Shown: piece after piece, positions 1-64,000 of the stretch | Layout: each line of letters begins with the position of its first letter | How positions within the stretch are numbered: the first letter of the stretch is position 1 | Sequence record: KT919972.1 | DNA length: 64,000 nt | Reading direction: 5' to 3' (one strand) | Notes under the pieces: generated by a model | The model's input: only the letters and a program-made list of their open reading frames with translations | The model's database searches: none | Told to the model about the DNA's origin: nothing | Translations under genes and position numbers: made by a program

Positions 1-1
1 T

Positions 2-1033
2 TCGATTGGTGGTGGTTATGCTGAAGGCACGGAGCGTATTCGCGAACTAGCCCCTATTTTCAGAGAGTCGCAGCGTCGTTGTGTTACTAAACTTGACTAT
101 GAAACATTTGTTTCTCAGAAGTTCGGTAACATCGTTCAGTCTGTTCAGGCGTTTGGAAGCTCAGATAAGCCAGGTTATGTGTTTATCTCGATTAAGCCGA
201 AGAGCGGGTTGACACTTCCACAAGTAGCGCGACAAGACATCGAAGAATATTTGAAAGAATTCAATATTGTTACAGTGACGCCTAAAGTTGTTGACCCCGA
301 TTACTTGTATGTAAAACACAATCTAAGAATCAACTACCGTACAGGTTCATTGGCTGAAGGTGCTGATTATTTGAAAGCTCAAATTATCAATGCGATTTCA
401 GATTATTACTACAATGATGTTGAGATCTTCAATGCATCGTTCCATGTTTCTAAAATGTTGAGCTATGTTGATGAAGCTCACCCGTCAATTCTAGGTTCTA
501 GATGTGACATCAGTTTAATTCGTGAATTAGCGAATTTTGCTCAAACGCCTATGAGTGGCTATAGTTTCTTAAACCCGATTACTGAGCGTTCTGTAAAATC
601 AGAAGATATCATGTTCACACCGGGCGGTTATGACGTGCAGATCAGAACGACAGCCGCACGAACTGCACCGACCGAAGAAGATATCGGTACGATGTTATTG
701 GGTCCATTTGCACCCGGTGATATTACAAACCCGCTAGACCCAGAAACTGGCTTGCCTACGGGTGCTTATACTGATAACGACTTTGATCGTGAAGTAATCG
801 GCTCGCGCAGCTTATACTACCGAATTGGTACTATCAACTACGCATCAGGTATGATGGACTATGATTTCATCAACTTGGGGATAAACTCAGCAGATTGGGA
901 TGTGACTGGTAATTTGATTGTATCAGCTTCGCCTACACGATCTAATATATACACAGATGACGGTAGCTTGATCGTATATGAGAACGAGCTTCGTCCTCAA
1001 TACACAGATATCGTTCTTGAGGGTATTTCTTAA
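2..1033 (+). CDS. gp6: Baseplate wedge protein gp6 (5'-truncated by window edge)
   Basis: The frame is open from position 2 (SIGGGYAEGTERIRELAPIFRESQRRCVTKLDYE...YISIKP), which is T4 gp6-like. It lies directly upstream of gp7/gp8. Confidence 0.93.
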   Translation, partial: SIGGGYAEGTERIRELAPIFRESQRRCVTKLDYETFVSQKFGNIVQSVQAFGSSDKPGYVFISIKPKSGLTLPQVARQDIEEYLKEFNIVTVTPKVVDPDYLYVKHNLRINYRTGSLAEGADYLKAQIINAISDYYYNDVEIFNASFHVSKMLSYVDEAHPSILGSRCDISLIRELANFAQTPMSGYSFLNPITERSVKSEDIMFTPGGYDVQIRTTAARTAPTEEDIGTMLLGPFAPGDITNPLDPETGLPTGAYTDNDFDREVIGSRSLYYRIGTINYASGMMDYDFINLGINSADWDVTGNLIVSASPTRSNIYTDDGSLIVYENELRPQYTDIVLEGIS

Positions 1034-4000
1034 TGGCAAACGTATTACAAGCACCTCCAATTATGGGGGTGTCTATTGACAAATTGACGCGAAACTATGC
1101 GGAACTTTCATGGTCAACCGTGGGCGAAAACTTTCGCTACGAGATTCATGTTCGTTCGGCTGTTAGTGCAGAAATTCTTCTAACACAAAGTTTCACAGCG
1201 TTATACCCTAACCCGTTTACTAGCGAAACGAGGTTGTTTACGAATATTAACAGTTCTGTTCGTTATTATCAATGGAGAATTCGTTCTGTTTACAAGGGTT
1301 TTGAACCGAGTGAGTGGGTTACATCTGATATCGGGTATACGTCGGACACAAACGATTACGACATCACGACTCAAGACGAATTCATTCCCGCATCTTCATT
1401 CATTGAAGAGCGTTTGAATAACGACAACGACCAATACCTAAACAGTCGCAACAACCTGCAAGCTACCCTAGTACGACCAGGTTTTGAATTTGACCCTAAT
1501 ATGTTTAACGTCGAATCAGCGGCATATTGGTTTGTTACAAATCCCGGTTTTAGTGCAAATTATGGCAAAGTCCCAACTGTATGTCAGAACGTTGATCGCG
1601 TAATCCCTGTTGTTATAGACGATGTTATATATGCGTTCGAACGCTGGCAACAAGTTTGTAAAGTGTCTAACGACGGCGGTAGAACATGGCAGACATATAA
1701 AGCAACGAACTCAAGACTAGGGAACCCAGTCTATGATTGCATCTGTAAGCAGTCTAACGCATTTAGTTACCTACTAGGGTATGATTACCTTATTCAAGGC
1801 GTACAATCGAATGACGTTGATTACTCGCACGATAATGGGCTTGAATATTCACATGCATCGGTTGATTTGACGTTCGATAAACTAGACTTCGACTTAGGGT
1901 TTGGGTTCGATGTTGAGCGTTTCAAAGATTTGGCTATATTACCACCACAAGTGCGTAACAAAGCAGACGCTTTCGGCGTTGATGATGTAATGTCCGTTGT
2001 AACATACGCAAACACCTACGTGTGGCATAACAACAGAATCCCGCGAATTTTCGATAACGTATTATCAGAACTATATGGCGAACGTATTTTCGAAACAACG
2101 GGCGAATTAAACAACGAACCTGTTTACTTTGAAGATAAGATTGTGAAAAACGACGCGAGTCGACCTAATTTTGATGAAAACACAGCAGATGTGTGTGTTA
2201 AGAAAATTCAGTACTTCGACGACCCAGAGCAAGGTCTCGATTATCAAGACGGAAATATGTTCGCGCTAGTCATAGGTGAGTGGGAGCATGACGAGAACGG
2301 TAAACGAATCGGTACATCTGACCCGAATGAGATTCGCGGTGTTTATCGACTAAATCGCACAGCGACATTGAGAGATGGTATCGTTATTGGTTACACTGGC
2401 TTGACATGGGAACGTGTATACGGAAACATTGAAGAAGAACGCGAACTTCTAAACGAACGTTCAGTTATTTCACGTGACAACACTCATTTGATTGTAGGTC
2501 ACGATCTAACAAAGAACTACGGTGAAGAAGGCAACCCAGCTTACGACAATCGTCAAGAGTCTAGCGGTGCACCTGGTAATTTCCACTCAACTGCGGGTGA
2601 TAACTACGGTACAATAGATGACCCGTATCTAGTTTCAGACAACGATGAAGTTGACGAAGCTGTTCGTATGTTCACTAAACCGTTCTTTACAACATACGTT
2701 AAGCCGATGACACAGATTATCGCGACGAAAGACGGTGATGATTGGTACTACAAGCCGCAAGATTATTACGGATCCGCGCATTTCAACTGGATGCAGCGTG
2801 CTGAAACACGTGATTGGAAATCTTGGGCAAATGAAATCATGTACTACAAGAAAGAGTCAATTTTCAGAAGCGATTTTGAAGATCTAGACGAATATAAATG
2901 GAAAGAGACATTTGACGAAGGTGAATACAAACTGGAAGCTCCTAATCTATCGATTTTCGGGTTTAATGGTTATGCAGCAGGTGCGATCATTCACAGCGCG
3001 AACGACAACAAGGTAATAGGTTACTACAAGTTTCCATATCGCGTTGACATCACAGCGCCAATTCGCTGGTCGCCTGAGCGTCGTGTAATCACGGCTAGTT
3101 TGTCTAATTATTCTCCAGTAATTATCGAGCCGCCTGAAGAAGACCCAACAAGTATGCTCGACCCGACTCTGACACCATTGATTTACAAGATGATGCCAGA
3201 GAATTATCTCGATGCAGACGGGTTTTACAAGAGTTTTGCAAAGCACTACTTAGATTTCATCAGTAAAGGTGATGGTACGGCTTATAATAACGTGTATAAC
3301 TTGCTTAACAGCAAAAACCCACTTGACGACCATTACACTGAGTATCTACACAAATTAGTATACGAGCGAAATCGTATTCTAGAGCCAGAGAAACGTGATG
3401 CAGTTGTTAAATTTTTCTTGGCTCGACGTGCAGATTTTTACAGCACTAAAGGTATTTTAGACTCATACAAGTTCTTGTTCAAGTTACTGTACAACGAAGA
3501 TGTTGAAGTTGAAATAGAATCGCTTAACACGTTTGAATATTCAATCGTTGTTAACTCAAATGACGTAACCGATGATGTGGTAGGTCGTAGAATTTATTCA
3601 GAGACAGGCAACGCAGACGTGACATATGTTGACCGTCATTACATTGAAGGTAAACGTTACTGGAAATTGACTTTGAACAACTTAATCGGTGAGTTGAACA
3701 TCGGCGACACGTTAGAAATCGACGGTCTGGAATTCACTGCAACTGCGATTACTCGCGTACAAGGTGAACGAATCGACTACGATTCAAATGAATTTCTTGA
3801 TCGAAGCAAATCATACTACGTTATGAAGATTCGTTCTGAGATTCAGCTTAGTCAGTACAAAGATGATGTAATTCGATTTGTACACCCAATTGGGTTTGGG
3901 TTCTTAGGTATTACGTTGCTGACAGTATTGATCAATCACGGTATCTCAGTCAACCACCACGAAACGATTGTAGATTCATACAGATTGATTCGCTATGACA

Positions 4001-4530
4001 ACGGTATAGGGAATAACTTCACTGAAGAAACTTCATTGCTTGATGGTAACGACGATAGAATTTACAACTCGTTCGGTGAACTTCAATTGAAGCCACACCT
4101 GTTAGCACTAGAAGACCCGCTTGATCATGCGATTCAAGATCGATTGACTAATACACAGGGTATTACAATCATCGACTACAACAACTACTGGGCTAATGAT
4201 CGTGTAATTGCTTTAGATGAGTATTCAGCTATCGACGAGCAACGATATATAGAAACAGACACGGGTGATATCAACGATGAATGGGGCGGTAAGAAACGTG
4301 TTCTGAATCCCAATTACAACCCAACTGCGAAAGTTCAATCAGCAGACGCAAACGGGTCGGTATATTGGGGAATGACAGCATACGAACGAGCTCCTGCATT
4401 TATGTTTGACTGGTCAGCAGCATCGACGAGTATTTCAGATATGTACGAAGATTCTGATTACAGATTGAAAGACAACGTTGGCAACCCATATGACCCAGTA
4501 ACGCCGACTCAAAAACAAATAGGTGAATAA
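1033..4530 (+). CDS. gp7: Baseplate wedge initiator gp7
   Basis: 1165 aa. N-terminal Fn3-like domain, C-terminal FYSTKGILDSYKFLFKLLYNE and FVHPIGFGF motifs. Synteny 6-7-8, with TAATG overlap. Confidence 0.93.
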   Translation: MANVLQAPPIMGVSIDKLTRNYAELSWSTVGENFRYEIHVRSAVSAEILLTQSFTALYPNPFTSETRLFTNINSSVRYYQWRIRSVYKGFEPSEWVTSDIGYTSDTNDYDITTQDEFIPASSFIEERLNNDNDQYLNSRNNLQATLVRPGFEFDPNMFNVESAAYWFVTNPGFSANYGKVPTVCQNVDRVIPVVIDDVIYAFERWQQVCKVSNDGGRTWQTYKATNSRLGNPVYDCICKQSNAFSYLLGYDYLIQGVQSNDVDYSHDNGLEYSHASVDLTFDKLDFDLGFGFDVERFKDLAILPPQVRNKADAFGVDDVMSVVTYANTYVWHNNRIPRIFDNVLSELYGERIFETTGELNNEPVYFEDKIVKNDASRPNFDENTADVCVKKIQYFDDPEQGLDYQDGNMFALVIGEWEHDENGKRIGTSDPNEIRGVYRLNRTATLRDGIVIGYTGLTWERVYGNIEEERELLNERSVISRDNTHLIVGHDLTKNYGEEGNPAYDNRQESSGAPGNFHSTAGDNYGTIDDPYLVSDNDEVDEAVRMFTKPFFTTYVKPMTQIIATKDGDDWYYKPQDYYGSAHFNWMQRAETRDWKSWANEIMYYKKESIFRSDFEDLDEYKWKETFDEGEYKLEAPNLSIFGFNGYAAGAIIHSANDNKVIGYYKFPYRVDITAPIRWSPERRVITASLSNYSPVIIEPPEEDPTSMLDPTLTPLIYKMMPENYLDADGFYKSFAKHYLDFISKGDGTAYNNVYNLLNSKNPLDDHYTEYLHKLVYERNRILEPEKRDAVVKFFLARRADFYSTKGILDSYKFLFKLLYNEDVEVEIESLNTFEYSIVVNSNDVTDDVVGRRIYSETGNADVTYVDRHYIEGKRYWKLTLNNLIGELNIGDTLEIDGLEFTATAITRVQGERIDYDSNEFLDRSKSYYVMKIRSEIQLSQYKDDVIRFVHPIGFGFLGITLLTVLINHGISVNHHETIVDSYRLIRYDNGIGNNFTEETSLLDGNDDRIYNSFGELQLKPHLLALEDPLDHAIQDRLTNTQGITIIDYNNYWANDRVIALDEYSAIDEQRYIETDTGDINDEWGGKKRVLNPNYNPTAKVQSADANGSVYWGMTAYERAPAFMFDWSAASTSISDMYEDSDYRLKDNVGNPYDPVTPTQKQIGE

Positions 4531-5554
4531 AGTGGCAAAAATTTACAGATCAACAATCACAACAGAGTATCGAGTTAATAACTTGATGAACTTCTACGAA
4601 AACGTAGGTGATGACGACGACAAGAACACAATTTACCTTATGTTCGGTCGTAACGAGCCTTGGTCAGACCGCGAAGATGAAATAAACTTCGCGCCGCCTT
4701 ACCCAAACGATAGCCCAGATGGGAAAGCAGACGTTTGGGCGCGTGCGCTAGGTCTGATTAAGATTCCAAAATCACAGCTTCGCCCTGTTATTCCTCGTAA
4801 GGACTGGGGCGACCCTGACCTAAACGATTCACTTCGTTTCACATTTGGCGATATCGTGACAGTTAACACGATGTCAATCAACAGTCACCCGAGCGCATTG
4901 AACGGCTATATGGTTTATCGATGTGTCGATATTCCAGAGACTGACCCGAATAACACAAACATTCGTGGTACATGTTCAATATCAACAGTCACAAATAAAA
5001 ATGATTGTGTAGCAGTTGGGGGTGAATGGAATGCACCGTCGTCACCCGGTAACCAAGAGAATATCCCTCATGGTACAGGGAATGCGATTGAAACAGGTGA
5101 CGGTTACGTATGGGAATATCTATACACTATCCCGCCGAATGAAGTCTTAACGAACGTGACAAAAGAATACATCGTTTGTCCGTTCCCTAACGACATCATC
5201 GAAAATCGAGTTGCGTGGGGTCTTGATCAGAATATCGTATTCAACGAGAACTACGACGAAACTATTTTCAACGTAGGTGCAGTTCAGTTACGATTCCGAG
5301 CTAAATTAGCTGGCTCTGACTTTATTCACTTATTCGGTCCCGGGAATAACGGGTATCGTCAGATTTCACTTGTTCAGAACCCATTATTGATTCGTCAAGA
5401 CGGTGATACCGAAGACACGAAAGCGACTGAAGTTAGATACGACCCGCATGAGATACAAGCAGGAACAGGTCAAATCATCTACATGGAAAACCGTCAGCCG
5501 ATTCGTAAAACATTAGATCAAGTAGAAGAATTCAATCTGATCTACAACTTCTAA
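4523..5554 (+). CDS. gp8: Baseplate wedge protein gp8
   Basis: IYRSTITTEYRVNNLMNFY, APPYPND, PRKDWGD, GDGYVWEYLYTIPP and YMENRQPIR motifs typical of gp8. Confidence 0.96.
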   Translation: MNKVAKIYRSTITTEYRVNNLMNFYENVGDDDDKNTIYLMFGRNEPWSDREDEINFAPPYPNDSPDGKADVWARALGLIKIPKSQLRPVIPRKDWGDPDLNDSLRFTFGDIVTVNTMSINSHPSALNGYMVYRCVDIPETDPNNTNIRGTCSISTVTNKNDCVAVGGEWNAPSSPGNQENIPHGTGNAIETGDGYVWEYLYTIPPNEVLTNVTKEYIVCPFPNDIIENRVAWGLDQNIVFNENYDETIFNVGAVQLRFRAKLAGSDFIHLFGPGNNGYRQISLVQNPLLIRQDGDTEDTKATEVRYDPHEIQAGTGQIIYMENRQPIRKTLDQVEEFNLIYNF

Positions 5555-5607
5555 TAAATACAGTAAATAACTCATAAGGCGCAAATGCGCCTTCCTTGGA
5601 GAAAGAA

Positions 5608-6564
5608 ATGGGACGTAATAGATTAGAAACTGGTACGGCGGGTTCGGTCGGTACTGGTGATACAATTCACAACGGTGGTAATAAGCTGCGTGATAACTCA
5701 GATGAGTTTTACCATATTAATGCAGACTTTGAGCTAACCGATGCAGGTGAAAACTATATCCCTGCATATAATGACATCGCGCCTAGACCTCATGCGGGAG
5801 GTTATTGGCAGAGGATTCCACCTAGTTCTACTGCGGGTGGTTCGGGTGGTCCGAACAATACAAACTTACTGACATCAATCGTAACAGGCGGTAAATATGA
5901 CATAGACACGTCATCATTAGGCGGCGGTGCATCAATGACGTTGAATTTACCGAAGATTGGCACGACAGCAGGGATGGCAAAACGCGGTGAGCGAATAGAG
6001 TTTCAGAACACAACAGCAACATTAGATACAAACCCGATTGTACTAGCACCATCATCAGGAGACGCTATTGTAGGTGCCCCAGAACTTAACGGAACTCAAA
6101 TTGTTCGTACAAATCGATGTCATATCATCTGCACTGTCATTGACGATGGTACGGGATTAGCAGGAACGCCGCAGTGGGGTGTCAAAATCAACCCGATTGC
6201 AGGTGACTTCGGTGCGCCAGTTAATGACACGATTTACTCAATTCCAGACACGGTGACAGTTACAATGCCGCTATTCGATATTCAATCGTATGCAGCATGT
6301 AAATTGATGGTTTATGCAGAGAATAGTGACCCTCTACAGGGTGGTGCTGTTACTCGACGCATGTCATCGGAATTGTTGCTGCTAAATAACATAACAGACG
6401 TTTATATTGATGAATATTCAGTAATCAATACAGACAAAGATTTTGGTAACTTGATTCTGATTGAACCGCGAGTTGACGCTGGCAACATCGTTCTTGATAT
6501 TACATCAAACGACGACAATGTTTCAATTGCTATCAAATCTATCGAAACAATCAGACTATCGTAA
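5608..6564 (+). CDS. gp9: Baseplate wedge / long tail fibre connector gp9
   Basis: The N-terminus TGTAGSVGTGDTIHNGGNKL resembles T4 gp9. Start moved to ATG 5608, which follows a GGAG SD. Confidence 0.9.
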   Translation: MGRNRLETGTAGSVGTGDTIHNGGNKLRDNSDEFYHINADFELTDAGENYIPAYNDIAPRPHAGGYWQRIPPSSTAGGSGGPNNTNLLTSIVTGGKYDIDTSSLGGGASMTLNLPKIGTTAGMAKRGERIEFQNTTATLDTNPIVLAPSSGDAIVGAPELNGTQIVRTNRCHIICTVIDDGTGLAGTPQWGVKINPIAGDFGAPVNDTIYSIPDTVTVTMPLFDIQSYAACKLMVYAENSDPLQGGAVTRRMSSELLLLNNITDVYIDEYSVINTDKDFGNLILIEPRVDAGNIVLDITSNDDNVSIAIKSIETIRLS

Positions 6565-6573
6565 GGGACAATA

Positions 6574-8820
6574 ATGAAACAGACGATCAACGTCGGACAA
6601 ATTGTCGATGACGGTACTGGTGATTACCTAAGAGTAGGTGGCATTAAGACCCGTGACAACTTCGACGAAATATACAGTCAATTAGGCGACGGTAGCAGAT
6701 TATATGCTGCCGGTGCTTGGCGCAATTGGAAATTTGCATCTACATATCTAAACGGTGATACATCGTACAACCCTGCTAACGCTGAACTGTATTTCGACGA
6801 GAACGGCGATGGTCAGGGACCTGAATTGCGCGTAAGCTTTGGTGAATCATGGACTATCGATACGTCACTGGGTCCAGTTGATGTATATCTACCTAGTGGT
6901 GTTGAAGAAGCAGACTACGGTAAAGCAATTCGTTTGCGTGACGTTAAAGGCACATGGTCTAAGCAGCTTGTAACAGTATACCCAGACCCTAAAGACTCGA
7001 TAAAACGTGTCGCAGGTTCAACTCAAAACGACCTAGGTTCTGGCGCTGAATTCGGGAATGCATATCAAGATCTTGAGCTTGTATTCACCCCACCACGTCA
7101 TTGGGAATATGTTGCACAGAAATACGTAAACGGTTTGACATTCGGTGACATTCCTAGTGTTCTACGTCGAGCAATCATCGCACGACAAGACCAGCGTGAT
7201 TTCAACGTATCACTTGAATTAAATGGTGGGTTATACAACCAAGCTGCGGTAGAAGTGTATCGTCGTGGTAACTTGTTATACTTCGGTGACGAACTTAGCG
7301 ACTTCAGCGACTATGGTTCAATCCCGCTTCACACTGTTGAAGCATGGGTATCAAACAACCCAGAAACATATCACGTTGGTGATTTAGTACGAGGTGACGC
7401 TGTTACAGGTCGTGATGACCGCATCTGGCAATGTCTAGAAGAACACAACAGCATCGGCGCATGGGAAGAGTCTAAATGGGCTGAATTCGCAGATTTCCCA
7501 GAGTATGTAGACCACGCGGGTAGTACTGCATATGCAGTTGGTGATATCGTAACTCAAGACCACAATGGTTACTCTCAGACATTTGAATGTTTGATTTCAC
7601 ATACATCAGCATCGGGATATACAGATCTAACGGCTGATTCTCGTTGGAGACAGTTGACAAACGATGATCTAGCTCCGCTTGACGGTAGAACGATTCGTTT
7701 GCGTTTGGCTGCAAATGACGCTGACCCAATTGCGTTTATTACATACTTGAGTGACGTGTCGAGCTTCCGTAGTAGCTACGTTTTAAAATCAATTAAAGTG
7801 ATCGACCAAAACAACTATGCAGTAGACGAATCACCGGGACAAATCGTACGTAAAGATTTCGTACCTGACATGCAAATCACGTTGAGTGATTTCGGTCTTC
7901 CTGATTATACGCAGTTTAACACAGAAACACTAGAAGTATTAGTCAATGGTTCTCAGTTAACCAAGTCGAATACAGCAGGTAATGGTGATAGTCTAGCAGG
8001 CGGTGAATATGATTACGATTATATTCAAGACTCGGAAGGTCGTTGGAATACGATTGTTTTCGCTGACCCGTTAATCGATAGCGACATTGTAACAGTTCGT
8101 TGGTATGACAACGTGATAGGTACATTGCTTACGTGGGATGACGGCGACGATAACTTGCAACAAAGAACCCGTGAGATTTTCGTTTCACGTGACGACTGGG
8201 CAGACGTACGACGCTCAAACAAGATCATGTACACCGACCCGCAAAACCCATCAGCGGCAGTAACTGAAGTTCTGCCAGACCCTGAGACGTTTGCACCGGG
8301 CGGTACGCTGACATCACTGTTTGAAAGTATCTTCCCTATTGGTTCGGTATACACAAATGCAAACAACCCGAATAACCCAGCCGATTATATGGGCTTTGGT
8401 ACATGGGTTCGATATGCAGAAGGGCGTACTGTCGTGGGTTGGAACCCAAATGACGACGGTAAGTTCCATCGAAACAATAACAATGAAAATATCGTTCAAG
8501 CAGGTGGTACGGGTGGTTCGATTGGTGTGACTCTTACTCAAGAGAATATCCCTGAGCTAATCAGTACAACAAACCCAGATTACGCGAATGATTCTTCGCG
8601 TGATATTAACAACATCACCGAACAATATAGTTTAGTTGCACGTTCAGCTACTTCAGGTGGTGACATTAACTTGAATGGTTGTTTAGGCGACCCTGAAAAC
8701 ACTACGCCGTTAGCTTACTACAAAGAAGAGCCAATCAAGGTCAATCATGGTCAGGTGGCTCAGGCGGTTGACGTAACTCAGCCATATATCACTGCATACA
8801 CTTGGATAAGGACTGCATAA
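6574..8820 (+). CDS. gp10: Baseplate wedge subunit gp10 with internal carbohydrate-binding-like insert
   Basis: MKQTINVGQIVDDGTGDYLRVGGIK N-terminus and QPYITAYTWIRTA C-terminus as in T4 gp10. At 748 aa it is longer than T4 gp10. Confidence 0.95.
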   Translation: MKQTINVGQIVDDGTGDYLRVGGIKTRDNFDEIYSQLGDGSRLYAAGAWRNWKFASTYLNGDTSYNPANAELYFDENGDGQGPELRVSFGESWTIDTSLGPVDVYLPSGVEEADYGKAIRLRDVKGTWSKQLVTVYPDPKDSIKRVAGSTQNDLGSGAEFGNAYQDLELVFTPPRHWEYVAQKYVNGLTFGDIPSVLRRAIIARQDQRDFNVSLELNGGLYNQAAVEVYRRGNLLYFGDELSDFSDYGSIPLHTVEAWVSNNPETYHVGDLVRGDAVTGRDDRIWQCLEEHNSIGAWEESKWAEFADFPEYVDHAGSTAYAVGDIVTQDHNGYSQTFECLISHTSASGYTDLTADSRWRQLTNDDLAPLDGRTIRLRLAANDADPIAFITYLSDVSSFRSSYVLKSIKVIDQNNYAVDESPGQIVRKDFVPDMQITLSDFGLPDYTQFNTETLEVLVNGSQLTKSNTAGNGDSLAGGEYDYDYIQDSEGRWNTIVFADPLIDSDIVTVRWYDNVIGTLLTWDDGDDNLQQRTREIFVSRDDWADVRRSNKIMYTDPQNPSAAVTEVLPDPETFAPGGTLTSLFESIFPIGSVYTNANNPNNPADYMGFGTWVRYAEGRTVVGWNPNDDGKFHRNNNNENIVQAGGTGGSIGVTLTQENIPELISTTNPDYANDSSRDINNITEQYSLVARSATSGGDINLNGCLGDPENTTPLAYYKEEPIKVNHGQVAQAVDVTQPYITAYTWIRTA

Positions 8821-9506
8821 TGACGACTAAAGCAAGACATGCGTCACAAGTGTGGAGTAATGACTCACGCATGAAAGTTTTCGATCAAGATGCGATTAGC
8901 GACTCGGGTTTATTCCCGGGTGATCGCTTCAATTTCCGCGGTGCGGTATTGGGCGATTCGACAATCGATGAGATTCAAGACGGTGCGTGGGACCCAAACG
9001 TGCAAGCTGCGATTATGCAGCTTGCTATGGCAGCAATTATGCCAGTAGGGACAATCATTGCTTCAACTGACGCTTCGAACCCATTCAACACAAATCAATT
9101 TAATGAAACGATTACGTACAACGGTACATCGGGAGTTGAATACATAACGCTATACGGTGTTCCTGTTCAACTAGAAGTAGGCGATTCTGATAACGATATT
9201 GCAGAGAAAGTTTTCACTGCGTTACTAGAATCAGAGCTGTTTGACATGGTTCCGACAGATCATGTCCCACCATCAAACACGTTTCTTTTGAAGCACCGAA
9301 GCTCAAGACCGCACAATACAGCGTACACAGCGACGTTTGCAGACATTCTAGACCCTTTAGGGGCACCAACTGGGATTCAAGCGAAAAGCGTTGTCACGGG
9401 TACATCAGACGGTCAGACGAGTCTTGGTTACGGCGAGTGGGAATTATATCACACTGATTCAACTACATTCACAGACCCTGTGTATTATTACAGAAGGATT
9501 GCATAA
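8820..9506 (+). CDS. gp11: Baseplate wedge / short fibre connector gp11
   Basis: Lies between gp10 and gp12, with MPVGTII motif and YYYRRIA end. The TAATG overlap gives start 8820. Confidence 0.88.
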   Translation: MTTKARHASQVWSNDSRMKVFDQDAISDSGLFPGDRFNFRGAVLGDSTIDEIQDGAWDPNVQAAIMQLAMAAIMPVGTIIASTDASNPFNTNQFNETITYNGTSGVEYITLYGVPVQLEVGDSDNDIAEKVFTALLESELFDMVPTDHVPPSNTFLLKHRSSRPHNTAYTATFADILDPLGAPTGIQAKSVVTGTSDGQTSLGYGEWELYHTDSTTFTDPVYYYRRIA

Positions 9507-11044
9507 TGTCAGGAACAAACATATTCACGCACGCTAGTGATGCAGCGCAATATGTTTACCTACAGCCCTTCACATCGCCTGGTTCAGCGTTTGAGTCAGG
9601 CGGTGATGTGCAGAGTATAATGGAGCTATTTGACGATAGCGCATTAGCACCACTTCCGTCACTTCCGTATGCGACAACGACTGAGGTTGGTATTGTTGAG
9701 TACGCAACTCAAGCAGAAGCTAATGCACTTGACGACTTATTAACTGTAATCACACCAGCGTCACTAGACGGGGTTGATCAGTTCGTGTCTCCAGCAACCA
9801 GTACTCAGTTAGGTAATCTACAAGAATTGCGTAATACTGATTTGACAAGAACATATTCGTCATCAGATGCAAGTCGTTTGCTGTCATATCGCCGTCTAAA
9901 TGAAATGATGACGACTCGTAATGCACTAGCAGATGACACAACAAACGAATCACAAGGTTTTGCTGAGTTTGCAAATCTAAGCGAAACTTTAGCATATAAC
10001 CCTGATCGATTCATTTCTCCACTTAGAACGTGGAACTTAATTAAAGCAGAGATACCAAACCCTTGGGCTCAAGCGACAGAAACATACACGGGCGTGCTTC
10101 GTACTGTAGCAGAACGAGACGGGTATAAATCAGACGGTTCGATTGCAATTACAGTTAAAGGTCTGAATTACGTTAAAGCGACGACATCTAAGCGCGGTGC
10201 ATTCAAATTAACGCAGAACAATTATGAACGTAATGCAAGCGATTCCGATGAATATGCTATAACTCCCGGTACAATTGACAATCTAATAGCGACACCGACT
10301 AAACACGGGTTCTTTGAACTGCCAAGCTCGTATGTAAACGACTCAACGAAAGCCACAAGTGCTGCACTTGGTGTTGATTTGAATACACTATTGGGCCCAG
10401 ACGGTGGTACAATTACTGGTGTTTTGAAGTGCGACAACATTTACACAAACATCATTTCTCGTCAAAAGCAGAGCAGCTATGGTGGAACATATTACACAAC
10501 TGTGCGAGAGCAGAGAGAAATGTTCCCAAACAACCAATTAGACGCGAAGATCGGTCTCGAAGGGCGCCCTGTGGGTAGTATTTTTCACTGTACTTCATCA
10601 GTTGACCCGAATGAGATTTTCGGTGGCGTATGGTATAAGATGAGAGCAGGTCGAACTATGATGGGGCAGGGTATCGGTAATGATGGGTTCACTCGCAGAT
10701 ATTACGCAGCGGGTTCGTTCAGTGACATCGACCGTGTTCAGTTATACGAGAGTAATTTACCACAACACCAACACGCAGGTTGGGGTGAAGCATATACAGG
10801 CTCACGCGAGGGGTGTATTCGCTACGAAACTCATCGAAGCCCGTATGGTGTAACATATACGTGTGATGAATATAATACTGTCAGTTACTGGAGATTCGGT
10901 ATAACAGGTTCGCGTAATAATCCCGGTTCGAAATCTACTGATCGTGATAATTACATGTATTACAACGAAGCAGTTGGTGGTAATGAGCCGCATGAGAATA
11001 TGATGCCATACTACCCAGTTTACATTTGGAGACGAGTTAAATGA
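9506..11044 (+). CDS. gp12: Short tail fibre gp12, paralogue A
   Basis: N-terminal HASDAAQYV, ATTTEVGIVEYATQAE repeats, PVGSIF collar, HQH metal motif and C-terminal PHENMMPYYPVYIWRR. Confidence 0.88.
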   Translation: MSGTNIFTHASDAAQYVYLQPFTSPGSAFESGGDVQSIMELFDDSALAPLPSLPYATTTEVGIVEYATQAEANALDDLLTVITPASLDGVDQFVSPATSTQLGNLQELRNTDLTRTYSSSDASRLLSYRRLNEMMTTRNALADDTTNESQGFAEFANLSETLAYNPDRFISPLRTWNLIKAEIPNPWAQATETYTGVLRTVAERDGYKSDGSIAITVKGLNYVKATTSKRGAFKLTQNNYERNASDSDEYAITPGTIDNLIATPTKHGFFELPSSYVNDSTKATSAALGVDLNTLLGPDGGTITGVLKCDNIYTNIISRQKQSSYGGTYYTTVREQREMFPNNQLDAKIGLEGRPVGSIFHCTSSVDPNEIFGGVWYKMRAGRTMMGQGIGNDGFTRRYYAAGSFSDIDRVQLYESNLPQHQHAGWGEAYTGSREGCIRYETHRSPYGVTYTCDEYNTVSYWRFGITGSRNNPGSKSTDRDNYMYYNEAVGGNEPHENMMPYYPVYIWRRVK

Positions 11045-12468
11045 GCAAAGGAACTCAAATTTTCAATCACGTGATTGACGATGCGGGTACAGTTACAGTT
11101 GAAGTCGAAGGTACTTCCTTTGATGGGCTTACTGGGGGTAATAACGATCTCCAAACGTGTCTTGAGCTTGTACAAGCTCATGCACTTCAACCATTACCTG
11201 ATTACCCTATAGCATCAACATCAGTCGCGGGCATTACATTGTTAAGTGATAATGCAGCAGTCGCAGATGAGCTTAATAACACAAGCGCGGTAACACCATC
11301 TGCATTAAATTATTGGATGGAAAATCACGCGACTGCAACAGAACTTCAATACGGTTTTGTGAAGCTGATTACAAACAGCACGATTGATAACATTGACCCG
11401 ACAGCCGCAGTAGAAGAAGCACAGAAACATGCATTCACGCTTAAAACATTGAACTACGCGTTGAATACTCGTTTCTATGCAACTGAATCTTCGCCGGGTG
11501 CTGTACGGCTAGCGACATATGCACAAGCAACGACAACAGGCACATTGTCTAATAGTGTGGCTATGACCCCACAGCGAGTTAAGGAAATGCTTGACGTGTG
11601 GGCGAATACTACCGCATCAGATGCTACAGAAACGACGAAAGGGTTGATTCGATTAGCAAATGCAACTGAAGTAAACAGCACATCAGCATCAGAAAACAAT
11701 CTAGCAATTTCACCGTATCGATTCAATGAACGCACAGCGACAACTACGAGAAAGGCAGGTTTCTATCTACCGAACTCAACAGTTGCAAATGCGCGTACAT
11801 CTAATGACCATGCAGTCACAGTCGGTACATTAGATTTATTCACTGCGACTAGCTCACGTGTCGGTGTTGCGAAAATTGCAAACAATCTAACAACAAACGA
11901 TGCGACTCAAGCACTAAGTGCGGCAATGGGTTATAAGTTGAATAATGAAAAGATTGGTGTTTCAGGCGGGACAGTAACTGGTACATTGAAAATCGACGAT
12001 GTTCAATCTGTAAGTGGTACTCAGTTAATGACAAATGGTCTGATTGAATCATCAGCTATGTTGAATATGTACCCTGTGGGTGCTATATACATGTCACTTG
12101 AATCTACATCACCAGCTACACTATTCGGTGGAACATGGTCTAGAATTGCAGAAGGTCGCGTGCTTGTATCTGAAGGTACACATGGTGGTAGAACATTCAA
12201 CGTAAGACAAACAGGTGGTGAATACGAAGTTATCTTAACTGAAGAAACAATGCCAACTCACAAACACGCAGGTTGGGGTGATCGTTGGACTTACGGTGGC
12301 AACGGGCTAGGGTTCGGAGTTGCATACGAGTATGGTAGAAGCAACCCAGGTTCAGGTCGTACTGATAACGACAACTACTTGTATTACTCATCACCAGAAG
12401 GTGGTGGTCAACCACATAATAACGTACAGCCGTACTATACTGTTTACATGTGGGAAAGAACTGCATAA
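11041..12468 (+). CDS. gp12: Short tail fibre gp12, paralogue B
   Basis: N-terminal NHVIDDAGTV, ATELQYGFVKL-type repeats, YPVGAIYMS collar, HKH motif and PHNNVQPYYTVYMWERTA end. Confidence 0.88.
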   Translation: MSKGTQIFNHVIDDAGTVTVEVEGTSFDGLTGGNNDLQTCLELVQAHALQPLPDYPIASTSVAGITLLSDNAAVADELNNTSAVTPSALNYWMENHATATELQYGFVKLITNSTIDNIDPTAAVEEAQKHAFTLKTLNYALNTRFYATESSPGAVRLATYAQATTTGTLSNSVAMTPQRVKEMLDVWANTTASDATETTKGLIRLANATEVNSTSASENNLAISPYRFNERTATTTRKAGFYLPNSTVANARTSNDHAVTVGTLDLFTATSSRVGVAKIANNLTTNDATQALSAAMGYKLNNEKIGVSGGTVTGTLKIDDVQSVSGTQLMTNGLIESSAMLNMYPVGAIYMSLESTSPATLFGGTWSRIAEGRVLVSEGTHGGRTFNVRQTGGEYEVILTEETMPTHKHAGWGDRWTYGGNGLGFGVAYEYGRSNPGSGRTDNDNYLYYSSPEGGGQPHNNVQPYYTVYMWERTA

Positions 12469-12508
12469 AGACAAGCATATTATAGCTTGAAAGTCAATGC
12501 TAATAAAC

Positions 12509-12536
12509 GGGTGAGATTGATTTCTCACCCTTTTTT
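12509..12536 (+). terminator. Intrinsic terminator after gp12B
   Basis: GGGTGAGA-ttgatt-TCTCACCC stem followed by T6. Confidence 0.85.
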
Positions 12537-12560
12537 GTATTAGCGCAGCGAAGAAATGGC

Positions 12561-12626
12561 AAGAGGCGGAAAAATTCCGTCTCATCTTAGTAGTATTAGT
12601 GGTTTTAGTGATATTAGAAGTATTAG
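12561..12626 (+). repeat. 66-bp non-coding element, copy A (inverted repeat of 39402-39467), with hairpin plus 9-bp-period TTAG array
   Basis: AAGAGGCGGAAAAATTCCGTCTCATCTTAGTAGTATTAGTGGTTTTAGTGATATTAGAAGTATTAG is the exact reverse complement of 39402-39467. Confidence 0.95.
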
Positions 12627-12718
12627 TATGATTAGTATTAAATACGTGTTTAATACCATGAATATGCTTGCTATTATTAACACATAAAGACATTCCCCTC
12701 TCTGTTTCTTTGTATTGC

Positions 12719-12726
12719 TATAAATA
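12719..12726 (+). promoter_or_regulatory. T4-type late promoter (wac)
   Basis: Consensus TATAAATA about 40 nt upstream of the wac start. Confidence 0.88.
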
Positions 12727-12766
12727 GTAGTAAGCTATGTTCATTTACAATACAAGGGAACAAAAA

Positions 12767-14449
12767 ATGACAATTCAAAAGCCTATCATTGAAGAGCTTA
12801 GATATGTAAATGGTCAACCAGATCCTTCTCAACGTCCCGATCAGACTCGAATCAATTGGGCTAAGAACGGTGAAAGCATCAACGGTGCTTCTGGTGACAC
12901 GACTTCAGACGGTGTATTAAACCGCGCAGGAGTACAGATTCAAGAAAACGTTCTAAACTCTCATTACAACACAAAAGCACAGCAAAGCGCAATTGAAGAA
13001 CTTGTTGATACTGTTAACGAACTGACAGGTGGCGGTGACGCTAACTTGGGTTCTCGTGTATCACAAAACGAGTTTGATATTGATGTACTTGAAGGTCAAA
13101 TGACTAACGTCATTGATGACATCGGTGTACCGAGTAGTGTTGACGTACTTGCAACAGGTCTGCATAAAGGCATCGAAGATGTTGAGGCAGATATTGGTGT
13201 TCGTAACAGCCTAGATATTCCAAACGAAGTTGAAAACAACGATACAGTTCGTAAAGACCTATATTTCATCAAGCGTCGTATTGGTAATGATCGTAACTAC
13301 GATGTCAATGGCAACCCATCGCCTAGTACAAACCCAACTGGTATGAAATATCAGATTGAAGATCTGTACAACAAAACAGCTACGATCAACGCTGAAATCG
13401 GCGAGAACGCAATCCCGCTTTCAATCAACGGTCGTTTATACGAACTAGAGCAAAACTCACAAGTTGGTTCTGTTGATCAGATTCGTGATGAACTAGGTGA
13501 AACGGCAGATGCTGACCCTGGTCGTCCAGTGTATCTTCGTCTTGATGATGCTGAAAGTTCTATTTCAGACAACGCATCAGATATTGCATTATTACAACAG
13601 GAAGTTGAAACGCCGACTACAGGTCTACTTGATCGCGTTAGCGCGAATGAAGTTACAATTGCAGATAATCAGTCACAAATTGGCTCCGTTACTAATTTAT
13701 TTATTGAAATGTCAACTGATATCGGTTCATACGCAGTAGATGACGTGTACTCGGGTAGCATGAAAGCTCGTCTATCGACGTTTAACGACGATATCAATAG
13801 CTTGTGGGGTCGTTTAGGGGCTACTGACGCAGAAACTGGCACAGTGTCTTACAGAGTGTCACAGCTTGAGTCTAGTCTAGGTGAGCGTACAAACCCCGTT
13901 GAATTTACTGCATGGTACACAATTCAAGAAAACCGTGGTTTGGTTGATTCTGCTCAAGCAGACGTTGACGGACTATTGGCTGTAGTTGGTCAGAGTGATA
14001 GCGAAGTGGGTACCTTACGTGCGCGTGTTCTAGAACTCGAATCACAGCTTGATCATGCATTGTTGACTTCTGATACCCCGAGCACTGTTGATCTTACAAC
14101 TACTCCGACAGATGTGTTTAGTTTATTCAACGTTGATACAGATGTAAGTGGCTACACGTATGCAGGGGGTGTATTGACACGTAACGGTCTATCACTGAGC
14201 AAAACGATGTCTATTCACTGGGTTGTTGTTTCACCGATAAACACTACAATCACGATTCGAATTGATTTCGACCATGATAACGGCACAAGCTCATCAATCG
14301 AGAAAACACGTACGCTTCGTGCAAACCAAGTTACTCCAGTTACAATCACTAACGTTGCGAATCTAGATGACTTGAGTGAGATTCGAGTATTGGCTAGCAC
14401 AGCGGCTAATGTTACTATCGACCATGAATCATTTGTACTAAAAGTATAA
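12767..14449 (+). CDS. wac: Fibritin (whisker/collar)
   Basis: N-terminal LRYVNGQPD...RINWAKNGE...DGVLNRAGVQIQEN as in T4 Wac, followed by a long segmented coiled coil. Start set to ATG 12767 after the AAGGG SD. Confidence 0.93.
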   Translation: MTIQKPIIEELRYVNGQPDPSQRPDQTRINWAKNGESINGASGDTTSDGVLNRAGVQIQENVLNSHYNTKAQQSAIEELVDTVNELTGGGDANLGSRVSQNEFDIDVLEGQMTNVIDDIGVPSSVDVLATGLHKGIEDVEADIGVRNSLDIPNEVENNDTVRKDLYFIKRRIGNDRNYDVNGNPSPSTNPTGMKYQIEDLYNKTATINAEIGENAIPLSINGRLYELEQNSQVGSVDQIRDELGETADADPGRPVYLRLDDAESSISDNASDIALLQQEVETPTTGLLDRVSANEVTIADNQSQIGSVTNLFIEMSTDIGSYAVDDVYSGSMKARLSTFNDDINSLWGRLGATDAETGTVSYRVSQLESSLGERTNPVEFTAWYTIQENRGLVDSAQADVDGLLAVVGQSDSEVGTLRARVLELESQLDHALLTSDTPSTVDLTTTPTDVFSLFNVDTDVSGYTYAGGVLTRNGLSLSKTMSIHWVVVSPINTTITIRIDFDHDNGTSSSIEKTRTLRANQVTPVTITNVANLDDLSEIRVLASTAANVTIDHESFVLKV

Positions 14450-14459
14450 GGGGTAAGTT

Positions 14460-15389
14460 ATGCAAGCGTATAACGCTACATCGCCTCGTGAAATGAAAGA
14501 TTTGATTTTAAGGCGCCTTGGTGCGCCTATTGTCAATGTCGAAGTGTCTGAAGATCAGATATACGACTGCATTTCACGTGCGCTAGAACTTTACATTGAA
14601 TATCACCCAGATGGGGTGAACAAAACATATTCTATCATTTCATTGTCTGAAGAACAAGCTCAAACAGGTATCATAGATCTTGATATCCCCGCGACTGCGA
14701 TCACGAAAATTTTGCGCGGTGAAAGTAGCTTCTTCACTATGGACGGAACTGCGACATACTCATGGTTCAGCGACTTTTTACAAGGTCTAGCGGGTGGTGC
14801 AGGACAAGGTTCATGCAATTCGTATCATCAAGGTATGTTAGGTGGTAGTGGTGGCGGTTTAAGTGATTATTGGAACTTGATGTCATACAAAAGTTTGATG
14901 ATGGACTTGATGTCACCCGAACACGATTACTGGTATAATGGTGTTAACAAACAATTGCGCATCAATGCCAATTTACAACCGAATGAAGTTGTTGTAGTCG
15001 AAGCATATGTTCCTAGTGCATTGTTAGTTTCTGAATCTGCGACTGGTATCATCGGTAACAAAGCAGCAACAATCGGTTCATATGAAGACACCACAGCGCA
15101 AGAGCGTTGGGATGACCCGTATGCGATTCTAAGACAGAATAACACAATCGGTAACCCTAACCAGTTCGCTGAACAGAACGCATATTCGGTGCGTTGGGTT
15201 AAAGACATGGCTACTGCTATGGTTAAACAGCTTAACGGTACGATTCTGAAGAAGCACCAAGGGCTTCAATTACCAGGTGGTATTACAGTAGACGGTAAAG
15301 AGATTTACGCAGAGGCAGAAGAAGAAATGAATCGCTTGCGTGAAGAACTTATGTCACTGACCGTTCCGCTTGGCGTATTCATGGGGTGA
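14460..15389 (+). CDS. gp13: Neck protein gp13
   Basis: SPREMKDLILRRLGAPIVNVEV and WVKDMATA...LPGGITVDG motifs. Confidence 0.96.
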   Translation: MQAYNATSPREMKDLILRRLGAPIVNVEVSEDQIYDCISRALELYIEYHPDGVNKTYSIISLSEEQAQTGIIDLDIPATAITKILRGESSFFTMDGTATYSWFSDFLQGLAGGAGQGSCNSYHQGMLGGSGGGLSDYWNLMSYKSLMMDLMSPEHDYWYNGVNKQLRINANLQPNEVVVVEAYVPSALLVSESATGIIGNKAATIGSYEDTTAQERWDDPYAILRQNNTIGNPNQFAEQNAYSVRWVKDMATAMVKQLNGTILKKHQGLQLPGGITVDGKEIYAEAEEEMNRLREELMSLTVPLGVFMG

Positions 15390-15392
15390 TTT

Positions 15393-16232
15393 ATGGGAGC
15401 ATACGACGACAATACAGGTGGTATGTTCGCTAAGTTGGAAAGTCAAAAAGGGTTTGACAAGATCTACAATGATCATTTAGTCAACCCTTATTTCAACTGG
15501 GTAAATCATACCAACGAACAGAATTTAACAGACATGCTTGTTGCAGAGTCTATCATCAACCGTGGCGTTGAATGTGTTTACATTCGACGTGAAATGCAAA
15601 ACGTCGACCTTGTATTCGGCGAAGACCCGTTGAGTAAATTTACAAAGAACTTCAGAATGGCGTTGTATGTTGAATCATTTGACGGGTGGGATGGCGACGG
15701 TGATTGGTATAGTAAGTTCGGTTTTCAAGTTAATGATGAAATGAATGTCTGTATCAACCCAAAACTGTTCGCTCAACAAGGAGATGGCAATCAACCGCTA
15801 ATGGGTGACTTGATATATTTCCCTCTTGCTAACAGTCTATTTGAGATTAGTTGGGTTGAAAGAGAAGACCCGTGGTATATGAATGGTGTTTTGCCTATGC
15901 GTAAGATGAAAATGACGAAATTCGTATACTCTGGTGAGGAAATCAATCTTGAGAAGCCAGACGCAGTTGTTGACTCGATTGACGACATTTTAAACTTTGG
16001 TCAAGATACTGACGAAATGATTGATATTGACAAAATCAATTCACTTGATGGTCGTTGGGACATCGGAATCGAGCAGGGTGATGAAATTACTCAAATCGAA
16101 GATGAAGTTGAAAAATACTACGAATCTGAGCAAGTTGTGCCTCAGGGTAGTGATGTTAAACCAACAGACCCACGTCAAGAAGCACCAGTTGGGTTTAGTG
16201 TAAATAATAGTAATCCATTTGACAGTTTTTAA
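15393..16232 (+). CDS. gp14: Neck protein gp14
   Basis: NPYFNW...LVAESII..GVECVYIRRE...FGEDPLSKF and GDLIYFPLANSLFEI motifs. Confidence 0.96.
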   Translation: MGAYDDNTGGMFAKLESQKGFDKIYNDHLVNPYFNWVNHTNEQNLTDMLVAESIINRGVECVYIRREMQNVDLVFGEDPLSKFTKNFRMALYVESFDGWDGDGDWYSKFGFQVNDEMNVCINPKLFAQQGDGNQPLMGDLIYFPLANSLFEISWVEREDPWYMNGVLPMRKMKMTKFVYSGEEINLEKPDAVVDSIDDILNFGQDTDEMIDIDKINSLDGRWDIGIEQGDEITQIEDEVEKYYESEQVVPQGSDVKPTDPRQEAPVGFSVNNSNPFDSF

Positions 16233-16241
16233 GGGGGCATC

Positions 16242-17303
16242 GTGAAAGGGTATTTCTATCACAGATCGATACGCAAATACGTTCTCTTGATGGGAAACTT
16301 GTTCTCTAACATATACGTATCTCGCGGAGATACGTATAGAAAGGTGCCAATTACAGTTTCTTCAAAGGAGCAATTCGTTGCATCTTTGAATAGTCAAGAG
16401 CTTAACGGCGACGGTAGCGTAGCGAATGTAGCTACGCTGCTACCAAGAATTGGCTTGGACATGGTGTCGTGTACTTATGACGCGACGAGAAAAACTAACG
16501 TTTCAAACCGTAAGCTGACACGTGATTATACGGGTGATCGACCTAAATCGAATAAGCTCTTTAACTCAGTCCCTTACGACTTTGAATTTGAAGTCAGTGT
16601 TTATACACGTCATCAAGATGATGCATTTCAAATTATAGAACAAATACTTCCTTATTTTCAACCGCAATTTAACACTATGATTAAAGAGCTTGATGAAAAT
16701 GAGGTTGTAGTAGATGAGCGTGATATTCCTATTATATTAGAATCAGCCGTACCCGAAGCGACATTTGAAGGCGCGGCTGGCGATATGCGACATATCGAAT
16801 GGACATTGAACTTGCGTCTTAAAGGTTGGTTATACCCACCTACAAATGCTCAGTTCGGTGAGATTAGAACGATTTACTTGAACTTCCAAGACGAAGAGCA
16901 ATCAATCATTCATGCAGAACGTGAAGCTGTTTCTAGTTCATGTGACATTGATTGGAGCGTTCGTTCTCAAGTCGATGCTGCTAGTTCAATTAGCTGGCGA
17001 TATAGAATCGAATCATCATACGATGTTGATTGGAATATACGTAGTGATATAAGTAGCGACCTTGATGTTGATTGGTCGAGACGATTCAGCACGAGCGGTA
17101 ATATTGATGTTGAGTATTCGACATATAGTTCAGTGAGCGCATCGAGTGAATTTGATTGGTCTACTCGCTCTACAATTGATAGCGATTATAACATCTACTG
17201 GTATAACAGAGATGAAGTGGGCGCCTCGTACGGTGTAGTTTGGGATCATTCTCGTGAATCTGTCATTAGCTCTACTGACGTGACGTACAACATTGAAAAC
17301 TAA
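16242..17303 (+). CDS. gp15: Tail sheath stabiliser/terminator gp15 with C-terminal repeat extension
   Basis: YFYHRSIRKYVLLMGNLFS, LPRIGLDM, EQILPYFQP and KGWLYPP motifs, then about 125 extra residues of 14-aa repeats. Confidence 0.95.
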   Translation: MKGYFYHRSIRKYVLLMGNLFSNIYVSRGDTYRKVPITVSSKEQFVASLNSQELNGDGSVANVATLLPRIGLDMVSCTYDATRKTNVSNRKLTRDYTGDRPKSNKLFNSVPYDFEFEVSVYTRHQDDAFQIIEQILPYFQPQFNTMIKELDENEVVVDERDIPIILESAVPEATFEGAAGDMRHIEWTLNLRLKGWLYPPTNAQFGEIRTIYLNFQDEEQSIIHAEREAVSSSCDIDWSVRSQVDAASSISWRYRIESSYDVDWNIRSDISSDLDVDWSRRFSTSGNIDVEYSTYSSVSASSEFDWSTRSTIDSDYNIYWYNRDEVGASYGVVWDHSRESVISSTDVTYNIEN

Positions 17304-17314
17304 TATGGTGGTCT

Positions 17315-17322
17315 TCTAAATA
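17315..17322 (+). promoter_or_regulatory. Putative late promoter variant TCTAAATA, within hairpin GGTCTTC/GAAGACC (17310-17330)
   Basis: One mismatch to TATAAATA, intergenic, upstream of ORF 17356. The motif recurs at seven intergenic sites. Confidence 0.6.
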
Positions 17323-17355
17323 TGAAGACCGTCCTTATCTTTTTGGAGAGAAATC

Positions 17356-17904
17356 ATGCCTATCGTAACAGGTGATTTAAGATTTAATAAAAGTCTGCAC
17401 GTAGTTGCGGCTTCGCCGGGAAACGGCAACACAAACGATCAAGAAGTTGATTCACTGGGTGGTGGTATCAGTGCTACCGAGCTAGTTTCAGGTCAAGTTC
17501 ATGATCTTTTCGATGCGGTACCTTCATCTGAAGCTTCTTCAGGTCGTGTTGAGTATCGCTTAATTTACGTCAAAAATAACCACCCATCGCTAACTTTGTA
17601 TGATGCAATGGTGTATATGTCTGCCAATACAGCATCGGCAGATTCTACTATCGAGCTAGGTCTAGACCCAGTGGCGCTTAACGGCGTTGATTCGCTTATC
17701 ACTCTAGATGACGAAGTTGATTCAGGTACTGAATTGTCAACAGTTATATTCGGTGAACATTCGACATTCGAATCTGGGCTTGATATCGGTAATTTAGCAG
17801 CAGGCGAATATCGAGCAATTTGGGTTAGACGTACTATCAATGCAGGTGCAGCGGCAGCATTAGAAACTGCAACTATTACTGTTCGTGGAGACACTGACGC
17901 TTAA
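17356..17904 (+). CDS. Hypothetical beta-rich protein, probably virion structural
   Basis: 182 aa with a good GGAG SD, lying between genes 15 and 16. Acidic, Gly/Ser/Thr-rich beta-sandwich-like sequence. Confidence 0.8.
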   Translation: MPIVTGDLRFNKSLHVVAASPGNGNTNDQEVDSLGGGISATELVSGQVHDLFDAVPSSEASSGRVEYRLIYVKNNHPSLTLYDAMVYMSANTASADSTIELGLDPVALNGVDSLITLDDEVDSGTELSTVIFGEHSTFESGLDIGNLAAGEYRAIWVRRTINAGAAAALETATITVRGDTDA

Positions 17905-18014
17905 TACCTGTTTATATCGCTGTGTGCTTAACGTACGCAGCGTTTGTCTATTGTATTGAGTGTTTGTACTCATATTATTGAAAAACGCTCTGTGAGCGTT
18001 TTAGAGAGGAACGT

Positions 18015-20325
<2,311 letters not shown>

Positions 20326-20326
20326 T

Positions 20327-20334
20327 TATAAATA
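20327..20334 (+). promoter_or_regulatory. T4-type late promoter (gene 18)
   Basis: TATAAATA upstream of the gp18 start. Confidence 0.88.
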
Positions 20335-20371
20335 TTAAATGAACAAACAACTTAATGGTAAGGAAAAATAA

Positions 20372-22387
20372 ATGACTCTTTTATCTCCGGGTGTCGAAAA
20401 TAAAGAGATTAACCTTGCAAGTGCTATCGGTCGTGCGTCTACAGGGCGTGCTGCTATGGTGGGGAAATTTGAGTGGGGTCCAGCATACAGCATCACTCAA
20501 GTAACTTCAGAGTCCGACTTGGTTACTATTTTCGGTCGTCCAAACGACTATACCGCAGCATCATTCATGACTGCGAACAACTTCTTGAAGTATGGTAACG
20601 ATCTACGTCTAGTGCGTATCTGTGATGAGTCAAGTGCTCAGAACGCGACTGCATTATACAACGCTGTTGAATACACTCTAGGTGCATCAAACGGCTGTGT
20701 TGTTGGTGATGAAATCACGATTACTTACTCAGGTGTTGGTTCGCTTACTGAAAAGGGTAAAGTACTTGAAGTAGATGCGGGTAACAACAACGCAGCAACT
20801 AAGATTTTCTTGCCTTCGGCAGAGATCGTTGCGGCTGCTAAAGCTGACGGGAACTACCCGGGCGTGGGTACAGTTACACTACAACCAACTCAAGGTGATA
20901 TTGCACTTTCTGCGATTGAAATTATTGATACTGGTTCAGTATACTTCCCTAATATCGAATTGTCAACAGGTGCGTTAACAGAGATTGAAACTGAAGGCGG
21001 TGCATTGAAATACGCTGATCTAATCGAGAAGCAAGGTTTCTCTCGTATTGCTGCACGTTATGTTGGTAGCTATGGTGACAACATTTCTGTTGAAGTGATT
21101 AACTACTCCGACTATCAGACTGCATTTGCATTCGCGGCTGGTCATACACTAGGCGATATCGATCTACCAATCTACCCAGATGGTGGTACTCGTTCAATCA
21201 ACCTAGCTAGTTACTTCACTTTCGGCCCTGCAAACAGCAACCAATACGCTGTAATTGTTCGCGTATCTGGTGAAGTTGAAGAAGCGTTCATCGTTTCTAC
21301 GAACCCAGGTGACAAAGACGTGAACGGTCAATCTATTTTCATCGACGAGTACTTTGAAAATAGCGGTTCTGCGTACATCACTGCGATTGCAGAAGGTTGG
21401 AATACTGGCTCAGGTGCATACAATCTTGGTGGTGGTTACGACGCTAACGCTGGCGCAGACGACTGGATGCTTGGTCTAGATATGCTATCTGACCCAGAAG
21501 TTCTTTACACAAACTTGATCATTGCGGGTAATGCTGCGGCAGAAGAACTATCAATTGCATCGACTGTTCAAAAATACGCGATTGACTCAGTTGGTAATGT
21601 ACGTCAAGACTGTGTTGTTTTCGTATCGCCACCGGGTGTTCACGTAATCAACAAACAAGCGCATGTTGCAGTAGCGAATATTCAAGGCTGGCGCACGGGT
21701 ATCGACCCGACTAACGGTCAACCTGTAACTGACAATCTAAACGTAAGCACGACTTATGCAGTGGTTGACGGTAACTATAAGTATCAGTACGACAAGTACT
21801 CAGATCGCAATCGTTGGGTTCCTCTAGCGGGTGATATTGCAGGTCTATGTGCTTACACTGACCAAGTTTCTCAACCTTGGATGTCACCAGCGGGCTTCAA
21901 TCGTGGTCAAATCAAGGGCGTAAACCGTCTAGCAGTTGATCTACGTCGTGCTCACCGTGATGCGCTATATCAAATCGGTATTAACCCTGTAGTGGGCTTT
22001 GCAGGTCAAGGCTTCGTACTATACGGTGATAAGACTGCTACACAGCAAGCAAGTGCATTTGATCGCATTAACGTGCGTCGTCTGTTTAACTTGCTGAAGA
22101 AAGCGATCTCAGATGCTGCTAAGTATCGTCTATTCGAATTGAACGATGAGTTCACACGCTCAAGCTTCAAATCAGAAATCGACGCTTACTTGACTAACAT
22201 TCAAGATCTAGGCGGTATTTACGATTTCCGTGTTGTATGTGATGAGACAAACAACCCAGGGTCTGTCATCGACAGAAACGAGTTTGTAGCAAGTATCTAC
22301 GTGAAACCTGCTAAGTCAATCAACTACATTACGCTGAACTTCGTAGCAACGTCAACTGACGCTGACTTTGCAGAAATCATCGGCTAA
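20372..22387 (+). CDS. gp18: Tail sheath protein gp18
   Basis: MTLLSPGVENKEI, GKFEWGP, WMSPAGFNRGQI and FDRINVRRLF motifs. Confidence 0.98.
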   Translation: MTLLSPGVENKEINLASAIGRASTGRAAMVGKFEWGPAYSITQVTSESDLVTIFGRPNDYTAASFMTANNFLKYGNDLRLVRICDESSAQNATALYNAVEYTLGASNGCVVGDEITITYSGVGSLTEKGKVLEVDAGNNNAATKIFLPSAEIVAAAKADGNYPGVGTVTLQPTQGDIALSAIEIIDTGSVYFPNIELSTGALTEIETEGGALKYADLIEKQGFSRIAARYVGSYGDNISVEVINYSDYQTAFAFAAGHTLGDIDLPIYPDGGTRSINLASYFTFGPANSNQYAVIVRVSGEVEEAFIVSTNPGDKDVNGQSIFIDEYFENSGSAYITAIAEGWNTGSGAYNLGGGYDANAGADDWMLGLDMLSDPEVLYTNLIIAGNAAAEELSIASTVQKYAIDSVGNVRQDCVVFVSPPGVHVINKQAHVAVANIQGWRTGIDPTNGQPVTDNLNVSTTYAVVDGNYKYQYDKYSDRNRWVPLAGDIAGLCAYTDQVSQPWMSPAGFNRGQIKGVNRLAVDLRRAHRDALYQIGINPVVGFAGQGFVLYGDKTATQQASAFDRINVRRLFNLLKKAISDAAKYRLFELNDEFTRSSFKSEIDAYLTNIQDLGGIYDFRVVCDETNNPGSVIDRNEFVASIYVKPAKSINYITLNFVATSTDADFAEIIG

Positions 22388-22397
22388 GAGCAATCAC

Positions 22398-22418
22398 GAG
22401 GGGCTTTTTTAGCCCCTC
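22398..22418 (+). terminator. Hairpin between genes 18 and 19
   Basis: GAGGGGCT-ttttt-AGCCCCTC inverted repeat with no long U-tract. Confidence 0.55.
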
Positions 22419-22424
22419 TAAATA
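22417..22424 (+). promoter_or_regulatory. Putative late promoter variant TCTAAATA (gene 19)
   Basis: Intergenic, 15 nt upstream of the gp19 ATG. Confidence 0.6.
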
Positions 22425-22439
22425 ATAAGGTAAGAGAAA

Positions 22440-22940
22440 ATGGCACTTAATGTAGACAACATTAAAAGAGCTTTCAGTAACGGTGATTTCGCTCGTCCAA
22501 ACTTGTTCGAAGTTGAGATTCCGTATCTGGGACAAAATTTTAAATTCCAATGTCGAGCTTCTTCTATGCCACCGGGCAGCGTTGAAAAGCTTGAGGTCTC
22601 ATATCAGAACCGTAAATACAACATCGCAGGTGATCGTACTTTCGATGATTGGAACGTTACGGTTTACAATGATGAGAATCACGACATTCGTAAAGCTATC
22701 TTGGCATGGCAAGCTCGTGCAGTAGGCTTAGGTAAAGACATTTCAGGTGAGACGCCAGATCAGTACAAGCGTACTGGTACAATCACGCAATTAGACCGTA
22801 ATGGCGACCCGACTACTTCAGCAACTGTATTCGGTATCTTCCCAACAATGGTCGGTGAAGTTGCGCTTGATTGGGACTCAAACAACGAAATCGAAACGTT
22901 TGAAGTAACATTCAGCCTAGACTACTTCACAATGGACTAA
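22440..22940 (+). CDS. gp19: Tail tube protein gp19
   Basis: GDFARPNLFEV, IAGDRTFDDWNVTVYNDE and LDWDSNNEIETFEVTF motifs. Confidence 0.98.
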   Translation: MALNVDNIKRAFSNGDFARPNLFEVEIPYLGQNFKFQCRASSMPPGSVEKLEVSYQNRKYNIAGDRTFDDWNVTVYNDENHDIRKAILAWQARAVGLGKDISGETPDQYKRTGTITQLDRNGDPTTSATVFGIFPTMVGEVALDWDSNNEIETFEVTFSLDYFTMD

Positions 22941-22945
22941 AGACT

Positions 22946-22965
22946 AGGGGCTTAATTGCCCCTTT
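22946..22965 (+). terminator. Hairpin/terminator after gene 19
   Basis: AGGGGC-ttaatt-GCCCCT followed by TT. The same core occurs at 49137-49158. Confidence 0.65.
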
Positions 22966-22979
22966 ATTGAGGTAAAAAT

Positions 22980-24530
22980 ATGTTAGAGTTTATGAAATTC
23001 TGGGCGAAAGAAGAAGAACAGGAAATACAACAAATCGATAAAAACCCTGTCCGTTCGTTTTCTGCGCCAGATAACGTAGATGGTGCTAAAGAGATTCATA
23101 CTAACTTATTAGCACCTCAAATGGGAACTAACTTTATCCCGACTGACGGTCAATCTGCTCAAGGGACAGTACCCGTAAAAGAGTTGATAAAGGGATATCG
23201 AGCACTAGCAGAATATCACGAAGTCGATGATGCTATTCAAGAAATCGTCGATGAAGCTATCGTTTATGAAAACGATAAAGAAGTTGTGTGGTTGAACTTA
23301 GACAACACTGACTTCTCAGAAAATATCAAGACTAAAATTAACGAAGAATTTGATCGAGTGGTTGGCTTACTACAGATGCGTAAGCACGGCTACAAGTGGT
23401 TTCGAAAATGGTACGTTGATTCTCGAATCTACTTTCACAAAATTCTAGACAAAGAAGATAATATCATTGAGTTGCGCCCACTAGACCCGACAAAAATGGA
23501 ACTAGTTCGCGAAATTCAAAAAGAGACTATTGATGGTGTTGAAGTTGTAAAGGGCACGCTTGAGTATTACGTTTACAAGCAATCTGATTACAAAATGCCG
23601 TCATGGATGAGTGGTTCTTCTCGCTCACAATCATCATTCAGAATTCCGAAAGATGCTATCGTATTTGCTCACAGCGGGTTAATGAAGGGATGTGCTGACG
23701 AGCCGTATATTATCGGCTACTTAGATCGCGCAATTAAACCTGCGAACCAGTTGAAGATGCTAGAAGACGCATTGGTAATATACCGTCTAGCACGTGCACC
23801 TGAACGTCGAGTGTTTTATGTTGACGTAGGTAACTTGCCAACTCAGAAAGCACAGCAATACGTAAACGGCATCATGCAAAACGTTAAAAACCGCATTGTG
23901 TATGATACATCAACAGGTAAAGTCAAGAATACGACTAACGCAATGTCAATGCTTGAAGATTACTATCTTCCTCGCCGAGAAGGTTCGAAGGGTACAGAAG
24001 TAAGCACACTACCTGGCGGTCAGTCACTTGGTGACATCGAAGACGTTCTGTACTTCAATCGTAAGTTGTACAAAGCGATGCGTATTCCTACATCACGCGC
24101 AGCGACAGAAGATCAAAATGGTGGTATCAACTTCGGTCAAGGCACTGAAATTTCGCGTGATGAGCTGAAATTCACGAAATTCGTTAAGCGTTTGCAGACG
24201 AAATTCGAAACTGTAATCACTGACCCGTTAAAACATCAGTTGATTGTAAATAACATCATAACAGAAGAAGAGTGGGATGCAAACCACGAAAAACTGTATG
24301 TTGTTTTCAACCAAGACTCGTATTTTGAAGAAGCTAAGGAATTAGAGATTCTAAATAGTCGTATGAACGCAATGCGCGACGTGCAAGAGTACGCGGGCAA
24401 ATATTACAGTCATAAATACATTCAGAAGAACATTTTACGTTTGTCTGACGATCAAATCACTGCTATGCAGAGTGAGATTGACGAAGAAGAGACAAACCCA
24501 AGGTTCCAACAAGACGATCACGGATTTTAA
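22980..24530 (+). CDS. gp20: Portal protein gp20
   Basis: YLDRAIKPANQLKMLEDALVIYRLARAPERRVFYVDVGNLP and EDYYLPRREGSKGTEVSTLPGG motifs. Confidence 0.98.
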   Translation: MLEFMKFWAKEEEQEIQQIDKNPVRSFSAPDNVDGAKEIHTNLLAPQMGTNFIPTDGQSAQGTVPVKELIKGYRALAEYHEVDDAIQEIVDEAIVYENDKEVVWLNLDNTDFSENIKTKINEEFDRVVGLLQMRKHGYKWFRKWYVDSRIYFHKILDKEDNIIELRPLDPTKMELVREIQKETIDGVEVVKGTLEYYVYKQSDYKMPSWMSGSSRSQSSFRIPKDAIVFAHSGLMKGCADEPYIIGYLDRAIKPANQLKMLEDALVIYRLARAPERRVFYVDVGNLPTQKAQQYVNGIMQNVKNRIVYDTSTGKVKNTTNAMSMLEDYYLPRREGSKGTEVSTLPGGQSLGDIEDVLYFNRKLYKAMRIPTSRAATEDQNGGINFGQGTEISRDELKFTKFVKRLQTKFETVITDPLKHQLIVNNIITEEEWDANHEKLYVVFNQDSYFEEAKELEILNSRMNAMRDVQEYAGKYYSHKYIQKNILRLSDDQITAMQSEIDEEETNPRFQQDDHGF

Positions 24531-24543
24531 GAGGTAGCACATA

Positions 24544-24711
24544 ATGAGCTTAGAAACAATGGTAGCAGCGGCACGAGACGGTAAATTGGCAGATTTTGAA
24601 TCTCAATTTCGCCAAGAAATCGGTCAGCGTGTAGCGGCGCGTATTGACGACATGAAGCAAGAACTTGGTCGTTCAATTACAGTAGACGGTGAAATCAATC
24701 AGGAGGACTAA
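24544..24711 (+). CDS. gp67: Prohead core protein gp67 (55 aa, absent from the ORF track)
   Basis: Translated by hand as MSLETMVAAARDGKLADFESQFRQEIGQRVAARIDDMKQELGRSITVDGEINQED. Follows a GAGG SD and sits between genes 20 and 68. Confidence 0.85.
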   Translation: MSLETMVAAARDGKLADFESQFRQEIGQRVAARIDDMKQELGRSITVDGEINQED

Positions 24712-25203
24712 ATGAAGTTCATTTCCGAAGCCGTTCAAGAGAAAATCGTCGAAGATTTGGTAGAAGCAGTTCTTGGTGGTCAGTTAGATCGCCAAGATAT
24801 CAGCGACACTATCAAAGCGTTTGCTGAAGCTGAAGATATCGGCGTTCACAGCAATAAAGACATCACGAACGAAGTTGAAGTTGTACTTGACGTGCTAAGT
24901 TCTCTTGAAGACGGGTTATCAATCGATGAAGCGTGTGAAAAATTCGAACTTTCCGAAAAGCTAGTTAAGCAAGTTTCTATTGCTAACAAAAAAGCTGGCG
25001 GTAGTTTAATTACGAAGCGCAAAGACCGAAAAACCAGAGCGCGAAAAGCGACTCAAACAACTGGTCTAAGTAAATCGAAGAGACAAAAAACAGCGCGAAA
25101 AGCGGCTAAAACACGCAAGCGTATGAAAGGCACTAGTGCAGATCGTAAAGCAAAAAAATTGCGTAAGAAGTCGATGAAGAAGCGTCAACAAATGGGGCTT
25201 TAA
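24712..25203 (+). CDS. gp68: Prohead core protein gp68
   Basis: Acidic N-half and very basic C-half (RKDRKTRARKATQTTGLSKSKR). Position before gene 21. Confidence 0.9.
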   Translation: MKFISEAVQEKIVEDLVEAVLGGQLDRQDISDTIKAFAEAEDIGVHSNKDITNEVEVVLDVLSSLEDGLSIDEACEKFELSEKLVKQVSIANKKAGGSLITKRKDRKTRARKATQTTGLSKSKRQKTARKAAKTRKRMKGTSADRKAKKLRKKSMKKRQQMGL

Positions 25204-25205
25204 TT

Positions 25206-25847
25206 ATGGAATTACAACTCTTAATTGAAGACTGGGGTTTATCTAGCGGTTGCGCTGATAGCTTCGGTGAAAAGCCTCTTGTTGAAGCGAAAATGCCCAC
25301 GGAAAAGGGCGGTGACTTGTACATCGAAGGTATTTTCATGCAATCGAATGTCGTAAACCGTAATGGTCGTCGATACCCGAAAAAAGTCATGGAAAATGCT
25401 GTATCTAAATACATGAAAGAACAAGTCAACACGAATCAAGCGTTGGGCGAGCTTAATCACCCAAGTCGTTCAAACGTTGACCCCGCTGAAGCTGCGATTC
25501 GAATTACTGAGTTGTGGTGGGACGGCGATAACGTAATGGGTAAAGCTATCGTACTAAATACACCGAAGGGACAAATAGTTCGAGGTCTGATCGAAGGTGG
25601 TTGGGTACCGGGCGTGAGTTCAAGAGGTCTTGGTTCAGTTAAGCAAGTTGACGGCATCAACGAAGTGCAAGATTTCCGTCTTACAGTAGGCGTTGATGTA
25701 GTGTGGGGTCCTAGTGCACCTGCTGCTTACGTTAAACCAGTAACTGAGTCAAATGAAGCTGCTAAGTCAGTAAAAACAGAAGAAATTACAGAAAGTAATG
25801 ACGCTGAATTTGCGAAACTAGCGGAAACGTTAAAAACTCTCTTATAA
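25206..25847 (+). CDS. gp21: Prohead protease gp21
   Basis: LYIEGIFMQSNVVNRNGRRYP, ALGELNHP, PGVSSRGLGS and DVVWGPSAP motifs. Confidence 0.97.
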   Translation: MELQLLIEDWGLSSGCADSFGEKPLVEAKMPTEKGGDLYIEGIFMQSNVVNRNGRRYPKKVMENAVSKYMKEQVNTNQALGELNHPSRSNVDPAEAAIRITELWWDGDNVMGKAIVLNTPKGQIVRGLIEGGWVPGVSSRGLGSVKQVDGINEVQDFRLTVGVDVVWGPSAPAAYVKPVTESNEAAKSVKTEEITESNDAEFAKLAETLKTLL

Positions 25848-25850
25848 ATA
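25843..25850 (+). promoter_or_regulatory. T4-type late promoter (gene 22)
   Basis: TATAAATA overlapping the gene 21 stop codon. Confidence 0.88.
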
Positions 25851-25879
25851 TATAAAACATATTTAAGGAATTGAAGAAG

Positions 25880-26728
25880 ATGCAAATCAAAGAGCAACTA
25901 CTTGAAGCTGTATCGCAAGACGATGCAAAAATCACTACTGCTTTGGATGGCATTTTTGAATCAGTTGAACTTTCCGAAGATGTTCGTAATAAGTTCAGCA
26001 CTGTTTTCGAAAGTGTAATTAAAACTAAAGCCGTTGAGCTTGCTGAAGCACATATCGCTGAAGCTGCTGAAAAGGCAGAAGCAGTAATCAACGAACACAA
26101 AGCAGAGCTTGATGAAGCCGCTGAAAAATACGGTGAACATCTAGCAGAGCAAATGTCGAATAAACTAGATTCATATCTAGACCACGTTGTTGAAACATGG
26201 ATGACTGAAAACAAACTAGCTGTTGAAAACGGTCTAAAAGTTTCAATGTTCGACGGGTTGATGGAAGGCATGAAGAATGTATTCATTGAGAACAACGTTC
26301 ACTGCCCAGACGAGAAGATCGATATGATCGAAGCTCTTGAAGAAAACATTCAAGATCTTGAAGGTCGTCTAGATACAGTTGTTATCGAGAACCGTCAACA
26401 CAAAGAATACGCTAACTACGTAGAAAAAAATATCATCATCGAGCGCGTGACTGCTGGTATGGCTGACTCTCAAAAAGAGAAAGTTTCTGACCTAGCTGAA
26501 TCAATTCGCTTCGACGAGAACTTTGAAGACAATCTAAATAGTGTTATCAAGTTCGCATCAGGCATCAAACTTGCTGAAAAAGAAGATATGCCAAGTGATG
26601 ACGACAAAAAACCGGCTGATAAAAAAGACGGTGAAGACGACGCTGACAAGAAAGACGACAAAGATATGAAAGAATCCGCAGTACCATCTATGGCTGCATA
26701 CTTGAAAGCTGCTCGTACTAATCGATAA
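25880..26728 (+). CDS. gp22: Prohead scaffold gp22
   Basis: Acidic coiled coil with FSTVFES, YLDHVVETWMTENKLAV and MAAYL motifs. Start set to ATG 25880. Confidence 0.94.
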   Translation: MQIKEQLLEAVSQDDAKITTALDGIFESVELSEDVRNKFSTVFESVIKTKAVELAEAHIAEAAEKAEAVINEHKAELDEAAEKYGEHLAEQMSNKLDSYLDHVVETWMTENKLAVENGLKVSMFDGLMEGMKNVFIENNVHCPDEKIDMIEALEENIQDLEGRLDTVVIENRQHKEYANYVEKNIIIERVTAGMADSQKEKVSDLAESIRFDENFEDNLNSVIKFASGIKLAEKEDMPSDDDKKPADKKDGEDDADKKDDKDMKESAVPSMAAYLKAARTNR

Positions 26729-26752
26729 GCAATAAAACGTCAAAAAGCGTTA

Positions 26753-26760
26753 TATAAATA
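26753..26760 (+). promoter_or_regulatory. T4-type late promoter (gene 23)
   Basis: TATAAATA upstream of gp23. Confidence 0.9.
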
Positions 26761-26798
26761 CATCTATAAATTTTAGAACAAATTAAGGAATCATTCAA

Positions 26799-28343
26799 AT
26801 GAACCTAACTGAAAAATGGAAAGAATTGCTTGAAGCAGACGGTGCGGAAATGCCAGAGATTGCGACTGCAACTAAGCAAAAAATCATGTCGAAAATCTTT
26901 GAAAACCAAGATCGCGACATCAACAACGATCCAATGTACCGTGACCCACAGTTAATCGAAGCATTCAATGCTGGTCTAAACGAAGCTGTAGTTAACGGTG
27001 ACCATGGTTACGATCCGTCTAACATCGCTCAAGGTGTTACTACTGGTGCAGTAACAAACATCGGTCCAACTGTAATGGGTATGGTTCGTCGTGCTATTCC
27101 TCAGCTTATCGCATTCGATATCGCTGGTGTTCAGCCAATGACTGGCCCAACTAGCCAAGTATTCACACTTCGCTCAGTATACGGTAAAGACCCGCTAACT
27201 GGTAAAGAAGCTTTCCACCCGACTCGTCAAGCTGACGCTTCGTTCTCTGGTCAAGCTGCTGCATCAACAATTGCAGATTTCCCAACTACTGGTGCTGCAA
27301 CTGACGGTACTCCGTACAAAGCTGAAGTAACTACTTCTGGTGGCGACGTTGACACTCGTTACTTCCTAGCACTTGGCGCTGTTACTCTAGCAGTTGCAGG
27401 TGAAATGACTGCTACAGAATACACTGACGCAGTTGCAGGTGGTCTTCTAGTTGAGATCGACGCTGGTATGGCAACATCTCAGGCTGAACTACAAGAGAAC
27501 TTCAACGGTTCAAGCAACAACGAGTGGAACGAGATGTCATTCCGCATCGACAAACAAGTTGTTGAAGCGAAATCACGTCAATTGAAAGCTCAATACTCAA
27601 TCGAGCTTGCACAAGATCTACGTGCTGTACACGGTCTAGACGCTGACGCTGAACTTAGCGGTATTCTTGCTAACGAAGTTATGGTTGAGCTTAACCGCGA
27701 AATCGTTAACCTAGTTAACTCTCAAGCGCAAATCGGTAAGTCTGGTTGGACTCAAGGTCAAGGCGCAGCGGGTGTATTCGACTTCGCAGACGCTGTAGAC
27801 GTTAAAGGTGCTCGTTGGGCTGGTGAAGCTTACAAAGCTCTACTAATTCAAATTGAGAAAGAAGCGAACGAAATCGGTCGTCAAACTGGTCGTGGTAACG
27901 GTAACTTCATCATTGCATCACGCAACGTAGTTTCTGCACTATCAATGACTGATACTCTTGTTGGCCCTGCTGCACAAGGTATGCAAGACGGTTCAATGAA
28001 CACTGACACAAACCAAACTGTGTTCGCGGGTGTTCTAGGTGGTCGCTTCAAAGTGTTCATCGACCAATACGCAGTGAACGATTACTTCACAGTTGGTTTC
28101 AAAGGTTCTACTGAAATGGACGCAGGTGTGTTCTACTCACCATACGTACCGCTGACTCCACTACGTGGTTCAGACAGCAAGAACTTCCAACCTGTAATTG
28201 GTTTCAAAACTCGTTACGGTATTCAAGTTAACCCATTCGCAGATCCTACTAAGGCTGCTGAAAAAGTTGGTAACGGCGCGCCTGTTGCTGCTTCAATGGG
28301 TAAGAACGCGTACTTCCGCAGAGTATTTGTCCGTGGCCTTTAA
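26799..28343 (+). CDS. gp23: Major capsid protein gp23
   Basis: MVRRAIPQLIAFDIAGVQPMTGPT, KSRQLKAQYSIELAQDLRAVHGLDA and FQPVIGFKTRYG motifs. gp21 cleavage site LNE|AVV. Confidence 0.99.
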   Translation: MNLTEKWKELLEADGAEMPEIATATKQKIMSKIFENQDRDINNDPMYRDPQLIEAFNAGLNEAVVNGDHGYDPSNIAQGVTTGAVTNIGPTVMGMVRRAIPQLIAFDIAGVQPMTGPTSQVFTLRSVYGKDPLTGKEAFHPTRQADASFSGQAAASTIADFPTTGAATDGTPYKAEVTTSGGDVDTRYFLALGAVTLAVAGEMTATEYTDAVAGGLLVEIDAGMATSQAELQENFNGSSNNEWNEMSFRIDKQVVEAKSRQLKAQYSIELAQDLRAVHGLDADAELSGILANEVMVELNREIVNLVNSQAQIGKSGWTQGQGAAGVFDFADAVDVKGARWAGEAYKALLIQIEKEANEIGRQTGRGNGNFIIASRNVVSALSMTDTLVGPAAQGMQDGSMNTDTNQTVFAGVLGGRFKVFIDQYAVNDYFTVGFKGSTEMDAGVFYSPYVPLTPLRGSDSKNFQPVIGFKTRYGIQVNPFADPTKAAEKVGNGAPVAASMGKNAYFRRVFVRGL

Positions 28344-28360
28344 GCTATAGGTAAATCTCA

Positions 28361-28386
28361 AAAAAGCTCCTACGGGAGCTTTTTTT
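28361..28386 (+). terminator. Intrinsic terminator after gene 23
   Basis: AAAAAGCTCC-TACG-GGAGCTTTTTT, with a UNCG tetraloop. Confidence 0.93.
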
Positions 28387-28428
28387 ATGTCTGAAAAACG
28401 TGTATAATCATGGTAAATGGAGAATAAT

Positions 28429-29145
28429 ATGAAAGAACAAGAAAAGAATTACAACTACATTTACAAGATAACGAATAACATCAACGGTCATTACTATTAT
28501 GGTAAGCGTTCATGTGACTGTCTACCTGAAGAAGATTCATACATGGGTTCTGGTGTCGGGTTGCATCGTGCGTATGAAAAATACGGCATTGAAAACTTCA
28601 CGAAAGAAATCGTGTCTTTGCATGATACTCACTTCGAAGCGTATGAGGAAGAAGCTCGTATAGTTACAGAGAATATGATTAACAGCAAAGAATGTTATAA
28701 CATGAAAACGGGTGGACTATACAACTCATACACGTTCACAGACGATGTTAAGTCGAAAATATCAGATTCGATGAGACAATATGCGCTAGATAATGGTTAT
28801 GCTGAACGTATGCGAGAAGTTCAGAGATTGTCACAGTCTACTGTCTCAAAGATGAAACGCGCACTTGCTTGCAGTAAGCCGAGAAAATACACGAATGGTA
28901 AAGCAGATACGAAAGATAATCATACAGCGTATATGATATGGATTCTTAGAAATACAGAAACGGGCGAGGAAATTGTCAGCTATGACGGTCTAGGATCTTT
29001 ACCAATTAATAAAGGTACTGTGTTTAGTAGAATGCAACGAATGGGTATTAAGAAAGATAGAACTTCTCACATTGTTGTTTCGTGGGGTCAAGGGAAGAAC
29101 AAGCATATTGAAGTTGAAAGAATGTCAGCGGTATGTTGGCTTTAA
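28429..29145 (+). mobile_element. Free-standing GIY-YIG homing endonuclease (Seg family, SegD-like position)
   Basis: YIYKITNNINGHYYYGKR...YMGSG..L.RAYEKYGIENFTKEI...EE...YNMKTGG. Start ATG 28429 follows GGAG. Confidence 0.9.
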
Positions 29146-29163
29146 TTGATTTCAAGATAAAAG

Positions 29164-29188
29164 AAAGGGAGCTGATTAGCTCCCTTTT
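29164..29188. terminator. Bidirectional terminator between the convergent seg and cca genes
   Basis: AAAGGGAGCT-gatt-AGCTCCCTTTT. Confidence 0.88.
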
Positions 29189-29193
29189 TGCGT

Positions 29194-30291
29194 TTATAGA
29201 CAATGCAAATAATCGTATGCGATTGACATTCGTGCGTCTTCTAATGCTGCACCATATTCTGGGCCCGGCTCAACGTCTACTTTGACATTGCGCGTCAGTT
29301 CAATCAAATCGGTGATAATTTGACGCTTCACAACATCTTTCACTTGGGATAGCGCAACTTCAAACAGAAGACCTTCTTTGTATGCACCTAGCTTACGCAA
29401 TACAATTACAATAGTCTCGTCGAACACATTTGCAACGTTAAGTGACATCAGCAACTCAGATGCTTTGTCATACTGCTTAGTCGCACCGAACTTACGAGTG
29501 TAACGATTGCGATGATCAAACGATGCCCATTTAGCAATTATCTGAACGTCTTCGCATTTAAATGGCATACGGTTGTAGTACTTCAACTCAAGCAATTCCC
29601 GAGAAGATGGTACAGAACAGAATCCCACGCGACCTAAGAATGCGAAGTACATGTGCGCGTCTTTTTCTGACAGTGCTTTTTGAGTCTCTAGCCAAACACG
29701 TTCTTTCGGTAGATTCTCAAGCATACCGTCGTTGATCATTTTCTTGCATAGCTCAACTGTCTCTTCTGCGACTGTGAATCCCATGCTGTAGTATCGAGCA
29801 TAGAAACGAGCGACGCGCAGAACACGCAACGGGTCTTCGGCAAACGCTTCAGTTGTATGACGGAGAATCTTGTTCTTCAAGTCATCTAGACCGCCGTACG
29901 GGTCAATGACATCATCAGTCGAACCAAACATAAACAAACTATTCGGCGTCATGTCAGGAATAGCCATTGAGTTGATAGTCAGATCTCGCCGTGATAAGTC
30001 ATCTTCTAACGTGACACCCTCGGTTGTGAAAGTGAAGTCAGTAGTTTTGCCGCCAGTGCTACGTTCAACACGAGCAAGCGCGACTTCATTGTTGTTTCGA
30101 TCTAACCAAACAGGGAAATCAGCACCGATTGGTTCACCGTACATAGACATCATTTGTTCGTGTGTACAACCAGTGACGACGTAATCAATATCTTTCGGGA
30201 AGCTAGACCAACCATCTACGTGTTTCAGAATAGAGTCGCGTACTGCACCCCCGACAATGTATTTTTGCATCAAGTTCATTTTCGCTTTCAT
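29194..30291 (-). CDS. cca: tRNA nucleotidyltransferase (CCA-adding enzyme, class II)
   Basis: IVGGAVRD, DIDYVV, DDLSRRDLTINSMA, DPYGGLDDL and FAEDPLRVLRVARF motifs. Start ATG 30291 follows GGAG. Confidence 0.95.
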   Translation of the reverse strand: MKAKMNLMQKYIVGGAVRDSILKHVDGWSSFPKDIDYVVTGCTHEQMMSMYGEPIGADFPVWLDRNNNEVALARVERSTGGKTTDFTFTTEGVTLEDDLSRRDLTINSMAIPDMTPNSLFMFGSTDDVIDPYGGLDDLKNKILRHTTEAFAEDPLRVLRVARFYARYYSMGFTVAEETVELCKKMINDGMLENLPKERVWLETQKALSEKDAHMYFAFLGRVGFCSVPSSRELLELKYYNRMPFKCEDVQIIAKWASFDHRNRYTRKFGATKQYDKASELLMSLNVANVFDETIVIVLRKLGAYKEGLLFEVALSQVKDVVKRQIITDLIELTRNVKVDVEPGPEYGAALEDARMSIAYDYLHCL

Positions 30292-30315
30292 TTTTATTCT
30301 CCAATGTGAACCTAT

Positions 30316-30344
30316 ACTGTACAAGACTAAATAATATAAGTCAA
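30316..30344 (-). promoter_or_regulatory. Sigma70-type early promoter (cca)
   Basis: TTGACT-17 bp-TACAGT on the minus strand. Confidence 0.72.
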
Positions 30345-30348
30345 CCTG

Positions 30349-30356
30349 TCTAAATA
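30349..30356 (+). promoter_or_regulatory. Putative late promoter variant TCTAAATA (inh-like operon)
   Basis: Intergenic, 30 nt upstream of ATG 30387. Confidence 0.6.
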
Positions 30357-30386
30357 TAAACGAATGATTAAATTTGGAGATTCACA

Positions 30387-30884
30387 ATGAGTCAATTGAA
30401 AAAACATGCAGAGTCGTTAACTAAAGAAAAACTAGACGAGTTTGCAAAAGAATATTACGGCATCGAACTTGACCGTCGTAAATCAAAAGGCGCAATGGCT
30501 AAGAAGCTTGTAGAAGAAGCTGAAGGTAAAACGCCATTGAAACAACTACCATGGGAAGAACTTCTTGTAGAGACGAAAGATGAAACCAAAGAAATTAAAG
30601 AAATTTCTGAAGTGAAAACTGAAGTCGTTGATAAAGTAGAACTACCAATCGATGAATCATTTGAACCAATGCCATTGCCATTCCGTCGTGGTCGTGAATT
30701 TTTCATGACTGCTTCTGATAGCGCGGTTACATCTGCGAAAGCTATTATCGCAGGGGATGGTTCGCTTGATGATGTACTTGCATCAGATCTTCGCGTAGTT
30801 AAATCAATCTTGCATTATGTCGAGAAAGACGGCAAGGTGCTAGTGCGTGAAACTCGCAATAGTCAATTCATCACAATTAAATAG
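30387..30884 (+). CDS. inh: Inh-like protein (inhibitor of prohead protease), paralogue 1
   Basis: The C-terminus KSILHYVEKDGKVLVRETRNSQFITIK matches T4 Inh (SLIYYINRDGSVLIRETRNSSFVTLK). Confidence 0.85.
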   Translation: MSQLKKHAESLTKEKLDEFAKEYYGIELDRRKSKGAMAKKLVEEAEGKTPLKQLPWEELLVETKDETKEIKEISEVKTEVVDKVELPIDESFEPMPLPFRRGREFFMTASDSAVTSAKAIIAGDGSLDDVLASDLRVVKSILHYVEKDGKVLVRETRNSQFITIK

Positions 30885-30892
30885 GAACTGAA

Positions 30893-31228
30893 ATGACAAC
30901 ACCAATCTATACTGATATGAACCTTGCAGTCGAACTTGATGATGCGACTGTAGCAGCGGCAGACGCTGCGAAAAGTGGGTATGATGATGTAACAACGTCT
31001 GTGCTTAATCACTCAGGCGAATCTTACATTATCGTAGACAAGCAAACTTATGAAGAGCTTAAAGCTGCGATTGAAACTGCTAGTCCGTTGAGTTCAATTA
31101 CTGGTCTTTCTCAAGAATGCGTTGACATTCTTGCAGGCGCGGTTGATTCAACAACTACACTTTGCAGAGAACATACCAATAGCCGATTCTTCCGAATCGC
31201 TTGGACTGTTACTACACCTGCTGAATAA
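30893..31228 (+). CDS. Hypothetical acidic protein, possibly a distant Inh C-domain paralogue
   Basis: 111 aa with AGGA SD. The C-terminal LCREHTNSRFFRI resembles Inh LVRETRNSQFITI. Confidence 0.65.
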   Translation: MTTPIYTDMNLAVELDDATVAAADAAKSGYDDVTTSVLNHSGESYIIVDKQTYEELKAAIETASPLSSITGLSQECVDILAGAVDSTTTLCREHTNSRFFRIAWTVTTPAE

Positions 31229-31230
31229 TA

Positions 31231-31257
31231 AAAAGCCCGCTCAGTGCGGGCTTTTTT
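31231..31257. terminator. Bidirectional terminator
   Basis: AAAAGCCCGC-tcagt-GCGGGCTTTTTT between convergent genes. Confidence 0.9.
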
Positions 31258-31285
31258 GTGTCTCTAAATCGAGCTGTATGCGTTT

Positions 31286-32470
31286 CTAAGCGACGAACGC
31301 TACACGCTGTACGATTGTCTGTTTTTCGTCGCGAAACTCTTCGTGCGCTTTTACAGTCGCTTTTACAGTTACTGAAACGCCTTTCTCAATCGCTTCGCCG
31401 TCGTTATCACGTAGACGCTTTGAACCAAACCACACGATTAGATTGTTTTGTTCATCGCGAAACTTGTGAATGAACGTGTCACCGTAGTAGCCTTCAGAAA
31501 CGATAACCGCTTCAAGAGTGACATTAAAGTTCTCGCGTTTTTTGATAGTACCGACGTACTCAGATTCTGGCAAATCTGCTTTACGTTCAGCTTCGCGTTT
31601 AGCTAGAATCTCGCGCTCTTTTGCTTTGTTGAAAGCTAAGATAGCCGCTGCAATGTAACCAGTTTGTTTGTACTCGATGAATGGTGCAGAACAAGACGCG
31701 ATGACGTTATGCATGAAATCGTTAGTCGCTTCTTGAGTTGCAACCCATTCTAAAATCTCTTTTGCTTGCTCTTCACAATTGTCGTAATCATATTCGTCTA
31801 ACATTGCATCGCGTTCGGTACGAAGTGCAGGTGTACCTGCATTAATCATGTCAAGAACCCATTGACGAGTCACACCGCCACCGTGATAACAACCTTTGTG
31901 TTCAACATACATAGCAGCCCAAGCAAGAATCTGAAGCGCGTTATATGAAATTTTACGAGAACCACCACCCCAAGACTCTTCATCACCGAAATCAGCGATT
32001 GCAGTGTAGAACGTCGCTAGTGAGTCGATAGATTTAGTCGGCAAGTAGTATTTCAAGCATGAACCACCGACGCGCATTTCTTCTTTAGTCTCTTCATTCT
32101 GAATGACGTAAGTTACATTGCGTTGACGATTAGAGTTACAGTGATCGCATGTTGTGTCGCCTAGAAGATGACGGTGATTTGTTTCGTTGTTTGAACGAAT
32201 AAGATTTGTCGCGTGGTCAAGTTGAGTCAAGAAAGACCAACCTTTAGTTGACGGGTATTCACCGCGAATAGTAACATCAACGTAGTATTCACGATGCTTT
32301 TGGTGATTGATAATAATGACTTTTGAGTACACTTCACCGAACTCAAATATAATTTCAGCAACACCGAGACGTTTTGCAATCTTGTTAGTAGATGCAATAC
32401 GCGCTTCAAACTCGCTCATGTAGATTGATTTGATTGTGTAAGTGTTTTCGAATTTGTTTAGTGAAGTCAT
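31286..32470 (-). CDS. Hypothetical protein with Cys/His cluster and C-terminal OB-fold-like domain
   Basis: 394 aa. CDHC...VGGSCLKYY cluster, and a C-terminal YVG..K.R....VTL...HKFRD...WF...TVKATVKAHEEFRDEKQT..QR pattern. Confidence 0.75.
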   Translation of the reverse strand: MTSLNKFENTYTIKSIYMSEFEARIASTNKIAKRLGVAEIIFEFGEVYSKVIIINHQKHREYYVDVTIRGEYPSTKGWSFLTQLDHATNLIRSNNETNHRHLLGDTTCDHCNSNRQRNVTYVIQNEETKEEMRVGGSCLKYYLPTKSIDSLATFYTAIADFGDEESWGGGSRKISYNALQILAWAAMYVEHKGCYHGGGVTRQWVLDMINAGTPALRTERDAMLDEYDYDNCEEQAKEILEWVATQEATNDFMHNVIASCSAPFIEYKQTGYIAAAILAFNKAKEREILAKREAERKADLPESEYVGTIKKRENFNVTLEAVIVSEGYYGDTFIHKFRDEQNNLIVWFGSKRLRDNDGEAIEKGVSVTVKATVKAHEEFRDEKQTIVQRVAFVA

Positions 32471-32512
32471 AATGTTCTCTCTTGTAATGGACGATTCGTT
32501 TCGTTGATAGAG

Positions 32513-32541
32513 ATATTACGGCTTTTTGGTGTTGTCGTCAA
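32513..32541 (-). promoter_or_regulatory. Sigma70-type early promoter
   Basis: TTGACG-17 bp-TAATAT on the minus strand, upstream of ORF 32470. Confidence 0.82.
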
Positions 32542-32552
32542 CCAATAGATAC

Positions 32553-32578
32553 AAAAAAAGCGCAAAAATGCGCTTTTT
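32553..32578 (-). terminator. Intrinsic terminator ending the 34159-32643 cassette
   Basis: Minus strand AAAAAGCGCA-tttt-TGCGCTTTTTTT. Confidence 0.8.
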
Positions 32579-32642
32579 AATTATCAAGCAGGTACGAAAT
32601 CTGCTGAATTCATGAAAATCTTGAAATGTTTTCATTGCTCTC

Positions 32643-33563
32643 TTATTTTCTAATGAAATATGTTTTAGTCGAGACTTTCCCTTCGACCGTTTTATATGTG
32701 TAATTCGGTAATGTATCAGCATATCGTTTTACTAAACGATTGTATAGTTTTATTCTCGAATCACTGTCGTTTTTTATATCTCGCTCTGCACTGAAATAAA
32801 TTGTTTCTGGCTCTCGCTCGTCTATAAATTCACGCATACCGCTCATTACTGTCGCAAACACACCATACATATTGCCTCGACCTGTTGCGCTGTAAGTATA
32901 ATCACCCGAACTGTTCATACCTAAGAACACAAGTTCCCATGCATCGTTTTGTTCTTGATACTGTATTGCAATCGCGTATTCGTCCCCGTTTACCGTAAAC
33001 GTACCACCCCAACTGTGAATTCTCTTCTCAACCCAGTGTATTTTAGATGGTCGGTCAAATGCCTCAGTCAAGTTAACCGAAGACAGCCATTCACGCCATG
33101 TCTTCTTATTACCGATCTTGGCAAATGGGATATCGTCATGATCTAGCCACTGAGCCGAGCGGTCATATGACTGAGAAGTATCAAACCCTCTATAATCATC
33201 ACCAACCCACAACCATTTGTGATGCCATATTTGGTTTACTTGACGTGGTTTAGAAACAACACCGTCTCTGTAAGTAATCATCATACCCGCGGCTGGTTCT
33301 TGTACAGTATCAAATTCAACTGAATCGTAGAAGGCAACTCCACCTTTCTTGTAGTCAATTCGTACTACATTCGGAGTAAATTGTGGGTTTGCAATTGATA
33401 CTTGAGTACGAGCATCAGCAACCATTTGCTTGAACTCATCTGGTATATAGTCAATGTGAACATATAATGAACCGCCAATGTCTTTACCCACGCCCCACTT
33501 GCTGCGTTTTACTGCACTACCTTTTCGAGTTTTCAATGTAGCGCGTTCAAAAATTATGCTCAT
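32643..33563 (-). CDS. Two-domain hypothetical protein with a putative gp21 cleavage site (LTE|A) between the domains
   Basis: 306 aa, coupled to the upstream ORF. The N-domain resembles the C-terminal domain of phosphorothioation-associated putative methyltransferases (from memory). Confidence 0.75.
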   Translation of the reverse strand: MSIIFERATLKTRKGSAVKRSKWGVGKDIGGSLYVHIDYIPDEFKQMVADARTQVSIANPQFTPNVVRIDYKKGGVAFYDSVEFDTVQEPAAGMMITYRDGVVSKPRQVNQIWHHKWLWVGDDYRGFDTSQSYDRSAQWLDHDDIPFAKIGNKKTWREWLSSVNLTEAFDRPSKIHWVEKRIHSWGGTFTVNGDEYAIAIQYQEQNDAWELVFLGMNSSGDYTYSATGRGNMYGVFATVMSGMREFIDEREPETIYFSAERDIKNDSDSRIKLYNRLVKRYADTLPNYTYKTVEGKVSTKTYFIRK

Positions 33564-33565
33564 TA

Positions 33566-34159
33566 TTACCTCGTTGCTGCGTTTGTAATATTGCGAATCA
33601 TACGAATTGCGTATTCATTATCGCCAGTCATAGCCGATGACGCTGCTTTATCGACGTAAAATGTGCTATCTTCAATCATGTTCAAGTGATGGTAAATCTC
33701 ACGAAAATCATGACGGTCGTATTCTTTCACATTAAAACGAAACGCACCTGCCTGCTTATCTTCGTCATGAACACGCTTGTATTCATCTACGACACGAATC
33801 ATTTCGGTTGCGTATTTCTTCATTTCCATGTTATCAAGCTTTAAACGCTTTGCAGCTTTCATTACTTCGTCACGAGGACGTTCAAGCTCGATTACGTCTT
33901 TAAGAACATTCAGACTGTGAATTGTGTTCACTGCTGCACGCTCCATTCTTAGCTTATGGTCTTCTAGTGACTTATTGTGCTTTCTAAGTTCACCCGATGC
34001 TGTCGCACTCGCGATCAAACCTGCAAACACACCCCAGAAGCCACCTTTGCGCTGCATACGCTTTTTAACTTCACCTTTCGAACCCGATGTTGCTGCTTTA
34101 AATTGAGCCCATCTACCGGTTTGTTTAGCTTTGTCCATTTCTGTTAAAAATTCTATCAT
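33566..34159 (-). CDS. Hypothetical protein, putative internal head protein
   Basis: 197 aa. N-terminal MIEFLTE| resembles a capsid-targeting propeptide. Lies downstream of TCTAAATA. Confidence 0.75.
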   Translation of the reverse strand: MIEFLTEMDKAKQTGRWAQFKAATSGSKGEVKKRMQRKGGFWGVFAGLIASATASGELRKHNKSLEDHKLRMERAAVNTIHSLNVLKDVIELERPRDEVMKAAKRLKLDNMEMKKYATEMIRVVDEYKRVHDEDKQAGAFRFNVKEYDRHDFREIYHHLNMIEDSTFYVDKAASSAMTGDNEYAIRMIRNITNAATR

Positions 34160-34181
34160 TGTTAACCCCTTTGTTTACTAT

Positions 34182-34189
34182 TATTTAGA
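34182..34189 (-). promoter_or_regulatory. Putative late promoter variant TCTAAATA
   Basis: Minus strand, 22 nt upstream of ATG 34159 and just past a terminator. Confidence 0.62.
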
Positions 34190-34196
34190 CGCAAAC

Positions 34197-34225
34197 GAAA
34201 AAAGGGCGACCGAAGTCACCCTTTT
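34197..34225 (-). terminator. Intrinsic terminator (UUCG loop)
   Basis: Minus strand AAAAGGGTGAC-TTCG-GTCGCCCTTTTTT. Confidence 0.9.
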
Positions 34226-34237
34226 AAATTGGTTAAT

Positions 34238-34864
34238 TTAACCGTATACTGATTTGATATTGTCGAAAAACGCAGTTGAACCGTGTAGTTTCGCTACAAC
34301 ATACGATGCATTCTGACGAACAAGTTGTTTAACGTTCAGTTCTTTCAACTGCTCTTTTGACAAGTTCGCGCTATGTACAAGCGTAAGAATAGAACGTGCG
34401 TGATCTGACAATGCAAGCGTTGAAATATAACGAGCTTGCTGTTTCGGTTCAAGCTTTTTAAATGCATCAACCGCTTGTGGACCCGCAACAGCTACTGCAC
34501 GCCCCAGACCAAGATTGAGAACACGTGTCAATAGAGATTCCATCCCTAATACAGGCTTACGTGGCGACTCGCGTTTTGGCATGAGTACTTCTAATTTACC
34601 GTCACCTTTCAACGTGTATACAGGAATCTCGGTGTGACCGAACGTTTCGAATCGAGTGACCATGATTTCAGGTGCATTCTGAACGTTAGCTTGAACACGA
34701 CGACGAAGACGCTCATCATATTCACCGCCATTAAGTGAATATACAATCTCTGCAACTGTCAAGTCACGCTTTTCAAGCAATTGAATTACTGCTTTGCGGA
34801 AGTTACGACGCTTAGGTGACTCGTTAGTTGCAAGTGCTTTACGTACGATGTCTAAATCTTTCAT
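34238..34864 (-). CDS. Hypothetical early protein, possible N-terminal winged HTH
   Basis: 208 aa with GAGAG SD. IQLLEKRDLTVAEIVYSL pattern. Confidence 0.7.
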   Translation of the reverse strand: MKDLDIVRKALATNESPKRRNFRKAVIQLLEKRDLTVAEIVYSLNGGEYDERLRRRVQANVQNAPEIMVTRFETFGHTEIPVYTLKGDGKLEVLMPKRESPRKPVLGMESLLTRVLNLGLGRAVAVAGPQAVDAFKKLEPKQQARYISTLALSDHARSILTLVHSANLSKEQLKELNVKQLVRQNASYVVAKLHGSTAFFDNIKSVYG

Positions 34865-34879
34865 AATATATTTCTCTCA

Positions 34880-35146
34880 TTAAATTACGATTGGCTCTTG
34901 AATAGCCATGAATGTCTTGCCAGTGAATTCTTGATATGCTTCATGAAAGCTGTCAAGTTCATCGTCAACAATTATTTTTTCACCAGTATCAAATGAATAT
35001 AAAATACTGTCATATTTACCAGTTGCAGTATTAAACATCGGTTCAGTTGTGAATTTAACGCCACACGGTGTATAAAACTCTCTAGGTTTTTCAACAGGAA
35101 CTTGTACAGCGTTATGTTCAGCAAAAGCTGCTTCGAGTTTGTTCAT
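34880..35146 (-). CDS. Hypothetical early protein
   Basis: 88 aa, directly downstream of a consensus sigma70 promoter, with GAGAG SD. Confidence 0.75.
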   Translation of the reverse strand: MNKLEAAFAEHNAVQVPVEKPREFYTPCGVKFTTEPMFNTATGKYDSILYSFDTGEKIIVDDELDSFHEAYQEFTGKTFMAIQEPIVI

Positions 35147-35183
35147 ATTCTGCTCTCTTAGTTATGTTGTGTTAACGATGACT

Positions 35184-35212
35184 ATAATAAGCAAAAACAT
35201 TTGAGTTGTCAA
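35184..35212 (-). promoter_or_regulatory. Sigma70-type early promoter
   Basis: TTGACA-17 bp-TATTAT on the minus strand. Confidence 0.85.
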
Positions 35213-35701
35213 CTACTTTCTTCGCCATCTCTCAAGTTTTTCATCATATTCGCTATGCTTCCATAAGTCGAATACGATTGTACCTCTCTGAAACCACCAG
35301 ACCAATGAAATAGTATCATTTAACTTAGGGTCTTTTGGGTTTTTCCCTGAATAAAATTCACTACTAGGGTGTGAGTGATAAATCGACTTTTTAACTGCGA
35401 ACTTATACCCACCTTCAGGTTTACCGACTTCTTCTGGCGGGTATAAGTTACCTAGATACGCAACTTGATATACAGTGTTCTTGAATACGATTCGACTTGA
35501 ATCAATATTGAAGAGCAAGTTCTGGTATTGAGCAGCATTCGCAGCAATCTTCCACGGGTGCTTCGGTTTCGTTTCTAGTAACTCATCGATTTTCGGCTCA
35601 GGGATTAGTTTGGCTAGGTTATGATTACCCCACCCCTCTTCAAGTGATAAACTCAGTTCGATACCGTAAAGCGTGTTTTCATATTCATTAAATCGTAACA
35701 T
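35213..35701 (-). CDS. Hypothetical protein: putative propeptide plus possible HigB/RelE-like RNase fold
   Basis: 162 aa. N-terminal MLRFNEY...LSLEE| and C-terminal ISLVWWFQRGTIVFDLWKHSEYDEK. Confidence 0.7.
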   Translation of the reverse strand: MLRFNEYENTLYGIELSLSLEEGWGNHNLAKLIPEPKIDELLETKPKHPWKIAANAAQYQNLLFNIDSSRIVFKNTVYQVAYLGNLYPPEEVGKPEGGYKFAVKKSIYHSHPSSEFYSGKNPKDPKLNDTISLVWWFQRGTIVFDLWKHSEYDEKLERWRRK

Positions 35702-35704
35702 AAA

Positions 35705-36217
35705 TTACCTCAGATAAATGAAGCTGTTCGAAAGACGGTCGTGAACTAAAAGATGACCATTTCGCTTAACCCAATATTCAATCGTCTTCAATTCGTGAGA
35801 GTCGCGTCGACCTATATTCCAATCATGAATCACATCATGCGCAACTGGCTGATATAGCTCATCACCACGGCGATAAGTAGGCATCCATTTAGGCTTGAAT
35901 TCGTCCTTGATTACTAATGTTACGTTTTCATCACCTAAAGGGGCATTAGCAGAAACACCTTCTAATTCTTTCTTAACGTCGTCTGAAAGCTCTTTGACTA
36001 CAATCGCGTCCGATTCATCGACTGATTCACAGCGCGTCTCAGACTCGATTACAGAGCATTCTAGTGGTAGTTCTTTAACCTCGCGTAGCTCGTGTGTGAA
36101 TAACTCGTCGATCATCTTGCTTTTAGTCAGCGATTTATCAAGTTCGATGTCGTAGTACTCTTTTGCAAATTCTGCAACTACGCGCTTGGTTTGTTTCTTT
36201 AGATATTCTTTAATCAT
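35705..36217 (-). CDS. inh: Inh-like protein, paralogue 2 (syntenic with T4 inh beside uvsW)
   Basis: AEFAKEYYDIELDK aligns with DEFAKEYYGIELDR of 30387. C-terminal LKTIEYWVKRNGHLLVHDRLSNSFIYLR. Confidence 0.8.
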   Translation of the reverse strand: MIKEYLKKQTKRVVAEFAKEYYDIELDKSLTKSKMIDELFTHELREVKELPLECSVIESETRCESVDESDAIVVKELSDDVKKELEGVSANAPLGDENVTLVIKDEFKPKWMPTYRRGDELYQPVAHDVIHDWNIGRRDSHELKTIEYWVKRNGHLLVHDRLSNSFIYLR

Positions 36218-36226
36218 AGTTTTACC

Positions 36227-36436
36227 TTAGCATTCAATTGTTACCCACACATTTCGATTTAAATCGAAAAATGTAAGTTCATTATCTGCACCGTTTTCAT
36301 TTTTACGTTGTTCTTCTCGATTGCAATCAAGATGTGGTAGATAATGCTTGCATAAAGTCGCGTGATATTTCTTGCCTTTATGCTCAAACTTAAAGCAACC
36401 ATCTTTCATCTTGTAAAACATTTCGTCTCTTGTCAT
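36227..36436 (-). CDS. Small hypothetical protein (SH3/WYL-like pattern HATL...FFDL..N.W)
   Basis: 69 aa with GAGG SD, downstream of TCTAAATA. Confidence 0.65.
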   Translation of the reverse strand: MTRDEMFYKMKDGCFKFEHKGKKYHATLCKHYLPHLDCNREEQRKNENGADNELTFFDLNRNVWVTIEC

Positions 36437-36449
36437 GAATTTAGACCTC

Positions 36450-36457
36450 TATAAATA
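36450..36457 (+). promoter_or_regulatory. T4-type late promoter (uvsW)
   Basis: TATAAATA 43 nt upstream of ATG 36501. Confidence 0.82.
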
Positions 36458-36467
36458 CAGTTATACA

Positions 36468-36475
36468 TATTTAGA
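36468..36475 (-). promoter_or_regulatory. Putative late promoter variant TCTAAATA (36436-inh-35213 operon)
   Basis: Minus strand, 31 nt upstream of ATG 36436. Confidence 0.6.
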
Positions 36476-36500
36476 CAAAACTCGCATAGAGAGAAAAATC

Positions 36501-38033
36501 ATGACATGTGACATTAAAATTGAGTACCACGATGAGAGTTATGCGAGAGTCGTAGCCGAGCCAAGCATCACTCACGAAATGATTGACTATTTCTCATTTC
36601 TAACAGATGGGTACAAATTTAACCCGAAATTTAAAATGGGCATTTGGGATGGCAAAATTCGACTAATGACGTATCAAGGTCTATTACCATACGGTCTAGT
36701 CGGACAAGCTAAAGCGTTTGCATCAAATATGATGTATACGATTGAAACCGATCCAATGCTAGATCCGATTGAGAAAATTTCTCGTGAAGATTTCGAAGCA
36801 TGGGTTGAGTCTATTGACATCTACTCAGGGTCGAATAAGATTTCACCGTATTGGTATCAGATGGACTCTGTGTTTCACGGAATTAACAACCAACACAGTC
36901 TATTGAATCTACCAACATCTGCGGGTAAATCATTAATTCAGTCGCTGATTACTAAATGGTTCTTAGCACAAGAAGAGCACGAACTTCAGAAAGTATTAGT
37001 GATTGTACCTACAACTGCACTTGTCCAGCAAATGCGCGATGACTTCTTAGATTATCGTTTATTCGAACACAACGACATTTATCAGATTCGTGGTGGGGTT
37101 GATCGAGACGCAATCGGTGACTGCCGAATCGTTGTATCTACATGGCAATCTGCTGTAAAACAACCGAAAGAATGGTTTGACCAATTCGGTATGCTTTTAG
37201 TCGATGAGTGTCACTTAGCAACAGGTAAGTCATTAGACGGCATCATCAAGAAAATGACAAACTGTGAATACAAAATCGGTCTTACTGGCTCACTTCGAGA
37301 CGGTAAAGCGAATATTCTACAGTACGTTGGTTCATTCGGTGATATTTTCCGACCTGTTTCGACTGCACAGCTAATGGAAGAAGGGCAAGTAACAGATCTG
37401 AAGATAAACTGTTTAATGCTTGAATACCCACAGCCGTTACGTGATGAAATGAAGGGCAGTTCATATCAAGAAGAAATGAAATTCATTCTTGAGAACAAGC
37501 AGCGAAATCGTTACTTGATTAAGCTTGCGCATCACTTGAGCGCGAAGAAAGGCGAAAACACGCTATTGCTGTTCAAGAACATCAAACACGGTAAATTGCT
37601 TTACGAAGCATTGAAGAGCGTATATGACCCAGAGAAAGTGTTCTACGTATCTGGTGAAACTAAAACTGACGACCGTACGCATGTTAAGAAGATTGCAGAA
37701 GATATTGACGGGGCTATTATCGTAGCATCGTATGGTGTATTCTCGACTGGTATCAGTATCAAGAAACTACACAATGTAATTTTCGCACACCCAACGAAGA
37801 GTAAGATCATCAACTTGCAGTCGATTGGTCGTATTCTACGTAAACACGGTTCGAAAGTTACGGCGAAGCTGTTTGATATCATCGACAATTTGGCAATCAA
37901 GCCGAAACGTAAGAACGCTAAGAAGCCGTACACTCACGTAAATTACACAATGCGGCATGGTATGCAACGTATTGAGCTTTACAACCAAGAAGAGTTCAAA
38001 TACGCAGTCAAGAAAGTAGATCTTGCCGCATAG
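36501..38033 (+). CDS. uvsW: UvsW SF2 helicase
   Basis: LPTSAGKS, VDECH, IGLTGS and LQSIGRILRK motifs. Start set to ATG 36501. Confidence 0.97.
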   Translation: MTCDIKIEYHDESYARVVAEPSITHEMIDYFSFLTDGYKFNPKFKMGIWDGKIRLMTYQGLLPYGLVGQAKAFASNMMYTIETDPMLDPIEKISREDFEAWVESIDIYSGSNKISPYWYQMDSVFHGINNQHSLLNLPTSAGKSLIQSLITKWFLAQEEHELQKVLVIVPTTALVQQMRDDFLDYRLFEHNDIYQIRGGVDRDAIGDCRIVVSTWQSAVKQPKEWFDQFGMLLVDECHLATGKSLDGIIKKMTNCEYKIGLTGSLRDGKANILQYVGSFGDIFRPVSTAQLMEEGQVTDLKINCLMLEYPQPLRDEMKGSSYQEEMKFILENKQRNRYLIKLAHHLSAKKGENTLLLFKNIKHGKLLYEALKSVYDPEKVFYVSGETKTDDRTHVKKIAEDIDGAIIVASYGVFSTGISIKKLHNVIFAHPTKSKIINLQSIGRILRKHGSKVTAKLFDIIDNLAIKPKRKNAKKPYTHVNYTMRHGMQRIELYNQEEFKYAVKKVDLAA

Positions 38034-38038
38034 ATACG

Positions 38039-38067
38039 AAAAAGGGAGCAATTTGCTCCCTTTTTTT
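38039..38067. terminator. Bidirectional terminator
   Basis: AAAAAGGGAGCA-att-TGCTCCCTTTTTTT between uvsW and the convergent uvsY operon. Confidence 0.9.
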
Positions 38068-38068
38068 A

Positions 38069-38179
38069 TTAGTCTGAAAAGATTGCTGAGAGAATCGCAC
38101 CGATTAACTCAAAAAATAATTCAAATGGCGCCCATAGCCAGTCGAAGAACCCGCGATCTCGTTTACGATTCTTACTCAT
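38069..38179 (-). CDS. 36-aa basic/hydrophobic peptide (absent from the ORF track)
   Basis: Translated by hand as MSKNRKRDRGFFDWLWAPFELFFELIGAILSAIFSD. Starts 4 nt after the upstream stop and ends at the terminator. Confidence 0.6.
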   Translation of the reverse strand: MSKNRKRDRGFFDWLWAPFELFFELIGAILSAIFSD

Positions 38180-38183
38180 ATCT

Positions 38184-38354
38184 TTACCCGTTTAGCAGTT
38201 GTGTTTCTACAAGTTGCGTTTCGCCACCAGACTCAGAAATAGACATTTCTGATAAATGTTGCTGACATTGACCTGCGTGAACTGTGCCTTGTGGCGTATC
38301 AATAGTGACATCGCCTTCTTTAATAGGTTGTTTACATACAACACAATGTGCCAT
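38184..38354 (-). CDS. uvsY.-2: UvsY.-2-like small protein
   Basis: MAHCVVCKQPIK...VHAGQC...ETQLL matches T4 UvsY.-2 (ICVVCKTPI...VHPGPC...ETQLL). Confidence 0.85.
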   Translation of the reverse strand: MAHCVVCKQPIKEGDVTIDTPQGTVHAGQCQQHLSEMSISESGGETQLVETQLLNG

Positions 38355-38518
38355 TAGTCTAACCCCTTTTTTATAAGTGATTGATAGAGATAAAACCCAT
38401 CGACTTGTAAAGAGCCATGAAGTTCCCATCCCTCGTTAAGTAGTTTCTGCACTTCTTCTTCAAAAGTTCTTGAATTATTGCCATGCACTACTTTGTATTT
38501 AATGTAATCAGTCTGCAT
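38354..38518 (-). CDS. 54-aa protein, DUF1737-like (absent from the ORF track)
   Basis: Translated by hand as MQTDYIKYKVVHGNNSRTFEEEVQKLLNEGWELHGSLQVDGFYLYQSLIKKGLD. TAATG overlap with the next gene. Confidence 0.75.
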   Translation of the reverse strand: MQTDYIKYKVVHGNNSRTFEEEVQKLLNEGWELHGSLQVDGFYLYQSLIKKGLD

Positions 38519-38519
38519 A

Positions 38520-38933
38520 TTACAGACCGATTGCTAGTTTGAACAACTGAGACGCTTTACCACCATCGAAAACTTTACCTGTAGCTTTTAGAGCGCCCAT
38601 TAGTTTACCCATATCACGCATAGAATCAGCACCAGTTTCTAGAACAAAGTTAGAAACGAACGTGTCTAGATCTGATTCAGAGATCTTTGCAGGTAGTAGA
38701 GATTCAAGAACTGCGTTTTCTGCGTTCAGAATGTCTACATGGTCGCCTTGTGCGTGTTTAAGAGCAAGTTTGTTGTTGTCAATCGCGCTTGATATTACTT
38801 TGATGCAAGACTCGTCATCGTGTTTTTGACGACGGTCAAGTTCACCCATAATGACACCGAGTACAGACGCAACTGCGTTGTTACGGTCTTTACGAGCTTG
38901 TAGGCGTGTTGTTTTAATTGTTTCGATGATCAT
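38520..38933 (-). CDS. GatB/YqeY domain protein
   Basis: ARKDR....LGVIMGEL, E..VLESLLP..ISE and MRDMGKLMGALK...DG..ASQ motifs. Confidence 0.85.
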   Translation of the reverse strand: MIIETIKTTRLQARKDRNNAVASVLGVIMGELDRRQKHDDESCIKVISSAIDNNKLALKHAQGDHVDILNAENAVLESLLPAKISESDLDTFVSNFVLETGADSMRDMGKLMGALKATGKVFDGGKASQLFKLAIGL

Positions 38934-39343
38934 ACTATACCACTCTCAATTTTTCTGTTGTCAATAATGTGTTTGATTGTGAAGCCCATTTGACTAATGC
39001 CTTTCAAAGCTTCTTCGATGAATGATAACACATCTTTCATGTGTTGAAAAGTAGCAATTGCACGTTGAAGATATTCATCACCCGCAAGAGCATATTTCAT
39101 TTCACTCTTTTCTACGATGAAATCACAAACTTCATCGTCATGTTTGCCGCTATAAAAGAGCCAGCGGTCTTTTCTCACAGCTTCCATTTTCATTTCAGCT
39201 TTGATAAGTAGTTGTCTTGCATCGGCTCGGTATGCAAGCCACTTCGCATGAAGAACGGGAATTCGAATAGCTGCTGTTTCTAAAGCAGTTGTGTCAATTT
39301 TCACGTCTTCGTGATATTCAATTTTTAAATCTTGTAGCTTCAT
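38930..39343 (-). CDS. uvsY: UvsY recombination mediator
   Basis: DVKIDTTALE....IPVLHAKWL...RWLFYSGK...KGISQMGFTIKHIID.RK.ESG. Confidence 0.95.
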   Translation of the reverse strand: MKLQDLKIEYHEDVKIDTTALETAAIRIPVLHAKWLAYRADARQLLIKAEMKMEAVRKDRWLFYSGKHDDEVCDFIVEKSEMKYALAGDEYLQRAIATFQHMKDVLSFIEEALKGISQMGFTIKHIIDNRKIESGIV

Positions 39344-39401
39344 AATAACCTCGCGTCATCAAGTATACATTTCATCATTGGTTGCTTAAACACTAATCCC
39401 T

Positions 39402-39467
39402 CTAATACTTCTAATATCACTAAAACCACTAATACTACTAAGATGAGACGGAATTTTTCCGCCTCTT
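39402..39467 (-). repeat. 66-bp non-coding element, copy B (inverted repeat of 12561-12626)
   Basis: Exact reverse complement of copy A. CTAA at 39393, 39402, 39411, 39420, 39429 and 39438. Confidence 0.95.
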
Positions 39468-39488
39468 ACCGTTTTTCGCTTCGCGTAT

Positions 39489-39508
39489 AAAAAAAGCCCC
39501 GAAGGGCT
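39489..39508 (-). terminator. Intrinsic terminator after gene 35
   Basis: Minus strand AGCCC-TTCG-GGGCT followed by T7. Confidence 0.9.
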
Positions 39509-39511
39509 CTT

Positions 39512-42205
39512 TTATTTCATTGCAAAGTCGATTGCAGTGAAGTTGTCTTCAAACGAACTAGCAACATTGACTTCAGTAACAATTGGGAAAGCCCACATTA
39601 CTTGATTTTCAACGGCTGTTTCATCTTTGTATCGAAGTATCAACTTATCATCATCAGCATTCCATCTAAAAGACTTGTCTGCGTTTGTGGTGTAATAACC
39701 TACACCCTTTGATGTCTGATATGTCGGATCATCTTCTGGGTTTATTACACCGAAATAGTTGTTAAACTTATCAGCAAACGCTTGATGTTGTGCATCTGTC
39801 CAATCATGTGGTAGAATATACCCCTGCAATAAAACCCATTGATTGTTTGAAGCAGGAAACCCGTACACTCTGTCAACATTGATATATGTAGATGTTCGAC
39901 TACCGTCTGATAATCTCAGAGTTCTATAGTCACCAGATGAATTCTTGACACGTACACTGAAATATAAGAAGCTATTTTGCTTGTCTATAGCATTAACCCA
40001 TAACGATAAGAAGTATGGTCGAGATGGGTCGATTGATACTTCTTGCATTTCAATCGGAGATGATGAGCCTGCTGTACGTGTGAAACACTTTTCACCGCCT
40101 GAAAGCACATAATTACCCCATTGAACGTTGTCAATTTCTTGTACTGGCATATTAATACCTGCATACAAGTTTGAATCTGCGTTATATGCTCGCCACCAGC
40201 TATCGTCATCAACTACGTTACCTGTAATCGGTGAATTGACAATCTCTTGAGCAGCGATACCGTTTATGTTCGAAATCATATGAGGTATACCACTCGGGGT
40301 TGACATTCCGCCTTTAGTCAATATGACGTAATCAAAGTACTCTGGTTGTAAGTTAGACCAAACTGCAAATTTAACTGCACCTGTTGGTACTTGTACGAAA
40401 AATTCTTGAGTTTCTTTTTTCTCTGCACTGTAAAAATGAATATTCTGCCTGCCGACTTCATCGCCAACTACGTTGTAGAATCGAAGATTCGCCATTTTGT
40501 CTTCATTTGCGATTGCTGAATTTCGATCAATACATGCACGAGCTTTGTAAATCAAGTACTGTCCGTCTATCACGCCATAATCTGAAAGAAGTTGACGTGT
40601 ATCAGTAGGAACAGTCATTGTTTCGATTAGAGGAATTCCGTACCCGTTTGAACCAATCCCTGCTTTATCTTCGAATGCAGTATCAACAACACTGTCACCG
40701 TCAGATTCATGGTCGAACATACAACGATCATATACAATACCTAATTGACCTGTACCGAATGCACAGTAACTATAACTGTATTGACTGAAGTAAGAGCTAG
40801 CGCGATACTCAATCGGGTGATACTGTTGAATTGCAGCATCTACCGCAGAATCTGCGTACATTGACCCATTTGATAGAATAACAAACGGCTCTGTTGTTAA
40901 CCCGTTCAGACCGTTGATGAAGTTGCTACGTTCTGTAGAACTACTCAGAAGATATTTTCTATTAGTTTTGACTGTCATATCGTCGTTGAATATAATCAAA
41001 CGAACTTGATATTGTTGTTTAGCTTCGGGTGTGAATACGCTAACATCGTTTATATAACATGATGCTAGGTTTGAACTTCCGTCCGCGACCCCTGTTGCTA
41101 ACAGTCTGATATTATTGTTTGAAAAATCTCTGATATGTCTAGCTGACACTTCATATTCACCGATTCTAGAACCAACAGGAGCATATACCCACAATTCAGC
41201 TTGATTAACGTTTATACCAGGTCCCGGGAATGTAGTAGCCCCGTCTGGCCAAGAACGTTTTGCACCAATAGCCCAATACCAATTTGATATGTCAACTGAA
41301 CCATCAGCGAACGTACTGGCTGAAACGCTATATTCTATTCCACCCCAATCATTTGCAGTGCTTTCGATGTAAATCGGTTCATAGCCTCTAACGCCGCGAG
41401 TTGTAGCGTCGTAATCGCCAGTATAGTTTTTGACGATTTGCGAGTCTGTAATCATGAAGTTTGTAAGCCAACGCTTACCTGTTGGTAATTTACCTGTATC
41501 AGTTGTATAACAACAATACCAGTACATGCTACTCGATGAAAGAGTACTAGGCGTTGTGAAACGAGCATAATGACGCTTCCAAAGAATCCCGTCAATTATC
41601 AACTCGTTTCCTGCCGATTCAAACACATCACCCGCAGTATGTTCGCCTAATGTATAGTCATTATTTGAGCCATCATACCAACGAGCGTGAAATATAGCTG
41701 CCGTATCGTGATCAGTGTCTACTTCATACCCAACCCAACATGATAATGTATATGTTTTATTTGGTAGTAAACGTGATTGTGGAACTTGAAAACGTAATTG
41801 ATCTTCTAGTGCCGCAGTCGGTTGCTCAACGACGTATTTTGATGACCCTGGGTTTTCTTTCTCAACAATAACCCAAGAACCGATTTTTGCATTTTGTTCA
41901 GTGACGTATTCCCCACCCGCTAAGTTACCGTTTGTAAGATATTGACCTACATCAATAGCTGCAAAGTTACTGCTTTGCTTCCAAATGTTTGTTACATCTA
42001 ATTCTGGGTAATGAAGCTTGAATTGGAATTTGCCGTCTTCACGGCGAAATTCCTCAAGTGAGTTCAACGCACTGAATTTTTGTTCAACGTCGGGATCTGT
42101 CCCGACGCTGCGTGCTTCAGCATCGGAGGTGAAAAACACACCTCCTGTTGAATCATGGCGAAAGATTAATAGCCAATCGCCGTCACGTTTAAGTCTTTCG
42201 TACAT
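39512..42205 (-). CDS. gp35: Long tail fibre hinge gp35-like protein with N- and C-terminal extensions
   Basis: Directly downstream of gp34. The central region (YSYCAF...DTAFEDKAGIGSNGY) resembles T4 gp35 (VSYAAF...DVVFDSLEDVGATGF). 897 aa. Confidence 0.72.
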   Translation of the reverse strand: MYERLKRDGDWLLIFRHDSTGGVFFTSDAEARSVGTDPDVEQKFSALNSLEEFRREDGKFQFKLHYPELDVTNIWKQSSNFAAIDVGQYLTNGNLAGGEYVTEQNAKIGSWVIVEKENPGSSKYVVEQPTAALEDQLRFQVPQSRLLPNKTYTLSCWVGYEVDTDHDTAAIFHARWYDGSNNDYTLGEHTAGDVFESAGNELIIDGILWKRHYARFTTPSTLSSSSMYWYCCYTTDTGKLPTGKRWLTNFMITDSQIVKNYTGDYDATTRGVRGYEPIYIESTANDWGGIEYSVSASTFADGSVDISNWYWAIGAKRSWPDGATTFPGPGINVNQAELWVYAPVGSRIGEYEVSARHIRDFSNNNIRLLATGVADGSSNLASCYINDVSVFTPEAKQQYQVRLIIFNDDMTVKTNRKYLLSSSTERSNFINGLNGLTTEPFVILSNGSMYADSAVDAAIQQYHPIEYRASSYFSQYSYSYCAFGTGQLGIVYDRCMFDHESDGDSVVDTAFEDKAGIGSNGYGIPLIETMTVPTDTRQLLSDYGVIDGQYLIYKARACIDRNSAIANEDKMANLRFYNVVGDEVGRQNIHFYSAEKKETQEFFVQVPTGAVKFAVWSNLQPEYFDYVILTKGGMSTPSGIPHMISNINGIAAQEIVNSPITGNVVDDDSWWRAYNADSNLYAGINMPVQEIDNVQWGNYVLSGGEKCFTRTAGSSSPIEMQEVSIDPSRPYFLSLWVNAIDKQNSFLYFSVRVKNSSGDYRTLRLSDGSRTSTYINVDRVYGFPASNNQWVLLQGYILPHDWTDAQHQAFADKFNNYFGVINPEDDPTYQTSKGVGYYTTNADKSFRWNADDDKLILRYKDETAVENQVMWAFPIVTEVNVASSFEDNFTAIDFAMK

Positions 42206-42213
42206 AAATCACC

Positions 42214-45200
42214 TTATATAGCGTGTCCGTACGTAAACTCCAACACGCCTTGATTATTAGTTGACATTCTTACAGAACCAACTTGAATGTAGTCTCTGTA
42301 TTTAACGCTCTCACCTGTACCACCGTCTGGCGTGAACAAGTCGATACGCTCAGATAGAGTCTTACCAGCACCAGCCGATAGAGCTTGGTGTGGGTCTGAA
42401 GCATTCACTGGGTCTGCTGTACGCACGTCACTTGTTACTTGTACAATACCTGAATTCGTGCGGCTTGATTTGCGCAAACGATCATTGTTAATTGTACCAG
42501 TTGTGATGTTCTCACCTGAGTGAGCGTGACTATAATCGTTAACTTGAATGTTTGAAGTAACGTTTCCGCTACCATCTAACGTAAAGTTACCGGACAAGTC
42601 GCCAGTGAACGTCACTGTACGCGCTGTAACCCACTTCTCAGAAGCTTTAGCCACGTTGTTAATACCCAAGTACTTGCTACGAAGTGAACCTGTTGCAGGG
42701 CTTGAATAAGTCCCGTATGTTGCATCAACGTTTGCGCTTGCTTCGTTTTCAGTGATACTTGAACCTGCTGTTATCGTGCTGTCAGTTGTCAATGCACCGT
42801 AAACGTTAGTATTACCGTTATTAGCTACTCTAAGCAACCAGTTGTCAACCCCATCAGTAAACCCGACCTTGCCAGACTGGTAGTAAAGCTCAAGCGTGCT
42901 GTTTGCATCAGTCGTATCAGTGAATTCGATTCGAGGGTTTGCGCCCTGAATTTTAATTTCATTCTCTGTGAATGTGTAAACACCTGAGATAGTATCTGAA
43001 ACGTCACTGCGTGCAAATTGTGTACTGTTCAAGCCATCTAGTAATTCTGAGTCATCAGCTTTAGCGTTTAATGGCAAGTAGTTACGCAATGCATAGTGTA
43101 ACCCGTAAGGTGATACTGCATATGGAACGCGCAAGTACGAAGTATATGCTTGCGTTGAACCGTCTGTGCTGTTACCTACGAACGTTTCTGCTGGCGTTGC
43201 AATTTGTACATTACCGTATCGAGCTTCATTTGCACGTGAACTATCAGAGTATCTAGTCCAGTGAAGCAAATCACTAGGGGTAACAACAATTTCAGTACTT
43301 GCCGTAGCCGATTCTACTTCAGCTTGAGTTGCAAGACGTACAATACCAGTTTGTGTTTCTGTAGCACGACGCGCATTTAACTTCTGTGGTGTGATTATTA
43401 CATCATCAAGCGCACCAGTTTGAGCATTCGCTTCTGCTTGAGTCGCAACTTGTAGTGTACCACGTTGTGTTTCAGTCGCTGACGCGATGCTGAATGTAAC
43501 GTCGCCCCATACTGTACCGGTATGCGATAGACCATCTGTTCCTGCTGTCACGAAATGATCACGGTCAAGCCATGTCTTCAGTTTAAGTGGTGAAACAATA
43601 CGAGTATCGTCTGTACCTGAGTCAACTTCAGTTTGGGTTGCGATTTCAGCAACACCACGACGTGATTCAGTTGCTGTTCTGCTATTCAACGTTTCTGGTG
43701 TGATGAAGACTGTTGTCCACGATTCACCAGTTCCTGTTGTTGCATTTGCTTCAGACTGTGTAGCAGAACGAGCAATACCACGAACCGTTGAGCTTGCTTT
43801 CCACGCTGCTAATTTCTTAGGCGTGATGATCGCGTTATCAACTGTTGAGTCGTTGATGCGAAGTTCACTACTCTTAGCAACCCATAATGTACCAGGTTGA
43901 TTCTCTGTAGCGCGATACTCATCAAGCATTTTAGGCGTTACGATACGCAGATGATCAGTTTTATCATATACTGTATTGTCAATACCATTTACTGAACGGT
44001 CTGAACGCATATTCGCTGTTGATGTAACAATACCACCAGCATTGATGTTGTTCGACGCTTCGACAAGTTTTGCAACACCTGTTAGATCTTCTTCAGCTTG
44101 TGCAGCGTGGAATTTCATCGGTGTTAGAACTTGAATATCGTTAGTTGTGCTTCGCGTCTCGTTTTGAGTTGCGATTTCAACTACACCGCGACGTGTTTCA
44201 GTTGCTGTACGCGCATTCAAGCTACGTGGTGTTATGAACAGGTCATGTCTGAAGTTTGTATCTGGGTAACGAACAAACGTGCCAGAACGCGATTCTTCAA
44301 GTGCTTCATCAGTTCCAAGTGTAGCAACACGAGCCATACCAACTTGCTGTTCACCTGCACGACGAGCGTCAAGCGTCTCTACCGTGATTACGTGGTCTTT
44401 CAGTGGGTTTTGATCAGCCCAAGGGTCTGCTGCATCTTCAGGGTGCGCATATTCAATCCCGTGTGCTAGAGCTTCCGTTGGGTCAGCTAATGGCACGATA
44501 CCCGGGCGTTTACGGTATAGTTCATCAGCGATATCGATACGAGTCGCGATGTTACCGAACGACCATACTTTACGACTCGCGTCGTAGTATAGAACTAGTG
44601 AATAACCGCTGTCATAATCACTAATTTCGAATGATTCAACGAAGAATGGAACGAAATCAACGTAATGACGGTATTTTTGATAACGATATGTTTCAAAGTC
44701 CAAGAATACTTTGTATTCATCGGGACCGTGACCTGGGTCATCATCACCGAAATTCGGGTGAACTTGAATCGTTACTTTCTTATGAGCTGTTTTGTTGTGT
44801 GAGATCTCAATCCAGTCACCATCGGCTGGTTTTTCTGGTAGTGTGATCGTCATTGCAGGAACAGCATCTGCGATTTCGATAGCGTAACGAGAACGAGGCT
44901 TCAATTCAACCGCGCTTGAATCCCCGACATAGTTCCATAAATGCGGGTTGTTCGCGATTGTGATTACCCATACGCCAGTACCGTTATCATCGATAAATGT
45001 GATATCAGCGCCGCCGATAGTATCAAGACTGATAACAGAACTACGTTCGCCTGAAATAGGGTCTTGAATAACCTGACCCGTAGCAGTCGGGTTCACACCG
45101 ATTTGAATCGACGTTTGATTCTCAAGATACGCAACATCTTTAAGATGAATTGTATCGCCCACGTTCGGGTTCAGTGGTACAGAAATTGCAATTTTCTTAA

Positions 45201-45897
45201 CTGAACCGTCATATGTGACTGTCTCGCCAACGTTAGTGAAATAACCACCAGTTGATAAGTACCCACCCTGTTGAGTTGGGTGACTGTCGTCGATATACGT
45301 ATTGTATAACTCTTGATTGATCTGATATGTCCATGCAATACCGTTGTACACTAAGAATATAGTGCTGTTAGGGGTATTGAATGAAATACTCGGTTTAGAC
45401 TCAATTGAACCGTCAATGCCGTAATGTTGAATCGTCAAGCCGCCCGCTGCTGCAATCGTACAAGGGTAAGTTGTAAGAACGCCTTTACCGTCTTTGATTG
45501 TAACTGTGTCACCTGTTAATGGTGTTTCAGGCAGTGTAATAGTGATTGCCGAGCTTGCTGTTAACAACAAGAAGTCACCGACGTTTGCGCCTACCGATGA
45601 ATCAGTATCTTCCCATTCAGGGTCGGTACGCATTTTCTGCCACTTCTGCGAGTCAAAAGGTTCAGGTGCATTGATTTCGGTAATGTTTTTGTATAGACGT
45701 TGATTGAACTCAACGATAAAGTCTACTTTATAGTGATCTCGTGTTGGGTCATACTCTTGAACAGTGTTCTCTTCAATAAAGTAGCCTTGGTTAATACCGT
45801 CGAACAATTCATTTGCTCGTGGGTCTGCTACGTTAATGACATTCTGACCACTTGCATCAAGACCTGACGCACGAAATGCTCTGCGGAATTCTGACAT
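42214..45897 (-). CDS. gp34: Long tail fibre proximal subunit gp34
   Basis: MSEFRRAFRASGLDASGQNVINVA...ENTVQEYDPTR as in T4 gp34, with ATETRRGVVEIATQ repeats. Start ATG 45897 follows AGGAG. Confidence 0.96.
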   Translation of the reverse strand: MSEFRRAFRASGLDASGQNVINVADPRANELFDGINQGYFIEENTVQEYDPTRDHYKVDFIVEFNQRLYKNITEINAPEPFDSQKWQKMRTDPEWEDTDSSVGANVGDFLLLTASSAITITLPETPLTGDTVTIKDGKGVLTTYPCTIAAAGGLTIQHYGIDGSIESKPSISFNTPNSTIFLVYNGIAWTYQINQELYNTYIDDSHPTQQGGYLSTGGYFTNVGETVTYDGSVKKIAISVPLNPNVGDTIHLKDVAYLENQTSIQIGVNPTATGQVIQDPISGERSSVISLDTIGGADITFIDDNGTGVWVITIANNPHLWNYVGDSSAVELKPRSRYAIEIADAVPAMTITLPEKPADGDWIEISHNKTAHKKVTIQVHPNFGDDDPGHGPDEYKVFLDFETYRYQKYRHYVDFVPFFVESFEISDYDSGYSLVLYYDASRKVWSFGNIATRIDIADELYRKRPGIVPLADPTEALAHGIEYAHPEDAADPWADQNPLKDHVITVETLDARRAGEQQVGMARVATLGTDEALEESRSGTFVRYPDTNFRHDLFITPRSLNARTATETRRGVVEIATQNETRSTTNDIQVLTPMKFHAAQAEEDLTGVAKLVEASNNINAGGIVTSTANMRSDRSVNGIDNTVYDKTDHLRIVTPKMLDEYRATENQPGTLWVAKSSELRINDSTVDNAIITPKKLAAWKASSTVRGIARSATQSEANATTGTGESWTTVFITPETLNSRTATESRRGVAEIATQTEVDSGTDDTRIVSPLKLKTWLDRDHFVTAGTDGLSHTGTVWGDVTFSIASATETQRGTLQVATQAEANAQTGALDDVIITPQKLNARRATETQTGIVRLATQAEVESATASTEIVVTPSDLLHWTRYSDSSRANEARYGNVQIATPAETFVGNSTDGSTQAYTSYLRVPYAVSPYGLHYALRNYLPLNAKADDSELLDGLNSTQFARSDVSDTISGVYTFTENEIKIQGANPRIEFTDTTDANSTLELYYQSGKVGFTDGVDNWLLRVANNGNTNVYGALTTDSTITAGSSITENEASANVDATYGTYSSPATGSLRSKYLGINNVAKASEKWVTARTVTFTGDLSGNFTLDGSGNVTSNIQVNDYSHAHSGENITTGTINNDRLRKSSRTNSGIVQVTSDVRTADPVNASDPHQALSAGAGKTLSERIDLFTPDGGTGESVKYRDYIQVGSVRMSTNNQGVLEFTYGHAI

Positions 45898-45937
45898 TTC
45901 ATTGCTCCTTTGTTTAGATATGCAATTCGCTATGATA

Positions 45938-45945
45938 TATTTAGA
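45938..45945 (-). promoter_or_regulatory. Putative late promoter variant TCTAAATA (gene 34)
   Basis: Minus strand, 40 nt upstream of the gp34 ATG. No canonical TATAAATA in this intergenic region. Confidence 0.68.
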
Positions 45946-45975
45946 CACACGATATAAACATATAGGAAACGACAC

Positions 45976-46908
45976 ATGAGTTTAGAGGGGTTCTTCAAGC
46001 GAAAGACAAAATCGTTTGATGGTATGCCAGCGGGTGTTAATCTCGTTGACTTCAGTCAGATTGTCTTGAGTACAATCATGGCAACATACAAACCGACTGA
46101 TCTATTAACAGTTGATTTGATTCGTCATATCGTTCTTAATACGCTACGTAGTAACGTGCTAAAGAACAAACTCAAATACCCGCGTATTATCTTGTGTATT
46201 GATAACGGTAAAGGCGGTTATTGGCGCAAGAAAGAAGCTTGGTACTACAAATACAAACGTAGTGAGCAGCGTGATGACTCTGGCTGGGATTTCGAAACGA
46301 TTTTCAATGCAATGGCGCAGATTAAAGAAGAAATCAAAGAAAACATGCCGTATTACGTAATGGACATTGAAGGCGTTGAAGCCGATGACCATATTGGTGT
46401 TTTGACTAATTATTACGTGAGTAAAAACGTTCCAGTTTTGATTACTTCTTCAGATGGTGACTTTACTCAGTTACACACAAGCAAGCTTGTACGTCAATGG
46501 TCTCCGATTCAGAAGAAATGGGTCAAGCCGAAGCATGGTTCACCAGAAATGGACATCATGTTTAAATGCATCAAAGGTGATAAAAAAGACGGTATTGCAC
46601 CGTTGAAAGCGCCGAATGATCACTACACACATGGCGATGGTCGTCGTGCACCATCTGTTCGCAAAGAAGAGTTGCGCACGCTAATGACATCAACGCCAGA
46701 TGAGCTTAAAAAGCTCTTAACTGAAGAGCAATTTGCTCGTTATGAAGAAAACAGAAAATTGTTAGATTTTGCGTTTATTCCTAAGAATATCAGTGATAGC
46801 ATAATCGAACAGTTTGAAGCGCAGAAGCCAGCGCCTAGAAGTAAAATCATGATGTATTTTGCTTCTAAGAAGTTAGATAAGCTTATTGAAAGCATGAGCG
46901 AATTCTAA
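45976..46908 (+). CDS. rnh: RNase H / 5'-3' exonuclease
   Basis: LVDFSQI, YWRKK...YK..R, EADDHIG, SSDGDFTQLH and KGDKKDGIA motifs. Confidence 0.97.
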   Translation: MSLEGFFKRKTKSFDGMPAGVNLVDFSQIVLSTIMATYKPTDLLTVDLIRHIVLNTLRSNVLKNKLKYPRIILCIDNGKGGYWRKKEAWYYKYKRSEQRDDSGWDFETIFNAMAQIKEEIKENMPYYVMDIEGVEADDHIGVLTNYYVSKNVPVLITSSDGDFTQLHTSKLVRQWSPIQKKWVKPKHGSPEMDIMFKCIKGDKKDGIAPLKAPNDHYTHGDGRRAPSVRKEELRTLMTSTPDELKKLLTEEQFARYEENRKLLDFAFIPKNISDSIIEQFEAQKPAPRSKIMMYFASKKLDKLIESMSEF

Positions 46909-46915
46909 AAAAATT

Positions 46916-46944
46916 GTTTAGAACAACATGTGCTGCTGTATAAT
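46916..46944 (+). promoter_or_regulatory. Promoter upstream of dsbA (GTTTAG-17-TATAAT)
   Basis: Consensus -10 and a T4-early-like -35. The -10 is flanked by inverted repeat TGCTGCT/AGCAGCA. Confidence 0.65.
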
Positions 46945-46990
46945 GAGCAGCACGAAACAACGACATTGAACAAAACATATTGAGGTAACG

Positions 46991-47272
46991 ATGGACATTC
47001 TTGAATACGAAACAATCTCTACTCCGCAAGATAAGCAAGAAGTAGTTAACATGGTTAAAGAAGCGTCTGCTTCCATGTTGCGCATTGATTCTGAACGCGA
47101 TCTAATGAAAGACATTGCGAATCGCGCAAAAGAAGAGTTCGAAATCAAACCTGCCGATTTCAACAAAGTTGTGAAGATGTATCACAAACAAAACCGCCAA
47201 GAAGAACAGGCGAAGTATGAAAAGGTAGACAATCTATACGAGAAGCTTTTTGACGATGCAGATGATGAATAA
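46991..47272 (+). CDS. dsbA: Double-stranded DNA binding protein DsbA
   Basis: VKEAS....RID.ER..MKDI..RAKEEF...FNKVVKMYHKQ. Synteny rnh-dsbA-33-59-32. Confidence 0.92.
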   Translation: MDILEYETISTPQDKQEVVNMVKEASASMLRIDSERDLMKDIANRAKEEFEIKPADFNKVVKMYHKQNRQEEQAKYEKVDNLYEKLFDDADDE

Positions 47273-47558
47273 AGACAACTACGTTTTAAAAGAAGAGCTT
47301 GGTGATTTAGTTCCGCCTATTAAAGGCAGTCTTAGACAGCAAATCTCTCTAGAAATTGAAGAGATTTATAATAGCTGTCCCGCCATGACCTATCTTGAAG
47401 CGTGTCTGTTCTTCATTGAGCAATACGATTACGACATTAGTCGCTTCCCGTATCTGATTAATCAGACGTTGAAAGACAAAATTGAGACTGAGGCGATAAA
47501 TGAAAAGACTATTAGAAGTCGATTTGGTTCTGCCTCGGACTTGGGTCAATGGGTATAG
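47262..47558 (+). CDS. gp33: Late transcription coactivator gp33
   Basis: TYLEAC..FIE...I...LKDKIETEAINEKTIR motif and synteny. Start uncertain (47250/47262/47265). Confidence 0.9.
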   Translation: MMNKDNYVLKEELGDLVPPIKGSLRQQISLEIEEIYNSCPAMTYLEACLFFIEQYDYDISRFPYLINQTLKDKIETEAINEKTIRSRFGSASDLGQWV

Positions 47559-48153
47559 CGTATTTCGTGTTTATTGTGCTGTAAAGGCGCATATGGGCGG
47601 AAAGTACGACATCTCCAAGTATAAACTCGGAATGAAAACACCTAGATCTGCGTTCGAGAAGCGTTCAGATAAGGTGTTTTTTGAACGGCTAGCCAAACGG
47701 CTAACATTGAATGATTGCTATCAGTTGCTTGTTAGTAACTTAGCAGCGAACCCCAATGCGATTTCTTATGAGATTGCAGGTGCTGACGCTCATGAATTCT
47801 GGTTGAAACATACGGGATTTATGGAAATTTACAGTCAACACTACAAAAATGAACTACTTTCGATTTTTACTCTTATAAATAGAGAGAATAAAAAATTCAA
47901 AGATTTGTTTAGAGGCGAAGGGCATCCCGTTATAATGCAACTCGTGTTACGAAATACTATCTCAATTGAGACGTTCGTAATTCTGAATAGATTATTGAAC
48001 TTCGTACCTGTAATCGACAAAGATTACGGAGACGATATCTTCTGGCACGAGTTCAAGACACGAGCTTTAGCATACGATAAGTTGCTGAAAATCGACGAAG
48101 TTCTTGCTAAAGAAATGTTTATTCAAATAAAAAATCAAAGTAAAATACAATAA
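47500..48153 (+). CDS. gp59: Helicase loader gp59
   Basis: VNGYSVFRVY..VKAHMGGKYDISKY and ISIETFVILNRLLNF motifs. Confidence 0.94.
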   Translation: MKRLLEVDLVLPRTWVNGYSVFRVYCAVKAHMGGKYDISKYKLGMKTPRSAFEKRSDKVFFERLAKRLTLNDCYQLLVSNLAANPNAISYEIAGADAHEFWLKHTGFMEIYSQHYKNELLSIFTLINRENKKFKDLFRGEGHPVIMQLVLRNTISIETFVILNRLLNFVPVIDKDYGDDIFWHEFKTRALAYDKLLKIDEVLAKEMFIQIKNQSKIQ

Positions 48154-48203
48154 CACACTATACGATACTATATCATACTATAAAATACAAGGTAAAATAC
48201 AAT

Positions 48204-49130
48204 ATGTCTATGTTCAAACGCAAATCTCCAGCAAAACTTCAAGAAAAACTAGAGCAAATGTCAAGCAAAAAGTCATTCGACAATGCTGACGAGTGGAAAC
48301 TTTCTACTGACAAGCTTGGTAATGGTTCTGCGGTGATTCGCTTCCTGCCTGCTAAAGGCGAAGACGACCTACCATTTGTAAAAATCTTCACACACGGTTT
48401 CAAAGAAAACGGTAACTGGTACATCGAAAACTGTCCTTCGACTATCGATCTTCCATGTCCATGCTGCCAAGCTAACGGCGAGCTTTGGAAAACTGAAAAC
48501 GAAGATAACCAAAACATTGCACGTAAACGCAAGCGTACTCTTTCTTACTGGGCTAACATCGTTGTAATCAAAGATGAAGCTGCACCAGAAAATGAAGGCA
48601 AAGTTTTCAAATACCGTTTCGGTAAGAAAATTCTTGACAAGATCACTCAAGCTGCTCAAGCAGATGAAGATCTAGGTGTACCGGGCATGGACGTGACTTG
48701 TGTATTCGACGGTGCTAACTTCAGCTTGAAAGCTAAGAAAGTATCTGGTTTCCCTAACTACGACGACTCTAAATTCGGCCCAAGCACTGAGCTATACGGC
48801 GGTGACGAAGCTAAACTGAAAGAAGTCTGGGACCAAATGCACGACCTAAACGCAATCATTGCACCGTCTGCGTTTAAATCTGAAGCTGACCTTCAGAAGC
48901 GTTTTCTTCAAGTGACTGGCGCTGCTCAGTCTAAAGCATCTACGGCTGCTCAAAATCTTGAAGCTCAACTGAACACTGGTGCTCCTGCTCAAGCAAATGC
49001 ACCTCGTACAGTTGCTAAACCAAGCGCAACTATCGACACTGACGACACTCCTGCTTCACAAGAGCCAGTGACTGATTCTGTCGATGACGAGCTAGACGCA
49101 CTACTAGCTGACCTAGAGCTAGACGAGTAA
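48204..49130 (+). CDS. gp32: Single-stranded DNA binding protein gp32
   Basis: EWKL..DK.GNGSAVIRFLP, HGFK.NG.WYIENCPST...CP.C and FKYRFGKKI motifs, with an acidic tail. Confidence 0.98.
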   Translation: MSMFKRKSPAKLQEKLEQMSSKKSFDNADEWKLSTDKLGNGSAVIRFLPAKGEDDLPFVKIFTHGFKENGNWYIENCPSTIDLPCPCCQANGELWKTENEDNQNIARKRKRTLSYWANIVVIKDEAAPENEGKVFKYRFGKKILDKITQAAQADEDLGVPGMDVTCVFDGANFSLKAKKVSGFPNYDDSKFGPSTELYGGDEAKLKEVWDQMHDLNAIIAPSAFKSEADLQKRFLQVTGAAQSKASTAAQNLEAQLNTGAPAQANAPRTVAKPSATIDTDDTPASQEPVTDSVDDELDALLADLELDE

Positions 49131-49136
49131 TGATTT

Positions 49137-49158
49137 AAAGGGGCTTAATTGCCCCTTT
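49137..49158 (+). terminator. Terminator after gene 32
   Basis: AAAGGGGC-ttaatt-GCCCCTTT. Confidence 0.8.
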
Positions 49159-49179
49159 GTTCTCTTTATAGGAGATTAA

Positions 49180-49725
49180 ATGAAAGTTCAAATCGTTTTC
49201 GCTCACGGTATGAGTAAATCCCCGCACGCGCCCTTCGGCAATCAAAACAAACTCCCTTGGAAACATAACAAAGAAGACTTGGCTCGATTTAAAGCAGTTA
49301 CTATGAATAGCGTGCTTGTAATGGGCTCTAAGACATTCGAATCACTTCCCGGTAAACTAGCAGACCGCCCGCACGTTGTGCTCAGTAGCAGCGATACAGC
49401 AACTGCAAAAAACGGTCAAAAAGCCGATGTTTACTGCAAGTGTGACTCCTTTCAAGACCTGATTAAGAACATCGAAAATGTTTATCTGATAGAAGGTTTT
49501 GATAAAATAAGTGTTATCGGTGGCCCTAGTGTTATCGAGTCTGCATTACCTTTTGCAGACCACATATATAAAACTACAATCGTTGATGAAATCGAAGCGT
49601 ACGACGTTACGATTGATTTAACTAAAATTTTCTGGTATTTCCCACACAACGGGGAATCAGAGATCGTCGAATGCCAGAACGGCTCTACGATTTTCATCGA
49701 AAAGTTAACAAAGGGTGACTTATGA
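49180..49725 (+). CDS. frd: Dihydrofolate reductase
   Basis: FGNQNKLPWK.NKEDLARFK, VMGSKTFESLP..L..R and VIGG motifs. Confidence 0.95.
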   Translation: MKVQIVFAHGMSKSPHAPFGNQNKLPWKHNKEDLARFKAVTMNSVLVMGSKTFESLPGKLADRPHVVLSSSDTATAKNGQKADVYCKCDSFQDLIKNIENVYLIEGFDKISVIGGPSVIESALPFADHIYKTTIVDEIEAYDVTIDLTKIFWYFPHNGESEIVECQNGSTIFIEKLTKGDL

Positions 49726-50438
49726 TTTTTAAAAATAACATTGGATGGTACGCAGGGGCTGGTTCTGTACGTCATGATTTCTACATCAACGGTGCGATTG
49801 AAGAGCCGAATGATTATGAAGAAATGCTTCAAATTCTGCATACGGCGTCCGAAACAGACGTGATTTACTTGCACTTGAATACACCTGGTGGCAACTTCTA
49901 TGCTGCATGTCAAATCTGTGATGCAATTATGCAATCTAAAGCAGGTGCAGTCATCGCGTGCGCAGAGGGTGAAGTGTGCAGCGCAGGTACAATGATTTTC
50001 TTAGCTTGTAATGGTTGGCACGTATCCCCATTTGCAACGTTCATGTTCCATACATCGAGCGGCGGTCAAATTGGTAAAATGCCAGACACGTTGAAACAAG
50101 CTAAATCTCACGAAGAGCATTTAAACCGCGTATGTGGTCTTCTTTATGAACCGTTCTTTGATGCTGACGAGATCGACGAAATCATCAACCATAACCAAGA
50201 CTTATGGCTGACGCCAGAAGAGGTTACAGAACGTCTTCAAGAAATGTCGAAGAAGTTCGAAGATGAAATGAAAGAAGCTGAAGCTCAACTTGCAGGTGAC
50301 ATTGAATCTCAACTTGAAGAACAGATTCAAGAGCGCGTAGCTGAAGAGCTTCGCAAACTAAAGGTCGACCCTGAAGATGAAGAAGTTGAAGATGAGCCCG
50401 TAAAGCCAAAACGCAAGCGTGCTGCAAAGAAAGCTTAA
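49722..50438 (+). CDS. ClpP-like serine protease with acidic coiled-coil and basic tail
   Basis: IYLHLNTPGG, EVCSAGTMIFLA (catalytic Ser), FMFH (His) and DLWLTPEE motifs. Confidence 0.85.
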   Translation: MIFKNNIGWYAGAGSVRHDFYINGAIEEPNDYEEMLQILHTASETDVIYLHLNTPGGNFYAACQICDAIMQSKAGAVIACAEGEVCSAGTMIFLACNGWHVSPFATFMFHTSSGGQIGKMPDTLKQAKSHEEHLNRVCGLLYEPFFDADEIDEIINHNQDLWLTPEEVTERLQEMSKKFEDEMKEAEAQLAGDIESQLEEQIQERVAEELRKLKVDPEDEEVEDEPVKPKRKRAAKKA

Positions 50439-50504
50439 TTTAATCTCAGTTGTAATTTAAGGGGTAGCATTTTGCTGCTCCTTTCTTAGTTAGAAGGTAA
50501 AATA

Positions 50505-51605
50505 ATGTCAGATTTAATGAAATCGTTGAAAAAATCAAGCACATCTGGTTACGCGCAAGTGTTATCAGAAAGTCAGTTTATGTTCGAAAAAGATCATACA
50601 CGTACTTACGTGCCTGCGATTAACATTGCTTTTAGTGGTGAAGTAGATGGTGGTTTAACTTCTGGGTTGACAGTACTAGCGGGCCCGTCAAAGCACTTTA
50701 AATCGAACTTGGGTCTAGTTGGCGTAGCTGCTTACTTGAAGAAATACCCTGAGGCAATTTGTGTATTCATTGATACAGAATTCGGTATCACACCGTCTTA
50801 TTTGCGCTCACAAGGTGTTGACCCAGACCGTGTTCTTCATATACAATGTGAGAGCGTTGAGCGTATGAAATTCGAAATGGCGAATCAGCTTAAAGACCTT
50901 GCAGAACGTAAGCGAGCTAAGAAAGCGGGTGACGAACCAGACCGCGTAATTTTCTTTATTGACTCGGTAGGTAACGTTGCTTCTGCAAAAGAAATCGATG
51001 ACGCGCAAAACGAAAAGTCAGTTGCTGATATGTCTCGTGCGAAACAATTGAAATCATTGTTCCGTATCATCACACCATATTTCACAATGCTCGATATTCC
51101 TTGTATCGCGATCAACCACACGTATCAAACTCAAGAAATGTACTCTAAAACTGTCATGTCTGGCGGTACGGGTATCATGTACTCTGCTGATACGGTAATC
51201 ATTCTCGGTAAACAGCAAGAAAAAGACGGCAAAGAGATTGTCGGATATCACTTCATTATGAATATCGAGAAATCACGTTTCGTGAAAGAGAAGATGAAAG
51301 TTCCGTTGACAGTTACATACGAAAACGGTATCGATATGTTCTCTGGTCTACTTGATATTGCACTTCAAACCGGTCATGTTGTTAAACCATCTAATGGTTG
51401 GTATCAACGTGCAACTGTTGATGAAGAAACTGGCGAAATGATCGTCGAAGAAAAGAAATATCGAGCGAAAGAAACACAAACGCTTTCTTTCTGGAAAGAC
51501 ATCATCAATTCACCGACTTTCAAAGAAGGCGTGAAACGACTTTACTGCTTAGGTCAGTTAGACGAGTCTGAATTGAATGATGAAATCGATAGCTTATTCG
51601 ATTAA
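50505..51605 (+). CDS. uvsX: UvsX RecA-like recombinase
   Basis: LAGPSKHFKS, FIDTEFG, IDSVGN and MSGGTGIMYSAD motifs. Confidence 0.98.
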   Translation: MSDLMKSLKKSSTSGYAQVLSESQFMFEKDHTRTYVPAINIAFSGEVDGGLTSGLTVLAGPSKHFKSNLGLVGVAAYLKKYPEAICVFIDTEFGITPSYLRSQGVDPDRVLHIQCESVERMKFEMANQLKDLAERKRAKKAGDEPDRVIFFIDSVGNVASAKEIDDAQNEKSVADMSRAKQLKSLFRIITPYFTMLDIPCIAINHTYQTQEMYSKTVMSGGTGIMYSADTVIILGKQQEKDGKEIVGYHFIMNIEKSRFVKEKMKVPLTVTYENGIDMFSGLLDIALQTGHVVKPSNGWYQRATVDEETGEMIVEEKKYRAKETQTLSFWKDIINSPTFKEGVKRLYCLGQLDESELNDEIDSLFD

Positions 51606-51612
51606 CGATACT

Positions 51613-51637
51613 GGCCCGCTTAATTGCGGGTCTTTTT
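51613..51637 (+). terminator. Terminator after uvsX
   Basis: GGCCCGC-ttaatt-GCGGGTC followed by T5. Confidence 0.8.
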
Positions 51638-51659
51638 CACCTTAGACGGGACGAATCGT

Positions 51660-51962
51660 ATGACTCCGAACCAAGTAACAGAAATGCTAACCGAGCTTCA
51701 AGAGCGCGTGAAATTTAGTATAATGATTGACGATATTGAAGTTTATATTACTGACATTCTAGTAGATAATAGCGGCAGACTCAAAATTGAATTTGTAACT
51801 CAACATCCAGACAAAGAAGAACAAATTCGTCCGCATGTTGAGGCGTGTATTATGAAACTTATTCGTGAAGAACAGAACAAGAATGGGGTAAAAGAACAAT
51901 GCAAATCGAGAAGTCGATTTTCTCAAATCTTATCGAAAATCAAGAGTACTTTGCTACCGTAA
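51660..51962 (+). CDS. gp40: Head vertex assembly chaperone gp40
   Basis: VYITDI...IEF...IRPHVEACI resembles T4 gp40 (APHVEKCI). Lies between uvsX and 41; start uncertain. Confidence 0.8.
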   Translation: MTPNQVTEMLTELQERVKFSIMIDDIEVYITDILVDNSGRLKIEFVTQHPDKEEQIRPHVEACIMKLIREEQNKNGVKEQCKSRSRFSQILSKIKSTLLP

Positions 51963-53299
51963 TCCCTCACTTGAAAAAAGAATACTTTCAGTCAACTGCT
52001 CATCAGCATATCTTTATGATGATTAAGAACCACGCAGACGAGTACAAACGTCGTGCGACACCTGAAGTTTTGAAAGTATGTCTTGAGTCATTGACAGGGA
52101 TTAGTGAATACGACTATGCAGAGATACAACAAACAATAAATGAACTAGAAGCTCACCCGAGTCACGACCTGAGATGGTTGATTGACACGACTGAACAGTT
52201 CTGTATCGAACAGAGCGTTTTTAACGCGCTTAGTGAATCACTTGCTATTCAAGAGAATGCAGCTAAACCACTTGATCAACAAAACAAACGAATGAAAACG
52301 CTTGGTGCGATTCCCGATTTGATGCGTGATGCATTGAACGTTTGTTTTGACACATCAGTTGGTCATGATTATTTTGCAGATTGGGAACCTCGATACAAAT
52401 CGTATATCGAGAAAGCAGCAAAAATCCCATTCAAAATGAACATTTTAAACAAGATCACTCAAGGTGGTGTTGAAAGAAGTACTCTGAACCTACTTCTAGC
52501 GGGTTCTAACGTGGGTAAATCACTTGCGTTGTGTCATTTAGCAACTGAGTATCTTCTACAAGGCTACAACGTTCTATACATCAGTATGGAAATGAGTGAA
52601 GCGGCAGTGTCGAAGCGTATTGATGCCAACTTAATGGACATCAGTATGGACGATTTCGATACTATTACTGAAAAAACATACGGCACTAAGATTCAGAATC
52701 TTGAGAAGAAAACTCAAGGTAAATTATTCATTAAACAGTTCCCGACTGCGGGCGCGAATGTAACTCACTTCAATACGTTGATGAATGAGCTTCGCACCAA
52801 GAAAGACGTAATCCCAGACATTGTGATTGTCGATTATCTTGGTATCTGTGCAAGTTCACGTGTTGCAAGTTCAGAAAATACATACGTTCACGTTAAAGCT
52901 ATTGCTGAAGAAATTCGTGGTTTTGCTGTTGAACATAACGTTGCTGTTTGGTCTGCTGCTCAGACTACACGTAACGCATGGGATGCAAGTGACATGGGAA
53001 TGGGTGATATTGCTGAATCGGCTGGTCTTGCTCATACTGCTGACTTGATTCTCGGTATTATGGAAACTGAAGAAACTGTCGCGCTCGGGCAACAACGAGT
53101 GAAACAGATTAAGTCTCGTTATGCTGACCGTAACCAAGACCAGACATTTATGATTGCTGTTAACAAAGGTAAACAACGTTGGGGTGATGTAGATGGTACT
53201 GCGAGTTATACGGCGCCTGCTCAATCTCAAACGCAATCGGCGACTCCTTTCGCGCAGAAGAAAGAACAGACGCAGAAAGCAGAGGCGGTAAATTGGTAG
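51899..53299 (+). CDS. gp41: Replicative helicase gp41
   Basis: LLAGSNVGKS, YISMEM, IVIVDYLGIC, WSAAQTTR and IAESAGL motifs. Confidence 0.98.
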   Translation: MQIEKSIFSNLIENQEYFATVIPHLKKEYFQSTAHQHIFMMIKNHADEYKRRATPEVLKVCLESLTGISEYDYAEIQQTINELEAHPSHDLRWLIDTTEQFCIEQSVFNALSESLAIQENAAKPLDQQNKRMKTLGAIPDLMRDALNVCFDTSVGHDYFADWEPRYKSYIEKAAKIPFKMNILNKITQGGVERSTLNLLLAGSNVGKSLALCHLATEYLLQGYNVLYISMEMSEAAVSKRIDANLMDISMDDFDTITEKTYGTKIQNLEKKTQGKLFIKQFPTAGANVTHFNTLMNELRTKKDVIPDIVIVDYLGICASSRVASSENTYVHVKAIAEEIRGFAVEHNVAVWSAAQTTRNAWDASDMGMGDIAESAGLAHTADLILGIMETEETVALGQQRVKQIKSRYADRNQDQTFMIAVNKGKQRWGDVDGTASYTAPAQSQTQSATPFAQKKEQTQKAEAVNW

Positions 53300-53538
53300 A
53301 GATTATCGGGTCAAAATATTGTTTAGCTTGTCGCAAATTGTGCGACTCGCTAAATGATAGAAACATTAAACATATTTTTTATGACGCATTTGTTCCTAGT
53401 GAACGCTATAAAGAACTTCAGAAAATCGCTGAAGATGATGGTTATATTGCCCACCCAATAGCGTTTTACAATGGCGAATGTCTAGGCGAGGGTGTGAGCG
53501 TCTTATCTCGCATCGACAAATTGTTAGAAGAGGAATGA
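53293..53538 (+). CDS. nrdH: Glutaredoxin-like protein (NrdH-like)
   Basis: CLAC active site and HPIAFYNGECLG cis-Pro motif. Upstream of nrdD. Confidence 0.78.
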   Translation: MVEIIGSKYCLACRKLCDSLNDRNIKHIFYDAFVPSERYKELQKIAEDDGYIAHPIAFYNGECLGEGVSVLSRIDKLLEEE

Positions 53539-55374
53539 ATGAAACACGACATTTTAGACATTGTTAGCGGTTCGGGTAACAACAAAGAGAATGCAAATAA
53601 AGATTCGAAAGTAATCCCTACAATGCGTGACTTAGTAGCTGGCACAGTGTCGAAACATTACGCACTTGAAGACTATCTACCGAAGCATATTGCAGATGCA
53701 CATATCGACGGCGATATTCATTTTCATGACCTTGACTACAGTCCATTATTCCCGCAATTCAACTGTATGCTTATTGATATCAAAGGCATGTTTGAAGGCG
53801 GCTTCAAAATGGGTAATGCTGAAATCGAAGAACCAAACAGTATTAGCACTGCTGCCACTGTTGTAACTCAGATTATTCAGCAAGTAAGTAGCCATATCTA
53901 CGGCGGTAACACGATCAATAGAATCGACGAAGTCCTAGCACCTTATGTTCGTAAGTCATATTATAAATGGCTCGAAGTAGGTCGCGAAGAACATCCCGAC
54001 TCTGATTCTAAAGCTGCTATCTTTGCACGAAAGCGTGTTGAAAAGGAAACGTTCGATGCATTCCAGACGTTTGAATATCAAGTCAATACGATGCAGACTT
54101 CAAACGGTCAGACACCATTCACGACAATCAACTTCGGGTTAGGTACGTCGTGGGAAGAAAAACTTATTCAAAAAAGTATTCTTCAGAATCGTATTGCAGG
54201 TCTAGGTAAGACTAAGAAAACTGCTATTTTCCCTAAGCTTGTTTTCACATTGAGAGACGGCGTGAACCTAAAAGAAGGCGACCCGTGCTACGGCATCAAA
54301 AAGTTAGCTCTTGAATGTGCAAGTAAGCGTATGTACCCAGACATTTTGAACTATGACAAACTAGTTGAAACGACTGGTGGGTTTAAGTCTCCAATGGGCT
54401 GTCGCTCATTCTTGGGTGACTGGAAGAACGAAGATGGTGAAACGGTATTCGATGGTCGTAATAACTTAGGCGTCGTCTCAATCAATATCCCGCGTATTGC
54501 TATTGAAGCATCGGGTGATACTGAACGCTTCTTCGAGATCTTACACGAGCGTTGTACACTAGCTTACGAAGCATTGATGTTGCGTATTAAGCGTTTTGAT
54601 GATGTAACTGCATCAGTTGCTCCGATTCTATACTGTGAAGGTGCAATGGGCGTGCGCTTGAAGCCAACTGATAAAGTCAGTGAAGTTTTCAAACACGGTC
54701 GTTCAAGTATCTCGCTTGGTTATATCGGGTTACACGAAGCAGTAACGTTGCTTTCGCCAGATAAAGACATGCATACGTTTGAGTCACAGCACAAACAATT
54801 CCTCGCTGAAAAGATTGTGGAAACTCTTAGAGCGTACACCGATGCATGGAAAGAACTGACGGGCTACGGTTTCAGTCTGTACAGTACACCAAGTGAATCG
54901 CTGTGTGATCGTTTCTGTCGTCTCGACCAAGAGAAATACGGTGTCATTACAGGTATCAATGACAAAGACTATTACACAAACTCGTTTCACTTAGACGTGT
55001 TCAAGAAAGTTAACCCATTTGAGAAAATTGATTTTGAAGCTGCATACCCAATTCATGCAAACGGTGGTTTCATCTGTTATGCTGAGTTCCCGAATATGCG
55101 AGATAACATCAAAGGTCTAGAGCGCGTATGGGATTATGCTTACACTAAAGTAGCTTACTTCGGTACGAATACCCCGATTGATCAGTGTACGTGTGGTTGG
55201 TCTGGTGAAGCTCATGGTGATTCGCTGGGTTATTCTTGTCCTGTTTGTGGTGAACGCGACCCCGAAAAGCTCAATGTAACGAGACGTGTCTGCGGTTATC
55301 TCGGTAACCCGGGTGCTCGTGGTTGGAATCACGGCAAGACTGTCGAAATGCAAAATCGAGTTAAACACTGTTAA
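53539..55374 (+). CDS. nrdD: Anaerobic ribonucleotide reductase (class III)
   Basis: KENANKD, HFHDLD, FNCML, SPMGCRSF, NLGVVSIN and RRVCGYL glycyl-radical motifs. Uninterrupted. Confidence 0.98.
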   Translation: MKHDILDIVSGSGNNKENANKDSKVIPTMRDLVAGTVSKHYALEDYLPKHIADAHIDGDIHFHDLDYSPLFPQFNCMLIDIKGMFEGGFKMGNAEIEEPNSISTAATVVTQIIQQVSSHIYGGNTINRIDEVLAPYVRKSYYKWLEVGREEHPDSDSKAAIFARKRVEKETFDAFQTFEYQVNTMQTSNGQTPFTTINFGLGTSWEEKLIQKSILQNRIAGLGKTKKTAIFPKLVFTLRDGVNLKEGDPCYGIKKLALECASKRMYPDILNYDKLVETTGGFKSPMGCRSFLGDWKNEDGETVFDGRNNLGVVSINIPRIAIEASGDTERFFEILHERCTLAYEALMLRIKRFDDVTASVAPILYCEGAMGVRLKPTDKVSEVFKHGRSSISLGYIGLHEAVTLLSPDKDMHTFESQHKQFLAEKIVETLRAYTDAWKELTGYGFSLYSTPSESLCDRFCRLDQEKYGVITGINDKDYYTNSFHLDVFKKVNPFEKIDFEAAYPIHANGGFICYAEFPNMRDNIKGLERVWDYAYTKVAYFGTNTPIDQCTCGWSGEAHGDSLGYSCPVCGERDPEKLNVTRRVCGYLGNPGARGWNHGKTVEMQNRVKHC

Positions 55375-55375
55375 G

Positions 55376-55399
55376 AAAGCGCCTTCGGGCGCTTTTTTT
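55376..55399 (+). terminator. Terminator after nrdD
   Basis: GCGCC-TTCG-GGCGC followed by T7. Confidence 0.92.
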
Positions 55400-55420
55400 G
55401 TTTTTTGACGAAGAAAAAGG

Positions 55421-55449
55421 TTGCAACACGAATCATAAGTGCGTAATAT
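55421..55449 (+). promoter_or_regulatory. Sigma70-type early promoter
   Basis: TTGCAA-17 bp-TAATAT with an upstream A-tract. Confidence 0.8.
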
Positions 55450-55492
55450 TAACTTCATCGAGACGACATCGACTAACAGAGAGAGAAACATT

Positions 55493-55909
55493 ATGCTATA
55501 CATCAACTTGACAACTTGCAGCGTTATCGACGAACACTCAGTAGCTGAACAGTGGCGCCAAGAGGGTCACACTGTTGAATCTCGTAGAGATTGGAAAACA
55601 TTAGAGCGAGTTACTGAAGTCTGCAACATGCTCGACCAAGATCTATACATGGTTGTGGACGCAGGTTCAGGTTGCTTGCCGCGCTTTGACATTATCAAAA
55701 AGCCACGTGTAGGTGATTCAGTTAGCTATTGTTTCAATGGTGACAGTCATCCCGACGGTGTAATCACGAAGATTTCAAAAACAATGAAGATGATCACGAC
55801 ATCAACGGGTGGCAAATACTATCGCCGTAAGTTGTCTGGTCAATGGGTTCGGGGCGGCTGTTGGACGTTAGTACATGGTCACACGTCTAAAATAAATTGG
55901 GAGTTTTAA
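55493..55909 (+). CDS. Hypothetical early protein
   Basis: Start ATG 55493 follows a GAGAG SD downstream of the promoter. 138 aa. Confidence 0.75.
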   Translation: MLYINLTTCSVIDEHSVAEQWRQEGHTVESRRDWKTLERVTEVCNMLDQDLYMVVDAGSGCLPRFDIIKKPRVGDSVSYCFNGDSHPDGVITKISKTMKMITTSTGGKYYRRKLSGQWVRGGCWTLVHGHTSKINWEF

Positions 55910-55910
55910 A

Positions 55911-56510
55911 ATGTTTACGCAAAAAGAACGAAGAATACCTACATACACGCCGACAGCTTTAGAAATTGGTAAAGATGTTAGAGTATACGTCGAACCAATG
56001 AGTAGCAGCTTGAGTTTAAGTGCGAGTGATACTATAGATGCTCGATTTATATATCAAGACGAAACTGGCGACTGTGTTTTGTATGATTATATGAGTTCTT
56101 TGACGTTTATTGTTCAAGGCGGTCGAGTCAGCGATAATTCTAGCTTTGGTATCATTTCACGTTTTGAAGAACGAGAAACGTTTCAAGAATTGTTTAATCA
56201 CGACGGTGTGCTGTCATACAATAAAGAAACGATTGAAACGAAGATGGAATATGTTCGTATCAACGAAGGTGACACGATTGACGTATACTTGAACTGTCAA
56301 TTCGAGCCGAGACAAGAAGAAGCAACAGTTGTGTTTTGTAATGATGATTTCATCACAGTTGTTGCAGATGATGTACCGTTTACATTTTCTCGACGCGAAG
56401 CTATGAACAAAAATATTGTTCATGTATCGAATGATGGTATCAAAAAATCTTGTCGGCTCAATATTGATGTTTTTGCGGGATGGCAGGTAAGTGAAGTATC
56501 AGAAGATTAA
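55911..56510 (+). CDS. Hypothetical protein
   Basis: 199 aa with GGAG SD, coupled to both neighbours. Confidence 0.75.
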   Translation: MFTQKERRIPTYTPTALEIGKDVRVYVEPMSSSLSLSASDTIDARFIYQDETGDCVLYDYMSSLTFIVQGGRVSDNSSFGIISRFEERETFQELFNHDGVLSYNKETIETKMEYVRINEGDTIDVYLNCQFEPRQEEATVVFCNDDFITVVADDVPFTFSRREAMNKNIVHVSNDGIKKSCRLNIDVFAGWQVSEVSED

Positions 56511-56967
56511 CGAATTTGATTTTGCAAACGGCGAAGGTGTTCGATTGAGCATCTTCGTTTCTGGTTGTGAGCATCGCTGTAAGGGCTGCTACAACGAATC
56601 TACGTGGGACTCGAACGATGGTATCGATTTCACTGAAGAAACGCTTAGAGACGTTTTGACGAGCTTAGAGCAGCACGATGGGTTGAGTCTTTCGGGAGGT
56701 GACCCGTTGCACCCGAGCAATCGCGACGAAATATTGCGTATTTGTAAATCAGTGAAAGAGCGATATCCCGATAAAGATATTTGGTTGTGGAGCGGTTACA
56801 AATTATCTCATGTTTATCATTTAGAGATAATGAATTATATTGATGTTTTCATTGATGGTCGGTACAAGAGACATCAACCGACGCAGAAAGCGTGGCGCGG
56901 CTCTGATAATCAAATCTTGTACGTTCGGGTAAATGATGAAATGGTTATTGATAAAGAGAGAAATTAA
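56491..56967 (+). CDS. nrdG: Anaerobic RNR activating enzyme (radical SAM)
   Basis: NGEGVRLSIFVSGCEHRCKGCYN, GLSLSGGDPL and WRGSDNQ motifs. Confidence 0.97.
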   Translation: MKYQKINEFDFANGEGVRLSIFVSGCEHRCKGCYNESTWDSNDGIDFTEETLRDVLTSLEQHDGLSLSGGDPLHPSNRDEILRICKSVKERYPDKDIWLWSGYKLSHVYHLEIMNYIDVFIDGRYKRHQPTQKAWRGSDNQILYVRVNDEMVIDKERN

Positions 56968-57491
56968 TGAGTTGTGTTTGGATTACAAGTGATCTGCATT
57001 TAGGTCACAAAAATATTGGTAAGTTTCGGGATGACATTGAAGACACTCAAGCGAATACCGACTGGATTGTTGACTTCTGGTTGAAGAACGTTCGCAAGCG
57101 TGACACTGTGATTATGCTTGGTGATACTGCATTTACTGAAGAAGCTGTTGGAATTCTTGCTGGTTTGCCGGGTCGTAAAGTACAATATGGCGGGAATCAT
57201 GACGATCTTCCTGTTTCAAGCTACATGCGTGCGTTTGACGTGATTCGCGGTTGTGAAAAGTACAAAAAGTTGGGTTGGTTGAGTCATTTTCCATTACACC
57301 CCGATGAACTGCGTGGTCATTTCAGCATTCACGGGCACGTGCATTACGCAACGATTGATGACTATCGTTACGTGAACGTTTGTTGTGATAACTTGCAGCG
57401 TAACATCGGTCAGCCGATGATTCGTTTAACTGATCTGCGACAACTTCTTGACAAACGTCGTGAGTCCAAAGAGGTAAGTTACGACTTCTAA
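56967..57491 (+). CDS. Calcineurin-like metallophosphoesterase
   Basis: SDLHLGH, LGD, GNHD, SHFP and IHGHVH motifs. Confidence 0.9.
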   Translation: MSCVWITSDLHLGHKNIGKFRDDIEDTQANTDWIVDFWLKNVRKRDTVIMLGDTAFTEEAVGILAGLPGRKVQYGGNHDDLPVSSYMRAFDVIRGCEKYKKLGWLSHFPLHPDELRGHFSIHGHVHYATIDDYRYVNVCCDNLQRNIGQPMIRLTDLRQLLDKRRESKEVSYDF

Positions 57492-57504
57492 GTGGTAGTC
57501 TATC

Positions 57505-57553
57505 TGCATGAACATCTAAATACTGGTATGGTATTAAAGATGGTGTTCATGCA
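57505..57553 (+). promoter_or_regulatory. TCTAAATA promoter (57515-57522) inside a 10-bp hairpin overlapping the RBS of ORF 57556
   Basis: TGCATGAACA (57505-57514) is the exact reverse complement of TGTTCATGCA (57544-57553). ATG at 57556. Confidence 0.72.
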
Positions 57554-57555
57554 CT

Positions 57556-58401
57556 ATGATAGATGTTTTGTTAAGATATGACGCGAGAATTATCAATAGC
57601 CGAAAGATCGTTATCTACACAGATGAAAATCGACTTGGTCTAATTGTTAAACTTGCGAAAGAGCTTGACGGGACGTACAAGAAGTGCGACCCAGGCAGTT
57701 CAATTGGTTGTATACAGATGGAAAAATGCAGAGTATACGTCAAACCAACATCTAATCCGGGCATCGAGAATGAACGCAATTTCTATAATATTGTAAAGCA
57801 ACACATTGATTCTGGCTGTACTCGGATTAAAATTGGTCGACGAGTAATAAAAGGTGTTCAGTCGATTGAAATGACTGGTCACGACACAAAAAACAACAAA
57901 AAAGCCGATATGGTATTGAAGACCGTAAGCGGCGATTTTCCGATTTCGATTAAAAAATCAAATGCCGAGCGTTGGGCTAGTACTGACGTTATTCACGGCA
58001 CTGAAGCTCGTAAGCTTTTATCACAAATGATAGTCAAGAAAATGGTTACATTATCGGACTATTCTGACGATGGTAAAGTGAAGAGACTTAGCCAGCCAAT
58101 CGCACGCAGACTACGAGACGACGAAATAAATCATGTTGTATTTGGTTCAGACATTCTCAATAACGGTCTTGTTGTAGTCAATAGCTTTACACTAGATGAT
58201 TTTGTATTCAAACGCGGTACCTTGCATATTAACGGTGATGTTTTGTTGAACGCGAAAGATATTAAAGATACTGTATATCACCCGTATATGTTGATTAGAA
58301 ATGATGCATGTCGCCGTTCTAAGGCATTGCCTTATGGTGTACGTGTTGAAGTTGTATTCGAATCAAGAATTACTAAAAATACGATTGTTTACGAGGAGTA
58401 G
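57556..58401 (+). CDS. Hypothetical protein, putative PD-(D/E)XK-like nuclease fold
   Basis: 281 aa. GIENE..F helix, then KADMVL...PISIKK. Confidence 0.6.
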   Translation: MIDVLLRYDARIINSRKIVIYTDENRLGLIVKLAKELDGTYKKCDPGSSIGCIQMEKCRVYVKPTSNPGIENERNFYNIVKQHIDSGCTRIKIGRRVIKGVQSIEMTGHDTKNNKKADMVLKTVSGDFPISIKKSNAERWASTDVIHGTEARKLLSQMIVKKMVTLSDYSDDGKVKRLSQPIARRLRDDEINHVVFGSDILNNGLVVVNSFTLDDFVFKRGTLHINGDVLLNAKDIKDTVYHPYMLIRNDACRRSKALPYGVRVEVVFESRITKNTIVYEE

Positions 58402-58404
58402 CTA

Positions 58405-59229
58405 ATGGCTATCAAAGATAAATTGGAAGAACTTATTGCGTCGGTTCACCAATGTACTACCAAAGACGGTGTAGTTGAAATCGAGAAACTATATACGCAA
58501 AAGAAAAAAGAACTCGGGGCGAACATCACACCGATGATGGACATTCGTGTTCGAGACGCAATTCGCGGCAAAATCACCATGTTTGACAAAGAATCTGCTG
58601 CTGAAAAAGAAGAAGCGGCTATGAAGAAACAACAACAAGAAGCTGAAGCAATTGCAGCTAAACTTGATGAGGGTCTATTTGTCGTTTCGGAAAAAGATTT
58701 CTTCGAACATGAAACCGTTGTGAATGAGTGTGCGATTGACGCTGCGTGTATCATGGACGTGGATTCAAGCATTCCTTCAGTTGGTCATAAAGAATTGACT
58801 AAAACATTATCTGAAGCGTGTGAACACGTTGGTGCTGTTGGTAAAGTGTTTGTACCTGAAGCTCAGAACAAGGTTTTATCACTTCAAGAGCGCGTTGAAT
58901 TATTTGAATCGTTCTCTGATGTCGATGTTGCACCGAAAGGCGTGATGTTTGCTGAAGTAGAGACTATGATTCAAAAAGGTATCACTCGCGTGTTTGCATT
59001 TGTAGAAGCGAACAAAGTAGCTGAGTATCGCCGTCTAGGTCGTCACTTCCTACGTGTAGGTGGAACACGATTCGAGATCGTTGAAGTCAAGAACAAAGTA
59101 CCATCTAGTACTATTGAAAATCTGATTCGCGAAGATAATCTGCACGAATTCATGCGCAGCGTACCATTACCACTTGATGAAGCAGAGAAGATCTTTGATC
59201 GTCAACTTGAGCAAATCTTGGGGGCATAA
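58405..59229 (+). CDS. Hypothetical protein with degenerate HIGH-class nucleotidyltransferase-like C-domain
   Basis: 274 aa. Coiled-coil N-half, then PSVGHKEL, LSLQERVELF and KVPSS.I..LIREDNL.EF...VP patterns. Confidence 0.55.
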   Translation: MAIKDKLEELIASVHQCTTKDGVVEIEKLYTQKKKELGANITPMMDIRVRDAIRGKITMFDKESAAEKEEAAMKKQQQEAEAIAAKLDEGLFVVSEKDFFEHETVVNECAIDAACIMDVDSSIPSVGHKELTKTLSEACEHVGAVGKVFVPEAQNKVLSLQERVELFESFSDVDVAPKGVMFAEVETMIQKGITRVFAFVEANKVAEYRRLGRHFLRVGGTRFEIVEVKNKVPSSTIENLIREDNLHEFMRSVPLPLDEAEKIFDRQLEQILGA

Positions 59230-59708
59230 TGAGTGTAGCTAAACGTGGTGCAGATGGTTTTTATGCTCTTCGTCTGTCTCGTTTGCTTCATCTTCGTTTT
59301 GAACGTTGGGAAGCATATCGAATGGGTATCATCGACGCAGATGGTAAGAAGTTGCGTGACCCTGTAACTGCACAAGAGAAAAGTAACTGGACGATGTTTC
59401 ATGTTACTGTGAGAAATATCAAGCGCATGGTTGGTGCATTACCAGGTGGTAAAACAGCACTTGATTATGGCGCGTCTTATTTGTTGCTGATTGAGCTTGC
59501 AAAAGAATACGGGTTATCTGAAGATTTCGCGAAAGAGTGTATTCGAGTCGAAGAAGCTGTTGTTGCAGGTGATGCGGGTGACGGTAGTAGCTCACCAGAG
59601 TCGATTGCTTCTGGTGAAACGACTGGTGCTGTAACTAATGCAGGTCCTGAAACTATCGGTAAGAAAAAGAAAAAGAAAAAGCTGAAGAAGTTCAGACATT
59701 TCGAATAA
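59229..59708 (+). CDS. 61.1: gp61.1-like protein with gp23 N-arm-like C-terminal segment
   Basis: YALRLSRLL...F..WEAY.MGIIDADG and EK..WT.FH..VRNIKR motifs. Directly upstream of primase, as in T4. Confidence 0.8.
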   Translation: MSVAKRGADGFYALRLSRLLHLRFERWEAYRMGIIDADGKKLRDPVTAQEKSNWTMFHVTVRNIKRMVGALPGGKTALDYGASYLLLIELAKEYGLSEDFAKECIRVEEAVVAGDAGDGSSSPESIASGETTGAVTNAGPETIGKKKKKKKLKKFRHFE

Positions 59709-59714
59709 TAAAAC

Positions 59715-59736
59715 GCCTCGGAAACGGGGCTTTTTT
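59715..59736 (+). terminator. Terminator after 61.1
   Basis: GCCTCG-GAAA-CGGGGC followed by T6. Confidence 0.85.
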
Positions 59737-59738
59737 AT

Positions 59739-59767
59739 GTTTATCGTATCGTGATGCCGTGTATAAT
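59739..59767 (+). promoter_or_regulatory. Promoter upstream of primase (GTTTAT-17-TATAAT)
   Basis: Consensus -10 and a T4-early-like -35. Inverted repeat CCGTGTA/TACACGG spans the -10. Confidence 0.65.
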
Positions 59768-59787
59768 CACTACACGGAGGTTGAATT

Positions 59788-60846
59788 ATGCAAATATTGA
59801 TTGATATACAATACGCCAAGATGCTTCAGCATCGATTACTACTCCCTACGGTGCATAGTCATCGTCCATTCAAAATCAATGCAAGATGCCCGATTTGTGG
59901 TGACTCGAAAAAGAACAAGTACAAGACACGTTTCTGGATTAATGAAGTTAAGACACGTTCTGGTGAGATTCATTTACGTTGTAGTTGCTGGAACTGTGAC
60001 TATAACGAATCGCTGTATACTTTTTTGAAAGATCACGAACCATCGTTGTTTTCTCAGTATCGCGTTGAGTTATTCAAAGAGCGCAATTCCCGTGAGCGTA
60101 AAGAACGCGAACCTGAACCAGTTGTTGAAAAGAAAGAAGCGACTGTCGTTGAGAAAGAACAAGAAGAGCAACTTTTCTATAATATCACTGCCCTTAAAGA
60201 TGGTCATGTGATGCACAAATACCTCGAATCTAGAAAAATCCCTAAAGACAAGTGGCATTTGCTTGGGTTTACTCGTGGCTGGTCTCAAATGGCTAAGACG
60301 CTTCGCCCAGATTTGTACGAAGGTGAGATTAGAAATGACCACCCTCGATTGGTAATACCTATCTATAACAAAGAAGGTTTGATTGCTGTTCAAGGTCGTG
60401 CGTTGACAAACAAACATGCTCAACGATACATGACCATTAAAATTGACGACGATTTCAACAAGATATACGGCACAGAGCGTATCAATGAAGATGACCCTGT
60501 TATTTTCGTTGAGGGCCCGATTGATAGTTTATTCCTCTACAATTGCTGTGCTATAGTAGGTGGACAAGTCAGTCCACAAAATGCACCTTATGCGGGGAAT
60601 CGCATTTGGGCGCTTGATAATGAGCCTCGGCACCCAGACGTTGTAAAGCGTCTTCAAGTTCTAATCAGAGCGGGTGAGCGTGTTGTTATTTGGGATAAGC
60701 TCCCACCTCAAATTATTGACAAGAAAGACATCAATGATTTTGTCAAAGCTGGTGTATCCGCTGAGTTCATTCAGCAATACATTTATGAAAATGCCGTTAG
60801 CGGTCTAATGGCTACAAATCGACTTAACAGATGGAAGAAAATTTAA
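59788..60846 (+). CDS. gp61: DNA primase gp61
   Basis: RCPICGDSKKNK.K.RF...CSCWNC zinc finger, RLVIPIY, FVEGPIDSLF TOPRIM, LDNEPR and KKDIND motifs. Confidence 0.97.
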   Translation: MQILIDIQYAKMLQHRLLLPTVHSHRPFKINARCPICGDSKKNKYKTRFWINEVKTRSGEIHLRCSCWNCDYNESLYTFLKDHEPSLFSQYRVELFKERNSRERKEREPEPVVEKKEATVVEKEQEEQLFYNITALKDGHVMHKYLESRKIPKDKWHLLGFTRGWSQMAKTLRPDLYEGEIRNDHPRLVIPIYNKEGLIAVQGRALTNKHAQRYMTIKIDDDFNKIYGTERINEDDPVIFVEGPIDSLFLYNCCAIVGGQVSPQNAPYAGNRIWALDNEPRHPDVVKRLQVLIRAGERVVIWDKLPPQIIDKKDINDFVKAGVSAEFIQQYIYENAVSGLMATNRLNRWKKI

Positions 60847-61343
60847 TGAAGATTATTTACCTGCCTCACTACAAAGAAAACAAAGAACTTGGTCTAAAAG
60901 CAATTGAGCCAATTGGTGTGAAAGACCCAGATGACGCGGGTATTGATCTGCGTGCTGCAATTGAAGAGTCAATCGAGCTACAACCGGGTGCTTCAGTTGT
61001 TATCCCGTCTGGTGTCAAGATTCATATTGGTTCGCACCCACTACATCGAGTATTCACTGATTTAGGTGTATACGGCGCGATTGCACCGCGAAGCGGTCTT
61101 GGGTTCAAGCACTTCTTACGCCTTGCAAACACAATCGGGATTATCGACGCGAACTATCAAGGCGAAATCATGATCAAGATTCGCAACGAAGGCGACGACG
61201 TGCTGCATATTGAGCGCGGTGATCGTATCTGTCAGTTGATTTTCCACACTTACGTGAAGAACGTGCAGTTTGAAGAAGTTGATGATTTCGACGAAGAAAC
61301 TGACCGCGGTGAAGGTGGTTTTGGTCGCAGTGGGGTGAAATAA
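60846..61343 (+). CDS. dut: Trimeric dUTPase
   Basis: AGIDL, APRSGLG, GIIDANYQGEI, RICQL and RGEGGFGRSG motifs. Start from the TAATG overlap. Confidence 0.96.
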   Translation: MKIIYLPHYKENKELGLKAIEPIGVKDPDDAGIDLRAAIEESIELQPGASVVIPSGVKIHIGSHPLHRVFTDLGVYGAIAPRSGLGFKHFLRLANTIGIIDANYQGEIMIKIRNEGDDVLHIERGDRICQLIFHTYVKNVQFEEVDDFDEETDRGEGGFGRSGVK

Positions 61344-61585
61344 TGTCAAATGAAGATGATTTGTTGGATACTGACCGTATTCTAAATTCAATGCGTATAA
61401 TTCTGACAGACGAGCGCGTTGAAAGTGCGCTTCGTCTCGATGTTGCACGCGACCAAGAAGAAAAGCAGAAAATGATCGATGGTCGTAAATCGACTCTTGG
61501 TCAGATTCAAGATCAACAACACAAAATCGAAAGCAAGCTTGAATTGCTGCATGATTTACTAAATGTGAAGAGAGAAATATCATGA
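61343..61585 (+). CDS. Small coiled-coil hypothetical protein
   Basis: 80 aa, overlapping stop/start with both neighbours. Confidence 0.7.
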   Translation: MSNEDDLLDTDRILNSMRIILTDERVESALRLDVARDQEEKQKMIDGRKSTLGQIQDQQHKIESKLELLHDLLNVKREIS

Positions 61586-62274
61586 ATGATAAACCCATTT
61601 ACGACATACTAATTGACTATGAGGGGTTCGACGTGACCCCTGACGCTGCGGTTATTGAACTAGGTGCAGTTGAATTCGAGCACGATTTTACGAAAGTCCC
61701 TGACTACCAAGAGCTTGTGAAAAACTCTTTTCGCTGTAAGTTCGAGATTAAAACCCAGAAAGGTAAGCGAAGCATTAACAAAGCTACTGTGCAATGGTGG
61801 TCTGAACAATCAAAAGAAGCGAAAGAAATTCTAATACCTAGCGCAGAAGACGTGTCGGTTGAAGAAGGTCACAAGTTGTTCATTGAGTGGATCGAAGAAA
61901 ACACTCGCTACGACGGTCGTTCACACTTGTACTGTCGCGGTAATAACTACGATATCCCGTTAATGGCAGATTGCTTCAAGTACAGCGGCTTGCGTCATGC
62001 GGTCATCGAACGATTCTGGAAATTCCGTGATGTTCGTACTCGTATTGAAGCATTGATGTTACAACGTGACATGTGTAAAGTGCCAATTCGTCGTGACGCA
62101 ATGCCAGGTTTCATTCACCACAACGGCGTACACGACTGTGCGAAAGATGCAATGATGCTTATCATGGCAGCGCGTTACGCACTTGATTTAGAAGAACTAC
62201 CCGAGAAAATGGAATGTCATGAAGTATCGGTTGATTTCACTGACGAAGAGAAAGAGGAACTTGGGCTACTATGA
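61582..62274 (+). CDS. dexA: Exonuclease A (DEDDh 3'-5' exonuclease)
   Basis: LIDYEG, YCRGNNYDIP, FWKFRDVRT and HNGVHDCAKD motifs. Confidence 0.92.
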   Translation: MNDKPIYDILIDYEGFDVTPDAAVIELGAVEFEHDFTKVPDYQELVKNSFRCKFEIKTQKGKRSINKATVQWWSEQSKEAKEILIPSAEDVSVEEGHKLFIEWIEENTRYDGRSHLYCRGNNYDIPLMADCFKYSGLRHAVIERFWKFRDVRTRIEALMLQRDMCKVPIRRDAMPGFIHHNGVHDCAKDAMMLIMAARYALDLEELPEKMECHEVSVDFTDEEKEELGLL

Positions 62275-62432
62275 TGATTGCTGTACATTTACTATCACAA
62301 GCCAAGCCAGTTGTTCATGATAATGTAAAGAACGCTTACACTAAAGACGGTCTTTACTGCTTGATGATGAAAGACGGTATGGTTTACAAATACCCACTGA
62401 TTAATATTTTCAGAATTACAGAAAATATGTAA
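62271..62432 (+). CDS. 53-aa hypothetical protein (absent from the ORF track)
   Basis: Translated by hand as MMIAVHLLSQAKPVVHDNVKNAYTKDGLYCLMMKDGMVYKYPLINIFRITENM. ATGA overlap with dexA and GAGG SD. Confidence 0.7.
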   Translation: MMIAVHLLSQAKPVVHDNVKNAYTKDGLYCLMMKDGMVYKYPLINIFRITENM

Positions 62433-62440
62433 AAAAGTGG

Positions 62441-62469
62441 TTGCGTTGTCGATGTGACTTGTGTAATAT
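62441..62469 (+). promoter_or_regulatory. Sigma70-type early promoter
   Basis: TTGCGT-17 bp-TAATAT with an upstream A-tract. Confidence 0.78.
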
Positions 62470-62501
62470 ACTCACATCGACAACGAAAAGAGAACAATAT
62501 T

Positions 62502-62639
62502 ATGACAACGAATCGCTTAGATTGGACAATCGAAAAGAAAGCTCAGTTCATCGCGACATACAAAGACGGTACTGTTTTAGTTGCTCGTACTCGCGAAGAG
62601 CTTAATTCGCAAATCAATGAGTTTGAAAAAACGTTATGA
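62502..62639 (+). CDS. 45-aa hypothetical early protein
   Basis: Start ATG 62502 follows an AGAG SD downstream of the promoter. Confidence 0.7.
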   Translation: MTTNRLDWTIEKKAQFIATYKDGTVLVARTREELNSQINEFEKTL

Positions 62640-63034
62640 ATTTGCATTCGTTCATGTACAAATGGAAAAGATTTTCATTTGAATTCAACAATTACGCGAT
62701 TGAGAAGCAGCGTGGCTTAGTCGGGACTGTTGACTTTGTGATGAAGAAACACTTCACACATCGAGTATATGACCGATTCTGTGCTGCTGAACATTCAACA
62801 TTGCGTAGAATGCTGTATCATACAGTAAACAAGCACTTAGGTGAAGTTCTGTATTGGTATTACAGTGCTGAAAAGCGTGAGCTTGCTATCAAGCGTGAAG
62901 ATATTTACATAATATTTGAGAAGGGAATTAAAGGTTGTATTTTGATTACGACGATATATCGTAATCAAAATAAGCAAAACCATGATAAATTCTTTTTGAT
63001 TGATATAAGCAGAAAGCAAAATGAAGCAAATTAG
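62636..63034 (+). CDS. Hypothetical protein
   Basis: 132 aa, ATGA-coupled to the upstream gene. Confidence 0.7.
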   Translation: MNLHSFMYKWKRFSFEFNNYAIEKQRGLVGTVDFVMKKHFTHRVYDRFCAAEHSTLRRMLYHTVNKHLGEVLYWYYSAEKRELAIKREDIYIIFEKGIKGCILITTIYRNQNKQNHDKFFLIDISRKQNEAN

Positions 63035-63266
63035 ACTTGGTGACTATATCGAGGTCACTGAAAGACTAGACCAAGAGAGCTTTTTTGGTCAGTTGGTTGA
63101 TATTGCACCGTGTCTATGGGCACGTGGTGATTTTCTACGACTTGTTGATGACGCAGGTAATGAAGTTCAATTGAACACTGTGAACATCGACATGATTAAT
63201 GGCACAGTTGTGAGTGAATTAACTAGAAACGCTCATGGCTTTATGTATTGTGAGGAAAAGATTTGA
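63021..63266 (+). CDS. Hypothetical protein
   Basis: 81 aa within the tightly packed operon. Confidence 0.7.
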   Translation: MKQIRLGDYIEVTERLDQESFFGQLVDIAPCLWARGDFLRLVDDAGNEVQLNTVNIDMINGTVVSELTRNAHGFMYCEEKI

Positions 63267-63706
63267 AAGGTTACGTATTTGTAAATCGCTATTGTAAAGG
63301 TATTCAAGCTGGTATTCAAGGTGCACATGCGCTTCTACGTCTTGCGCGTAAAGCAGATAACCCAGTTTTCAATAAGTGGCTGAATGATCACGAGACGATT
63401 TGTGTTCTGTCAGCGGCTAGTCATGACCATCTTGAAGAAATCGAAGAGACAATTCGTGAAATGGGTGTTGTTGAAGACATTACATTTTTTCAAGAAGAAG
63501 GTTTACATCACTCACTAACAGGTGTAGCATTCATTGGCGACGACACGCTAATGCAAGTTCAAGCCGAAATGAAAGAATGGCGTGAACTGCGTAAGATCGG
63601 CGAAGGTCTAAAGCGTCGCGACTTTGATTCAGATATGTTCTACAAATACGGTCGAACATATGAACTTGCAAAATACTTAGAGGGGTTTCATTCTCATCAT
63701 GGATAA
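63263..63706 (+). CDS. Putative peptidyl-tRNA hydrolase, PTH2-like
   Basis: G.QAGIQGAHA...KW....ETICVL...FQEEGL..SLTGVAF resembles the PTH2 AQ.AHA...W..K.VL pattern. Confidence 0.55.
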   Translation: MKGYVFVNRYCKGIQAGIQGAHALLRLARKADNPVFNKWLNDHETICVLSAASHDHLEEIEETIREMGVVEDITFFQEEGLHHSLTGVAFIGDDTLMQVQAEMKEWRELRKIGEGLKRRDFDSDMFYKYGRTYELAKYLEGFHSHHG

Positions 63707-63929
63707 CTTAAATCTTAAATTGACTACTGCGACTCGCTTTGAAGAGCTAATGACAAAACCAGGTGTTGATGTTAAAAATAGCTCTTCTGGTCCTGAATTC
63801 ATTACGACTGTTTACGAGAATGGTGAATTACTTGCAGAGCGCGTATTGTACGTTTCACAAGCAGAGCACTTTGAAGTGAAACTACCTGAAACGGCAAAGC
63901 AAGCACGCAAAACGAGCAAACTGCCGTAA
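63699..63929 (+). CDS. Hypothetical protein
   Basis: 76 aa with overlapping start. Confidence 0.65.
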   Translation: MDNLNLKLTTATRFEELMTKPGVDVKNSSSGPEFITTVYENGELLAERVLYVSQAEHFEVKLPETAKQARKTSKLP

Positions 63930-63965
63930 AAACTGTTTATTAACTAACTTTGTGAGTGTAATATT

Positions 63966-64000
63966 ATGAAATCTAAAGGTTTTACTCTGATCGAATTGAT
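63966..64000 (+). CDS. Start of ORF with type IV prepilin N-terminal cleavage/methylation motif (3'-truncated)
   Basis: ATG AAA TCT AAA GGT TTT ACT CTG ATC GAA TTG AT translates to MKSKG|FTLIEL(M/I). Only 11 full codons are visible. Confidence 0.75.
   Translation, partial: MKSKGFTLIEL

Follow-up and report, generated by a model that had tools for sequence, protein, structure and literature searches.

The T4 genome contains at least five dispersed origins of replication, which do not share a common motif; oriE combines evenly spaced direct repeats, the role of which is undefined, with an early promoter, and oriF is located at the promoter of uvsY (PMC3016281). Signals that initiate synthesis on single-stranded DNA (ssDNA) are, in other systems, marked by hairpins with purine triloops, as in the G4 origin, RSF1010 ssiA and the N4 promoters (PMC13037366), whereas the DnaA-trios of bacterial origins constitute an ssDNA track with the consensus TAG, in which each subunit of the oligomer occupies three nucleotides (PMC8287927). 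Phages nt-1 and KVP40 also contain PeSL cassettes, which are numerous, are clustered in hyperplastic regions and are defined by a promoter, a Shine-Dalgarno sequence and a terminator (PMC4122927).

Here we describe a non-coding module of ~100 bases, in which a small hairpin precedes a series of TTAG motifs with a period of 9 bases. The module resembles several kinds of known signal, namely iteron and unwinding origins, ssDNA initiation signals and phased-triplet operators, but lacks a defining feature of each family that could be tested, and we therefore regard it as belonging to none of them. No description of the module was found in the PeSL papers (PMC4122927), the phi-Grn1 genome paper, the T4 origin review (PMC3016281) or Rfam; an earlier mention is possible, for example in the KVP40 genome paper. 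A search of the literature found no RNA-seq or origin-mapping data for KVP40-type phages.

Six intergenic copies at conserved gene junctions

The DNA analysed here (the window, 64,000 nucleotides) matches Vibrio phage phi-Grn1 (KT919972.1) at 100% identity. This phage belongs to the KVP40 group (Straboviridae, Schizotequatrovirus) and is a T4-like myovirus with a genome of 248.6 kb; positions in the window equal those in the record minus 62000. A first-pass annotation of the window had reported a perfect inverted repeat, and its description of the two copies proved accurate in each respect. The maximal exact match is 66 nt, 12561-12626 being the reverse complement of 39402-39467, and sits within a wider repeat of 89 nt that displays 92% identity (12554-12642 against 39386-39474). 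The TTAG motifs of the first copy (copy A) start at 12587, 12596, 12605, 12614, 12623 and 12632, an exact 9-nt period, and those of the second (copy B, minus strand) at 39441, 39432, 39423, 39414, 39405 and 39396. Four TTAG at 9-nt spacing were matched six times in the window, compared with 0.00 expected from 100 shuffles. Both copies contain the hairpin GAGGCGGAA-AAA-TTCCGTCTC (9+3+9; 12563-12583 and 39465-39445), and the spacer between the fifth and sixth TTAG differs (TATGA versus AGGGA) with the register held. Each copy is preceded by an intrinsic terminator (12509-12530 plus a T run; 39510-39489) and is oriented with local transcription, copy A after gp12 and copy B after gp35.

Copy A lies on the plus strand between a gp12-type short tail fibre paralogue, the coding sequence of which ends at window position 12468, and wac (fibritin). 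The terminator of the paralogue, an 8-bp G+C stem with a T run (12509..12536, plus strand), is outside the module. It is followed on the same strand by a degenerate upstream box (AGCGAAG; 12547..12553, alignment A1 columns 26-35), the hairpin (12563..12583), which is predicted with both RNA and DNA parameters, the linker ATC (12584..12586), which is invariant in 30 of 30 copies and on the evidence of the alignment sets the register between hairpin and array, and the phased array itself (12587..12640), whose six units conform to TTAG-D-R-N-W-W and contain no C on the plus strand. Two neighbours lie downstream, outside the module. The first is a candidate sigma-70 or T4-early-like promoter (12648..12677, plus strand), which by direct reading is GTTTAA-N18-TATTAT and which a prediction tool gives as TTAATA-N16-TATTAT. 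The second, also read directly, is TATAAATA (12719..12726, plus strand), upstream of wac, which from general knowledge of T4 we take to be a T4-type late promoter.

Copy B is located on the minus strand between gp35 (long tail fibre hinge connector) and uvsY. The flanking terminator after gp35 (39489..39510; stem AGCCC-TTCG-GGGCT, then T7) was read directly, the prediction tool giving only the opposite-strand reading of the same stem. Sequence and alignment place an exact GCGAAGC box at 39478..39484, and next to it a hairpin (39445..39465) that, by sequence, alignment and exact match, is identical to that of copy A; ATC (39442-39444) then precedes the array of six TTAG at the 9-nt period (39393..39441). 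An early-like promoter candidate, GTTTAA-N18-TATACT (39362..39391, minus strand), begins 1 nt past the sixth TTAG, upstream of uvsY (ATG at 39343). This neighbour was recognized by direct reading, was not listed by the consensus scan, and is conserved, in the form GTTTAC or GTTTAT ... TATACT, in KVP40 and nt-1.

The first-pass annotation had asked how many copies reside in the rest of the genome and in relatives. A sensitive search covering the whole phi-Grn1 genome, in five pieces, revealed six copies and not a pair, which are given here in record coordinates. Copies A and B correspond to loci c1 (74.5 kb, plus strand, gp12/wac) and c2 (101.4 kb, minus strand, gp35/uvsY). The other four are c5 (48.2 kb, minus strand), between gp3 and gene 1 (dNMP kinase); c3 (143.4 kb, plus strand), between an ORF and a glutaredoxin-like ORF, gp24 and gp55; c6 (188.1 kb, plus strand), between two ORFs ~2.5 kb upstream of rIIA; and c4 (244.2 kb, plus strand), between an ORF and a lipoprotein-like ORF. 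Every copy in phi-Grn1 (6/6) is intergenic and oriented as its flanking genes; four copies lie on the plus strand and two on the minus strand. The two copies within reach of the first-pass annotation were thus two of six, and their presence in relatives and the conserved upstream box were likewise absent from it. On the circular map the gaps between copies are 26.3, 26.9, 42.0, 44.7, 56.1 and 52.6 kb; all six are at least 26 kb, and the copies are thus over-dispersed (calculated p ~0.007 under random placement).

The family is not confined to a single phage. A profile search of nt-1, which belongs to the genus Mylasvirus, returned exactly six copies, at the six junctions known from phi-Grn1; KVP40 and VH7D display six loci each (IMG/VR), and the same six intergenic sites are occupied in phi-Grn1, VH7D, KVP40 and nt-1. 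BLAST identified at least 50 KVP40-type records that carry the module, at about six places per genome, and produced no convincing match outside KVP40-type records; the smaller genome F86 displays four places. A pattern scan of bacteria, with one genome per species, yielded two matches, both due to chance, and BLAST against plasmids a single chance match; on these searches, the idea that the element came from the host was rejected. Three metagenomic contigs supplied variants of the module, and in phage 1.081.O the whole module is tandemly duplicated at c5. An assembly artefact, which had been put forward as a possible refutation of the repeat, is ruled out by this distribution, the same loci being occupied in at least 50 independent genomes of related phages. 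Similarly, the idea that a two-copy inverted repeat acts as a substrate for recombination or inversion was rejected as the main reading, as there are six copies and each follows the local gene direction.

Anatomy, conservation and exchange between copies

The anatomy was derived from an alignment of 30 copies (A1), with unit statistics based on five aligned units in each (150 units). The parts occur in a constant order: an optional AGCGAAGCG box, a hairpin of 6-9 bp, ATC, and five to seven units of TTAG-D-R-N-W-W. The box, the consensus of which contains GCGAAGC, is present in most copies but is missing at c3 in all four genomes and at c6 of KVP40 and nt-1, indicating that it is accessory; at c4 and c6 it falls within the final codons of the upstream ORF, and the length of the spacer between box and hairpin is freely variable. 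GCGAAGC was rejected as a unique marker of the module, as it occurs 45 times in the genome against ~18 expected.

The hairpin retains a 6-bp core in all 30 copies, and the loop (AAA or AAAAU) together with the top two A-T pairs is invariant. A compensatory swap of two stem pairs from GG/CC to CC/GG is seen in the c5 copies of three genomes and the c6 copies of two, and at one pair 16 copies have G.U and 11 have G-C. Across the alignment 89.6% of the hairpin cells are paired, compared with 36-54% when the partners are slid. The evidence for pairing can be described as good but thin, because the swap probably reflects a single compensatory event that was spread by gene conversion.

The array is under tighter constraint. 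Every one of the 150 units has TTAG at positions 1-4 and a purine at position 6, while T predominates at positions 5 and 8 and A at position 9. Cytosine makes up 12 of 750 spacer nucleotides (1.6%), compared with 23% for G in the spacers and a genomic C content of 19.6%. There are no spacer indels in the five aligned units of the 30 copies, and arrays change in length only by whole units (from five to seven). The suggestion that selection acts on spacing is thus borne out, as the TTAG register is invariant under varying spacers, and the phasing persists in the related phages (150/150 units, 30 copies). Read in phase, the array approximates (T-purine-purine)n; TAG accounts for 195 of 450 triplets (43%), and the first four in-phase triplets are TAG, TAG, WAT and TAG in 30/30 copies. 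The array is not an ordinary 9-bp microsatellite, since TTAG is constant whereas the spacers of any one array all differ from one another. Perfect whole-unit microsatellites of 9 bp, mostly in giant-virus bins, were among the matches listed in two generic TTAG-N5 scans of IMG/VR. Also set aside was a viral contig, plasmid-like and rich in A+T, that encodes a TubZ/PhuZ-like protein and a replication initiator and contains a TTAG-like array; this array has no hairpin and includes one 7-nt step, and its likeness to the module is a probable chance resemblance.

It could be argued that the module is the coding sequence of a small protein. Two sense-strand frames are open through the array, including a 43-codon ORF in copy A (12556-12687), and a hypothetical protein has been annotated across the module in several deposited records. 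The start codon, however, is not conserved, an ATG being present at c1 of phi-Grn1 but not at c1 of KVP40 or at c2; synonymous variation is absent from 150 units, the putative third positions of codons being invariant; and at c4 and c6 the same sequence lies partly inside the end of another ORF. We therefore give this explanation virtually no weight, and the original observation that no gene accounts for the element stands.

The relationships between copies point to exchange of sequence. Core identity is 87.7% for orthologues, 85.0% for paralogues within a genome and 84.3% for non-orthologous copies in different genomes, and at most loci the downstream flanks are far less conserved than the core. 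Hairpin variants are distributed across loci in a manner that contradicts strict orthology, which implies gene conversion. The pattern suggests that the copies are held to one consensus by selection and also exchange sequence. Such features could indicate that the module has no dedicated function and is a selfish repeat or recombination cassette, carried as a passenger of PeSL cassettes and homogenized by gene conversion. Paralogues resemble each other as closely as orthologues do (85.0% versus 87.7%), one phage contains a tandem duplication, and PeSLs fill the same kind of intergenic space (PMC4122927). It should be emphasized, however, that the six positions are retained in two genera whose flanking intergenic DNA has diverged, and that copy number is fixed at six with no sign of spread. 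Moreover, the invariance of TTAG (150/150), the exclusion of indels and the compensatory changes point to purifying selection on specific features rather than drift. A mere passenger is thus a quite improbable explanation.

Strand asymmetry and transcriptional context

Several features of the module differ between the two strands. The cells of the stem comprise 20 of the G.T type and 4 of the A.C type when the top strand is read; a conserved G.T on this strand would be an A.C mismatch on the other, and the hairpin on the bottom strand is predicted to be weaker. At positions 5 and 8 of the unit, T is frequently replaced by A but never by C, although T-to-C is normally the commonest substitution. 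Together three independent features, namely the co-orientation of all six copies with their flanking genes, the conserved G.T wobble and the exclusion of C while G is tolerated, suggest that the module acts on the sense strand, as either RNA or top-strand ssDNA. These signals fit RNA and an origin-type ssDNA signal alike. The strict 9-nt register, in turn, would be consistent with an oligomer that has a fixed step and is nucleated at the hairpin. On balance, we think it rather probable that the strand-specific hairpin and its phased track bind an oligomer on a single strand, a core that has much more support than either its RNA or its DNA version considered below.

The first-pass annotation had proposed an iteron-like array. 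Direct repeats at fixed spacing are indeed present, with five to seven units at exactly 9 nt in 30/30 copies, and a phased protein-binding array beside a hairpin is the most economical reading. The strand-specific signals argue, however, against a plain double-stranded iteron, as a protein confined to duplex DNA is not expected to give rise to them. A related possibility is that a phage protein, for example of the ribbon-helix-helix type, coats the direct repeats in the duplex, the module being an operator, roadblock or insulator that would occlude the adjacent early promoter or, through its orientation, block read-through RNA polymerase. In its favour are the likeness to mycobacteriophage stoperators and omega/ParG arrays, which consist of short boxes at fixed spacing, the combination of an invariant 4-6-bp box with rigid spacing and variable spacers, the small number of copies and their location between transcription units, and the fact that the array abuts or overlaps the -35 at c2 and c3. 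A duplex operator, however, leaves unexplained the compensatory change and wobble in the hairpin, the strong asymmetry of G over C at non-conserved positions and, unless the block is polar, the orientation of 6/6 copies. In addition, the array and the -35 are separated by ~0 to 30 bp, depending on the locus, and a promoter is missing at one locus. We consider such an operator unlikely.

The context of the copies with respect to transcription is not uniform. At c1, c2, c3 and c5 the module is positioned a few bases past a strong intrinsic terminator and before the next sigma-70 or T4-early-like promoter, and thus lies outside the main transcripts; promoter candidates follow five of the six loci. 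The c4 copy has no terminator and is situated between two cistrons, with the upstream stop codon touching the hairpin, and the following gene takes its Shine-Dalgarno sequence and start codon from the final units of the array in phi-Grn1, KVP40, nt-1 and two metagenomic contigs. At c6 the array is fused to a strong terminator (z about -5) that displays a compensatory G-C to A-U change between phages. The c4 copy is therefore certainly intercistronic and the c6 copy just as certainly in a 3' UTR, so at least two copies are in mRNA.

The niche between the stem-loop of a terminator and an early promoter is also that of the PeSL cassettes, in the same phages, nt-1 and KVP40 (PMC4122927). In contrast to PeSLs, the module is an insert between terminator and promoter, with six fixed copies that reside mostly in conserved core regions, and the description of PeSLs does not include a TTAG array (PMC4122927). 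Membership of the PeSL class was rejected because the conserved unit contains no promoter, Shine-Dalgarno sequence or start, or terminator; these elements vary and are absent at some loci.

The sense-strand signals could also be explained by a cis-acting RNA element on polycistronic or read-through transcripts, in which the hairpin would nucleate an oligomeric RNA-binding protein. Such a protein may, like TRAP or HutP, read the phased UUAG/UAG track, or it may spread cooperatively as on the T4 gene 32 operator; it would control translation, decay or termination where one transcription unit meets the next. The module shares with these three systems UAG-containing motifs at a fixed step and an unstructured, strand-specific track beside a structured element, and at one locus its track, like theirs, ends on a ribosome-binding site. 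In contrast, the period of the module is 9 nt (UAG with 6-nt spacers), compared with 5-7 for TRAP and HutP (NAG with 2-4-nt spacers), and most copies are outside the main transcripts. We know of no TRAP or HutP homologue in KVP40-type phages or their hosts, and of no candidate RNA-binding protein for the element. A further version of this idea is an antitermination site resembling nut, with a box, a hairpin and a GU-rich tract. Lambdoid nut sites are located downstream of a promoter and possess a boxB with a GNRA-like pentaloop and a boxA of the CGCTCTT type. The module was rejected as a nut site of this kind, as the loop (AAA or AAAAU) lacks a leading G, the box is AGCGAAGCG and 4/6 copies are upstream of the nearest promoter.

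The orientation of 6/6 copies with transcription is consistent with an RNA element, as are the retention of the G.U wobble and the exclusion of C, which leaves the track free of G-C structure. Two further indications are local: the intercistronic c4 array supplies a Shine-Dalgarno sequence and start codon, and the c6 array runs into a terminator with a compensatory change and hence occupies a 3' UTR. Each unit boundary, moreover, fits the preference of RNase E (RN|WUU); this nuclease, however, would need neither the invariance of A3 and G4 nor so strict a register of 9 nt. The unit is quasi-palindromic only in the RNA alphabet, where G.U pairs are permitted, with 83.5% of cells pairing compared with 34-65% in slid controls. 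A long RNA fold-back of the array was nevertheless rejected, because it comprises only A-U and G.U pairs, displays no covariation beyond column composition, has a weak and variable energy (-3.5 to -14.8 kcal/mol) and does not appear in the consensus fold. The folding and covariation analysis advocated in the first-pass annotation thus supports the hairpin but reveals no conserved structure in the array. Rfam returned no match to the whole window at the gathering threshold, and in a permissive search the best hits (E 0.46 or worse) were to unrelated eukaryotic snoRNAs. A free-standing structured small RNA, which had been offered as one interpretation, is not supported, as the module lacks its own promoter, a terminator follows the array at only 1/6 loci and there is no Rfam match. 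An RNA element of any kind has also to contend with the 4/6 loci that lie between a strong terminator and the next promoter, such that the major transcripts do not contain the module, and with hairpin loops that are purine triloops whereas the terminators of this genome mostly have tetraloops; it leaves the even spacing of the copies unexplained. A cis-acting RNA operator is, in our view, a possibility to be held with caution, and nearly as likely as the DNA initiation signal considered below.

A candidate signal for the initiation of DNA synthesis

By analogy with the multiple origins of T4, we tentatively propose that the module is a replication-initiation or primosome-loading signal of KVP40-type phages. 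The resemblance to T4 origins lies in several dispersed, A+T-rich sites of ~100 bp that stand beside a promoter and are polar with respect to transcription, in a phage of the same superfamily, and in particular in the c2 module, which abuts the uvsY promoter, where oriF is located (PMC3016281). The array (~54 bp, A+T-rich) is also similar to the T4 unwinding elements. The differences are equally clear. The T4 origins have no common motif, whereas the module is one motif repeated six times and is known here from sequence alone, and the T4 repeats are 12 nt compared with a unit of 9 nt with an invariant TTAG. In addition, the R-loop origins of T4 (oriF and oriG) need a promoter upstream; there is no promoter between the upstream terminator and the module, and the one downstream fires away from the array.

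The G4 origin, RSF1010 ssiA/ssiB and the promoters of the N4 virion polymerase share with the module short G+C stems, loops of three purines and an exact d(GCGAAGC) (PMC13037366), and their signals likewise act on a specific strand, beside an unstructured stretch at which synthesis could start. A strand-specific hairpin is indicated by the prediction for top-strand DNA, the wobble pattern and the GCGAAGC box, which corresponds to the d(GCGAAGC) mini-hairpin, and a metagenomic variant adds a CCGAAGG hairpin. The known signals, however, do not contain a phased repeat array. It should also be noted that KVP40-type phages have a primase-helicase of the T4 type, and that GCGAAGC, being common in the genome, is not diagnostic, while the box is missing, and hence dispensable, at c3.

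A third likeness is to the bacterial basal unwinding system, in which a G+C element is separated by a gap of a few bases from a track of 5'-TAG-3' trinucleotides on one strand. At least three consecutive NAN trinucleotides are present on one strand in every copy of the module, and the in-phase triplet TAG (43%) is the DnaA-trio consensus. In contrast to the trios, the module conserves only every third triplet, with a period of 9 and not 3, and it occurs in phage intergenic regions and not in a chromosomal origin. No sequence similar to the DnaA box TTATCCACA (two mismatches or fewer) was found within ~16 bp upstream of the track at the six loci, which counts against an origin of this type.

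A mechanism that combines these elements can be envisaged, and we hold it as a possibility with slightly less assurance than the general proposal. The modules would be origins or loading signals for helicase or primase, in which ssDNA is read by an oligomer that steps 9 nt, equivalent to three triplets, along a TTAG track nucleated at the hairpin. The cis-acting signal would be read single-stranded on the sense (non-template) strand. Unwinding of the A+T-rich array, caused by nearby transcription, an R-loop or a recombination intermediate, would allow the top strand to fold its hairpin or hairpins and would expose the phased track. The small G+C hairpin with its invariant A-rich top may then serve as the nucleation site, while the track, composed of A, T and G only, would offer TTAG every 9 nt, and thus each third T-purine-purine triplet, to an oligomer of fixed step; the exposed track would be taken by a helicase, primase or initiator-type oligomer. 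The size of the family, its synteny and orientation, the anatomy and conservation pattern of the module, the strand asymmetry and its non-coding nature are shown here; we infer a reading as ssDNA rather than RNA, binding by a protein oligomer and initiation of replication as the outcome.

The distribution of the copies favours a signal in DNA. The same six loci are occupied across two genera (about six places in at least 50 records), the copies are over-dispersed on the circular map, and 4/6 loci are outside the main transcripts. At the level of the module itself, the constraints on hairpin and spacers are specific to the top strand, and the register is strict, with changes by whole units only. 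Several observations temper this proposal. The even spacing could instead reflect recombinational loss of closely spaced direct repeats; the c4 and c6 copies lie in mRNA, and an RNA reading explains the same strand signals; and no recognizable initiator gene was present in the annotations beside any of the six loci.

T4-type phages serve as a reference for the study of replication, recombination and the timing of gene expression. The rules of the module (a hairpin, a fixed linker and a TTAG every 9 nt, with C excluded and one orientation throughout) provide a testable handle on one of two questions: how initiation sites are marked in a large T4-like genome, or how neighbouring transcription units are insulated or controlled by a phased protein that binds a single strand. 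Phage nt-1 and Vibrio natriegens constitute a convenient, non-pathogenic pair for such work. The module also accounts for the spurious 'hypothetical proteins' annotated in several deposited genomes. If the origin reading is true, the module would be the first origin motif of the T4 superfamily to be both shared and defined by sequence.

The terminator at locus c6 and variant modules

At locus c6, approximately 2.5 kb upstream of rIIA, a strong, two-tier intrinsic terminator begins at the final AG of the sixth TTAG, and its 3' half includes the -35 element (TTGACA) of the next promoter. The terminator occupies positions 38150-38215 of L004, one of the five pieces in which the phi-Grn1 genome was fetched (record about 188.15-188.2 kb), and lies at L145:8572-8637 in KVP40 and L177:45235-45300 in nt-1. 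A compensatory change distinguishes phi-Grn1 from the latter two phages, with a G-C pair replaced by A-U.

In Vibrio phage 1.081.O (MG592456.1; fetched as L127) the entire module, comprising box, hairpin and array, is present as a tandem duplicate at the gp3/P-loop NTPase junction (L127:383-682), the copies lying 164 bp apart, with seven TTAG units in the first compared with six in the second. Two metagenome contigs, Ga0207798_100183 (L166:4551-4686) and Ga0207798_100154 (L167:3586-3721), carry a c4-type variant in which an additional hairpin, GTGCC-GAA-GGCAC, is inserted 3' of the box. One of these contigs has lost pairing at the 5' arm of the main hairpin (GGCTCAA versus TTCCGC).

Other features of the phi-Grn1 genome

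Within the window, gp34, encoding the proximal subunit of the long tail fibre, contains a 76-nt direct repeat (43632-43707 and 44163-44238; 79% identity, spaced 531 nt), presumably a repeat internal to the coding sequence. Immediately 3' of the major capsid gene is a seg-like GIY-YIG homing endonuclease gene (28429-29145; record 90429-91145), followed on the opposite strand by a tRNA nucleotidyltransferase gene. Outside the window, phi-Grn1 contains a queuosine/7-deazaguanine precursor gene set (FolE, QueD-like, QueC, QueE and QueF-like) at record 178.5-183.9 kb and 11.6-12.5 kb (genome pieces L004 and L001), with an ORF of 458 aa that lacks annotation lying between FolE and QueF; it has about 30 tRNA genes as well.

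Motif frequency, an unrelated array and short ORFs

Across both strands of the entire phi-Grn1 genome GCGAAGC, the motif contained in the box, occurs 45 times against roughly 18 expected by base composition. Most of the occurrences within the long block of plus-strand genes fall on the coding strand, and this may simply come from Ser-Glu-Ala-type codon strings. A viral or plasmid-like contig that is unrelated and has a very high A+T content (IMGVR_UViG_3300030114_000018; fetched as L169, also L137, L164 and L170) contains ATCTTAGTAGAATTAGTAATATTAG..., with five TTAG and one 7-nt step, at L169:13437-13481. No hairpin accompanies this array, and its resemblance to the module is probably due to chance. 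A replication-initiator homologue is located ~1.2 kb upstream, and a TubZ/PhuZ-like gene ~4.2 kb away.

Several deposited genomes are annotated with hypothetical proteins encoded by short ORFs that run across the array, as in phi-Grn1 (window 12556-12687, plus strand), or begin just 3' of it; other examples at the module are VPHF86_0343 of F86 and ORF204 of nt-1. The start codons of these short ORFs are not conserved, and where such an ORF spans the array, its annotation is probably an error to which the module itself gave rise.

Follow-up and report, generated by a model that had tools for sequence, protein, structure and literature searches.

Results

Gene content and features of the locus

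The window analyzed here is the whole 64,000-nt stretch taken from the genome record of Vibrio phage phi-Grn1 (KT919972), which, like KVP40, belongs to the T4-related Straboviridae. DNA comparison showed that positions 56400-59300 of the window are ~87% identical to KVP40. The ORF at 57556-58401 lies in a region of replication genes and is the orthologue of KVP40.0017, which is annotated in KVP40 as a 'hypothetical protein'. The order of genes is nrdD, two small ORFs, nrdG, a phosphoesterase gene, ORF 57556, a gene for a UvsW.1-domain protein, a gp61.1-like gene and the genes for primase gp61 and dUTPase. ORF 57556 was present in every KVP40-like record found (49 by DNA and 70 by protein), always at one locus and with identical downstream genes, and a search for related loci among viral contigs returned KVP40 alone. 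The features on which the analysis draws are the following.

47262-47555, + strand: gp33 homologue, the late-transcription co-activator, 94% identical to KVP40 gp33; a trans-acting requirement of the proposed switch
55373-55398, + strand: strong intrinsic terminator 3' of nrdD, with an 11-bp stem and a T run; 5' boundary of the predicted early unit running into ORF 57556
55421-55449: weak sigma-70-like promoter after the nrdD terminator, TTGCAA-17-TAATAT, an 8/12 match read by eye
57498-57504, + strand: outer left arm, GUCUAUC, pairing with 57558-57564
57505-57516, + strand: 12-nt main left arm, whose final two bases are also the first two of the late promoter; carried only by upstream-started transcripts
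57515-57522, + strand: putative gp55-type late promoter variant TCTAAATA, with C at -12 as in Aeh1
57519-57535, + strand: inner hairpin, AAUACU/GGUAUU, which shortens the loop of the large stem
57526-57530, + strand: predicted late transcription start, ~6 nt 3' of the octamer by the T4 rule of -13 to -6
57542-57553, + strand: main right arm, holding the Shine-Dalgarno (SD) sequence GGUG (57542-57545)
57556-58401, + strand: ORF of 281 aa, KVP40.0017 orthologue, phrog_12709; residues 1-66 form a small alpha/beta domain and residues 67-270 a PD-(D/E)xK-like domain in the predicted model
57558-57564, + strand: outer right arm, GAUAGAU, covering the G of the AUG and codons 2-3
58405-59229, + strand: UvsW.1-domain gene, closely packed 3' of ORF 57556 and in relatives always the next gene after it
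59229-59708, + strand: gp61.1-like gene, third of the conserved trio
59715-59730, + strand: intrinsic terminator with T run, closing the trio
59760-59767: extended -10 element TGTATAAT of gene 61, after the 59715-59730 terminator

The initial annotation had stated that no terminator separates the ORF from the nrdG operon upstream of it. This holds for strong terminators, of which the terminator scan found none between 55398 and 57556, but not for weak ones: a terminator-like hairpin at 57404-57419, within the phosphoesterase gene, is the sole candidate in this interval and might lower read-through. Since strong terminators sit only at 55373-55398 and 59715-59730, with this weak hairpin between them, early read-through from the nrdG unit into ORF 57556 appears plausible. 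A sigma-70 promoter inside the loop of the structure described below was ruled out, because the promoter scan detected none near 57500-57556.

A predicted hairpin encloses the ribosome-binding site of ORF 57556

The inverted repeat ahead of the ORF is exactly where the initial annotation had put it. The left arm TGCATGAACA (57505-57514) pairs perfectly with positions 57544-57553, the right arm TGTTCATGCA being its exact reverse complement; the right arm overlaps the GGTG SD sequence (57542-57545) and stops two bases short of the ATG at 57556, and the octamer TCTAAATA lies at 57515-57522, immediately 3' of the left arm. In the minimum-energy fold the 10-bp repeat grows to a 12-bp stem (57505-57516 with 57542-57553) that encloses the whole GGUG, while an outer 7-bp stem (57498-57504 with 57558-57564) covers the G of the AUG, so that the full element comprises 67 nt (57498-57564). 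The fold energy is -25.3 kcal/mol (z = -3.86), a value matched by none of 200 shuffled sequences, and the main stem also forms in 125- and 146-nt contexts. The inner hairpin cannot form on late RNA, because the predicted late start falls inside it. The leader of uvsW, also in the window, has a comparable but weaker stem (z -1.75), which was set aside as support.

Inverted repeats of at least 10 nt within 45 nt number 19 pairs in the 64-kb window, and by our own estimate ~3 perfect 10-bp inverted repeats are expected there by chance. Because a lone repeat of this length is not rare, we placed the weight of the argument on position, conservation and covariation.

The octamer TCTAAATA recurs upstream of late genes

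The T4 late promoter is TATAAATA, occupying positions -13 to -6, and the published late consensus of the Aeromonas phage Aeh1 is CTAAATA, with C at -12 (PMC1524935; PMC2988020). We counted 10 copies of TCTAAATA in the window, compared with 2.8 expected, and only one of 100 shuffles reached 10. Seven of these copies sit 16-41 nt upstream of ORF starts, and the genes so preceded include those for the tail tube protein gp19, the proximal long-tail-fibre subunit gp34 and the prohead protease inhibitor inh. The promoter census was extended to the KVP40 genome record, the same record as was used for the census of opening costs below. There, 7 of 12 copies of TCTAAATA lie 15-35 nt upstream of genes, gp19 and gp48 among them; the corresponding counts of copies ahead of genes were 11/13 for TATAAATA and 0/7 for TGTAAATA. 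These counts point to TCTAAATA as a main late-promoter form of the KVP40-like clade. The initial proposal that the octamer in the loop is a late promoter gains from its recurrence ahead of gp19, gp34, inh and gp48, and on its genomic distribution TCTAAATA is a genuine late-promoter type in the phi-Grn1 clade. The KVP40 genome paper reportedly gives 33 late promoters. As regards the transcription machinery, gp55, gp33 and gp45 are annotated in KVP40, and the sister phages of phi-Grn1 have a gp55 of 95% identity.

The element is conserved, covaries and is rebuilt in diverged orthologues

Comparison with relatives showed the 67-nt element to be 82-100% identical, compared with 50-86% for the flanking coding DNA, and the element scored higher than its flanks in every comparison. 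Against its two flanks, it was 100% identical versus 86% and 85% in KVP40, 93% versus 75% and 72% in the relative L021, and 82% versus 68% and 50% in the relative L018. Free variation was found in the bases directly after the upstream stop codon and in the loop segment preceding the right arm. Across the ten alignable sequences of the close clade, 99.1% of alignment cells were paired, and the seven pairs of the outer stem were paired in 100% of cells among 9 distinct sequences. Two pairs show compensatory double changes, one in 1.081.O (C-G to U-A) and the other in L023 (G-C to A-U), and close relatives also carry one-sided changes to G-U. Covariation within the close clade is modest, its two compensatory pairs being equalled by 8 of 500 shuffles.

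We then extended the comparison to diverged orthologues taken from metagenomes and GenBank, on which the stronger part of the comparative argument rests. A covariance model built on the close clade found the leader of the orthologue in L019, whose protein is 56% identical: all 12 main-stem pairs are standard there, and by our reading of the alignment 5 of the 12 are altered on both sides. L019 keeps TCTAAATA and the inner hairpin. The model gave no match to three more distant leaders, those of L020, D479 and EniLVp02; their stems are built differently and are therefore described from single folds. In L020 (49% identical), the left arm differs, has CCTAAATA within it and pairs with the SD region. 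In D479 (45% identical), GATAAATA is followed by a 10-bp stem across the SD sequence and the AUG (z -2.6). The leader of EniLVp02 (34% identical) has a terminator and then a perfect TATAAATA 28 nt before the AUG, and its single fold contains no strong stem. The sole sequence-invariant element across lineages is TAAATA (as xxTAAATA), 28-34 nt upstream of the initiation codon. Taken together, these alignments and folds indicate that the stem is kept by selection, as the covariation shows, and that the predicted architecture persists in diverged orthologues with replaced arm sequences, the ribosome-binding site being covered by whichever sequence lies at hand. The homologues in Stenotrophomonas phage Ps15 and Xanthomonas phage X1 have no comparable leader, their genes overlapping the upstream genes, and the switch therefore seems specific to vibriophage lineages.

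The ribosome-binding site is predicted to be partly released on late RNA

To compare the two RNA forms, we calculated the energy needed to free positions -13 to +5 of base pairing, on a long RNA with 90 nt of upstream sequence and on a short RNA starting 6 nt after the octamer. In eight phages the opening cost was 11.8-15.1 kcal/mol on the long RNA and 6.6-8.1 kcal/mol on the predicted late-start RNA, the long form being dearer to open by 4-7.5 kcal/mol in each of the eight. The median over 386 genes of the KVP40 genome is 5.2 kcal/mol; against this background the long form of the KVP40 leader, at 11.8 kcal/mol, ranks 17th of 386, and its short form falls at about the 78th percentile. The predicted fold and the opening costs thus agree with the initial view that on long transcripts the hairpin hides the SD sequence; part of the AUG is predicted to be hidden as well. 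The companion claim, that late RNA exposes the ribosome-binding site, stands in part: the predicted cost drops, but the late leader is predicted to keep a 7-bp local hairpin across the SD sequence and the AUG, so that release would be partial rather than complete. In these models, late RNA frees the ribosome-binding site in part.

This residual structure raises the question of whether the hairpin acts as a constant damper of translation, not as a timer, with the ribosome-binding site partly closed on early and late RNA alike and the protein held at a low level. Such a damper would fit the 7-bp hairpin that late-start RNA still folds, the small rise in mean unpaired probability (merely from 0.25 on the long RNA to 0.29 on the late RNA), and a late opening cost of ~7.5 kcal/mol that remains above the KVP40 median. 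We nevertheless regard it as unlikely, because the difference in opening cost between the two forms has the same direction in all eight phages, because the 5' arm, which can be effective on long RNA only, is conserved and covaries, and because the late-promoter octamer is held at a fixed distance in every lineage.

Structural and comparative evidence bears on other roles of the inverted repeat

The structure could instead govern the fate of the RNA, whether as an RNase III-type processing site or, for the nrdG unit, as a leaky terminator or an attenuator, with the late promoter re-starting transcription. After the end of the outer stem at 57564 comes GUUUUGUU, and the stacked stems amount to 19 bp plus the inner hairpin, as such a role would suggest. 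An intrinsic terminator in the strict sense (GC-rich stem, short loop, U run) was rejected, however: the terminator scan did not flag the element, because its loop is too large and the base of its stem is AU-rich, and the U-rich tail, which falls in codons 4-6, is missing from L019 and L020, whose stems still cover the ribosome-binding site. The feature kept in common is that the right arm overlaps the SD sequence and the AUG, and we consider control of RNA fate quite improbable.

A role at the DNA level was also weighed, in which the inverted repeat would be an operator around the late promoter for a dimeric protein, which might be the product of the ORF. The arms are placed symmetrically on either side of the promoter, the ORF product is predicted to bind DNA, and autorepression of I-TevI at its own late promoter is documented (PMC2988022). 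Yet conserved G-U pairs and one-sided changes to G-U keep pairing only in RNA of the + strand, and the covariance model scores ~100 bits on the + strand versus ~20 on the - strand; because of these G-U pairs and this strand asymmetry, RNA structure is favoured over a DNA operator. The arms are, moreover, wholly swapped in L019, L020 and D479, yet are still paired over the SD sequence and the AUG. An operator is, in our judgement, very unlikely. That a functionless chance repeat happens to lie beside a chance AT-rich octamer, as the background of 10-bp repeats in the window might suggest, is scarcely credible in view of the z score (-3.9), the conservation of the element above that of adjoining coding DNA, the compensatory changes, the independent replacement of the arms in diverged orthologues and the enrichment of the octamer ahead of late genes.

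The 281-aa protein resembles restriction and nicking endonucleases

Searches of Pfam, NCBIfam and PDB sequences with all 31 members of the family, by phmmer and by profile, returned no match at E up to 10, PF11463 (R-HINP1I) included; matches to L18 and ModA were dismissed as noise, and PHROG 12709 carries no assigned function. Residues invariant in the 31 homologues are N72, E73, K116, D118, S131, K133, N136, W140, S142, D144 and F196-G-S-D199.

The AlphaFold model of the protein is confident (pLDDT 91, pTM 0.77). A Foldseek search of the BFVD viral models matched it to R.CviJI (E 9.7e-9, TM 0.56) and Nt.CviQII (E 1.2e-6), and further BFVD matches were to a chlorovirus 'endonuclease' and to uncharacterised proteins of T4-like cyanophages. 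When residues 67-270 were compared with solved structures by VIA-align, the three best whole-domain matches were HhaI (Z 6.6), MspI (Z 6.3) and HinP1I (Z 5.5), over 146-166 residues; Z values below 8 are middling by the calibration of VIA-align itself. The best match in a Foldseek search of the PDB was also HinP1I (E 0.05), and a language-model search listed a cluster bearing the Pfam family R-HINP1I, which we treat as a lead only. The small alpha/beta domain at residues 1-66 gave matches to nucleotidyltransferase lobes (Z ~6) that look generic.

In the model, E73 lies on the first long helix (68-85), D118 starts the strand 119-123, and S131-x-K133 ends the strand after it (126-133). In the group of HinP1I (SDX18QXK) and MspI (D..NxK), the second acidic residue may be replaced by Q, N or S. 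The layout E73...D118...S131-x-K133 would accordingly represent a PD-(D/E)xK site with the second acidic residue replaced, an assignment made from the arrangement of these residues in the model. We regard the protein as most probably a DNA endonuclease or nickase of the PD-(D/E)xK type, with R.CviJI, Nt.CviQII and HinP1I/MspI/HhaI as its predicted fold kin. The initial suggestion of a nuclease, made before any structure was modelled, is in keeping with this fold and with the invariant motif.

A free-standing homing endonuclease was ruled out. Every KVP40-like record found has the gene, and at one locus, so that it lacks the sporadic distribution of such genes, and no HNH, GIY-YIG or LAGLIDADG domain was found in its product. 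No cognate methyltransferase is annotated next to the ORF, its neighbours encoding the phosphoesterase, the UvsW.1-domain protein and the gp61.1-like protein.

Discussion

The leader of ORF 57556 is likely, in our view, to time translation by a switch of the T4 type, in which the hairpin encloses a late promoter and precedes a nuclease-like ORF. Early transcripts starting after the nrdD terminator would continue across nrdG and the phosphoesterase gene and enter the ORF. On this early RNA the 12-bp stem, aided by the outer 7-bp stem and the inner hairpin, would hide the SD sequence and part of the AUG, and the ORF would therefore be poorly translated. Once replication and gp55/gp33/gp45 turn on late transcription, RNA polymerase would start at the TCTAAATA promoter, at ~57528; the resulting RNA would not carry the whole 5' arm, its ribosome-binding site would therefore be far easier to open, and the protein would be made. 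Transcription from this promoter probably continues through the UvsW.1-domain and gp61.1-like genes as far as the 59715-59730 terminator. Since the hairpin would be confined to long early transcripts and the late promoter lies inside it, the protein is probably made only late; we infer the start site and the timing of translation from the sequence and its predicted folds.

The initial annotation had further reasoned that the ORF product is harmful if made early. When the T4 I-TevI hairpin was deleted, the endonuclease brought about no loss of viability (PMC2988022), and early harm is for this reason not a necessary inference from the presence of such a hairpin.

A bolder reading, which we hold to be doubtful, takes the ORF as a member of an unrecognised and widely conserved family of late-expressed restriction/nicking-endonuclease-like proteins of T4-like phages, with a fold common to R.CviJI and Nt.CviQII, that would act on DNA late, without a cognate methylase. 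Such a family would have members in vibriophages, in phages of Stenotrophomonas and Xanthomonas and in cyanophages. If this were true, the enzyme might cut the DNA of the host or of competitors, the phage being spared by site avoidance or by 7-deazaguanine modification; alternatively, phage DNA might be nicked to make clamp-loading sites or packaging substrates. Site avoidance in KVP40 is extreme, with 32 GGCC sites observed versus 220 expected and several 6-mers absent. On this view the hairpin would be there because replicating phage DNA would suffer if the enzyme were active early.

The timing switch proposed here would extend the classic T4 hairpin of early silencing and late release to KVP40-like vibriophages, and the comparative evidence for it is unusually clean, one architecture being rebuilt from different stems in diverged orthologues. 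In the literature searched, which did not extend to the KVP40 genome paper, we found no description of such a hairpin switch in KVP40-like phages. Recognition of TCTAAATA, with C at -12, as a major late-promoter form should improve the annotation of late genes in these phages. For the conserved hypothetical protein KVP40.0017/phrog_12709, a probable activity can now be proposed together with a probable time of expression, and its relatives occur in many T4-like phages under development for aquaculture phage therapy. How RNA-based timing switches evolve could also be studied at this locus, which makes a simple and testable model.

Comparison with known systems

Hairpins that hide the ribosome-binding site in early and middle transcripts, and from which a late promoter removes the 5' arm, have been described for T4 e, soc, 49, I-TevI, I-TevII, I-TevIII and segB (PMC3014915; PMC2988022), so that the precedent of e, soc, 49 and I-TevI on which the initial annotation relied is well documented. 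As in T4 49, e, soc and I-TevI, a late gene lies within an early/middle polycistronic unit (here a predicted one), the SD sequence and/or the AUG are held in a stem whose 5' arm only long transcripts carry, and a gp55-type promoter is positioned so that late RNA has no 5' arm. With gene 49 (endonuclease VII) and I-TevI in particular it shares a regulated product that is, here by prediction, DNA endonuclease-like. Gene 49 of T4 presumably also lies downstream of the nrdD/nrdG region. The phi-Grn1 element differs from the T4 cases in the gene and protein family that it precedes, in an octamer with C at -12, in the extra inner hairpin, made in part of the AAATA of the promoter, and in a late release that is predicted to be only partial.

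The same hairpin control is used by mobE of Aeh1, according to the account in PMC2988022, which cites Gibb and Edgell (2007, 2009). The likeness extends to the promoter, since Aeh1 is a schizo-T-even phage whose late promoters are CTAAATA. Unlike mobE, a sporadic HNH homing endonuclease, the ORF studied here is PD-(D/E)xK-like, has a fixed locus with conserved downstream synteny and is present in all KVP40-like phages.

For the protein, the nearest known systems are R.CviJI, Nt.CviQII and the type IIP enzymes HinP1I, MspI and HhaI, which gave the best fold matches for residues 67-270; the arrangement D118...S131-x-K133 also fits the replacement of the second acidic residue that is tolerated in the HinP1I/MspI group. 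The protein is unlike the chlorovirus and type IIP enzymes in that it has no detectable sequence similarity to them, carries an extra N-terminal domain and has no annotated neighbouring methyltransferase. At the level of the RNA, it is well supported that the phi-Grn1 element joins the known type of switch represented by T4 e, 49 and I-TevI and by mobE.

The N-terminal domain and restriction-site avoidance

The 281-residue product of the ORF, orthologous to KVP40.0017, begins with a small alpha/beta domain preceding its predicted restriction-endonuclease-like domain.

57556-57753, + strand, small N-terminal alpha/beta domain (residues 1-66 of the ORF)

For residues 1-66, nucleotidyltransferases (TUTases, CD-NTases, MenT) gave many matches in the region of their catalytic lobe, at Z scores of 5-6. 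This likeness is probably a generic fold resemblance. In longer homologues of the ORF, the N-terminal alpha/beta domain is different or missing.

Palindromic restriction sites are extremely avoided in the KVP40 genome (L010-L014, the genome in five pieces). There are 32 copies of GGCC where 220 would be expected and a single AGCGCT where the expectation is 47, and ACGCGT, CAGCTG, CGATCG, CTCGAG and CTGCAG are absent, with 30-54 occurrences expected. This avoidance could be due to host restriction, or it could let the phage spare itself from the restriction-enzyme-like protein that it encodes.

Other leaders and inverted repeats

Three further leader regions were noted:

L011:3835-3895 (a KVP40 genome piece; KVP40 53835-53895), outside the window, leader of the Rz-like spanin gene KVP40.0086
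36431-36507, window, region before uvsW
59715-59790, window, gene 61 leader region

The octamer GATAAATA lies 31 nt upstream of KVP40.0086, whose ribosome-binding site is among the most occluded of the genome, with a computed opening cost (dG_open) of 16.6 kcal/mol on the long, upstream-started RNA. With RNA begun at the predicted late start, the computed unpaired probability is 0.48 instead of 0.11, and, as folded, this leader looks like a lysis-timing switch resembling the T4 gene e type. Upstream of uvsW, late promoters stand divergently, back to back (TATAAATA at 36450-36457 on the + strand and TCTAAATA at 36468-36475 on the - strand), and a stem pairing 36431-36439 with 36500-36507, weak at z -1.75, is predicted to be able to mask the uvsW AUG on longer RNA. 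The extended -10 element TGTATAAT (59760-59767), downstream of the terminator that ends the trio, belongs to primase gene 61 itself; it is enclosed by a hairpin of 7 bp at 59758-59777, and the right arm of this hairpin adjoins the GGAGG Shine-Dalgarno sequence.

Three more long inverted repeats in the window, with arms of 14-17 nt (35400-35449, 62441-62488 and 62938-62972), are not obviously terminators. At the EniLVp02 locus, the annotated 48-aa ORF EniLVp02_0204 (L016:2285-2431) takes in the hairpin of a terminator together with a perfect TATAAATA, and is therefore probably not a gene.

The late-promoter octamer

Within the window, TCTAAATA, with C at -12, outnumbers the canonical TATAAATA by 10 sites to 6.

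17315, 22417, 24350, 25404, 26533, 30349, 57515, + strand, TCTAAATA
34182-34189, 36468-36475, 45938-45945, - strand, TCTAAATA

The genes that follow copies of this form include those for the tail tube, the long tail fibre and the inhibitor of the prohead protease. T(A/C)TAAATA seems to be the late-promoter consensus of KVP40-like phages, and appears to be intermediate, partway to the form found in Aeh1.

Follow-up and report, generated by a model that had tools for sequence, protein, structure and literature searches.

The window analysed here is a stretch of 64,000 nucleotides from the genome of Vibrio phage phi-Grn1 (KT919972.1), a KVP40-like T4-type myovirus in which the 2.4 kb around gene 61.1 are ~85% identical to KVP40; all window coordinates given below refer to the plus strand. 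The 61.1 orthologue (59229..59708) is an open reading frame of 159 aa, and its identity, originally proposed from the letters of the sequence, was confirmed by matches to PHROG 2086 (E 1.6e-53) and PHROG 1823 (E 2.5e-17) and by its place upstream of primase gene 61. The encoded protein is composed of the following parts: (i) an N-terminal domain (N-domain; residues 1-104, 59229..59540) predicted to be a helical bundle by the AlphaFold2 model and family comparison, (ii) a linker, (iii) a predicted gp21-type prohead-protease site, V107-E108-E109 (59547..59555), aligned with L60-N61-E62 in gp23, the major capsid protein, and expected to be cut after E109, (iv) the segment A110-P140 (59556..59648), found by BLASTP, Smith-Waterman and profile-profile comparison to copy the mature gp23 N-terminus (the N-fist and the beginning of the N-arm), apart from an insertion of 3 residues, and (v) a basic tail, K145-E159 (59661..59705), which in the translation and the alignments has 9 Lys and 1 Arg among its 15 residues.

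The poly-Lys stretch originally noted after the match corresponds to K145-K151 followed by L-K-K. This Lys tract (59661-59693) is encoded by alternating AAG and AAA codons; A-rich runs can be slippery for ribosomes and polymerases. The tail ends in a short hydrophobic/aromatic motif common to the Vibrio-phage orthologues. The C-terminal 8-10 residues of the 61.1 orthologues (59679-59705 in the window; L006-L011) vary by clade: a basic-aromatic motif is found in Vibrio phages, a basic-aliphatic end with Leu or Lys as the last residue in enterobacterial and Acinetobacter phages, and an acidic stretch in T4. These clade-specific C-termini could be docking motifs for different partners.

Gene 61.1 is preceded by a gene for a 274-aa protein with a UvsW.1 domain detected by Pfam (58405..59229). 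Since the stop codon of this gene overlaps the 61.1 start codon (TAATG), the two genes are probably co-transcribed and translationally coupled. Directly 3' of 61.1 lies a hairpin with a T run resembling an intrinsic terminator (59715..59738), and the conserved downstream neighbour is the gene for DNA primase gp61 (59788..60846), identified by PHROG 47 (E 1.5e-83) and by the annotations of identical records. The interval between the terminator and the primase start (59739-59787) contains a TATAAT box and a GGAGG ribosome-binding site, so primase gene 61 may have a candidate promoter of its own; no full sigma-70 site before it was called by a consensus scan.

The capsid gene 23 is located elsewhere in the window (26799..28343) and encodes a protein of 514 aa (Pfam Gp23, E 5e-120; T4 gp23 structures, E 1e-191). 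Its residues 60-98 (26976..27092), the part matched by gp61.1, include the cleavage site L-N-E62 before A63, the N-fist and the start of the N-arm. Directly 3' of the capsid gene is a 242-aa ORF (28417-29145) that resembles a GIY-YIG-type homing endonuclease in its N-terminal motifs. Phages PVA8, D486 and 1.081.O lack such a gene at this place, and thus the ORF in phi-Grn1 is probably a lineage-specific insertion.

Similarity between gp61.1 and the mature capsid protein N-terminus

Residues E109-P140 of gp61.1 (59553-59648) align with E62-P90 of gp23 (26982-27068), with 20 of the 29 gp23 residues identical and one 3-residue gap; our recount of positions and identities reproduced the alignment of the original prediction. 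An E-value had been proposed as a check on this alignment: BLASTP of gp61.1 against gp23 gave 3e-8 with 21/42 identical residues, and a profile built from 12 gp23 N-termini, compared with one from 37 family members, gave 2.1e-13 with 98% probability over 37 columns. The Smith-Waterman score of the two proteins was 91, whereas 2000 shuffles yielded 33.6 +/- 5.1 with a maximum of 65. When the whole window was searched in six frames, the 61.1 tail had a single other match, namely the capsid gene (E 2.4e-8). The profile match extends from P3 of the cut site to approximately nine residues past the N-fist, and no similarity between the two profiles was found upstream of P3. The N-domain was also considered as a homologue of the gp23 propeptide, and neither BLASTP nor profile-profile comparison revealed any such relationship.

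The match had been described as starting exactly at the gp21 cleavage site of gp23. The PDB chains of mature T4 gp23* (456 aa; 5vf3_A and others) start at residue 63/64 of the window gp23, and the E65-A66 junction of full-length T4 gp23 is aligned with E62-A63. Because the T4 chains begin at this position, the described start holds by homology to the T4 structures. The first 25 residues of gp23* constitute the N-fist, an element peculiar to T4-like phages (PMC9958956); the matched segment, originally called the mature N-arm, thus comprises the 25-residue N-fist and the start of the N-arm as defined there. The N-fist is in contact with four subunits, two from its own capsomer and two from the adjacent one, and the N-fist and the I-domain linkers jointly make up the Soc site (PMC9958956). 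In the unexpanded head, gp23 residues 66-105 are disordered and reside inside the shell, probably touching the scaffolding core; the same region is the location of the length mutations A66D, A94V and G97S (PMC9546572). While gp61.1 shares with the gp23* N-terminus the 37 homologous columns, it differs from gp23* in lacking the HK97-fold body, in having a Lys tract in place of the rest of the N-arm, and, in the Vibrio-phage group, in the 3-residue insertion.

At the DNA level, most synonymous positions differ between the 61.1 segment and the gene 23 segment, and where the residues agree, the codons also agree in 42% of cases within genomes versus 40% between genomes in a set of nine. These values rule out a recent duplication or gene conversion of the gene 23 segment and indicate an old likeness kept at the protein level.

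Co-variation of the segment with gp23 had been suggested as a further check. To measure it, the 61.1 tail was paired with gp23 of the same genome in 12 phages. With 11 genomes, own-genome pairs scored 82.5 versus 79.2 for cross-genome pairs (permutation p 0.005; 0.001 when permuting within clades), and this set contained lineage-specific coincidences, e.g. in Klebsiella phage Lychee and Providencia phage PSTRCR_121. Upon addition of Vibrio phage 1.081.O as the twelfth genome, the scores were 81.25 versus 79.58 and significance was lost (p 0.14); in Vibrio phage D479, no capsid gene could be found. Co-variation is thus unproven and not robust, and we regard the similarity as resting mainly on a shared set of positions conserved in both proteins.

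The gene 61.1 family and its N-terminal domain

We define the T4 gene 61.1 family as PHROG 2086 (long form) together with PHROG 1823 (short form). The window protein matches PHROG 2086 by residues 1-153 and PHROG 1823 by residues 102-152, and T4 gp61.1, a member of PHROG 1823 (E 4.5e-32), matches positions 109-154 of PHROG 2086, i.e. the tail part. Gene 61.1 is directly upstream of primase gene 61 on the same strand in the window and in T4, RB5, myPSH1140, S16, JN02, CHI14, Ac42 and PSTRCR_121, and occupies the same place in PVA8 and D486. A tblastn search with the 159-aa protein retrieved 615 phage records, the hosts being Vibrio, Escherichia, Klebsiella, Acinetobacter, Aeromonas and others. 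A HMMER search retrieved 1156 relatives, many of which match residues 1-100 only and have other C-termini.

Conservation of the putative cleavage site was assessed in 48 sequences with a gp23-like tail (36 representatives and 12 genome copies). The P1 residue is Glu in all 48, in the gp23 register in 44 and with a one-residue shift in 4. The P3 residue is Leu in 24, Ile in 7, Val in 7, Met in 5, Phe in 3 and Cys in 2 sequences, i.e. hydrophobic in 46/48 and Leu or Ile in 31/48; gp23 of the same 12 genomes has L-x-E at the cut. Of the L/I-X-E pattern originally cited for T4 gp21, the family thus keeps Glu at P1 and a hydrophobic P3; the window protein itself has Val, not Leu or Ile, at P3. The commonest residue accounts on average for a share of 0.61 in the site and the gp23-like block, compared with 0.52 in the N-domain and 0.34 in the linker. 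No other part of the family is as well conserved as the gp23-like block, which holds 3 of the 6 invariant columns. The segment evolves faster in gp61.1 than in gp23, with a mean pairwise identity of 65% versus 77%.

AlphaFold2 modelling with the family alignment predicted the helical N-domain with pLDDT 85-96 for residues 11-70 and a disordered tail. The N-domain model had no fold match in the PDB and only uncharacterised homologues in BFVD; no Pfam family, NCBIfam family or PHROG function was found for this domain. T4 gp61.2 was tried as the missing N-domain of T4 and was rejected for lack of similarity. The N-domain is widespread in T4-superfamily phages with varied C-termini and extends to Pelagibacter phage HTVC008M and marine contigs, where it lies near a primase-sized gene and is again followed by different C-termini. 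In HTVC008M and the marine T4-like contigs, a DUF7207 gene (PF23837) stands in every case before the N-domain gene, the ends of the two touching or overlapping, which makes a conserved gene pair (L021:6563-7453, L022:733-1623, L023:1490-2450, L024:2135-3106). Relatives from marine T4-like contigs have a Gly/Ala/Pro/Asn-rich tail instead; a region-restricted search for a source of this tail in the capsid protein of the same phage found no capsid-sized partner, and no GenBank phage with such a tail was found. Larger C-terminal parts are fused to the N-domain in some relatives (P0141, P0062, P0100, P0153). One of them, P0141, has a polynucleotide-kinase-like region (PHROG 415, E 7e-5), and another, P0153 (652 aa), has eight stretches matching the first part of the N-domain. 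A Pfam scan of 35 long relatives found no domain in the C-terminal extensions.

Many GenBank and UniProt records name the 61.1 product 'major capsid protein', 'capsid protein' or 'capsid vertex protein'. The protein has no match to the Pfam Gp23 family (PF07068), its homology to gp23 covers 37 columns, and it is predicted to consist of a helical N-domain and a disordered tail. The label 'major capsid protein' is an annotation carried over from a motif of ~30 residues and is wrong for the whole protein.

The T4 short form, its targeting sequence and expression

In T4 and RB5, the ORF of gene 61.1 is 54 aa long and immediately precedes gene 61. Its tail is homologous to that of the long form, and ten residues stand in place of the ~105-residue N-domain. 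These first ten residues have 7/10 in common with IPII and IPIII of the same genomes, and the first seven are common with IPI. They end with I-K-E, and the gp23-like block begins immediately after it. In IPIII, a capsid-targeting sequence (CTS) occupies the first ten residues, of which 4 and 7 serve targeting and 8 and 10 serve processing (PMC9026906); T4 gp61.1 keeps an aromatic residue at position 4, Phe at 7, Ile at 8 and Glu at 10. A six-frame search of 99 kb of T4 and RB5 DNA with a strict targeting pattern detected only the internal-protein genes and 61.1; a relaxed pattern was less specific. The strict pattern has no match in the phi-Grn1 window, and the N-terminus of the window gp61.1 is unrelated to it. 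Judged by these alignments, the N-domain is replaced in T4 by a tag with an established role, namely entry to the scaffolding core and removal by gp21. A cut after I-K-E, between E10 and D11, would expose an N-terminus of T4 gp61.1 aligned with that of gp23*. The T4 targeting sequence thus appears to support prohead packaging and gp21 cleavage independently of the similarity to gp23.

Comparison of gp61.1 with known head proteins reveals both common and distinct features. Like IPI, IPII and IPIII of T4 (and Ip4, Ip5 etc. of other T-evens), T4 and RB5 gp61.1 combine the ten-residue targeting pattern with a Glu-terminated gp21 site; the predicted mature part is small and basic, and the RNA is early as for ipI and ipIII. 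Unlike them, the window gp61.1 has a helical N-domain of ~105 residues in place of the ten-residue tag, and its predicted mature part is a disordered copy of a capsid N-terminus rather than a folded anti-restriction protein. IP genes are hypervariable (PMC3012670), whereas 61.1 is conserved and syntenic across the family. For the N-domain as a targeting propeptide, a functional precedent is provided by giant phages: head and ejection proteins of SPN3US and phiKZ have propeptides of >100 residues, which a prohead protease related to that of T4 removes after Glu and whose presumed task is to bring these proteins into the prohead (PMC5694885). This analogy is by function only, and no sequence or fold relation between the N-domain and these propeptides was found.

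Gene 61.1 of phi-Grn1 lies in the early replication-gene block, and no TATAAATA late promoter was found near 61.1 in the window, T4 or RB5. Six T4-type TATAAATA boxes are present in the window versus ~3 expected, including those at 25843-25850 and 26753-26760, just upstream of gp22 (25871) and gp23 (26799). The T4 61.1 RNA is classed as early, and the gp61.1 protein was not detected in the time-course proteome (PMC9697503 supplement). However, ipI and ipIII are classed as early-RNA/late-protein in the same data (PMC9697503 supplement), so that early transcription of 61.1 is no obstacle to a role in the head. The main text and supplements covered here of a T4 head mass-spectrometry study make no mention of gp61.1, which is weak evidence because tryptic methods easily miss a short Lys-rich peptide. 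We found no virion proteomics report mentioning gp61.1 and no literature on the protein beyond gene tables.

Proposed role and alternative explanations

Incorporation into the prohead followed by gp21 cleavage is the best-supported mechanism because of the aligned protease site, its conservation throughout the family and the targeting sequence in T4. We propose that 61.1-family proteins may be minor components of the prohead interior that are processed by gp21, and assign this reading a probability of about 0.45. Packaging and cleavage had been put forward in the original prediction; the fusion of the CTS pattern to the motif in T4 and RB5 gp61.1 speaks for both, while the window protein lacks a CTS and a late promoter and has V-E-E109 with Val at P3, as opposed to the Leu/Ile-x-Glu of the CTS-bearing internal proteins.

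According to this proposal, we infer that (i) gp61.1 would co-assemble with the scaffolding core, (ii) it would be targeted there by the CTS in T4 and by the N-domain and/or the gp23-like segment elsewhere, and (iii) gp21, which cuts after Glu (PMC5694885), would release a basic peptide of 44-50 residues with a new N-terminus matching that of gp23*. More speculatively, the N-fist-like part of the freed peptide might occupy sites that normally hold the gp23 N-terminal region, first on the scaffold core, prior to cleavage, and later, once the head has expanded, on adjacent capsid subunits, and the basic tail might contact DNA or very acidic core proteins. The prohead core protein gp67 of RB5 (L002:13875-14120) has at its C-terminus a long, almost purely acidic run, and it is conceivable that this run is an electrostatic partner of the gp61.1 Lys tract inside the prohead. 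The roles originally imagined, i.e. docking of the released peptide in the lattice, tethering of DNA or action of the protein as a protease decoy, are conjecture.

The main alternative, though rather doubtful, is that gp61.1 is a cytoplasmic early protein. The N-domain would then serve the replication/primase module or a host factor, and the gp23-like segment would be a short linear motif for a partner that handles new gp23 (a chaperone or a translation factor), or an antagonist or decoy for defences that sense capsid motifs. The place next to primase gene 61 and helicase gene 41 is conserved from Straboviridae to the Pelagibacter phage and marine contigs, the T4 RNA class is early with no late promoter, the tail is predicted to be disordered as is usual for short linear motifs, and defences sensing capsid proteins by short motifs exist (Lit, CapRel; PMC13581612, PMC3014915). 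This explanation leaves unaccounted for the start of similarity exactly at a protease site with Glu at P1 in 48/48 sequences and the exchange of the N-domain in T4 for the targeting sequence of internal proteins; moreover, an early copy of a defence trigger is expected to be harmful unless it binds without activation. The Gol peptide, which activates Lit through EF-Tu, is likewise a short segment of the N-terminal quarter of gp23 with its own life as a binding motif. The Gol region presumably lies just downstream of the segment copied in gp61.1, at the point where gp61.1 turns into poly-Lys, and would be a part of gp23 other than the copied one. Apart from the tail, the N-domain may have its own function unrelated to heads, since it is predicted to be well folded, is more widespread than the tail and is always near the primase gene.

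Returning to the prohead proposal, its most elaborate version would describe 61.1 as a free-standing spare N-fist that is delivered to the prohead, freed by the maturation protease, and either fills donor-less N-fist sites next to the gp24 pentons and the portal, or tunes expansion by competition for these sites. The N-domain would in this case be an unrecognised capsid-targeting module, combined elsewhere with other cargo, such as a beta-rich domain or a polynucleotide-kinase-like one. Taken as a whole, this version is quite unlikely.

It is very unlikely that gp61.1 serves to regulate the prohead protease or to compete as a substrate for it, with the primed-side sequence of gp23 being used to buffer or time gp21. 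The site and the primed-side residues are indeed aligned with those of gp23, and other protease modulators, e.g. Inh, are encoded in the T4-type head-gene region, but conservation reaches ~34 residues past the cut, far more than the P3-P1 positions that known gp21 sites need, and the conserved basic tail is left without explanation. In addition, a decoy would be useful only at gp21, i.e. inside the prohead, and therefore this alternative is largely a sub-case of prohead incorporation. Finally, an evolutionary relic is already disfavoured and highly improbable. In this scenario, the 5' part of gene 23 was duplicated long ago and joined to an unrelated gene, leaving a segment that is functionless today. 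Homing endonucleases, which could give rise to partial duplications, do adjoin gene 23 in several of these phages, and co-variation is weak, but the segment is the best-conserved block in 37 diverged representatives despite randomised synonymous sites and survives as a free-standing 54-aa ORF in T4-genus phages.

Few morphogenetic pathways are as well studied as T4 head assembly, and to our knowledge the list of T4 prohead core and internal proteins is considered complete. If the proposed role is true, 61.1, a gene present in >600 sequenced T4-type phages, would be a new entry on this list. On the practical side, the label 'major capsid protein' carried by 61.1 in many database records should not be relied upon. 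The gene combines a protease site, a copy of the interaction element at the N-terminus of the capsid protein and, in T4, the address tag of internal proteins. As a head component, gp61.1 would be a specific candidate for densities that head reconstructions leave unassigned, one of which is mentioned in PMC9546572, and its role would suggest how a piece of the capsid protein, acting in trans, could complete or regulate the capsid lattice.

Follow-up and report, generated by a model that had tools for sequence, protein, structure and literature searches.

Why would a lytic phage encode, among genes of early type, a protein that opens like a type IV pilin and stops before a pilin head? The question is raised by the end of a 64,000-nucleotide stretch of sequence record KT919972.1 (hereafter, the window). 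An initial annotation had read the last 35 nucleotides as the opening of an open reading frame (ORF), MKSKG|FTLIEL, with the class III signal of type IV prepilins, had assigned it to the early genes of a lytic T4-like phage, and had suggested that the phage makes a pilin mimic.

Proteins with a class III signal enter the membrane with the N terminus in and the C terminus out. On the cytoplasmic side, a PilD-type peptidase cuts behind Gly-1 and methylates residue +1, and the mature pilins wait in the inner membrane. During assembly, α1N, and Glu+5 especially, makes docking and subunit-subunit contacts; Glu+5 is needed for pilin assembly and dispensable for cleavage.

The gene and its setting in phi-Grn1

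Over its last 3 kb, the window matched Vibrio phage phi-Grn1 (KT919972.1) with 100% identity. This lytic myovirus of V. alginolyticus, with a genome of 248.6 kb, belongs to the genus Schizotequatrovirus (KVP40-like T4-type phages), so the initial annotation had named the phage type correctly. The ORF itself was borne out by translation and by an annotated coding sequence (CDS), phiGrn1_0145, which the record calls a "hypothetical protein". Its 35 nt within the window start with ATG, read MKSKGFTLIEL, and end with two bases, AT, of a codon that is ATT (Ile) in the source record. The whole CDS runs past the window end, occupying record positions 125966-126169 (L001:2967-3170), and its 204 nt encode 67 amino acids. 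We refer to the product as the mini-prepilin. The features around its start are given in Table 1.

Table 1. Features at the 3′ end of the window, in window coordinates
Feature	Position	Strand	Remarks
PTH2-type peptidyl-tRNA hydrolase-like ORF, 147 aa	63263..63706	+	PF01981, 26.1 bits vs cut-off 23
Upstream hypothetical ORF, 76 aa (~75 aa in relatives)	63699..63929	+	Left-hand neighbour in every relative
Intergenic spacer, 36 nt	63930..63965	+	Between upstream 76-aa ORF and mini-prepilin
Shine-Dalgarno-like GAGTG	63954..63958	+	7 nt 5′ of ATG; invariant in 8/8 aligned phages
Mini-prepilin CDS phiGrn1_0145, first 35 nt	63966..64000	+	Leader MKSKG, cleavage site G|F, FTLIEL with Glu+5

From 57.5 kb to the window end, every gene lies on the + strand, and the genes clustered with the mini-prepilin on this strand are of prereplicative type (primase, dut, dexA, and td). 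Since the gene belongs to this same-strand run, and since the T4-type late promoter motif TATAAATA has no occurrence in the window past 47881, the mini-prepilin is probably made before replication and co-transcribed with dut, dexA, and td, in keeping with the early-operon setting first proposed. The td gene starts 10 nt past the mini-prepilin stop. The neighbours we inspected were the PTH2-like hydrolase, small hypothetical ORFs, td, dut, and dexA, and none of them was an assembly gene (ATPase, platform, secretin, or peptidase). The PTH2-like ORF, annotated as "hydrolase" in relatives, lies two genes 5′ of the mini-prepilin and is a constant member of the syntenic block; a phage-encoded Pth2 within an early cluster is unusual. 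A family search with the upstream 76-aa ORF returned no match.

The sequence around the start codon is strongly conserved. The 19 nt 5′ of the ATG are invariant from KVP40 to nt-1, as are the first 15 nt of the CDS, which exceeds what coding needs alone would explain; the region may be a translation-initiation element or an internal promoter element for td. A σ70-like match at 63940-63967 on the + strand (TTAACT, 16 nt, TATTAT) covers the mini-prepilin start codon. Because of this overlap with the ATG, it could not work for the mini-prepilin as an ordinary promoter would, and we rejected it in that role. At the other end of the gene, a terminator-like hairpin with a T-run (L001:3137-3157; record 126136-126156) falls within the final 11 codons of the mini-prepilin gene in phi-Grn1, just before td. 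It spans the codons for the WDDDF end, which is restricted to the KVP40/ValKK3 group.

A prepilin signal and helix followed by a short tail

The phiGrn1_0145 product consists of a leader, MKSKG; a hydrophobic segment; a linker rich in Q, S, T, and P; a YEIDGQLMQCTPV block; and the acidic end WDDDF. With the stop at codon 68, the mature protein would comprise ~62 aa. The leader, of five residues and charge +2, is invariant in eight isolated phages and has a charge of +2 or +3 in distant members. The mature protein starts F-T-L-I-E, of which F, T, L, and E are invariant over all 9-12 aligned members, and position 22 is always G, S, or P, a helix breaker. The tail of ~35 residues is acidic (charge -2 to -7) and nearly devoid of Lys and Arg. 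Every member has exactly one Cys, invariant in 12 of 12.

Profile searches agreed with the proposed prepilin signal. The phi-Grn1 protein scored 30.3 bits against PF07963 (N_methyl; gathering cut-off 21.2) and 26.6 bits against TIGR02532 (cut-off 16.3), exceeding both curated cut-offs, and its KVP40 ortholog scored 36.3 and 36.6 bits, respectively. Since the protein combines a 5-residue basic leader, the G|F junction, Glu+5, Gly14, a breaker at position 22, and a hydrophobic segment of ~27 residues, its N terminus has the form of a canonical class III signal with its α1N helix, and we regard the assignment as a genuine prepilin signal as well supported. The charges of leader (+2/+3) and tail (-2 to -7) fit an N-in/C-out topology.

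The initial annotation had proposed looking past position 64000 for a hydrophobic helix and a pilin head, and the record supplies only the first. FTLIEL is followed not by a stop but by 19 further hydrophobic or small residues, and the hydrophobic segment covers mature residues 1-27. The head is absent: the Pfam scan of the phi-Grn1 protein gave no match to PF00114 (Pilin), and the pilin and pseudopilin equivalog HMMs (GspG, GspH, PilA, PpdD, ComGC, and others) aligned with the N terminus only and scored far under their cut-offs, the top values being 28 bits versus 80 for GspH and 26.7 versus 88.85 for GspG. A full pilin is ruled out by these scores together with the 67-aa length. Thus, of the suggested pilin mimic, the signal and helix stand and the head does not, and the family scores and length strongly support describing the product as a headless prepilin.

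The only full-length family match was phrog_13280 (E = 3.6e-46, with residues 1-67 aligned over all 67 profile positions), a phage family without assigned function that is apparently confined to KVP40-like vibriophages. A sequence search of solved structures returned pilin N termini only, namely Geobacter PilA-N chains (61-90 aa), MshA, and PilA; the KVP40 helix matched the MshA chain at nearly every one of mature residues 1-18. As the N-terminal 25 residues are generic, they do not single out a target machine.

We ran AlphaFold2 twice, with alignments of three and seven sequences, and obtained the same picture. A helix at residues 8-31 (pLDDT ~90 at residues 11-20) is followed by a disordered linker and, over the YEIDGQLMQCTPV block, by a β-hairpin (45-49/52-56) modelled at low confidence (pLDDT ~60). 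The block is thus probably a β-hairpin. A Foldseek search of the PDB with this small, low-confidence model returned only noise at E > 1.

To gauge how often such a motif occurs by chance, we searched both strands for back-translated G-F-T-L-x-E. It occurs once in the 64-kb window, whereas shuffling predicts 0.03 occurrences, the motif having turned up in 3 of 100 shuffled sequences.

Conservation and synteny in KVP40-like phages

When the isolated-phage collection was searched by tblastn, the mini-prepilin gene was found in 28 of 28 KVP40-like records and nowhere else. A search of 5.8 billion proteins yielded four clusters, and a profile search of 1.84 billion representatives added the full-length relatives P0006, P0007, and P0010 and the looser P0034 and P0031. 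In eight isolated phages, and likewise in four divergent relatives from metagenomes, the gene is directly followed by td. The isolated phages include nt-1, QD01, and CZ01, which have V. natriegens as a host. We established the position in phi-Grn1, KVP40, PG216, phi-pp2, QD01, nt-1, and CZ01 and in the contigs of P0006, P0007, P0010, and P0034; for VS1, which is unannotated, position was judged from flanking DNA that aligns with the other phages. Wherever the contig reaches, the order is dut, dexA, small ORFs, the PTH2-like hydrolase, the 75-aa ORF, the mini-prepilin, and td, with SIR2 and topoisomerase further on.

Down to ~45% identity, K-G-F-T-L-x-E, mature Gly14, and the G, C, and T of the tail block are invariant. 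Codon analysis of the isolated phages gave pN = 0 for both the leader/cleavage motif (pS up to 0.56) and the YEIDGQLMQCTPV hairpin block (pS up to 0.78). Between them, pN/pS was 0.1-0.33 in the helix and 0.5-0.74 in the linker, which also carries in-frame indels. For the whole ORF, pN/pS was 0.2-0.34, and all indels are in-frame. These values show purifying selection at the protein level, concentrated at both ends of the mini-prepilin.

Two observations concern more distant phages. In a divergent T4-type metagenomic phage (L256:6222-8099), the td gene 3′ of the mini-prepilin is split into two pieces by a gene for an I-TevI-like GIY-YIG endonuclease, resembling the T4 td intron. P0031 (L258:3113-3334) is a 73-aa prepilin-like protein whose end, ...DIDGNLIQCT, is similar to the mini-prepilin tail. 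It is encoded among small early-type ORFs, adjoining a T7-type RNA polymerase gene, which marks another type of phage, and the resemblance of the tails may reflect a shared motif or convergence.

Short prepilins in viral and cellular genomes

P0004, encoded on another phage-like contig, shares the leader and helix but ends in an unrelated tail with two Cys, and several other PHROGs match the mini-prepilin at the N terminus only. These matches raised the question of whether short prepilins typify phages. We scanned IMG/VR and the GTDB species genomes for back-translated K-G-F-T-L-I-E-L, with ~120 stretches listed for each, and counted ORFs that were unique and complete and had a leader of 35 aa or less, choosing start codons by rule. 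Among the matches listed, which are arbitrary, non-random samples for a single motif variant, with some host DNA in IMG/VR, 40 of 95 ORFs on viral contigs were shorter than 100 aa (42%), compared to 2 of 108 in cellular genomes (2%; Fisher p = 1.3e-13). Headless prepilins were thus enriched ~20-fold in viral over cellular contigs among these matches. The short viral ORFs comprised 14 under 50 aa and 26 of 50-99 aa among the matches listed, and for the 50-99 aa class alone the viral-cellular difference gave p = 5e-8 (Fisher, same matches). One of the two short cellular ORFs listed is a Geobacter-type PilA-N from a Desulfuromonadales genome.

The short viral ORFs have the character of prepilins. 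Every ORF retained in the viral set contains a hydrophobic helix (among the matches listed), and all ten short viral ORFs that we sampled passed the PF07963 cut-off. The tails of these ten had no Pfam or PHROG match. For nine of the ten, the largest neighbours match phage PHROGs, mostly for replication and nucleotide metabolism. Among the matches listed, many short viral prepilin ORFs are on contigs >100 kb, and at least two tail Cys are present in 17 of the 26 that measure 50-99 aa.

A complete IMG/VR census of K-G-F-T-L-I-x-L-I, in which position +5 is free, yielded hydrophobic ORFs of two size classes, 14 being short (50-99 aa) and 45 mid-sized. Glu+5 was kept in 14 of the 14 short ones. 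The matches without Glu were non-hydrophobic chance matches, save one fragment of 11 aa.

BLAST clustering of the short viral ORFs by tail gave alignments dominated by the common N terminus. One group stood out: a 64-aa mini-prepilin (L017:6772-6963, L074, L096, and L104, with variants in L090, L073, and L010) that occurs on at least four unrelated IMG/VR contigs and has the conserved tail SKQSC..GGKW..QLCTYN. Judged by this tail, it is a second, independent family of predicted headless prepilins. Searched by tblastn against the isolated-phage collection, neither P0004 nor the 64-aa family gave a usable match, and a permissive tblastn with the N-terminal 30 residues returned the KVP40 family only. 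In two viral ORFs (L073:3010-3231 and L085:1573-1758), we observed an in-frame tandem duplication within the helix, such that the ELLI...I segment occurs two or three times; this suggests rapid evolution of helix length.

A tentative generalization, which we consider rather doubtful, is that headless prepilins of 50-100 aa are a widespread, unrecognised class of early lytic-phage proteins that hijack prepilin peptidase and poison or compete with type IV pili, T2SS, and competence pili. The KVP40-family gene would then be a vertically inherited example whose tail targets a specific Vibrio machine.

Relation to known pilins and phage inhibitors

With type IV pilins and T2SS pseudopilins (PF07963/TIGR02532), the mini-prepilin shares a basic leader, Gly-1, Phe+1, Glu+5, Gly14, the breaker at position 22, and an α1N of ~25 residues. 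Unlike them, it has no amphipathic α1C and no β-sheet head, its mature form would be ~62 aa rather than roughly 120-170 aa, and it is not encoded beside pil, msh, or gsp assembly genes. In terms of sequence, the mini-prepilin thus has all the marks that define the prepilin superfamily and lacks the structural ones of a pilin or pseudopilin (head, equivalog, and gene context).

Geobacter PilA-N ("geopilin domain 1"; PDB 2m7g, 7tgg, and 9egp) is similar in total size and in its N-terminal 25 residues. It is a single long helix of ~50 residues and pairs with a separately encoded PilA-C. In contrast, the predicted mini-prepilin helix stops at ~31 (the tail being modelled at low confidence) and is followed by a linker and hairpin tail, and the adjacent gene is td. 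A Geobacter-type PilA-N/PilA-C pair was ruled out, as there is no partner gene.

Among viruses, the archaeal provirus SNJ2 encodes full-length type IV pilins, PilA1 and PilA2 (PMC12426801). Like the mini-prepilin, they are products of viral genes and carry a class III signal, and they exploit host type IV filament machinery. However, the SNJ2 pilins are complete, belong to a temperate archaeal virus, and assemble surface pili, whereas the mini-prepilin is headless and belongs to a lytic bacterial myovirus.

Bacteriophage proteins that act on type IV pili offer a different comparison. PfsE is a very small inner-membrane protein, and Tip, Aqs1, and PfsE bind PilB or PilC. Tip (D3112), Aqs1 (DMS3-like phages), and PfsE (Pf4) are non-pilin phage inhibitors of type IV pili (PMC12378983). 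They resemble the mechanism we propose below in being small phage proteins that shut off type IV pili and exclude pilus-dependent phages. They differ from the mini-prepilin in having no known prepilin signal and in belonging to temperate or filamentous Pseudomonas phages.

A possible mechanism and its alternatives

By analogy with established pilin biology, the mini-prepilin would take up an N-in/C-out orientation in the inner membrane. PilD/VcpD, the prepilin peptidase of the host, would cut its leader and N-methylate Phe1, and the mature 62-aa protein would enter the host membrane pilin pool. Since the α1N features are all kept under strict selection and the head is missing, a processed, membrane-resident headless pilin is the most economical reading, and judging from the signal and helix it is very likely that the mini-prepilin is at least a processed, membrane-anchored prepilin-like protein. 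Once the protein is in the pool, α1N and Glu+5 could dock onto type IV filament machines of the host, at the assembly platform or at the base of the growing filament; MSHA or ChiRP pili, the Eps T2SS, or both are candidate targets. The headless subunit might then be a competitor or a poison, since it has no head to stabilise a filament, and the conserved periplasmic hairpin might supply specificity. Pili draw on the membrane pool and cycle in seconds, which would let a poison of this kind take effect before the lytic cycle ends.

We put the probability that the mini-prepilin acts on type IV filament machinery at roughly 45%. The phage might gain a fast shut-down of pili or secretion, which could, for example, exclude pilus-dependent competitor phages. 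That exclusion of other phages is the purpose is itself unlikely. The receptor of KVP40 is OmpK, not a pilus, and self-exclusion through pili is therefore unlikely.

The alternative that survives best, which we nevertheless consider improbable overall, is that the signal and helix serve just for membrane insertion and anchoring, the role of effector falling to the invariant periplasmic hairpin and its one Cys (in some members with an acidic ...DDDF end). The hairpin might block DNA injection by superinfecting KVP40-like phages, influence lysis timing, or bind envelope proteins, possibly through a mixed disulfide. The pattern of constraint suits such a role, as YEIDGQLMQCTPV is conserved as strongly as the cleavage motif and the single Cys is never lost; this strictly conserved tail could equally mean that the helix is a mere delivery device. 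The acidic tail suits export, and because KVP40 uses OmpK, excluding its own kind would need a mechanism that does not involve pili. There is also precedent in T4, whose Imm and Sp are early, small envelope proteins for superinfection exclusion. Like them, the mini-prepilin is small, comes from a prereplicative-type gene of a T4-type phage, and has a predicted envelope location. This likeness is a functional analogy: Imm and Sp carry different membrane-targeting signals, and our Pfam and PHROG scans of the mini-prepilin returned N_methyl-type families only, with no match to Imm or Sp. A plain signal-anchor would need none of Gly-1, Phe+1, Glu+5, and Gly14, all of which are invariant. Burying a Glu carries a cost for a helix that has only to anchor, yet every short viral prepilin of the census retained it. 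Finally, other phage mini-prepilins have the same headless layout with unrelated tails, which makes the pilin N terminus the common denominator.

A second alternative places the action of the mini-prepilin at the prepilin peptidase rather than at the platform. As a decoy, it would occupy or inhibit the enzyme and halt maturation of all host pilins and T2SS pseudopilins. In Vibrio, one peptidase serves both type IV pili and T2SS; leader and cleavage motif show no departure from the canonical form and do not vary, and a small protein co-transcribed with abundant early genes could reach a high copy number. However, cleavage needs neither Glu+5 nor the conserved tail, both of which are under strong purifying selection, and a block in processing would deplete the existing pool of mature pilin slowly compared to a short lytic cycle. 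We regard a decoy as quite unlikely.

Equally hard to favour is a structural role, in which the host would polymerise the 62-aa protein into a thin filament or use it as a minor or tip subunit that alters adhesion. Such a role would accord with the retention of Glu+5 and Gly14, with the top PDB sequence matches, which are Geobacter PilA-N chains of similar size, and with SNJ2, which shows that assembling pilins can be virus-encoded. It fits poorly with a predicted helix that ends at ~residue 31 and gives way to a disordered linker, with no long α1C as in PilA-N, and with a next gene that is td rather than a pilA-C-like partner; a lytic phage with a short cycle would also gain little from new filaments.

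That the motif arose by chance in an ORF that is no functional gene, as its short length and "hypothetical" annotation might allow, is effectively refuted by the motif expectation, the HMM scores, and codon selection on an ORF present in all 28 genomes and in relatives of ~45% identity.

Earlier notice and significance

The pilin resemblance of the mini-prepilin is already known at the level of annotation. The entry for KVP40.0030 notes a "match to PF00114", that for QD01_029 notes "PilE", and the UniRef name is prepilin-type cleavage/methylation domain protein. The ValKK3 paper describes ORF231 as having low homology to PilE and raises virulence as a question (PMC13142089). We found no functional or expression data for the mini-prepilin in the literature on phage-encoded pilin-like and pseudopilin proteins or on KVP40 transcriptomes. 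As far as the literature we found shows, the headless architecture, the conserved tail motif, the synteny fixed across the clade, and the strong enrichment in phages are new.

If the mini-prepilin does jam type IV pili or T2SS, it would represent a new, genetically compact way for lytic phages to disable surface machines of the host with the subunit code that these machines themselves use. The inhibitors of type IV pili that we found in the literature (Tip, Aqs1, and PfsE) are all non-pilin proteins of temperate or filamentous phages. The ~20-fold enrichment in viral contigs among the matches listed makes the question general and testable, and the mini-prepilin is a concrete lead, itself testable, to a possibly general phage strategy. 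Headless prepilins would also be natural minimal pilins for probing α1N alone at the peptidase and at the assembly platform. There is a practical side for the use of KVP40-like phages in aquaculture, as the mini-prepilin has been flagged as a possible match to a virulence database (ValKK3 paper, PMC13142089). For a headless protein of 62 aa from a strictly lytic phage, a role as an adhesin is very unlikely.

Other features of the KVP40-like genomes

Homing endonuclease genes vary in presence across the block that contains the mini-prepilin. KVP40 has an HNH endonuclease gene (KVP40.0040, L002:12941-13648) where phi-Grn1 has none, and in ValKK3 (KP671755.1, 115577-119371) a homing endonuclease gene is inserted inside the 3 kb that match window positions 61000-64000. 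On the + strand at 62454-62639 and 63021-63266, the window contains frames of 61 and 81 aa, as in the annotated KVP40.0025 and KVP40.0027. The same two ORFs are shorter in the phi-Grn1 annotation (phiGrn1_0140, 138 nt; phiGrn1_0142, 174 nt), where their start codons are probably miscalled. Lastly, the record for Vibrio phage V07 (MT135025.1) is 349,331 bp long, ~100 kb above all other members of the clade (244-250 kb), and may be concatenated or misassembled.
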